A stretch of 28,749 nucleotides of DNA from a virus (taxonomy: Duplodnaviria; Caudoviricetes): the IMG/VR virus record IMGVR_UViG_3300027186_000018, positions 1 to 28,749 of that record. One strand, 5' to 3'. Positions 1-28,749 of this stretch are shown piece after piece. The position numbers and the translations under genes are program-made. The notes beneath the pieces were generated by a model. It was not told the origin of the DNA. It made no database searches and saw nothing but the letters and a program-made list of their open reading frames with translations. Within the stretch, counting starts at the first letter, position 1. Every line of letters begins with the position of its first letter.

Positions 1-2
1 TA

Positions 3-665
3 AAGGGTGTTACTAGGCACTGTCAGGTGGCTCCTAACGGCTCTAAGATGTTCATCCAATACACCATACCAGAGCACACGATTGATCTAGGTAACGGTGA
101 CGAGACAAAGTTTCAGATATTGTTTTATAACTCATACGATGGGACATGGTGCTTCACTGTTAGAGCTGGTGCAATTCGTATGGCCTGTCTCAATGGTCAG
201 GTACATGCTAACGACCTGAGTATGTTTAAGTCTAAGCACACACCATCCATCAACCCAGATCATGCTCGACGCAAGATGGTTGAGGCTATCAAGACCTTCG
301 AGGCAGAGGGTGAGCGGTGGTCACGTTGGAAGGAACAGTCTGTTACAAACCGTCACGCCTTTGAATGCTTTGCGGATGCAGCAGGTTGTAAGTTTGTTTT
401 ATCTAGTGAAACGATGAGCATCTACGAGCTGTTAGAACACAAGAGCGTGTACACTAACCGCAGCTTGATGTACATGTGGAACCAGTACACTACCCATGAG
501 CAGAAGTATCTCGGCTCTAACGAATGGGCTATCTATAACGCACTCACTCATTGGTCTACCCATGCACCGGCTGGACGTAAGACTAATGTTAATTCAGAAC
601 TAGCAACAACAGTACGTAGGCAGGACTCGGTACGTGGTGCTGTTGTACGGAGGTTAGCAGCATGA
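3..665 (+). CDS. DUF932-like phage protein, probably 5'-truncated by the window edge
   Basis: The frame is open from base 3 (KGVTRHCQVAPNGSK...). The motifs NSYDG, AIRMACLNG, KSKHT and C-terminal WAIYNALTHWSTH match my recollection of DUF932. Confidence 0.7.
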   Translation, partial: KGVTRHCQVAPNGSKMFIQYTIPEHTIDLGNGDETKFQILFYNSYDGTWCFTVRAGAIRMACLNGQVHANDLSMFKSKHTPSINPDHARRKMVEAIKTFEAEGERWSRWKEQSVTNRHAFECFADAAGCKFVLSSETMSIYELLEHKSVYTNRSLMYMWNQYTTHEQKYLGSNEWAIYNALTHWSTHAPAGRKTNVNSELATTVRRQDSVRGAVVRRLAA

Positions 666-820
666 ATGACTACGAGAAAATAGACTGGATTAGCTTTGCG
701 ATTCAAGAGGCTATGAATGGTAATCTAGGAGAATTGAGCAGAGCCTTGGAGCTTGTAGAAATGTTGAGAGAAAACCATGAGCATTTAAAATTTGAAGATA
801 ATTTTATAGGAGCAGAGTAA
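662..820 (+). CDS. hypothetical protein, 52 aa (MNDYEKIDWISFAIQEAMNG...), not in the ORF track
   Basis: ATGA overlap with the upstream stop, GGAGG upstream, TAATG overlap with the next gene; fills the gap exactly. Confidence 0.75.
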   Translation: MNDYEKIDWISFAIQEAMNGNLGELSRALELVEMLRENHEHLKFEDNFIGAE

Positions 821-1092
821 TGAAAATTGATACAGCAAAGATTGACCTAGACGCAGACTTTATTCTTCAGGCTTACACAAGAGAGTATAAGAATATAAAT
901 AACGTGTATAAACAGACAGGCAAGAAGGATATAATTGCCTGTATTACTACATTCAAACATTATGAAGAGCCAGCAGAACAACTTCAAGGTATATTAGATT
1001 TGAGGGAGGCGCTGATTAGGGCATACGAGTTCTACCCTGATGGTGAGGTAGTTGTGGAGTTAATTATAAAGGATGAGATGGTGAACTCATGA
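820..1092 (+). CDS. hypothetical protein
   Basis: 90-aa ORF, AGGAG RBS, coupled to both neighbours. Confidence 0.75.
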   Translation: MKIDTAKIDLDADFILQAYTREYKNINNVYKQTGKKDIIACITTFKHYEEPAEQLQGILDLREALIRAYEFYPDGEVVVELIIKDEMVNS

Positions 1093-1346
1093 AATTTGAT
1101 ATAGACTGGGACACAGTAGAAGGAATAGGAACAGAGTACGTTAAGCATTCTTACGTTATGCTGCTGGAAATAATTCAGGGCCATGATCCTGACAATGAAA
1201 AGCACCAAGCAGAGCTTATGAAAGATGAGTGGAGGGTTGAATGCTTTGAAACTGTTTTAAAATACATACTACCTGAAGGAGAATCACATGAGTTTATTGC
1301 GGGACAAAGGCAGAAACATCTTAACCAGATTGACCTCTTTAATTAA
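1089..1346 (+). CDS. hypothetical protein
   Basis: 85-aa ORF with ATGA overlap. Confidence 0.75.
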   Translation: MKFDIDWDTVEGIGTEYVKHSYVMLLEIIQGHDPDNEKHQAELMKDEWRVECFETVLKYILPEGESHEFIAGQRQKHLNQIDLFN

Positions 1347-1362
1347 AGGGGTTTGGGAAGAC

Positions 1363-1458
1363 ATGACAGCAGGTGAGTTAAGTGAGAAGGAAATAACTTA
1401 TATTAAAACATCTGCTGTTGTGTTATTATTATTTCTTTATGTATGGGTGACAGTATGA
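1363..1458 (+). CDS. small membrane protein, 31 aa (MTAGELSEKEITYIKTSAVVLLLFLYVWVTV), not in the ORF track
   Basis: Hand translation shows a hydrophobic C-terminal half. Its TGA overlaps the ATG at 1455 (ATGA). Confidence 0.55.
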   Translation: MTAGELSEKEITYIKTSAVVLLLFLYVWVTV

Positions 1459-2090
1459 AAGTAGAGTTGATTGATTTGATGGGTGGGGACTTGACTGTTG
1501 TAAACAGTGCCAGAGTTTCCTTTGATAAGATAGCATCTAAAGTTAAGGAGTCAGACCAGAAGTTGATCAGGTTCCTAGCAGCACATGACCACTGGACTCC
1601 ATTCGGACACGTTCAGGCACAGTTTAGAATCAAGGCTCCGGTATTTGTTGCGAGGCAGTTGGTTAAGCATCAGGTGGGCATGGTCTGGAACGAAGTGAGC
1701 CGTCGATACGTAGATACTGCGCCAGAGTTTCATGCTCCAGAGGGTTGGAGAAAACGTGCGCCAGATAAGAAACAAGGTTCACTTAATGAAACACTTGACA
1801 ACGACTCTCTAGTGTACAATGCCTACTGGGACTTGATGACTAGATCAGAAGAGCTGTATGATTTCATGTTGGAAAAAGGTGTAGCCCCTGAACAAGCCCG
1901 TATGATTCTACCGCAGTCCATGATGACTGAGTGGATTTGGACAGGCTCACTGGTTGCATTTGCTAGGGTTGTTAAGTTAAGATCCAGCGACGATGCACAG
2001 TATGAGTGTCAACAGATAGCAAACAGGATTAAAAAAGAGTTAGACAACACCCCACAAGTTGAGTATTCTTGGAGAGAATTATGTCAATAG
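1455..2090 (+). CDS. thyX: flavin-dependent thymidylate synthase ThyX
   Basis: Motifs VNSARVS, HWTPF, RQLVKH...NEVSRRY, PEQARMILPQ and LR...AQYE. Start placed at 1455 (MKVELID) because of the ATGA coupling; 1443 is the alternative. Confidence 0.95.
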   Translation: MKVELIDLMGGDLTVVNSARVSFDKIASKVKESDQKLIRFLAAHDHWTPFGHVQAQFRIKAPVFVARQLVKHQVGMVWNEVSRRYVDTAPEFHAPEGWRKRAPDKKQGSLNETLDNDSLVYNAYWDLMTRSEELYDFMLEKGVAPEQARMILPQSMMTEWIWTGSLVAFARVVKLRSSDDAQYECQQIANRIKKELDNTPQVEYSWRELCQ

Positions 2091-2272
2091 GCAATAGGAT
2101 TTTTGTACACGACACTGTTAAGATCAATATCAAGAGATCACTAGCGGGTGAAACTCAGTCTAAAAATACTTGGGACATTACGATAACAGATGATAGAGGT
2201 GAAAACGTTACTATCTATTGTTGGGGTGATGATGCTATACTTACGGGAGATCTTACAGGAGAGGGTGTATGA
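2081..2272 (+). CDS. hypothetical protein
   Basis: GGAG at 2071 precedes ATG 2081 (MSIGNRIF...), which is preferred over the TTG at 2069. Confidence 0.65.
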   Translation: MSIGNRIFVHDTVKINIKRSLAGETQSKNTWDITITDDRGENVTIYCWGDDAILTGDLTGEGV

Positions 2273-2511
2273 CAGCAGACGAGGAGGGTTGGATTGAAGG
2301 TATGGCAGACTTCTATTCATCAGTAGATGACGCATGGGCATACGCTTTTGTTATGAGCTTAGGCACACGTACCCCCAGTGACGAGATGAAACAAAAGTTT
2401 ATTGAGTTCGTTTCATCCACACTCATGGGTATAGACGGCGACCTTTCTTGTAGCACTGATGACATCATCAACATGATCCCTGACTTCATTGAATACTTAG
2501 GAGACTGGTAA
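2269..2511 (+). CDS. hypothetical acidic protein
   Basis: 80-aa ORF, RBS and ATGA overlap. Confidence 0.7.
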   Translation: MTADEEGWIEGMADFYSSVDDAWAYAFVMSLGTRTPSDEMKQKFIEFVSSTLMGIDGDLSCSTDDIINMIPDFIEYLGDW

Positions 2512-2711
2512 TGGGTGGCACAATAAGAGTATCCAAGAAAGACTTTTTTGATTTTAAATTAAAACACGAATGGCTCTTGTACTCTGATAAAATATTGACT
2601 AAGCTACACACTATTGAAGAAGACGGTACGTATGTGATAAGCTTTGGTGATGGCATTTCCGAAGATGCTTATGAGCTGTACAATAAATTCATAACTGAAA
2701 AAGGAGAGTGA
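2511..2711 (+). CDS. hypothetical protein
   Basis: 66-aa ORF, AGGAG RBS, TAATG overlap. Confidence 0.7.
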   Translation: MGGTIRVSKKDFFDFKLKHEWLLYSDKILTKLHTIEEDGTYVISFGDGISEDAYELYNKFITEKGE

Positions 2712-2765
2712 CTAAGTTGAACCGTGGCAAACTAGATAACCAAACTACTAATAAGGAAACGACCT

Positions 2766-3242
2766 ATGAAAACTATTGATGGAATCCCCCAGATCATTGA
2801 AGGTGTATCTTACTACGCACACCTTGGAAAACCTGTGGCTGACTATGCTGAGAAGCAACAAGCTGGATCAGGTAAGTTCGGATGGGAAATCAATCTTGCT
2901 GTAAGCGATGAAGTCTTTGAAAAGTTTCAACGCGCTGGCTTTAATGTAGGGTTACGCCCTGCTGGAAAGAATAACTACACGGAAGATAATGTTATTACTT
3001 TCTACAAGTATCATCTGAACTACAACGGTACAGAAAACTCTGCGCCTATTGTAGTAGACGTTGAGAAGAACCGATTTGAAGATATGATTGGCAACGGTTC
3101 TAGGGTTGCGGTACAGTGGTCGGCTATGCCTTATGCTAAAGGAAAGTATAAGCGGCCTATCGTAAACGCTGTTCAAGTTCTGTCCTTAGTTGAGACAGGC
3201 GGTGCAGCAACACCATTCACAGAAGAAGAGGTAGCATTTTAA
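2766..3242 (+). CDS. single-stranded DNA-binding protein (T7 gp2.5-like)
   Basis: IGNGS motif, VNAVQVLSLVE strand and an acidic tail ending in Phe (EEEVAF); lies upstream of the primase-helicase. Confidence 0.75.
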   Translation: MKTIDGIPQIIEGVSYYAHLGKPVADYAEKQQAGSGKFGWEINLAVSDEVFEKFQRAGFNVGLRPAGKNNYTEDNVITFYKYHLNYNGTENSAPIVVDVEKNRFEDMIGNGSRVAVQWSAMPYAKGKYKRPIVNAVQVLSLVETGGAATPFTEEEVAF

Positions 3243-3243
3243 T

Positions 3244-3477
3244 ATGACTCAATTCACATACAAAACAGAAGATGGTTTGTACGATGCAGAGAAGTTGAAC
3301 TATGATGCTAAAGTAGCATTCAACTATCTTGCAGAAGTACAGGCTGAGATTCAGAGCTTGACTAAAAGGATCGACGTTCTTAATGCAGCCGCTAAGACTT
3401 ACAATCAGATGGTGCAAGATAACTTAGACCCTGAAGCCTTAGTAACTGAAGAGGAAAGTACAACAACCGAGGACTAA
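3244..3477 (+). CDS. hypothetical coiled-coil protein
   Basis: 77-aa ORF with a heptad-like centre and acidic tail. Confidence 0.7.
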   Translation: MTQFTYKTEDGLYDAEKLNYDAKVAFNYLAEVQAEIQSLTKRIDVLNAAAKTYNQMVQDNLDPEALVTEEESTTTED

Positions 3478-3480
3478 AGG

Positions 3481-5145
3481 ATGACGATTGTTCAATCACA
3501 CCTACCATGTCCTGAATGCGGAAGCAGTGACGCACTCTCTATCAATGATGATGGGAGTGCTTACTGTTTTTCTTGCACAGGATACACCAAACAGCACAAC
3601 AATCCGCAAGGAAGACCAACAATGGAAGTAGTGAACAACAACGAGCCTATTTATTTTGCAGATGAAGGACAATATGCTGCCCTTAAAGATAGAGACATAT
3701 CATTAGAGACAGCTAAGAAGTTCGGAGTTAAAGTAACCTTTGATCAACAAGGAGAAATATACAAACACATCTATCCCTACTACGCAGACAACGAAGTCAT
3801 AGCACGTAAGACTAGGTTCGCCCAGAACAAGAGCTTTGCGTGGGCAGGTGTAGGAAATAAGGCAGGGCTATTCGGTCAGAACTTATTTAAAGACGGAGGT
3901 AAGTACATAACGATCACTGAGGGTGAGTGCGATGCGATGGCAGCGTATGAACTACTAGGATCTAAGTGGCCCGTAGTTAGTATTAAGTCAGCGTCTACTG
4001 CTGAACGAGATGTTAAAGACAACCTTGAGTACCTTGAAAGCTTTGAGAATGTGGTCATTGCTTTTGATAGTGACAAGGCAGGGAAGGAGGCAGCACGTAG
4101 AGTTGCTCGCTTATTGAAGCCTAGCAAGGCTAAGATACTTACCATGCCAGAGGGATATAAAGACCCCAACGACATGCTACGAGCTAACCTGCACACAGGC
4201 TTTGTTAGATGCTTCTGGGATGCTAAGACCTACACGCCTTCAGGTGTGATGAATGTCTCAGAGAACCGTGACAAGTATAAGAACAGAGAGAAGAGAGAGT
4301 CAGTACCTTACCCTTGGCAAGGATTGAACGAGAAGCTAGAGGGTCTGAGGCAGGGTGAGCTTATCACTTTGACCGGCGGTACAGGCTTAGGTAAGTCTAG
4401 TGTAACCCGCGAGCTAGAGCACTGGCTCATCAAGCAGACTTCAGATAACGTAGGAGTGATTGCGTTAGAGGAAGACTGGAGAAGAACCATTGATGGTATC
4501 TTATCTATAGAAGCTAACGCAAAGTTACACATCGATAGAATACGAGAGCAGTTTACTAACGAAGAGTTAGATCAGTTCTTTGATGTGCTATACGATGGCG
4601 AGAACAGAAACAGGGTATGGGTACATGCTCATCACGGTGCTAACGACATTGATTCTATATTCAGCAAGCTACGCTTTATGATTGTAGGTTGTGAATGTAA
4701 GTGGGTAATCGTTGACCACCTTCACATGCTTGTATCAACCAGCATTGAGGGAGATGAGCGCCGTTCTATTGATGCTATCATGCACAGACTGAGGACGTTA
4801 GTAGAGGAGACAGGAGCTGGTATCATTCTTGTATCACATCTACGTAGGATTGATGGCAACAAGGGACATGAGAACGGTATTGAGACTGGCCTCAGCCACC
4901 TCAGAGGATCTCAGAGTATCGCTCAGTTGTCTGACTGTGTACTAAGTCTTGAACGCAACCAGCAATCAACAGATAATGTTGAAGCCTCTACCACACGGGT
5001 CAGGATTCTAAAGTCTAGATACACTGGTGACGTTGGACTGGCTACTCACTTGCTATATGATAATGAGACTGGTAGGCTGGCAGAGATCGAGACAGATGAC
5101 ATCACTAATAACAGTGAAGAAGAAGTCGTATTAGGATTTGAATAA
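3481..5145 (+). CDS. DNA primase-helicase (T7 gp4-like)
   Basis: Zn finger CPEC...CFSC, TOPRIM motifs (ITEGECD, FDSDKAG, KDPND), Walker A GGTGLGKS, DHLH, LRGSQSIAQLSD and KSRYTG. Confidence 0.97.
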   Translation: MTIVQSHLPCPECGSSDALSINDDGSAYCFSCTGYTKQHNNPQGRPTMEVVNNNEPIYFADEGQYAALKDRDISLETAKKFGVKVTFDQQGEIYKHIYPYYADNEVIARKTRFAQNKSFAWAGVGNKAGLFGQNLFKDGGKYITITEGECDAMAAYELLGSKWPVVSIKSASTAERDVKDNLEYLESFENVVIAFDSDKAGKEAARRVARLLKPSKAKILTMPEGYKDPNDMLRANLHTGFVRCFWDAKTYTPSGVMNVSENRDKYKNREKRESVPYPWQGLNEKLEGLRQGELITLTGGTGLGKSSVTRELEHWLIKQTSDNVGVIALEEDWRRTIDGILSIEANAKLHIDRIREQFTNEELDQFFDVLYDGENRNRVWVHAHHGANDIDSIFSKLRFMIVGCECKWVIVDHLHMLVSTSIEGDERRSIDAIMHRLRTLVEETGAGIILVSHLRRIDGNKGHENGIETGLSHLRGSQSIAQLSDCVLSLERNQQSTDNVEASTTRVRILKSRYTGDVGLATHLLYDNETGRLAEIETDDITNNSEEEVVLGFE

Positions 5146-6953
5146 TGAGCAGACTTGTATTTGATATTGAGACGGACGGTCTTGATGCTACTAAGATATG
5201 GTGCATCGTGGCTCAAGATGTAGAATCTAAAACGATATACAGTTACGGCCCTAATCAGTTGGATGAGGGATATGCCTTGCTTAACTCTGCTGACTCTCTT
5301 GTAGGTCACAATGTAATAGGCTTTGATATACCTGTTGTACGCAGGTTAATGAACCAGCCTAACTTTGCTGCCGACAAGCAGATAATAGACACTCTTGTTT
5401 TATCTAGACTATTCAACCCAGTTAAAGAAGGGGGTCACAGCCTCAATCAATGGGGACATACTCTAGGGTTTAAGAAGGGTGACTTCAAAGAGTTTGAGGC
5501 TTACTCAGCAGAGATGCTAGACTATTGTATACGAGACGTAGAACTAAATACTCAAGTGTACTACGCCCTCAAAGAATTGAGCAGAGGTTTCTCTCCTGTA
5601 TCAGTCAACCTTGAACATAAGGTAGCTGATATAATGAAGCAGCAAGAAGCTCATGGCTTTTACTTTGATGGCATGAAAGCAGAGCTTCTGTTAGCTGAGA
5701 TACGTGAGCGTATGCAAGTAGTAGAAGCAGAGACTAAGGAAGTGTTTCTTCCTAAGATAATAAAACAAAAGTTATATCCTCGCTATACTATGGCTGGTGC
5801 TATCTCTAAAATTGCAGATAAAGAAGAAGCCTACAACCTCAGACACTTTGATGATGAAGCAGCGGATGCTATCTCAGGTGTCCGGTTAACAGAAGAAGAG
5901 CATGAACTGTTCGCTGAGAAGAACCATGAAGTCCCATTGCATATTACTAGGACAACATGTATCGAGCTTAACATTGGATCTCGTAAGCAGATTGGAGAGT
6001 ACCTTCAAGACTTTGGGTGGAAGCCTACTGAGTTAACTGTTCACGGCAGACCAGTTGTTAACGAGAAAACTCTCAGTAAGATACAGGGCATACCTCAAGC
6101 AGAGCTAATCAAAGAGTTCTTTCTGCTTCAGAAGAGAGAAGGTCAGATTAAGTCTTGGCTAGAGAAGGTAGAGGACGATAGCAGGGTACATGCTTTTGTA
6201 ATACCTAACGGTACTATCACAGGTCGCATGTCTCACAAGTCTCCTAACATGGCACAGGTTCCTAACTTAGGTTCTAAGTACGGAGCAGAGTGCCGGTCTT
6301 GTTGGACTGTGCCCAAGGGATACAAGCTGGTAGGCATTGATGCTTCTGGTCTAGAGCTACGAATGCTTGCTCATTATATGGATGACAAGGAGTACACAAA
6401 TGAAATCCTTAACGGAGACATACACACCGCTAATCAAAAACTTGCAGGACTTGAATCAAGAAATCAGGCTAAGACTTTCATATACGCATTGCTCTACGGA
6501 GCAGGAGATGAAAAGCTCGGAAGCGTGGCTGGAGGAGGTAAGAGGACTGGTGAAAAACTTAGAAAATCATTCTTCGATAATCTACCATCATTCGCAACTC
6601 TTAGAAATAAAGTTGCAAGAACAGCGACAGAAAGAAGCTACCTCAAAGGTCTAGATGGCAGGAAGATTCCTATCCGCAGCGAGCACTCAGCACTTAATAC
6701 TTTGTTACAAGGCGCTGGTGCTATCATCATGAAGCAAGCAGTTGTTATATTAAACGACAAGATCAAAGACTTAGATGCACACTTTGTAGCTAACGTACAT
6801 GATGAATGGCAGATAGAAGTAAGAGAAGACTTAGCTGATACAGTAGGTAAGCTTGGTGTTGAGGCAATCATTGAAGCCGGTAAGGTTCTTAAACTTAAAT
6901 GTCCTCTTGATGGGGAATACAAAGTAGGAGATAACTGGAGTGAAACTCATTAA
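5145..6953 (+). CDS. polA: family A DNA polymerase with 3'-5' exonuclease (T7 gp5-like)
   Basis: Exo I DIETD, Exo II HNVIGFD, Exo III YCIRD, TITGR, motif A DASGLELR, motif B RNQAKTFIYALLYG and motif C VHDE. Confidence 0.97.
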   Translation: MSRLVFDIETDGLDATKIWCIVAQDVESKTIYSYGPNQLDEGYALLNSADSLVGHNVIGFDIPVVRRLMNQPNFAADKQIIDTLVLSRLFNPVKEGGHSLNQWGHTLGFKKGDFKEFEAYSAEMLDYCIRDVELNTQVYYALKELSRGFSPVSVNLEHKVADIMKQQEAHGFYFDGMKAELLLAEIRERMQVVEAETKEVFLPKIIKQKLYPRYTMAGAISKIADKEEAYNLRHFDDEAADAISGVRLTEEEHELFAEKNHEVPLHITRTTCIELNIGSRKQIGEYLQDFGWKPTELTVHGRPVVNEKTLSKIQGIPQAELIKEFFLLQKREGQIKSWLEKVEDDSRVHAFVIPNGTITGRMSHKSPNMAQVPNLGSKYGAECRSCWTVPKGYKLVGIDASGLELRMLAHYMDDKEYTNEILNGDIHTANQKLAGLESRNQAKTFIYALLYGAGDEKLGSVAGGGKRTGEKLRKSFFDNLPSFATLRNKVARTATERSYLKGLDGRKIPIRSEHSALNTLLQGAGAIIMKQAVVILNDKIKDLDAHFVANVHDEWQIEVREDLADTVGKLGVEAIIEAGKVLKLKCPLDGEYKVGDNWSETH

Positions 6954-7290
6954 TATGAAACAACAAAACTTATTTGAAAACATAGAACCTCACAAGCTGC
7001 ACAGGAAAAATGATCCTCAGACAAGTAGAGAGGCTGCTTATTCAGTTTCACATTCACTGGGAAAAACAAGATCTTTTGTTTTAGGCTTAATTGAAGAAGC
7101 AGGTAATAAGGGAATTACGGTTAAGGAAATGAGCAAAAAGTCTCCTGATGTATGTTATACTGCTCTATCTCCACGACCCGCTGAGTTAGAAAGATTAAAT
7201 GTTATTTTTTATAAAGGAGATAAACGAGACGGGTCAAGAGTTATTAGGCACATAAAGTATAAGGAGAACATCTCTAATGAAACCAACTAA
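6940..7290 (+). CDS. hypothetical protein, possible winged-HTH DNA-binding protein
   Basis: RKNDPQTSREAA followed by GITVKEM...SPRPAELER, a wHTH-like pattern. AGGAG lies 9 nt before the GTG. Confidence 0.55.
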   Translation: MKLINMKQQNLFENIEPHKLHRKNDPQTSREAAYSVSHSLGKTRSFVLGLIEEAGNKGITVKEMSKKSPDVCYTALSPRPAELERLNVIFYKGDKRDGSRVIRHIKYKENISNETN

Positions 7291-7585
7291 AATAACAAAC
7301 GATAAACCTAAGCACGACTCAAGCAGGATCGGAGATCTAGCAGAGCACTACGCCGTTACTTGGCTGTGGGATAATGGATACCACGTATTCAAGAACTGCG
7401 GATGCACCGGCCCTATAGACATTGTTGCCTTAGACCCACAAGGAAAAGTAACACTGATAGATGTTAAGTCTTATAAAGATGGTAGGCTGGCAGGAAAGAC
7501 ACCGCTTCAAAAGAAACTTAACGTACAGTACCTCCACTATAACTCCCTCACACGCAAGTGTAGGTTCGTAAGGCACCGCAAATGA
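7277..7585 (+). CDS. small PD-(D/E)XK endonuclease (Hjc-like fold)
   Basis: GDLAE...L...GYHVF...DIVA...LIDVKS active-site pattern. Confidence 0.75.
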   Translation: MKPTKITNDKPKHDSSRIGDLAEHYAVTWLWDNGYHVFKNCGCTGPIDIVALDPQGKVTLIDVKSYKDGRLAGKTPLQKKLNVQYLHYNSLTRKCRFVRHRK

Positions 7586-8442
7586 AAAACTTAGACACAT
7601 TAATATCTGACATATACACTGTACTTGACGGCCTCAACAGTGACAAAGGGGTGGACATACCTGAAGAACTAATGGAAGAGTTTCTTGTTAACGCAAGAGA
7701 AGCTCTTGAAGGCTGGTCAACCCCTCACCTACAGTCTAAGACAGTACGTATGTCTAATGTAGGAAGGCCGCTGCGCCGCGTGTGGTACGACATGCAGGAC
7801 ACACCCCTTACAAAGGAGCGTATGCAGCCGTCAACCTTTATTAAGTTCCTGTATGGTCATCTCCTTGAGTCTGTTGCTATCCTCCTCATCAAGCTGTCAG
7901 GGCATACCGTTACTGACATGCAGAAAGAAGTAGAGGTTGATGGTATTAAAGGTCACATGGACTGTAAGATTGATGGAGAGGTAGTTGATATTAAGACAGC
8001 CTCTAACTTCTCTTTTAAAAAGTTTTCCTCTGGTGCGTTGGTTGACGATGATCCCTTCGGTTACATGGCACAGCTTGCTGGGTACGAGGAAGCAGAAGGT
8101 ACAGAGGATGGCGGCTTCTTCGCTATCAACAAGGAGACAGGAGAGATCTGCTTGTTCAGACCGGGACAGCTATCCAAGCCTAACATTAGAACAAAGATAA
8201 GCAATATCAAAGATAGCTTAGAGGTAGATGAACCACCTTCTATTTGTTATCCTCCTATTGCAGAGGGTAAGAAAGGTAATCTACGGCTCGCTTCTGGCTG
8301 CGTCTACTGTCCTCACAAAGCTAAGTGCTGGAAGGACTCTAACAATGGAAGCGGTCTTAGGGCTTTTAAATATTCTAACGGCGTTAAATATTTTACCAGA
8401 GTAATATCACAACCTAACGTTCTGGAGATTGCGTTACGATGA
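7582..8442 (+). CDS. Cas4/RecB-like PD-(D/E)XK exonuclease
   Basis: GHLLE, GHMD, DIKT, Y..QL.GY and C-terminal CVYCPHKAKC. Confidence 0.85.
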   Translation: MKNLDTLISDIYTVLDGLNSDKGVDIPEELMEEFLVNAREALEGWSTPHLQSKTVRMSNVGRPLRRVWYDMQDTPLTKERMQPSTFIKFLYGHLLESVAILLIKLSGHTVTDMQKEVEVDGIKGHMDCKIDGEVVDIKTASNFSFKKFSSGALVDDDPFGYMAQLAGYEEAEGTEDGGFFAINKETGEICLFRPGQLSKPNIRTKISNIKDSLEVDEPPSICYPPIAEGKKGNLRLASGCVYCPHKAKCWKDSNNGSGLRAFKYSNGVKYFTRVISQPNVLEIALR

Positions 8443-8717
8443 ACAGAAGATTATCCAAAAGAGTTAGCAAGAAAGCTTTAGACATATCAGTAGAGTGGCT
8501 CAAGAGCTTGTTGTCAGACGCAGAAGCTGCTAAGGTTAATGCCAAGAATATACCTAAAGACAATCCATATACTTTTAAAAATGGTACAGCTTTTTCAATG
8601 CCATACTCATACAGAGGTGCTAAGGCTATTATCAAAAGGCTACTAAAAACAATGCCGTTAGATTCAATCACCACTCAAGACATTGAAGAAGTAGTTAGAA
8701 GGACTCAGCGATCTTGA
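8439..8717 (+). CDS. hypothetical basic protein
   Basis: 92-aa ORF with ATGA overlap. Confidence 0.7.
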   Translation: MNRRLSKRVSKKALDISVEWLKSLLSDAEAAKVNAKNIPKDNPYTFKNGTAFSMPYSYRGAKAIIKRLLKTMPLDSITTQDIEEVVRRTQRS

Positions 8718-8887
8718 TCACAACGCTTCCAGATATAGACACAGAACCAGAGATAACAATTGTAGAGCTTGCTCGCTTTTTCTTAGGAAGCAACGGCAGC
8801 ATTGGTGAGGTTCCTACAGAAGTTATACAGCAGCTATTAGTTCTGTTAGAACTGGAAGTTATAAAAAGAGAAGGGGTTATACATTGA
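8714..8887 (+). CDS. hypothetical protein, 57 aa (MITTLPDIDTEPEITIVELARFF...), not in the ORF track
   Basis: TTG start with AAGGA about 10 nt upstream and TTGA overlaps at both ends; fills the gap exactly. Confidence 0.65.
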   Translation: MITTLPDIDTEPEITIVELARFFLGSNGSIGEVPTEVIQQLLVLLELEVIKREGVIH

Positions 8888-9315
8888 AAAGAAAGCCTAG
8901 AGCAAAGCGACCTATAGAGAAAGACAAGCCTAGTGGCTATGATTCTAAGTGGGAAAAGACTTTACATGATACGCTCCTACAAGATTGGGTACACCATGAT
9001 GGTAAGGTTCCTTATGTAATAGAACATAACTATCATCCCGACTTTACAAAGCGTATCGGTAGGAAGAAGATTATCATTGAGGCTAAGGGTAGGTTCTGGG
9101 ATTACGCAGAGTTCACCAAGTATATCTGGATTCAAAAAGCTTTACCTAGTACAACTGAATTGGTATTCTTGTTTGCTAACGCCTCCTCTCCTATGCCTCA
9201 AGCTAAGAGAAGGAAGGATGGTACTAAGCGTACCCACGGTGAGTGGGCCTCTGACAACGGCTTCAGGTGGTTTACTGTTGACACGCTGCCTGACGAATGG
9301 AGAAGTGAAGAATGA
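8884..9315 (+). CDS. endonuclease I / Holliday-junction resolvase (T7 gp3-like)
   Basis: YDSKWE, YHPDF, IIEAKGRF, LVFLF and WASDNGF motifs. Confidence 0.88.
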   Translation: MKRKPRAKRPIEKDKPSGYDSKWEKTLHDTLLQDWVHHDGKVPYVIEHNYHPDFTKRIGRKKIIIEAKGRFWDYAEFTKYIWIQKALPSTTELVFLFANASSPMPQAKRRKDGTKRTHGEWASDNGFRWFTVDTLPDEWRSEE

Positions 9316-9578
9316 AACAGAATACTAAAAAGAAACTTAATGACGTTACTCCCGAAGAGTGGGATAATGTGTCTAGACCAGCTCACTACAACAGTGGAGA
9401 CATTGAGTGCATCGACGGAATAGAAGCCATGCTAACAAGAGACGAGTTTATAGGTTACTTACGAGGAAACAGCATGAAGTACCGCTGGAGGTTCCCGTAC
9501 AAAAACGGGACGGAGGATCTAAAAAAAGCAGAGTGGTACGAGAAGAGACTACTAAGGATTCTGGAGAGTAATGGATAA
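9312..9578 (+). CDS. DUF3310 protein (T7 gp1.7-like)
   Basis: DNV.RPAHY...IECID...GYLRGN.MKY.WR...KNG.EDLKKAEWY signature. Confidence 0.88.
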   Translation: MKQNTKKKLNDVTPEEWDNVSRPAHYNSGDIECIDGIEAMLTRDEFIGYLRGNSMKYRWRFPYKNGTEDLKKAEWYEKRLLRILESNG

Positions 9579-9753
9579 GAACTATGTAGACAGGAAGACT
9601 GAGCGTAGGGATAAGTACGATAAGAAACGCAAAGGAAAAGTCACTAAAGATCATAAAAACTTTAAGAGTATTAAGCTCGCAGAAATAAAAAAACTTGAAG
9701 ACACAGAGGATTTAAAGAATGGATCAATACCAACAATACATACACAAGAGTAG
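9571..9753 (+). CDS. hypothetical Lys/Arg-rich protein
   Basis: 60-aa ORF, GGAG RBS, overlaps both neighbours. Confidence 0.6.
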   Translation: MDKNYVDRKTERRDKYDKKRKGKVTKDHKNFKSIKLAEIKKLEDTEDLKNGSIPTIHTQE

Positions 9754-11590
9754 ATACGCACGGTACATGGATGAAGAGCAGCGTCGAGAAGAGTGGGGAG
9801 AAACAATTAATCGTTACCTTGCTTTCTTTGTAGAGCGCAACCAGCTAGGAGCTTCTGAAGCTGAAGATCTTTTTAATTCTATTGAAGCTCAAGAAGTAAT
9901 GCCCTCTATGCGTTGTCTTATGACAGCAGGGCCAGCCTTACACCGTGACAATGTTGCAGGGTTTAACTGCTCTTACCTACCCATCGACAGCCCTCGCTCT
10001 TTTGACGAGCTTATGTACATTTTGTTATGTGGTACAGGCGTAGGGTTCAGCGTAGAGCGGGACTATGTAAGCAAGTTACCAGAGGTAGCAGACAGCTTCC
10101 ACGAAACTGAGTCTACGGTTGTTGTGTCTGACAGTAAGGTAGGCTGGGCAAGTGCCTTCAGAGAGCTTATCAGCCTCCTGTACGCTGGTAAGATCCCTAA
10201 GTGTGACTTGACTAGGGTACGTCCTGCTGGAGCTAGACTGAAGACCTTTGGCGGCAGAGCCAGCGGCCCACAGCCTTTAGCAGACCTATTTAATTTTACT
10301 GTTGATCTGTTTAAAGCTGCTACAGGCCGCAAGCTAACGTCACTAGAGTGTCATGACTTAGTGTGTAAGATTGCTGACATCGTTGTTGTAGGTGGTGTAA
10401 GACGCTCTGCTTTGATCTCACTGAGTAATGTAACTGATAACCGCATGGCTAACGCTAAGAACGGTGAGTGGTACTTGGGTAACGGTCAACGTGCATTGGC
10501 TAACAACAGTGCTGTGTACTCTGAGAAGCCTGACTTTGATACTTACTCCTCTGAGATGAAGCGCCTGTATGATTCTAAGTCTGGTGAACGTGGTATCTTC
10601 AGCCGTATTGCAGCTCAGAAAGTAGCAGCACGTAACGAACGAAGAGACGCTACATACAAGTTCGGTACTAACCCATGCAGCGAGATCATCCTTAGACCTT
10701 ATCAGTTCTGCAACCTATCAGAGGTTATCGTTAGACCAGACGATACAGAGGATACCCTTGTAGAAAAGGTAAGGGTTGCTACAATCTTAGGAACGCTTCA
10801 ATCCACCATGACTGACTTCCGTTACCTACGTAACATCTGGAAAAAGAACACAGAGGAAGAAGCTCTTCTAGGGGTGTCTATGACCGGCATCATGGATTGT
10901 AATCTTACTAACGGATCAACAGGTGAAGAGGCTTTAGGCAAGCTCCTACGAAGGCTCAGAGACGTTGCTGTGTTTGTTAACGGGGAGTGGGCAAAGAAGC
11001 TAGGAGTTAATCCATCAGTTGCTATCACTTGTGTTAAGCCTTCAGGGACTGTTTCACAGTTAACTGACAGTGCCAGTGGTATTCATCCACGCTTCAGTGA
11101 GTATTATATTAGAACTGTAAGAGCTGATAAGAAAGATCCTCTTGCTACAGCAATGATTGACAAGGGCTTTCCTCACGAAGAAGACGTAATGAATAACTCT
11201 AACTGGGTATTCAGCTTTCCTCAAAAGGCTCCTAACAAAGCGATAACAGTAGAAAGCATGGGCGCTATGGAGCAGTTAAAGCTTTGGAAGATCTATCAAG
11301 ATAACTGGTGCGAGCATAAGCCCTCTATGACTTGCTACTATAACGACAACAACTTCTATGCTGTGTGTCAGTGGATCTGGGAAAACTTTGATAGCGTCAG
11401 CGGCATTAGCTTTCTTCCTGAAGCAGAGCACGTATATAAGCAAGCTCCGTACCAGAAGATAGATAAGGATACGTATCAAAAGCTTTTAAAAGAAATGCCT
11501 AAAGATATGGAGTGGGATATTGAAGAGCTAGATGATAACACTGAAGGCGCTCAGACACTTGCTTGTGTTGCAGGAGTGTGTGAGATATGA
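9719..11590 (+). CDS. nrdJ: ribonucleotide reductase, probably class II (adenosylcobalamin-dependent)
   Basis: PSMR, FNCSY, GGVRRSA, TNPCSEI, CNLSE, TCVKPSGTVS and C-terminal CVAGVCEI. No beta-subunit gene is adjacent. Confidence 0.88.
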   Translation: MDQYQQYIHKSRYARYMDEEQRREEWGETINRYLAFFVERNQLGASEAEDLFNSIEAQEVMPSMRCLMTAGPALHRDNVAGFNCSYLPIDSPRSFDELMYILLCGTGVGFSVERDYVSKLPEVADSFHETESTVVVSDSKVGWASAFRELISLLYAGKIPKCDLTRVRPAGARLKTFGGRASGPQPLADLFNFTVDLFKAATGRKLTSLECHDLVCKIADIVVVGGVRRSALISLSNVTDNRMANAKNGEWYLGNGQRALANNSAVYSEKPDFDTYSSEMKRLYDSKSGERGIFSRIAAQKVAARNERRDATYKFGTNPCSEIILRPYQFCNLSEVIVRPDDTEDTLVEKVRVATILGTLQSTMTDFRYLRNIWKKNTEEEALLGVSMTGIMDCNLTNGSTGEEALGKLLRRLRDVAVFVNGEWAKKLGVNPSVAITCVKPSGTVSQLTDSASGIHPRFSEYYIRTVRADKKDPLATAMIDKGFPHEEDVMNNSNWVFSFPQKAPNKAITVESMGAMEQLKLWKIYQDNWCEHKPSMTCYYNDNNFYAVCQWIWENFDSVSGISFLPEAEHVYKQAPYQKIDKDTYQKLLKEMPKDMEWDIEELDDNTEGAQTLACVAGVCEI

Positions 11591-11787
11591 GAGGCAATCT
11601 TATTTCCTTTCAGGTTTATTTTGACTCCAAGGGTAACTTAATGACTGAGCTTAGTCAGTTACCTTTGGAGGGCTTGTCCCTTTTTAACGAGGCGGATAGG
11701 CCTTATGTCAAAAAGATTTTAAACGAGGCTGGCCTAAAGCTAGAAGGTCTACATGAATACTTACAGAAAGAACTACAGGCGTTATGA
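11587..11787 (+). CDS. hypothetical protein
   Basis: 66-aa ORF with ATGA overlap. Confidence 0.7.
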   Translation: MRGNLISFQVYFDSKGNLMTELSQLPLEGLSLFNEADRPYVKKILNEAGLKLEGLHEYLQKELQAL

Positions 11788-11788
11788 C

Positions 11789-11998
11789 ATGGAAGAATTA
11801 TTCTTTACACCCGAAACAAGACTAGCTATGACTCTGCGTGTCAATTCAGAGATTGTCGCAGCCTTAGCCAGCGTTGAGTTGATGGAAGAGAACATTGAGA
11901 TTATTACAACCCTTCTACATCAGCACTCATCTTTTGTATTAGCAGTATCTCAGAAAGCAGTACAAGCAGAGCGCCTAGATGTGAAGGTGGTTAAGTAA
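11789..11998 (+). CDS. hypothetical protein, last gene of the + arm
   Basis: ATG 11789 (MEELFFTPE) directly follows the upstream stop; 11753 is an alternative start. Confidence 0.6.
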   Translation: MEELFFTPETRLAMTLRVNSEIVAALASVELMEENIEIITTLLHQHSSFVLAVSQKAVQAERLDVKVVK

Positions 11999-12000
11999 TC

Positions 12001-12255
12001 TTACTTCCTAGACTTAGCTCCTGAACACTTCCAACGCTTACGTGACAAGTTGTTGGGAGTATTAGGATCATTTTGCTTTGCTTTAGATAAACGCTTCTTA
12101 ATACCTAAGCTCCTCGCACAGTAGCTATCTCCTTTAGAAGTTCCCGGCTTGACTCTAGCTCCACCACCTTTAGCTTTACCAGCCTGTCCATAGCTAACCT
12201 TCTTGCCACTAGCAGTTACCTTTACTTTCGCCTTTCCTTTTCTAGGACTTGCCAT
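12001..12255 (-). CDS. small, very basic protein (KVSYGQ...SYCARS...RKRWKC)
   Basis: 84-aa ORF, GAGGAG RBS, very Lys/Gly-rich. Confidence 0.75.
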   Translation of the reverse strand: MASPRKGKAKVKVTASGKKVSYGQAGKAKGGGARVKPGTSKGDSYCARSLGIKKRLSKAKQNDPNTPNNLSRKRWKCSGAKSRK

Positions 12256-12331
12256 TTAGAATCTCCTCTTCTTTCTTAGTCATCCAAGACAGTATAAATA
12301 ATAAAAATGTTACACCGATAAAGCGCATCAT
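12242..12331 (-). CDS. possible 29-aa membrane peptide (MMRFIGVTFLLFILSWMTKKEEEILNGKS), not in the ORF track
   Basis: ATGA overlap with the upstream stop, one hydrophobic segment, bridges the gap. Confidence 0.45.
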   Translation of the reverse strand: MMRFIGVTFLLFILSWMTKKEEEILNGKS

Positions 12332-12573
12332 ACCCTTCTATGCTTTTTAGTTTTCTTTGCAATCTTCTTAGGCTGTGGACTGTGCTGCTTACCAGCCTTA
12401 GTATCCTTACGTTTCTTCGCGCTTGTTTTTGAATACTCAGAAGAGCTTAAAGATGCTATAGCCTTCTTAGGAAGATACCGCTCACCTGTTTCGCTAGACT
12501 TCTTACCAGACTTAGTACCCCAGTCTTGAGCTGTCCAAGCTTTTAAAGACTTTTGTGGTTTCTTAATAGCCAT
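12328..12573 (-). CDS. small basic protein, DUF5872-like C-terminal half
   Basis: QKSLKAWTAQDWGTKSG...ERYLPKKA...KAGKQ motif. Confidence 0.7.
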   Translation of the reverse strand: MAIKKPQKSLKAWTAQDWGTKSGKKSSETGERYLPKKAIASLSSSEYSKTSAKKRKDTKAGKQHSPQPKKIAKKTKKHRRV

Positions 12574-12752
12574 TACTTATACCCTCCACCTTTAGCTTTA
12601 TATTGTTTAGCTAACATCTGAGCCTTACGTGCTGACCACTGACCGGCTTTACCGCCTTTAGTTCCAGCTTTTATCTTGTTAAAAAGATTCTTACGCATGG
12701 TTGGTTTAGTATAATTACCTGCCGAATTAACTGTAGATTTCTTCTTTGCCAT
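12573..12752 (-). CDS. small basic protein (NYTKP...GGKAGQWSARKAQMLAKQYKAKGGGY)
   Basis: Start placed at 12752 (MAKKKS) from the AAGGA RBS and TAATG overlap; also TAATG-coupled to the next gene. Confidence 0.75.
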   Translation of the reverse strand: MAKKKSTVNSAGNYTKPTMRKNLFNKIKAGTKGGKAGQWSARKAQMLAKQYKAKGGGYK

Positions 12753-12907
12753 TAGCCGTCCTTCTTGTTCCATAATTCAAATAAGACTTTTATCTTTTCT
12801 TTGATAGTCTCAATGTCTCCGTGCATTTTAGCCAGCACAATAACAAGGGTAATAAAACCCATGAACATCGGCCAAGTAGAATTTAAAAATTCCATAGTAG
12901 TCATCAT
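12752..12907 (-). CDS. small membrane protein, 51 aa (TM helix plus short coiled coil), not in the ORF track
   Basis: MMTTMEFLNSTWPMFMGFITLVIVLAKMHGDIETIKEKIKVLFELWNKKDG, with ATGA and TAATG overlaps at its ends. Confidence 0.7.
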   Translation of the reverse strand: MMTTMEFLNSTWPMFMGFITLVIVLAKMHGDIETIKEKIKVLFELWNKKDG

Positions 12908-13308
12908 TTATCCCTGTGTACATTGTTTTTCTTTTCGTAGGTTCTCATTGCACCTAGACCAAGCATACCCATTAGCACAGGCATCATGGTTTCCAAAGGA
13001 ACTAAAGGTATAACTATGTCTAACTCAAGTAGCGCCAAAACAAAGTTACTAAACGGGATGGTAATAAAGTTACCAAACATACCTAAGCCACATGTCCAGC
13101 CGATAAACGGCCTCCAACCACTTACCATCAGGTTAGAGTTGGCCGCTTCGACCTCATTGATAGCCATCTGTCCTTTAGCAATCTCTAAGGCGTGGTTCTC
13201 AGCCATTGTAGCGACTTCATGCGCCAACGCAGCCTTCTGATCTTTGTCTTCTATGAACTTGTCTAGCAACCCCGTAACAGGCCCTATGAGAGCGTTCAAG
13301 ATAGCCAT
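12904..13308 (-). CDS. holin (3-TM, GTA-type holin family)
   Basis: GWRPFIGW and LMGMLGLGAMRTYEK motifs, hydrophobic segments, adjacent to the endolysin. Confidence 0.85.
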   Translation of the reverse strand: MAILNALIGPVTGLLDKFIEDKDQKAALAHEVATMAENHALEIAKGQMAINEVEAANSNLMVSGWRPFIGWTCGLGMFGNFITIPFSNFVLALLELDIVIPLVPLETMMPVLMGMLGLGAMRTYEKKNNVHRDK

Positions 13309-13677
13309 CTAGTAACTCCATACCCAAGGTCTAGGGCGGTTCTCAGCCCACTCAAGGTCGTCAAGGTGGATGAATCTGTTAGGGCCTTTCTGATTAACAC
13401 CTATACCTGTCATGCCCATGCTTAGTGCAGCTTCTAAAAGCCTGTGAGCCTGATTACCACCAACAGCAATATCTATGGCGTGTCCAGATTCATGCGCTCC
13501 GGGTGTCTTCTTCTTGCGCTCTATAACGTGGTCTTTACAGCGGTAAGCAGATGTAACAGTAAAAGGAAACCCTAGCTCATGGCGTAAGGCTTCTACCTTA
13601 ACCATAAACTCTTCGTCCATTCCCTGCTCGCCACAGTGTTGACATTTAAGCTCATCCATGCTAAAATATTTATACAT
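13309..13677 (-). CDS. endolysin, peptidase M15A family Zn peptidase
   Basis: YF...EL.CQHCG, VTSAYRC, H..GHAIDI and FIHLD Zn-ligand pattern. Confidence 0.9.
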   Translation of the reverse strand: MYKYFSMDELKCQHCGEQGMDEEFMVKVEALRHELGFPFTVTSAYRCKDHVIERKKKTPGAHESGHAIDIAVGGNQAHRLLEAALSMGMTGIGVNQKGPNRFIHLDDLEWAENRPRPWVWSY

Positions 13678-16600
13678 TATTTAACTTGCTCCTTAAAGAG
13701 TTTAAGACTTTACCACCTTTATTATTTCTGTTTCTTATTTTAGTTATTACTACAGAAACTCCGCTTATCCCTTGTTTATTTGGAACAGTTGAAACTTCAA
13801 AAGAATCTCCTAATACATCGGTAACGTACTTACTAAGCTCTTCCTTAGTAAAGCCTTTCTGATAAGATCCTGTAGATGTGGTAAAAGCCAAAGGTTCTTC
13901 TTTTACTGTCGTAGCTTTTTTAGAGGCCATACCCGCTTTAGCAGCACCAGCATCCCATGTCTGTATTAAAGCCTTGCCCCCAACCTTCAAAGCGTTTCCT
14001 ATATTAAAAACAGCTTCTTCTCTTAAACTAGGAGGGAGAACATTAATAACATTAGTACTAATAATTTTACCGTATTTATTTTTAGGAATCTCACTAGGAG
14101 ACATAAACGTAGGATTAAACTCTTGTTCTGGAAAAGGTTCAAAAGTATCATCTATTTTATTAGCTTTTGCATTTAATCCTTTACCTGCTCCGTAATCTAA
14201 AGACCTTCCTTTAACTCCTAACGAGTCTAAGTAAGAAGAAGCTTTTGTAGCTGTTCCAACAGTGTTAGCTCTTTGTGTTGTTTTAGAAGCACTGTTAGCT
14301 TTTAAAGCCGCATCTAAATCGTCTCCGCTTTTCTCAACAACATAAGAAGGTGCTTCCTCTCCGTCTTGTAAAGCTTTAGAAAGTTTATCACCTTCTTCAA
14401 TAAGCTCGTCAGTATTTTTTAAAGGAAGCTCTTCTACTACTTCATCATCAAATAATCTTAAAGCTTTTGTTCCAAGTCTGGTAACAAGACTGCCAGCACC
14501 AAAGCCCATACGCTGTAAGGGGTCTTGTTGTACTGAGCCACCTGCTCCAAAGCCCATACGTTGTAATGGATCTTGCCTGTCCTCCTGATCTGTAAAAGCT
14601 ATACCAGCCTGTTGATCGTAAGGCATACCTGTCATCTTATCGATGCGTTGATCAGGCTCAGGAGGGGCGTTAGGAACGTCTAAGACCTCTCCGCCTTTGT
14701 TATAGTCTGGACGATCCTCTAATATAGGAGAGCCTGTAATTCGTTTAGAGTAGCCTATAACCTCTCTACCAAAAGGAAGTTTTTCTGCTACGTTTTTAGC
14801 CGCCCCTTCAAAATCACCTTCCTTAATATTATTATAAGATCTTGTAAGACTATCTAAAAACCCATCAGCATAACTTAAAGAAGGAGAAATATTAGAAGAA
14901 ATAAGCCTGTTACTTGGGGAGCCTAAAGCTCCTACAAGCTTGTCAACATGCCAAGGAAGTATGTTACCACTAAGCTTTAAAGACTCTTTAATATGTTTTG
15001 TATCAAGAGCTTCGTGAGATTCTGCATCGCGTCTTTCGTAAGGAGAAGCCCACTCTCGAAGAGACTGAACACCCATATAAACACTACCAAGACCCAAAGC
15101 TCTTACAGCTAAAGCACCATCTCCATTTTCTACCCGCCCTACTAAAGCATTCGTCTGAGCTGTTTTAGCTTGTGACCATGACAGAAACTGTCCTAATGAT
15201 TTAATGTAAGGATTACCTGACTGAGTAAAAAACAACCTATTGCCGTACATAGGTACAATAGCATCTCTGTCAGCCGCTCTTCTTCCAGCCATGTTTAAAA
15301 CTTTCTGAGCGTCATCAGCGTCAAAAGCTTTAGTCACATCTTCATACTTAGACAACATCTTCAACTCATCTAAAGACTGTATTCCTAGTTCGCTCATTTC
15401 TTTTTGAACAGAAGAACTAATCTTGTTTCCTTTTCCTGCTACTTCTTTAGATAAATCAAAAGCTCTTCTTACTCCTACGTCATAAGCAAAGCCTCTAGCT
15501 ACTCTTGTAATTCTTGGAAGCTGTACAATATTAAAAAACTTTCTATTCCACGTATCTAAAGCGCCTTGAACAGAATCAAAAGGATCAGTACCATGAGCCA
15601 TCATTGCCGAATATTCTCTTTCAAAAGACTTATCGTACTTAAAACCAGACTTAGAAGAGAAGGATTCTCCCGGCTGTACTCTAGACATAATGCTTTTAAT
15701 TGCTGGCATAACACCACTGTTTTGTATAGGCTGAACAAGATCACCCAGAGCTGAGATACTTACTCTAGTCAACATTGTAGTATTAGCCAAGGTTGTAACT
15801 AAAGCCATGCCTGTAACACCCATACTATTTGAGTTAGGAACAGCTCCGTGAACGCCCCAAAAAATCTCAGCCATGCCTTTTAAGTTCTTTATATAGGTAG
15901 CCTCAAACTTAGCAGAGTCTCCTGTAGCATTCTTAAAAGCTCTTGTAGTGTCATCTAAAGCCCTGTTAAAAAGCTCTCCATTCGCACCTATTGTATTAGC
16001 CCACGAACGCATCTTAATAGCTCTGTCTGCGTACTGCATAGAGATAGCAGTAGAGTCTAAATTAAGCCAGCCTTTCTCAGCCATAAAAGAAGTAGCTTCT
16101 ACATCAGTAAGAACCCTGTGCTTTTCAAAGTTACTGGCAAGCGGTCTAAATCTTCCGTCAGGCCCAAAAATACTTAAACTTTCATAAGTGTTTTTAGCAC
16201 CCTGTGCTCTAGGAACTCCCCTAATGTTATCTACAAATCTGGAAGCAGCCTTATCAATAGCATCATCAGTAGGCATTGTTTTTCTTAAACCCGCTGATAC
16301 TTTGTTTTTAGCTTGAATTTCTAAAGCAGTTCTAACATCTTTAAGAAAAGACTTTTCTCCCCCTTTACGAATAAACTTAAAATCCCAAAGCTGTGCTAAT
16401 CCATAATTCTCAATATCAGTAAACTCTATTCCCGCCTCACGCATCGTACCTTTTAGTTTACCGTTTGCTTGAGCAACAAGAGGAACAATTCTTTTAACTT
16501 CAGAAACATCTTCCGCAGTGAGTCCATTGTTTTTAAAAAGTCCACTGATTCCAGCATAGCCTTCCTCAATTTCATCGATACCTCTCCAGCCTCTTAGTAC

Positions 16601-18295
16601 CTCTGTAACAGTTTTTACAACTTTCTGATTTTCAAAAGAGTCTCCGTACATTCTAGCCATATTTCCTACGTACTCAGCAGAGTCATTCAAGAAAATAGTT
16701 TCTACGCCGTTAGTAGCTCCTCCCGGTTTTTGAAATATAAGATTAGAAAGAACCTTGTTCCAGCCTCCCAAAGCATCAGACTTGGTTGCCACTGTACCTG
16801 CGCTATGAAACTTTACAGCCGTGTTTACATTCTGCTGTGCGGCTTCACCTAAAGCCAATTTAGCTGTGTCTAAGTCTAAGGCAGTCAAGTTCATCTTTTG
16901 TATAACTTTTTGATACTGTCCAAGAGCAGCACCTGCTCCAATAAGACCAACCATTAACGCAGTGTCATCCTCATCTCCGATAAAACCGGAAGAAACGTAC
17001 CCGCCTATGCCACCTATAATAGGTCTTGTAGGCTCAAAGATTAAAGACTTTATTATATTATCTGTTAGCTTGTTATTTTTATTTAAATCTTCCAAAACAT
17101 TACCAGCTAAATCTACTCTAGCCGTTGCGGCTTTAATGTGTCCACCATAAAAATTATCTTTAGCAGAGGATATCTTAGTCTGAATAGAATCAACTTGATT
17201 TAACAATCTATTTCTATAGTCTTTAGCACCCTTAGCACCTTTTTTAGGTTGAGATTCTGCTTGAGTCCTAAAAAAGTTTATCTGCTCATCTATTTCTTTT
17301 AAAGACGGTAAAGGCTTTCCTTGGTCTTGAGCTTCTTTAATAAGATCTTTTCTTTCCTTTTCAGATTTTTTAAGAAGATCCTCTGCGCGTACTTCTGATT
17401 TCTGCAAAGCTTTTAGATCAGCAAGAACACTTTCTAACTGTTTAATAGGTTCATAACGCATAGTTAAATTTGTACCAGTTGCTGTAGCTTCTGGTATAGC
17501 TGCTATCCTAGACTCCACAGTAACAACTCTTCTTGTAGCCTCTTCAACAGCAGAGGCTTCTTCGTTGGTAAGAGCGGTAACAATTACTCTAGGTTTCTGA
17601 CCTGCCTCCGTAGAACCCCGTACACGTACTCTTTCTTTAGCCTGTTGCGTCTGAACAGTGGGAGCTTCAATAGAAACTCTTTCTGTAGCTGTTGGAGAAG
17701 AACCCACCTCGTCAAAAGCTTCTGAAACCCTTTTGTCTATAGGCTGTTTATTCCTAACCTTAGACGCTAAGTGTCCACTTAATGCACCTAGTGAACCGCC
17801 TAACACAGTAGCAGCTCCTACGTTTATAGGATTGATTTCACCGTAAACAAGCTGATCTCGAAGAGCAGCATCTGTAGCATTAAAGCCAGCACCCGCTGCT
17901 GCACCTGCTAACTTACCTGCCTTAGCAACCTTTAACCACGGAAACAACCATGTAACAGGGTCGGCAACAGCAACGCCTAAACGACCTGTTAGCTCCGCAG
18001 CTCCTTCTTTAGCTTCAGAAATACCTTTAAACTTTGGATACTCTTTAAAAATATCACGCTGCCTTTCATCCTCTACCCTAGATAAAGCAGTATCATAGCT
18101 TACATCGTCTGTAATAGAGTCGTATAAAGCTTCTCCGTACCTAAACAGATTACCTGTTAGAGTCGTTTCTTGAGCAGCCCCGTAAGCAATTTTTTCAGCC
18201 GTTGCTAGTTGATCATAGTTATCTTCGTTGTCTAGCATTAACTGACGTTGAGCGTTAGCACGTTGCATTATTTCTTCTTCAGAAAATAAATCCAT
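13670..18295 (-). CDS. large probable internal virion/ejection protein with a C-terminal SAM-dependent methyltransferase domain
   Basis: 1541 aa, last and largest of the internal-protein block (the T7 gp16 position), with Gly/Ala hydrophobic segments. The C-terminus reads LDYGAGKG...IISTNVINVL...GGKALI. Confidence 0.75.
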   Translation of the reverse strand: MDLFSEEEIMQRANAQRQLMLDNEDNYDQLATAEKIAYGAAQETTLTGNLFRYGEALYDSITDDVSYDTALSRVEDERQRDIFKEYPKFKGISEAKEGAAELTGRLGVAVADPVTWLFPWLKVAKAGKLAGAAAGAGFNATDAALRDQLVYGEINPINVGAATVLGGSLGALSGHLASKVRNKQPIDKRVSEAFDEVGSSPTATERVSIEAPTVQTQQAKERVRVRGSTEAGQKPRVIVTALTNEEASAVEEATRRVVTVESRIAAIPEATATGTNLTMRYEPIKQLESVLADLKALQKSEVRAEDLLKKSEKERKDLIKEAQDQGKPLPSLKEIDEQINFFRTQAESQPKKGAKGAKDYRNRLLNQVDSIQTKISSAKDNFYGGHIKAATARVDLAGNVLEDLNKNNKLTDNIIKSLIFEPTRPIIGGIGGYVSSGFIGDEDDTALMVGLIGAGAALGQYQKVIQKMNLTALDLDTAKLALGEAAQQNVNTAVKFHSAGTVATKSDALGGWNKVLSNLIFQKPGGATNGVETIFLNDSAEYVGNMARMYGDSFENQKVVKTVTEVLRGWRGIDEIEEGYAGISGLFKNNGLTAEDVSEVKRIVPLVAQANGKLKGTMREAGIEFTDIENYGLAQLWDFKFIRKGGEKSFLKDVRTALEIQAKNKVSAGLRKTMPTDDAIDKAASRFVDNIRGVPRAQGAKNTYESLSIFGPDGRFRPLASNFEKHRVLTDVEATSFMAEKGWLNLDSTAISMQYADRAIKMRSWANTIGANGELFNRALDDTTRAFKNATGDSAKFEATYIKNLKGMAEIFWGVHGAVPNSNSMGVTGMALVTTLANTTMLTRVSISALGDLVQPIQNSGVMPAIKSIMSRVQPGESFSSKSGFKYDKSFEREYSAMMAHGTDPFDSVQGALDTWNRKFFNIVQLPRITRVARGFAYDVGVRRAFDLSKEVAGKGNKISSSVQKEMSELGIQSLDELKMLSKYEDVTKAFDADDAQKVLNMAGRRAADRDAIVPMYGNRLFFTQSGNPYIKSLGQFLSWSQAKTAQTNALVGRVENGDGALAVRALGLGSVYMGVQSLREWASPYERRDAESHEALDTKHIKESLKLSGNILPWHVDKLVGALGSPSNRLISSNISPSLSYADGFLDSLTRSYNNIKEGDFEGAAKNVAEKLPFGREVIGYSKRITGSPILEDRPDYNKGGEVLDVPNAPPEPDQRIDKMTGMPYDQQAGIAFTDQEDRQDPLQRMGFGAGGSVQQDPLQRMGFGAGSLVTRLGTKALRLFDDEVVEELPLKNTDELIEEGDKLSKALQDGEEAPSYVVEKSGDDLDAALKANSASKTTQRANTVGTATKASSYLDSLGVKGRSLDYGAGKGLNAKANKIDDTFEPFPEQEFNPTFMSPSEIPKNKYGKIISTNVINVLPPSLREEAVFNIGNALKVGGKALIQTWDAGAAKAGMASKKATTVKEEPLAFTTSTGSYQKGFTKEELSKYVTDVLGDSFEVSTVPNKQGISGVSVVITKIRNRNNKGGKVLNSLRSKLNNV
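14493..14575 (-). repeat. tandem direct repeat, 2 x 35 bp with a 48-bp period, encoding QDPLQRMGFGAG
   Basis: 14493-14527 versus 14541-14575: five mismatches, all synonymous. Confidence 0.9.
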
Positions 18296-18305
18296 ATCTT
18301 AATCC

Positions 18306-20894
18306 TTAAACAGATAATAAAGCTAATACTTGATTTGCTAACTCTTTACCATAAGAAGACGTTAAAGTTTTTTTCAAATCTTTATCTGAAATAGCATTTA
18401 GATTACGAAGCTGTTTAACTTCTTCAGCTATTTGACGAGCTTCAACAGGCATTGCATCCAACGCAGAACTAATTTCATCCTGAACAGGACTTTTATTTTT
18501 TATACTATCAGCTTTTAAAGGTACTGACTGTCCTAGTATTCCTAAGAGTGTTTTAATTTGATCCTCTTCAGGGTCTATTAATTTCTTAGGAGCATTGTCT
18601 TGTAAAATCGTTAACACTTTTTGTAGCTGTTCATCAGTAGGATCAACAAGTCCACTCATAACCTCACGTACCTGAGAACGACTTAGATCTGCTCCTAGTT
18701 GCTCTTTTACTTCAGTTTTCATTTTACTTACCACACCCCTTCCTTCCTTAGTGGCAACAGAAGGAACGTCAAAAGAGTTAACAATTTCTTGAGCTTCAAT
18801 AGATAAAGAACTTTGATCTGCAATAGAAGAAGTAGGCTTACGACTGTCTGAAAATCCCTTGTTCCTTTCAATATCATAAAGAAGACCTTGCTGCCTATCT
18901 GATGGCGTTGCAGGTGCTTCTAATAAGCTAGAGGTTTCCTCAAGAGGAATAGGTTCAAGAGCAGAAGTAGCCGTAATAGAAGGAACATCCGACTTAGATT
19001 TAGGAAGAAACGATCTTCGAGCATCGCCTATAGTAGGATCTAACGCTTCTATCCAAGAACCCACATCTACAGGATCAGGAGTTCCTCCTAAAAAGGTGCT
19101 TTTAGAAGCCATTCTTCTAAAATTTTCTCTAGTGTTTTCACTACGATACCTCCCATCCACCATTTTTATTAGCGTGTCTAGCCCTGAACCCGGAACTATA
19201 TTACTACCACTTTCTGTTTTAGGAGTAGTGTAATTTGATACATCAACACCACTTCTTTCATAAGCAGCAATACGCTTTTCTTGTTCGGCTCCAGATAAAG
19301 ACTCTATTTGATCTATATCTACCTGTTCTAAAGGTACAATAATATTTACGTCTCTAGAAGACGGTCTACCAGAGCTAACATCCCTTGATAACTGCTGAAC
19401 GCGGCGGCGGCTTTCTGGACTAACATCTTGTTGCCAAACAGATGTATAATCAAAACCACTATCAGCTAAAGCACCAGTATATTTAACGTCCGTAACGCTT
19501 GACCAGCCTAACAGATTTGTTTCTTTCTTACCGCCTGTAAAGTCCAAAGAGTTTAGAGCTGAAGTAGCACCCTGCATAATTATACCTAATTGATCAGAAG
19601 GGCTAGTTCTTTGTATGTAGCTTTCTTGATCATCAACAGACATACTATCGTAATGCCTTGCAAAATTTAGCTGCGCTGAAGTAACAGCAGATCCCGTAAG
19701 AGCCGCCCACTTAGCATCTACTTTTGTTTTAATAGCAGAAGAGGCTTTATTATAACCGTCAGAAGCCCCAAACTGTTCTGCTACATTGTCTTTAAACGCA
19801 ACTTTAGTAGCTTGAATAAGAGGATTTGTAGCTAAACTTTCTTCAAGAGTGTTACGTTGACTGACATTAATCTTTAATCCAAAAAGATCCAGCTCATCCC
19901 CAAGATGTTGAATAACTTGCTGCTGCCGTGGCGCTCTGCTTTTAGGGTCTTTTGCTTTAAGATTTCTATAAGCCCTTATAACAGATTTAGATGCTGTTCC
20001 TTGGTTGACTGCTATTACAAAAGCTTTATGATCTTGCTCACCAGCCCACCAGTTTTGTAATATTGGGTCTTTGCTTTGAGAAAGCATTTCTATTTTATTT
20101 TCTAACTTAGACACACTTAAACCTGCTTTAGAAGCTTCTAAAAGCTCTGAAGTTTCATCATCATCTAAGCCTAAACCCTGCCTAGCAACCATAATGGCTC
20201 TTTCTTTTTCTTGTTGGGTAGGGCCTTTAAAAGCTTCTAAAGGTGAAGTACCTGTTAATGTTCTCTTTAAACCCCTAAAAAATCCTCCTACTGGGCCAGA
20301 AGCGTAAGGAGTTGACTTTGCTAAAATATCGGTTACATCTTGACCTTTTTTAAAAGCAGCTACCGCATCTCTTCCTGACACATATTGATTATTTTCTTCT
20401 GTAGCTCTTTCTTTTATACTATTATTTAAACTTGCTCTATATTGATTATACATAACTGCAACTTCAGAATCTTTAAGATCTTGCTCTGTGTAACCTTGAT
20501 CCATGAAAAACTGTCGAGAGCTTTCATCTGCTTCTTTTGTAAGCTTATCAAAATGGTATTCATAAGAGTCACCTTGAAAGTCAGTATCTATTTTTTTCCC
20601 AATCAGACCATATCTTTCTTGTTGTTTTTTGATAGCTTTTAAATCTTTTTTAAGTAAACGTCCTTGTTCAGTTTTCAAAAGTTTTTCTACAGGTTTTTCA
20701 AAAGGAGCAGAGATAAGATTAGACACGCCTTTTGCCAGCTCTTGTCCTAAAGGAGCAATAACATACCCAAGAAGTTGATCTCTTCTTGCTCGCTTTCTAT
20801 ACTCCTCTTCTTCCTTACGCCTACGGTTATACTCAGCAGTAGTACCAGCTCCTAAAATAGAATAAGCTTTATACAGGTCATTGTTCTCAGCCAT
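18306..20894 (-). CDS. probable internal virion protein
   Basis: 862-aa helical/low-complexity ORF at the gp15-like position; no motif recognised. Confidence 0.6.
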   Translation of the reverse strand: MAENNDLYKAYSILGAGTTAEYNRRRKEEEEYRKRARRDQLLGYVIAPLGQELAKGVSNLISAPFEKPVEKLLKTEQGRLLKKDLKAIKKQQERYGLIGKKIDTDFQGDSYEYHFDKLTKEADESSRQFFMDQGYTEQDLKDSEVAVMYNQYRASLNNSIKERATEENNQYVSGRDAVAAFKKGQDVTDILAKSTPYASGPVGGFFRGLKRTLTGTSPLEAFKGPTQQEKERAIMVARQGLGLDDDETSELLEASKAGLSVSKLENKIEMLSQSKDPILQNWWAGEQDHKAFVIAVNQGTASKSVIRAYRNLKAKDPKSRAPRQQQVIQHLGDELDLFGLKINVSQRNTLEESLATNPLIQATKVAFKDNVAEQFGASDGYNKASSAIKTKVDAKWAALTGSAVTSAQLNFARHYDSMSVDDQESYIQRTSPSDQLGIIMQGATSALNSLDFTGGKKETNLLGWSSVTDVKYTGALADSGFDYTSVWQQDVSPESRRRVQQLSRDVSSGRPSSRDVNIIVPLEQVDIDQIESLSGAEQEKRIAAYERSGVDVSNYTTPKTESGSNIVPGSGLDTLIKMVDGRYRSENTRENFRRMASKSTFLGGTPDPVDVGSWIEALDPTIGDARRSFLPKSKSDVPSITATSALEPIPLEETSSLLEAPATPSDRQQGLLYDIERNKGFSDSRKPTSSIADQSSLSIEAQEIVNSFDVPSVATKEGRGVVSKMKTEVKEQLGADLSRSQVREVMSGLVDPTDEQLQKVLTILQDNAPKKLIDPEEDQIKTLLGILGQSVPLKADSIKNKSPVQDEISSALDAMPVEARQIAEEVKQLRNLNAISDKDLKKTLTSSYGKELANQVLALLSV

Positions 20895-21443
20895 TTACTT
20901 TTCTCCTAACAAAGAACGCTGCTTAGGCGGTTCTACTTTATCTAGCTTGTTTGCAAGCTCAACAGGAAATTCATCATCCATCTGAGGCTTTTGAATTGTG
21001 CTTAGTTTTTGATCCATAACAGAAGGCTGTGGAGCATCAGAGTCTTCGTCATCCTCGTCTTCGTCTTCGTCATCTTCTGCAATAATAAAATCTACGTCAG
21101 CTCTTTCTGCTAGTGCAGCTATCATATAAGCAAGCGGTTCAGCAATCAGTATCATCATATCAGGATTAAACAGTCCGTCCTGAAAGCCTTGGAATAACAA
21201 AACCTTCACGATGTCCATAACTGGTATACCCTCTTCAAGAGAGTCTAAAACACTTATATAAGTTTCTTCTTCTGTAAGCATCTCAAAATAGTTTTCTAAA
21301 ACATCTGTCCTGTTAGTAAACTGCGGAGGTTTTTCAAAAGGAGCAGGGCTTTCTGGATCTCTTGTTAAAGACTGTCCGGGTATAGCTCTATTAAAAGATG
21401 TACCAACTTTAAAGAAAGCATCGTCTATTGCTTGATCTGCCAT
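20895..21443 (-). CDS. hypothetical virion-associated protein
   Basis: 182 aa with IPGQSLT..P...PFEKPPQF and an acidic linker; lies within the structural operon. Confidence 0.6.
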   Translation of the reverse strand: MADQAIDDAFFKVGTSFNRAIPGQSLTRDPESPAPFEKPPQFTNRTDVLENYFEMLTEEETYISVLDSLEEGIPVMDIVKVLLFQGFQDGLFNPDMMILIAEPLAYMIAALAERADVDFIIAEDDEDEDEDDEDSDAPQPSVMDQKLSTIQKPQMDDEFPVELANKLDKVEPPKQRSLLGEK

Positions 21444-21445
21444 GC

Positions 21446-22597
21446 TTAACCCCCTTGCCCTGCGTAACGCTGCATATAACTATTATAAAAATCAATACCG
21501 CCGTAAGCACCCTGTGGATCAGTATTGAAGACCGCCATATTCTGCTGTGCAAAAGATTCAAAGCTCATAGGAGCAGCGCTTTCTTGTTGGCTCCGAGCGT
21601 AACCAGATTGATAAGCAGAGGGGTTGTTTGCTCTCCAAGATAGGCCTTGATCATATTCTTCAGGGCCTAGACCAACAAGATTAGACAAACCTTCTTTAAA
21701 TGTGCTTTTTACTATACTACCGGGAGCTGCTAACAGGCTGTCTACAGCATAGTCTTTTACCTTACCCGGAGCAGCTTTTAAAGCACCACCTATAGTTTGC
21801 TCACCTGTCACCCTTTCAACGCCTCTAGAAAACCAGCTTTGGTCTTCAGCTACTTCTGCTGTAGGAGATATTCCAACAGAGGTAGAATTAGGGAATGTTG
21901 CTTTTACTGGGTCTATTAAACCTTTATCAGTATTTATATTATCAATACGATTACCGTTAGCATCAATTTTAAAACTCTTATCAGCCGCTGTTTTTTGCTG
22001 CTCTTTTATTTTGTTTCCAACGTCTTCTTTAATACTTTCTAACTCTTTATTATCTTGTACTTTAATATCAAAAGCTGATTTTTCACCGGCAGTCATTATG
22101 CCTCTGTCAGCAAAGTCTGCTGTAGTAGAGTTCCAAAAGTTGCTTGCTTGATCTCCAAGCTTTGCAAAACTATCAGTAAGCCTACCGCCAAAGCCTTGTT
22201 GTCCAAAAGCTTGACTAAGAGTTTGATTAGTCCCTATTCCTAGCTTACCACCAACATACTTAGCAGTAGTCCCGATAAAGTCAGTAACAGCTCCTGTAAC
22301 AGTTTTAAAACCTGTTGCAATTGTCTTAGCAAATGTACCAGCTTTACCTAGTACCCAGCCAGCAGCCTTACCTATAGACCCTAACGCTCCTCCTGCTAAG
22401 GCAGAAGTAGCAGTTCCGAATCCTGCCATTAAAGCATTACCTATCCCCGGAAGAATAAAAGCCATAGCAATCTGACCGACAATGCCGATCTTATTCATAA
22501 ACTTTCCAACTTTTTTAAATACGGATTTAACAGTTTTGCCAATCTTTTTCCAAACCTTGCCAACAGTTTTCTTCCATAATTTTTTAAAAAACCCCAT
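21446..22597 (-). CDS. probable ejection/membrane-penetrating protein
   Basis: Cationic amphipathic N-terminus followed by a Gly/Ala hydrophobic tract; AGGAG RBS. Confidence 0.6.
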   Translation of the reverse strand: MGFFKKLWKKTVGKVWKKIGKTVKSVFKKVGKFMNKIGIVGQIAMAFILPGIGNALMAGFGTATSALAGGALGSIGKAAGWVLGKAGTFAKTIATGFKTVTGAVTDFIGTTAKYVGGKLGIGTNQTLSQAFGQQGFGGRLTDSFAKLGDQASNFWNSTTADFADRGIMTAGEKSAFDIKVQDNKELESIKEDVGNKIKEQQKTAADKSFKIDANGNRIDNINTDKGLIDPVKATFPNSTSVGISPTAEVAEDQSWFSRGVERVTGEQTIGGALKAAPGKVKDYAVDSLLAAPGSIVKSTFKEGLSNLVGLGPEEYDQGLSWRANNPSAYQSGYARSQQESAAPMSFESFAQQNMAVFNTDPQGAYGGIDFYNSYMQRYAGQGG

Positions 22598-22619
22598 CTA
22601 TACTTCTCCTATAGTAATA

Positions 22620-25600
22620 CTAAGTACCAGTAACTTTCTTTAAAAGCCTGAAAATTTCTTCTCTTTTATTAGCCATATTTTTATCAGTCATAAAAGCCTC
22701 GTTAGAAAGCGCTGACTGAACAACAGTTACAAGCCTATCGTCTTGTGCCATGTCTGTCCTAAAAATTCTATCTGCATCATCTCTTAAACCTTGCCACATT
22801 TGAGTCTGCTCTGTAATATCCATCTGAAACTCAAAACCTGCTTGTTGTTGATTAGCTGCATTTTGAGCAGCAGTATTTGCCGTGTTAAGACCACGCCGCC
22901 ACGTTAAATCTGCCTGTTGGATTGCTTGTGCATTAGCTGCGTTCCACTGTTCAGCTTTAAAGTCTTGATCAGAGTTAAACTGCTTAACCTGCGTAGCAAT
23001 CTGAGTGTTAAACTTTTCAGCCTCTAAAGCGTTACCAGCGTCCATTGCAGCCATCCTGTTTTTTTCTGCTGCATTAAACTGAGTCATAGCATTTTGTTGT
23101 GAAGTATTAAACTGGTTTGCGTTCTGACCTAGCGTAGCCATAAACTGATTTGTTTGATTTTCAGATGTAGCATTAAACTGCTTAGAAGCGTTAGTAGCAG
23201 ATTGGTTAGACAACAAAGTCTGTTGATCCATTTGAGCATTCATCATATTAGCTTGTTGCTCGTTACTTAGGTTAGCCATATCCATTGCTAAAAAGCTTTT
23301 AGAGTTTTCAATGTTTACCTTAGTTACTGCATCAGCATTAGCTAAATCCATAGCTGCATTAGCCGTAGCATTCTGCATCATTGCTTGCTGCCTGTTGTCC
23401 AAATCTTTAACAGTCATTGTTTGCATAAATTGACTATTAGCTATTTCCGTTTGCTGATTAGCGTCAAACTGTTTCATGTCCATGTTAGCGTCTATCTGAG
23501 CATTGAACATTGCAGCGTCTTGCTTGTTAGATAAATTAGCAAGACCCATTTGCTGCGCAAGCTGCGCGTTAGTCTGTGCGGCTGACATTTTCTTTTCAAA
23601 CTTTTGAAGCTCTACCATATTTTCAGCAGACATAGATTCTGAATCAGCTTGGTTCTGAGCTGTCAGATTTGCCAAGCTCATTTTTTCTTTAGCATTTAGC
23701 TTTGCTGCCTGTGCATTTAATCTTAAATCTTCGTTTTTACTCATAACATCAACATAAGTAACGTATTCTTGCAGCTTCATACGATTAGCTTCAGTCATAT
23801 TAGCAGAATCTGTAGCTGCTCTTTCGGCTAAATTAGCCATTTCCATTTGTTGTTCGTTATTAAGATTAGCAAGATCCATCTGCTGTGCAAGGCTTGCATT
23901 AGTCTTTTTAAAGTCTACAAGAGTTTGTAAATTAGTAAGACGTTCTTGATTTTCAGAATTCATTGTATCTTTAGCTGCTGCATTCTGCTCGCTAAGATTA
24001 GTTAATTCCATTCGCAAACTAGAATCTAAATTAGCTTTTTCCATGTCCTGATCAAGTTCAGCTTGACGCATGATACGATTAATTTTAGCGTTATAACCAG
24101 CTAATCTTGCTTGTTGATCTGCATCTAAATTCTTACCTGCTGCAGCGTTAAGGGCTTCTAAGTTAGCTAAATCTGAACGGCTTCCTGCATCTAAATTAGC
24201 TAAAGCTGTTTGTTGCCTTTGCGAAGATTCCTGAGAAGCTTTCTGTTGAGCATTCTGAACATTCTGCTGCCTTACCTGTTGCTGTTGATCAGCCGTAGTA
24301 ATTGTAGCTTGCTGCTTAAACTGGCTTTGTTGTACTTTTATCTGCTGTGCCATGTCAGCAGTCTGAGAAGCCGCTGTCTGCTTATTAGATAAGTTAGCCA
24401 TTCTAACAGTCATAGTATTCTGAGCAGAAGCTAAGTTAGCCTGTTGCTCATTACTTAGGTTTTGAGCTGCTCGCTGCTGAAGGGCCTGTGCGTTGCTCTG
24501 AGCCATAGGTAGAGCACTTTGAATAATAGCATTAAACAAAGCATCACGGCCTACTGTGGACGCTGAGAGGCCTCTCTGAGCCATTTGCTGCTCTATGGCT
24601 GCTACCGCTGGTCTAGCCCATGCAGGAGTCTTACCGTCTTCCATACCTGCTAAGAGGTTTTCCATCTGTGTAGATACAAGAGCCTCTTCTGGTAAAGCAG
24701 CAACAGCCGCTATAACTTCAAGGTTTTCGCCTTTATCTATCTGAGCTTCTACTGTAGCGGGGTCTTCAGCTATTGCTGCAGTTACTTCAGGAGGAATATT
24801 ACCAACAACAGCCATCATATCAGACGCTGCTGCTTTACGTTCTTCGCCTGTAATAGCTTGCATTTGAGCAGCAGCCATAGTAGGAATACCACCAATTTGA
24901 GAAGCATCACCCTGTGGAGCAGTGCCTGTAATCGCTTCACGGCCTTCAAAGTCTACCGAAGGTGCGTCTCCTAATTGCGTAGCTACTTTTGTTTTAGCTT
25001 CGCCTACTTGAGCTTCTCTTTTTTTAGCTAAAGCAAACTCAGGTATCTTTTCAAGATCAACACCTTCTTCAGATATAATATCTAAAATTTCTTTCTGTTT
25101 TCTATTTGAAATAGTGTTAGCAATTCTTGAAGCCGCTACAGGATCTTCAGCATTTATAACTTTAAAGCGTTCATCAGTTGTTACACCTTCAGCATAATCT
25201 TTCGCTTCTGGCCTTTGAGCAGCCGTAGCTAAAGCCTCTTTTTCTTGTGCTGCATCTCTTCCAACCGCTTCAGCGCCTTGGGTTAATGTAGCTACACCAG
25301 CTTTAGCAGCGTCATCAAAAGTACCATCCGTAGCTGCTTCAGCTCTAGTACGGTCTTCGTCGCTTATTACATCAGCAGTAATAGTTTTAGCCGTTACTTT
25401 ATCTTGATCAGCAGCCGTTTTAGCCGTACCTTGTTCAACAGTAGTCGTACCGGCTGTAACATCTGTAGGATCAGCTATCTTATCCCTGTCCTCGCCTGTT
25501 GCTAGTTGTTGTATATCTTCTTCTGAAGTTTTTAAAGAAGGGTCATCGCTTTGGAAATCAGCTACGGTTCTACCACCAGCCATGTTTGCCATTTCCTGTG

Positions 25601-26453
25601 GAGTTTTTTGAAAAGTATTTCCAAGGCTATCAACAACAGAGTAGCTACCTGTCTCAGGATTATAAGTAGCTGACATAGAGCCTTCTTTAAAAGCTTGAGT
25701 TTCCATTAAAGCTGCATCTAATTGTTTGTAGTCAAAAACTTGACCAGCTTTAACAATCTCAGCTTTAGGCGGAACATAGTCTGCTCTTTGTTGCTTTAAC
25801 TCTTCTTTCTTTTCTTCAAGCTCTTCAGTAGTTACCAACTCGCTATCACTACCACTACCACCACCAGTATCGCCCTTAGAAGCTTGCCAAGCTTTTAAAG
25901 CCTCTCTATATGCTTCATTACCTTCTTTGCCTCTTCCATAATTTTCTCTTTCAGGCATCCCAGAAAGATCTTCATCAATATTAAAGTCAGTACCAACACC
26001 AGCAGACTGAGCCATAAGAGCCGTTCCAGCGTTTTGAGCTTGCGGGATATTTGCAGCCTTTCTAGCGTTTTGCTGTAGCCGTTCTTTAATAGATTTATCA
26101 GAGTTTTCTAAGTCGTTAAAAGATACGGCTTCTGTTCCTTCTGTACCGCCTAATTCTTTATAAGACTTTGTAGATTGTTGGCCTAACCCTGTACTCTCGC
26201 CTGTCCGTTGTTGCGGAAGAAAATCAAAACCTCCACTCATTTGTTGAAAGCCTTTACTATCATCTGTTTGTTTAGAGTCTTTCGTGAATATAGGATTAGA
26301 AGTTTTAGCTGTCTGAGTAGACTTTTTAGGGGCAACGCCTAATTGCTCTTCTAGCTCTTTTCTACCGCCACGGCGAGCATTAACACGGCCACCAGTATTA
26401 AACTTTTTCTTTAAAGCGTTAAGAGCCTTGCCTTTCTTTTTTTCATCAGTCAT
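22620..26453 (-). CDS. large Gln/Asn/Ala-rich coiled-coil protein, probable internal virion/DNA-ejection protein
   Basis: 1277 aa; the C-terminal half is built from ANLxNxQQ-type repeats. Confidence 0.65.
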   Translation of the reverse strand: MTDEKKKGKALNALKKKFNTGGRVNARRGGRKELEEQLGVAPKKSTQTAKTSNPIFTKDSKQTDDSKGFQQMSGGFDFLPQQRTGESTGLGQQSTKSYKELGGTEGTEAVSFNDLENSDKSIKERLQQNARKAANIPQAQNAGTALMAQSAGVGTDFNIDEDLSGMPERENYGRGKEGNEAYREALKAWQASKGDTGGGSGSDSELVTTEELEEKKEELKQQRADYVPPKAEIVKAGQVFDYKQLDAALMETQAFKEGSMSATYNPETGSYSVVDSLGNTFQKTPQEMANMAGGRTVADFQSDDPSLKTSEEDIQQLATGEDRDKIADPTDVTAGTTTVEQGTAKTAADQDKVTAKTITADVISDEDRTRAEAATDGTFDDAAKAGVATLTQGAEAVGRDAAQEKEALATAAQRPEAKDYAEGVTTDERFKVINAEDPVAASRIANTISNRKQKEILDIISEEGVDLEKIPEFALAKKREAQVGEAKTKVATQLGDAPSVDFEGREAITGTAPQGDASQIGGIPTMAAAQMQAITGEERKAAASDMMAVVGNIPPEVTAAIAEDPATVEAQIDKGENLEVIAAVAALPEEALVSTQMENLLAGMEDGKTPAWARPAVAAIEQQMAQRGLSASTVGRDALFNAIIQSALPMAQSNAQALQQRAAQNLSNEQQANLASAQNTMTVRMANLSNKQTAASQTADMAQQIKVQQSQFKQQATITTADQQQQVRQQNVQNAQQKASQESSQRQQTALANLDAGSRSDLANLEALNAAAGKNLDADQQARLAGYNAKINRIMRQAELDQDMEKANLDSSLRMELTNLSEQNAAAKDTMNSENQERLTNLQTLVDFKKTNASLAQQMDLANLNNEQQMEMANLAERAATDSANMTEANRMKLQEYVTYVDVMSKNEDLRLNAQAAKLNAKEKMSLANLTAQNQADSESMSAENMVELQKFEKKMSAAQTNAQLAQQMGLANLSNKQDAAMFNAQIDANMDMKQFDANQQTEIANSQFMQTMTVKDLDNRQQAMMQNATANAAMDLANADAVTKVNIENSKSFLAMDMANLSNEQQANMMNAQMDQQTLLSNQSATNASKQFNATSENQTNQFMATLGQNANQFNTSQQNAMTQFNAAEKNRMAAMDAGNALEAEKFNTQIATQVKQFNSDQDFKAEQWNAANAQAIQQADLTWRRGLNTANTAAQNAANQQQAGFEFQMDITEQTQMWQGLRDDADRIFRTDMAQDDRLVTVVQSALSNEAFMTDKNMANKREEIFRLLKKVTGT

Positions 26454-26458
26454 AATAT

Positions 26459-26629
26459 CTACTCTTCATTTTTTTTAAAAAGTTTCTGGACAGTTTCTGT
26501 TTCTGAGATCCTAATACAAGTCCAAATAATAGTTGCTAAAGCAGCTAAAGGTGGCAACCAACCAGCCAACGTACCTACTGTGCCACCCACAGCTATTGCA
26601 TCTACCACTGCTTTAGTCTCCTGTTCCAC
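26459..26629 (-). CDS. small membrane protein, holin-like, 56 aa, not in the ORF track
   Basis: MEQETKAVVDAIAVGGTVGTLAGWLPPLAALATIIWTCIRISETETVQKLFKKNEE; the GTG start overlaps the upstream TAG. Confidence 0.7.
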   Translation of the reverse strand: MEQETKAVVDAIAVGGTVGTLAGWLPPLAALATIIWTCIRISETETVQKLFKKNEE

Positions 26630-26790
26630 TATTTTTTAGCCTTTCCAATTACTAGTGCAAAAACCTCTAAAAACTTATATAGCTTACCTACTATTTTATC
26701 ATCTTTTGGCGTAGGTGTCAAGGCCGTAATGGCGCTACAAGCTGTTACAAGAGCTGTTAAAGCATTTATATAATCTAGTGCATTAGTCAT
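26629..26790 (-). CDS. small hydrophobic protein with a TPTPKDD motif, 53 aa, not in the ORF track
   Basis: MTNALDYINALTALVTACSAITALTPTPKDDKIVGKLYKFLEVFALVIGKAKK; TAATG overlap and AGGAG upstream. Confidence 0.75.
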   Translation of the reverse strand: MTNALDYINALTALVTACSAITALTPTPKDDKIVGKLYKFLEVFALVIGKAKK

Positions 26791-27113
26791 TACCACGGTA
26801 CTCCTGACGCTTGCGTTGGGTTTTTCTGGAGGTCAATGTTAGCCTGTAGGCTTGCCTCAATAGCGTCTTTATCTACGTCGTTAGCCCAACACCAATCTAA
26901 AACATTAGCTTCTGTAACGTCTGAGTAGGCTACAAAACCTTCTGCAGATGCGTCAGGCTCAAAGCTACATGTACCATAACTGGAAGCTGAGTAGGTCACA
27001 GCGTCATCTCCAGTGCCTACAGTCTCTAACTCAGATACACGCCAGTGAGCTATTAATACTCCACCGTCTGCAGTTGCTCTTTCTAGTGTACTAATTTTCC
27101 ATACTGTTGCCAT
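26790..27113 (-). CDS. tail-fibre-associated small protein
   Basis: 107 aa, W.I..LER...F..Y.D.TE..VL.W...GVPW pattern, immediately downstream of the tail fibre; AGGAG RBS. Confidence 0.65.
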   Translation of the reverse strand: MATVWKISTLERATADGGVLIAHWRVSELETVGTGDDAVTYSASSYGTCSFEPDASAEGFVAYSDVTEANVLDWCWANDVDKDAIEASLQANIDLQKNPTQASGVPW

Positions 27114-27126
27114 GTTGTTACTCCTG

Positions 27127-28692
27127 TTAAATTGCTGCGATAATGAAGGCTAAAAGTTCTGAATAACGCACACCCATGCGGCTACGTTCTTCACCAGTTT
27201 CTTCGTCTGTCCAAGTGCTGTTGATAAACATTGCGTAGTCATCAGCGTCTAAACCTTCAGCTTCAAATGCAGACTGTAAGTCCTGTGCAATGATTCCAAA
27301 GTGTGTGCGAGCTTCGTCGCCTTTTTCAGCTACTGAATTCTTCCAGCGGAACTTACGCAGTAACCCTTTAGCGGCTACGGCTACGCGTTGTTCTGCGTCA
27401 GAAAGTTCTGCAATGTCCTGCTTCTCATTACGGTCAGATGTTTGGATAGTTCCGTTGGTGGCGTAGATGTCGTCAAAACGAGCAGCAGTGTTGCCTAAAT
27501 CAATAATATTATCTAAATTACCTCCTGTGGCTGTACAGGGTCTAATTGATGATCGGTCAATAAATCTAAGCCCAGCGTGTGTGCCTGATACTGAACCGCC
27601 AGATATAAAAAAGTATGCGTTTGTGTTTGCAAGTTTGCCCACAACTGCGCCGTCTTTGCGTAATTGCAAAATATCTCCATTTTCACCTGTATTATTCACC
27701 AACATTGCAGGGTCTGTCGTTGTCGTAGATTGTTTAGCGCAATGTATACTGCCGTTAGGAAATAAGTTAATGCCACCGCCACTTGTATTGTTATAAAGCG
27801 TAGAGTCAGTAGTACCTATCAACACTATCGCACTGGCAGCAATGGTCATCGCCCTTGTAAAACTTATATCGTTACCCGCAGTACCTGATGCCGCTACGTT
27901 GAATCTGTGTTCGCCATCGTACTGCCCATAACCTGAGGCAAAATCAGTTTCTTTGTAGACAAAATTCCCAGCAGAGTTTCTAAAGGCGTTGTTCAATATG
28001 TTAGAAGCATTCGCGCCACTTACGGCGAAGTCTTCAAGTGCCAATGACCCAATCTGAAGAGCAGTAGAACTGCTTGACCAAGCACTTGGAGCCGTGTTAA
28101 TACCCACGTTGCCTGTCACATCAACAGTCAAATAATCATTAGTCCCAAGAGCAGAGTGTTCGCTGAGTTTAAACTTGTCGGCATCACTATCATCAACACC
28201 AAGTGACCAGTGCTGCGCATTGTTAGTCAGGAAGTTAATGTACGGGTCTGCGCCGCCTTCGCCTTCTATCTGTACGGTTGCGTTTCCTGCGCCAGTGCCA
28301 AAAATAGATAATTTATGTGCGGGGCTAATCCCGATACCCACGTTGCCACTTGCATCAATGCGTAAACGCTCGCTTGGAGTTGCACCAGTTAAAAACGTAA
28401 TGGGCGCACCGCTTCCGTGCTTTGCATAAACTTGAAGCTCTGGAGTCTCTTTAGCTACTAAGCCCATTTCATACGTTGAGCCATCGCCAAATCTCATGCC
28501 AATAAAACGACTAACCCCAGAAGCCCACGTTGTATTGATGTCCCCCGTAACTTCTAGCTTATTCGCCGCATTAAGGCTCGCCGTCCCAATACCCACATTT
28601 TCACTGCTATCAATTGTAATAGCCGTAGCATTACTATTATCTACAATACCCGGAGTGCTGGATAACTCTATAGGGATTTCTGTTAAAGCCAT
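27127..28692 (-). CDS. tail fibre/spike with C-terminal intramolecular chaperone (peptidase S74)
   Basis: Repeated ID.SGNVGI modules, autocleavage motif TSDRNEKQDI, HFGIIAQD and GVRYSEL; AAGGAG RBS. Confidence 0.9.
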   Translation of the reverse strand: MALTEIPIELSSTPGIVDNSNATAITIDSSENVGIGTASLNAANKLEVTGDINTTWASGVSRFIGMRFGDGSTYEMGLVAKETPELQVYAKHGSGAPITFLTGATPSERLRIDASGNVGIGISPAHKLSIFGTGAGNATVQIEGEGGADPYINFLTNNAQHWSLGVDDSDADKFKLSEHSALGTNDYLTVDVTGNVGINTAPSAWSSSSTALQIGSLALEDFAVSGANASNILNNAFRNSAGNFVYKETDFASGYGQYDGEHRFNVAASGTAGNDISFTRAMTIAASAIVLIGTTDSTLYNNTSGGGINLFPNGSIHCAKQSTTTTDPAMLVNNTGENGDILQLRKDGAVVGKLANTNAYFFISGGSVSGTHAGLRFIDRSSIRPCTATGGNLDNIIDLGNTAARFDDIYATNGTIQTSDRNEKQDIAELSDAEQRVAVAAKGLLRKFRWKNSVAEKGDEARTHFGIIAQDLQSAFEAEGLDADDYAMFINSTWTDEETGEERSRMGVRYSELLAFIIAAI

Positions 28693-28705
28693 TGGCTATT
28701 CTCCT

Positions 28706-28749
28706 TTAGGCTGTAAAAGCTTCAGCAGCAGAGATAGCTGCATTAACTG
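28706..28749 (-). CDS. 3' end of an upstream gene (...VNAAISAAEAFTA*), truncated by the window edge
   Basis: Open frame ending in TAA immediately before the tail-fibre RBS. Confidence 0.5.
   Translation of the reverse strand, partial: VNAAISAAEAFTA

Follow-up and report, generated by a model that had tools for sequence, protein, structure and literature searches.

A giant phage protein of 1541 amino acids, by its modelled core a probable ejection protein of the T7 gp16 type, ends in a domain that models as a class I SAM-dependent methyltransferase (MTase), and this domain is an optional, swappable cassette. The protein is encoded on the minus strand of a linear virus record that was analysed in its entirety (28,749 bases, about 58% complete, hereafter the window), in a reading frame with no stop inside. 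Our tentative reading of the whole is that of a packaged and ejected MTase, housed in an exchangeable gp16-like slot, which would methylate nucleic acid to blunt host defence. The features discussed below, all of them on the minus strand, are the following:

18306..26453, minus strand: four ORFs upstream of the 1541-aa ORF (862, 182, 383 and 1277 aa), all cysteine-free
13670..18295, minus strand: probable T7 gp16-like ejection (internal virion) protein of 1541 aa, with a C-terminal effector cassette and no cysteine
14684..16795, minus strand: modelled helical core, aa 501-1204 (AF2, Foldseek, VIA)
14510..14704, minus strand: conserved linker, aa 1198-1262, starting with a Y-x-K-G-G-E-V motif; cassette exchange point
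14294..14509, minus strand: acidic spacer ahead of the cargo domain, aa 1263-1334
13736..14293, minus strand: predicted class I SAM-dependent MTase domain, aa 1335-1520, of a TIGR04096-related phage family without a name
14177..14200, minus strand: motif I, LDYGAGKG, aa 1366-1373, the glycine-rich predicted SAM-binding loop
14132..14143, minus strand: FEPF at the end of strand 2, with the acidic E1386 (98% conserved) and P1387; predicted SAM-ribose contact
14036..14077, minus strand: strand 4 followed by the N-V-x-N-V motif (KYG...NVL)
13964-13990, minus strand: LKVGGKALI motif
13835..13882, minus strand: hairpin and Q-K-G-F...E-L motif (TTST...EEL)
13673..13726, minus strand: C-terminal tag of the G-G-K-V-L...L-R type, retained whatever cargo occupies the slot
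12904..13677, minus strand: endolysin (Peptidase M15) and holin with three transmembrane segments, directly downstream of the 1541-aa ORF

The plus strand of the window encodes ThyX, a T7-like primase-helicase, DNA polymerase A and a ribonucleotide reductase, and the minus strand a tail fibre, the four cysteine-free ORFs, the 1541-aa ORF, the endolysin and the holin. The giant ORF is the last large gene of a podovirus virion module, whose end is marked by the endolysin/holin pair. Family searches with the four upstream ORFs gave no match; their order is conserved in other loci (L001-L004, L006, L007, L023 and L031), and they likely represent the remaining internal or ejected proteins. Three small, very basic ORFs at the end of the late module (84, 81 and 66 aa; PHROGs 14910 and 17747; window 12001-12773, minus strand) possibly encode DNA-condensing or internal proteins. 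The nearest cultured relatives of the body of the giant ORF are giant proteins of the Pelagibacter phages HTVC103P, 104P and 115P (23-30% identity), described as podoviruses in the accessible part of the source (10.1101/2019.12.14.876532). Most sequencing runs that contain the window region are metagenomes from marine sources, seawater or brine. Contigs of one RNA run, X15, also span the region, but as this run may contain DNA, they are not counted as evidence of expression.

The carrier had been put forward in the original prediction as a probable ejection protein, an assignment supported by its core and its orthologues. An AF2 model of the core, built from 70 sequences, reached a pLDDT of 73, and its first ~500 residues align to residues 516-1272 of the T7 core chain 9jyy_I, which from its length we infer to be gp16, and to the PhiM1 and E1004 ejection proteins. 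The five best Foldseek matches were the PhiM1 ejectosome protein, E1004 core proteins and the T7 core chain, with E values from 5e-4 to 2e-2 and the next one at 0.5, and the VIA structure comparison gave Z scores of 10.1, 9.8 and 8.7, which are below the caution level of about 13 that applies to helical models; the next match reaches 4.8. Two core orthologues (P0263 and P0255) match PHROG 342, 'internal virion protein', with E values of 1e-18 and 1e-13, and 2 cysteines occur in the 120,318 residues of the 82 core orthologues. When the core sequence served as query, a viral scan found nothing, and sequence searches against PDB returned chance matches only. The available text of PMC8954989 describes the C-terminal part of T7 gp16 (gp16-C), which overlaps the matched region 516-1272, as cytoplasmic and DNA-binding, and the peptidoglycan hydrolase domain of gp16-type proteins as phage-specific. 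A Pfam search of the 1541-aa protein detected no peptidoglycan hydrolase or transglycosylase; the orthologue P0247 carries an N-terminal SLT, and in HTVC103P gp52 and P0013 a lysozyme lies C-terminal to the MTase. Since a lysozyme must act in the periplasm, the location of the cassette is not simple.

All the motifs quoted in the original prediction are indeed found at the C-terminus of the protein, and the Rossmann MTase fold expected from them is recovered by modelling; for motif I the sequence LDYGAGKG was right, and the coordinates given (14177-14197) fell one codon short. Single-sequence searches of NCBIfam, PHROG and PDB with the MTase domain were nearly blank, and profiles were needed. 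Pfam Methyltransf_23 matches the domain taken alone at E=7e-4, and a match at E<=0.1 is present in 38 of 41 members of the family. An AF2 model built on the alignment of 41 distinct relatives (pLDDT 92.4, pTM 0.89) adopts a seven-stranded Rossmann-like fold, for which every Foldseek match listed against PDB is an MTase or MTase-like enzyme and the best VIA comparison gives a Z of 15.4 (164 aligned, rmsd 3.1). The closest solved folds, sharing 12-21% identity with the domain, are the tRNA MTases Trm9 and METTL6 (Z 14.4 and 13.8, both among the top structural and profile matches) and small-molecule class I MTases (5cm2, 8p7b, 2p8j, 3e23, 5ufm), with Z of 13.8-15.4 and rmsd of about 3 Å; as the top VIA rows, which also include uncharacterised MTases, are nearly tied, these neighbours do not identify the substrate.

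Conservation across 268 aligned rows reaches 90-99% for D1367, G1369, G1371 and E1386, with D1367 and G1371 of motif I at 99% each. The near-invariant residues comprise T1340, Q1341, T1345, D1367, G1371, E1386, P1387, N1418, R1425, Q1479, K1480 and E1486, among which N1418 (invariant) and the pair Q1479 and K1480 (99-100%) are common to TIGR04096; the invariant K1480, Q1479, T1340, Q1341 and T1345 could serve as phosphate binders. Estimates of dN/dS lie between 0.07 and 0.17 in eight of nine pairs, the remaining pair being saturated, and these sequence comparisons indicate that the domain is under purifying selection. The MTase is very probably catalytically active. Its fusion to the giant protein, also part of the original prediction, is real, because an independent protein cluster of 28 members (P0006) is 96% identical across aa 1-1525 and in run X3 the junction between core and cassette lies within overlapping contigs; a mis-assembly was considered and is excluded by these same data.

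Two aspects that the original prediction did not contain are the optional nature of the domain and the wide spread of its family. A census of the slot in 82 proteins (the query and 81 core homologues, a list outside which stand P0003-P0005 and L007, with the same core and the MTase) found the MTase in 4, an empty slot in 33, a domain like gp82 of phage L5 in 23, an HExxH peptidase-like domain in 9, a divergent sister MTase in 2 and unassigned content in 17, some orthologues carrying two cargo domains. The query protein consists of the core plus one enzyme, and its 96% identical counterpart P0006 carries an extra HExxH domain. The core of P0003 is 31% identical to that of the query, and the two proteins are 98-100% identical from aa 1198 onward; conversely, P0199 and P0196 share 68% identity with the query over the core, yet lack the MTase. 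A GG-x-V motif lies near the end of the core in 76 of the 82 orthologues, and the tails (25,722 residues) contain 152 instances of the pattern, the cores (94,596 residues) 96. Contigs in runs X3 and X6 branch off the window at 14698, inside this motif, and continue, as judged by eye, into the core of P0003; the depth in X3 is 26 over the cassette and 13 over the core. Other branches are found at 13730, which reads as the extension of P0006, and at 14297, where a contig of X15 appears to carry the cargo of P0269 in place of the MTase, while a joint in X8 that omits 909 bases of the cassette is weak, its short side being 22 letters. These sequences indicate that cassettes are swapped at the short GG-x-V linker, also among phages of a single seawater sample.

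The final 21 aa form a separate tag, common to orthologues without the MTase, whose pattern is present in 42 of the 82. Between 14510 and 14600, the linker contains two tandem copies of a ~16-aa repeat, the number of which differs between orthologues. In HTVC103P gp52 and P0013, MTase and lysozyme alike are flanked by the GG-x-V motif, which is seen as well near the N-terminus (aa 18-24; 26382-26402) of the Gln/Ala/Met-rich ORF of 1277 aa (22620-26453, minus strand), and this hints at a packaging or cleavage signal shared by the internal proteins of the phage. As for the alternative cargoes, the most common one, the domain like Mycobacterium phage L5 gp82 (PF25735), occupies the tails of P0194, P0196, P0197, P0204, P0206, P0220, P0267 and others. 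The divergent MTase subfamily (P0260, aa ~1300-1475, and P0262) shows a similar N-T-L-N-V motif and has relatives in Vibrio phage D479 and in a 485-kb phage. An ART-like cargo is a weak call, given that an ART-PolyVal seed search over the 82 tails found none and that the Pfam ART match in P0269 and P0270 reaches an E of 0.063 only.

Beyond this slot, a profile of the MTase collects 477 clusters, formed at 50% identity, with E<=1e-30; relaxing the cut-off to E<=1e-10 raises the number to 926. The family was matched in 265 viral-contig stretches (80 of them retrieved), 34 genome loci and 13 phage records. Its members occur in abundant marine podoviruses, mycobacteriophages and gut prophages, with HTVC103P, HTVC104P, CRP-3, CRP-738 and Myrna as cultured carriers, and 256 of 268 domains are free of cysteine. 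Their contexts include several unrelated giants of the ejection type; large proteins encoded between portal and scaffold or capsid genes, such as CRP-3 gp36, between the portal and coat genes; a fusion with a head protease, Myrna gp97; solo proteins of 190-330 aa adjoining terminase or portal genes; and prophage giants of 3,000-5,000 aa with ART-PolyVal, PBECR, MuF_C, InPase, kinase and LPD domains. A tree of 53 rows, without those identical to stored proteins (so that both TIGR04096 loci are missing), requires 18 changes of carrier label, as assigned here, versus a minimum of 8; its deep forks being open, it serves solely to show that carrier types are mixed.

Some of these contexts deserve a separate mention. 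Solo MTases of 259-271 aa (L008-L011, L027 and L028), encoded between endolysin and terminase genes, begin with a Gly/Ala-rich leader of 75-87 aa, and a similar leader lies inside P0018. Within a T4-like contig of 259 kb (L048:8699-11100, L046:1541-4003), several small ORFs stand in a row behind the genes for head protease and capsid, and there a solo MTase adjoins a kinase like T7 0.7, the N-terminal leaders being near-identical; this leader presumably resembles the capsid-targeting sequences of T4, and the small ORFs that bear it are likely internal head proteins. Myrna gp97 (L019:10804-14439), recorded as a 'tape measure', combines a head-maturation protease, a tape-measure-like motif and the MTase, which is missing from most of its cluster C orthologues; the main text of PMC7150772, as far as accessible, contains no mass spectrometry for it. 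No virion proteomics or assay was found in the literature for any member of the family.

Under the preferred reading, the 1541-aa protein would be packed in the head core and ejected unfolded, as a cysteine-free chain, its C-terminus ending up in the cytoplasm at the site of genome entry, within reach of SAM. The MTase would then use host SAM to modify nucleic acid, within which class incoming phage DNA, at a non-canonical site, would be the most likely target, and this methylation would blunt DNA-directed host defences ahead of phage gene expression. The steps differ in strength. Packaging and ejection of the MTase-bearing protein are highly likely, since the slot stands at the tail end of a protein resembling one that T7 ejects, and the recurrence of the domain in contexts of packaged type was likewise counted for this reading; a cytoplasmic C-terminus is likely by analogy with T7 gp16-C, and the MTase probably acts after injection, as a conflict effector. 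A nucleic acid is the substrate towards which we lean slightly, because of the position at DNA entry, the relatives linked to dnd genes or ArdC, and the invariant Lys, Gln and Thr; the Trm9 and METTL6 matches, the dnd-linked nearest family and the plasmid contexts were also counted for it. Taken one by one, phage DNA is a doubtful target and host DNA or RNA an unlikely one. Several findings were counted against the preferred reading: the best VIA neighbours are mostly small-molecule or peptide MTases, no DNA adenine or cytosine MTase is found among the best 50 VIA rows, the domain has neither an NPPY-type motif nor a target-recognition domain and a net charge of about +5 only, a solo copy in L066 lies away from the head genes, between those of a GTP cyclohydrolase and a DNA polymerase, and the relatives on plasmids are no components of virions.

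Actions on a protein or a metabolite, or at the time of packaging, stay under consideration because of the lack of a DNA-MTase motif, the neighbours of small-molecule type and the presence, in some carriers, of a lysozyme behind the MTase. Injected ADP-ribosyltransferases and kinases modify host proteins, and the MTase could likewise, if improbably, methylate a defence enzyme, the RNA polymerase or a translation factor of the host: it shares slots or polypeptides with ART-like, kinase and HExxH domains, it neighbours the 0.7-like kinase under near-identical leaders in the T4-like contig, and the peptide MTases CgnL and CypM are among its fold matches. Proteins could equally be the substrates of the slot's alternative cargoes, the peptidase-like one and the weakly supported ART-like one. 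Conservation of a protein target of the MTase would, however, have to extend across Pelagibacter, Mycobacterium and Clostridia, and the closest named family and the plasmid relatives sit in neighbourhoods of DNA modification or anti-restriction. Few gp16 copies reach a cell (six in the T7 post-ejection form, according to the accessible text of PMC8954989) and the gene context suggests no acceptor, two points that speak against an enzyme that depletes SAM, or methylates a metabolite or a signalling nucleotide, and thereby disables SAM-dependent or nucleotide-signalling defences; the compact domain without a recognition domain and the majority of small-molecule MTases among the top fold neighbours would fit this quite improbable activity.

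Equally improbable is that the MTase works in the producing cell, where SAM is also present: placed in the internal core above the portal, it would methylate DNA or head proteins as packaging proceeds, and its injection would be incidental. Solo copies do cluster near terminase and portal genes, but a free, late-expressed enzyme would suffice for such a task without fusion to an ejection protein, and the MTase is interchangeable with cargoes of a host-directed type and with a lysozyme. Its dispensability (4 of 82 orthologues) would suit an inactive hitch-hiker, or a SAM-binding decoy without catalysis, an explanation that purifying selection and the near-invariance of the active-site residues in 267 distinct domains make very hard to sustain. 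A bolder version of the preferred reading, which we regard as speculative and improbable, would see here an undescribed and widespread class of virion-delivered MTases writing a non-canonical mark (on the DNA backbone, a phosphorothioate sulphur or a ring nitrogen such as cytosine N3) at genome entry, countering phosphorothioate-type or other DNA surveillance, and loaded through the GG-x-V cassette as an exchangeable delivery platform.

Enzymes injected with phage DNA work before any phage gene is expressed, and for this role the accessible text of PMC5512222 describes MTases of the DarB type, from which the present family differs. Its cultured carriers make the family testable, its substrate would hint at the function of the uncharacterised TIGR04096, and the bounded slot of a gp16-like protein reveals a cargo-tolerant site and offers a route to mine new phage effectors. 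No account of either the family or the slot was found in the literature covered, with subscription papers outside its scope, nor in the accessible parts of PMC10853773, PMC12839542, PMC7824862, PMC7150772, PMC8954989, PMC10386132 and PMC9927239; the supplement of PMC5512222 may list the domain.

Among named systems, sequence comparison places TIGR04096, for which no functional study was found in the literature, as the nearest relative of the MTase domain, without making the latter a member; the likeness announced in the original prediction stands, and membership of the family is not supported. Of 41 relatives, 32 find TIGR04096 as their best-scoring NCBIfam family, with E values down to 7e-8, and hhalign pairs the domain with a TIGR04096 protein, P0047, at 96.7% probability and E 5e-10, over residues 211-333 of 686 only. 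Both share the D-Y-G-x-G motif, the acidic residue and P after strand 2, V-x-N-V, the R, Q-K and E-L..Y..LG, and they find each other reciprocally, if weakly, by tblastn. However, neither the window protein nor the MTase domain matched any NCBIfam family, TIGR04096 included, at E<=1, and no dnd gene is present among the 26 ORFs scanned in the window (a record about 58% complete). TIGR04096 proteins are 666-686 aa long, with large flanks, and cellular or plasmid-borne, whereas the MTase is a bare cysteine-free domain of 186 aa and a presumed virion cargo; both TIGR04096 proteins examined have a Cys in motif I. Two of five TIGR04096 loci adjoin dndBCDE or dndDE, and in the remaining three the neighbourhood contains a DUF4007 gene, a cysteine desulfurase gene, or neither of these. 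Three of five loci with short plasmid relatives have a telling context (ArdC nearby, an adjacent PAPS-reductase gene, or fusion to an EEP nuclease/phosphatase), and the other two have none; the fusion with the EEP nuclease/phosphatase, from a Streptomyces plasmid (L129:5194-6549), lies near a cysteine desulfurase gene. The deazaguanine MTase DpdM was also considered and rejected, as its accessible description is that of a cysteine/metal-dependent DUF3109 protein (10.1101/2023.04.13.536721).

DarB, the precedent invoked in the original prediction, holds for the early-phase conflict strategy, in which a virion protein brings an MTase into the cell along with the DNA, and fails for the type of enzyme. 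The DarB-type MTase is described in the accessible text of Iyer et al. 2017 (PMC5512222) as a gamma-class N6-adenine enzyme with NPP(Y/F), accompanied by LPD36 and an SF2 helicase, whereas the present domain belongs to the Methyltransf_11/23/25-like branch and lacks all three: NPPY-type motifs are found in none of 267 distinct domains of the family, Pfam gives no match to an SF2/SWI2-SNF2 helicase or LPD36 in the 1541-aa protein at E<=0.1, and just 21 aa follow the MTase domain. One locus, L092, holds the MTase domain plus a separate methylase-helicase module. With the ejection proteins T7 gp16, PhiM1 and E1004, the carrier shares the predicted core fold, its place as last large gene of the virion module and the absence of cysteine; unlike them, it bears a variable C-terminal cassette behind the gp16-like body, with no transglycosylase detected. 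Polyvalent proteins (ART-PolyVal, PBECR, zincin, LPD), within which relatives of the MTase are found, share modular exchange with the carrier and, like it, are encoded among virion genes; the MTase named for them in the accessible text of PMC5512222, whose supplement contains 131 domains, is of the DarB type only. Injected enzymes and polyvalent proteins were already known; for the MTase family and its bounded slot, the literature covered gave no earlier description.
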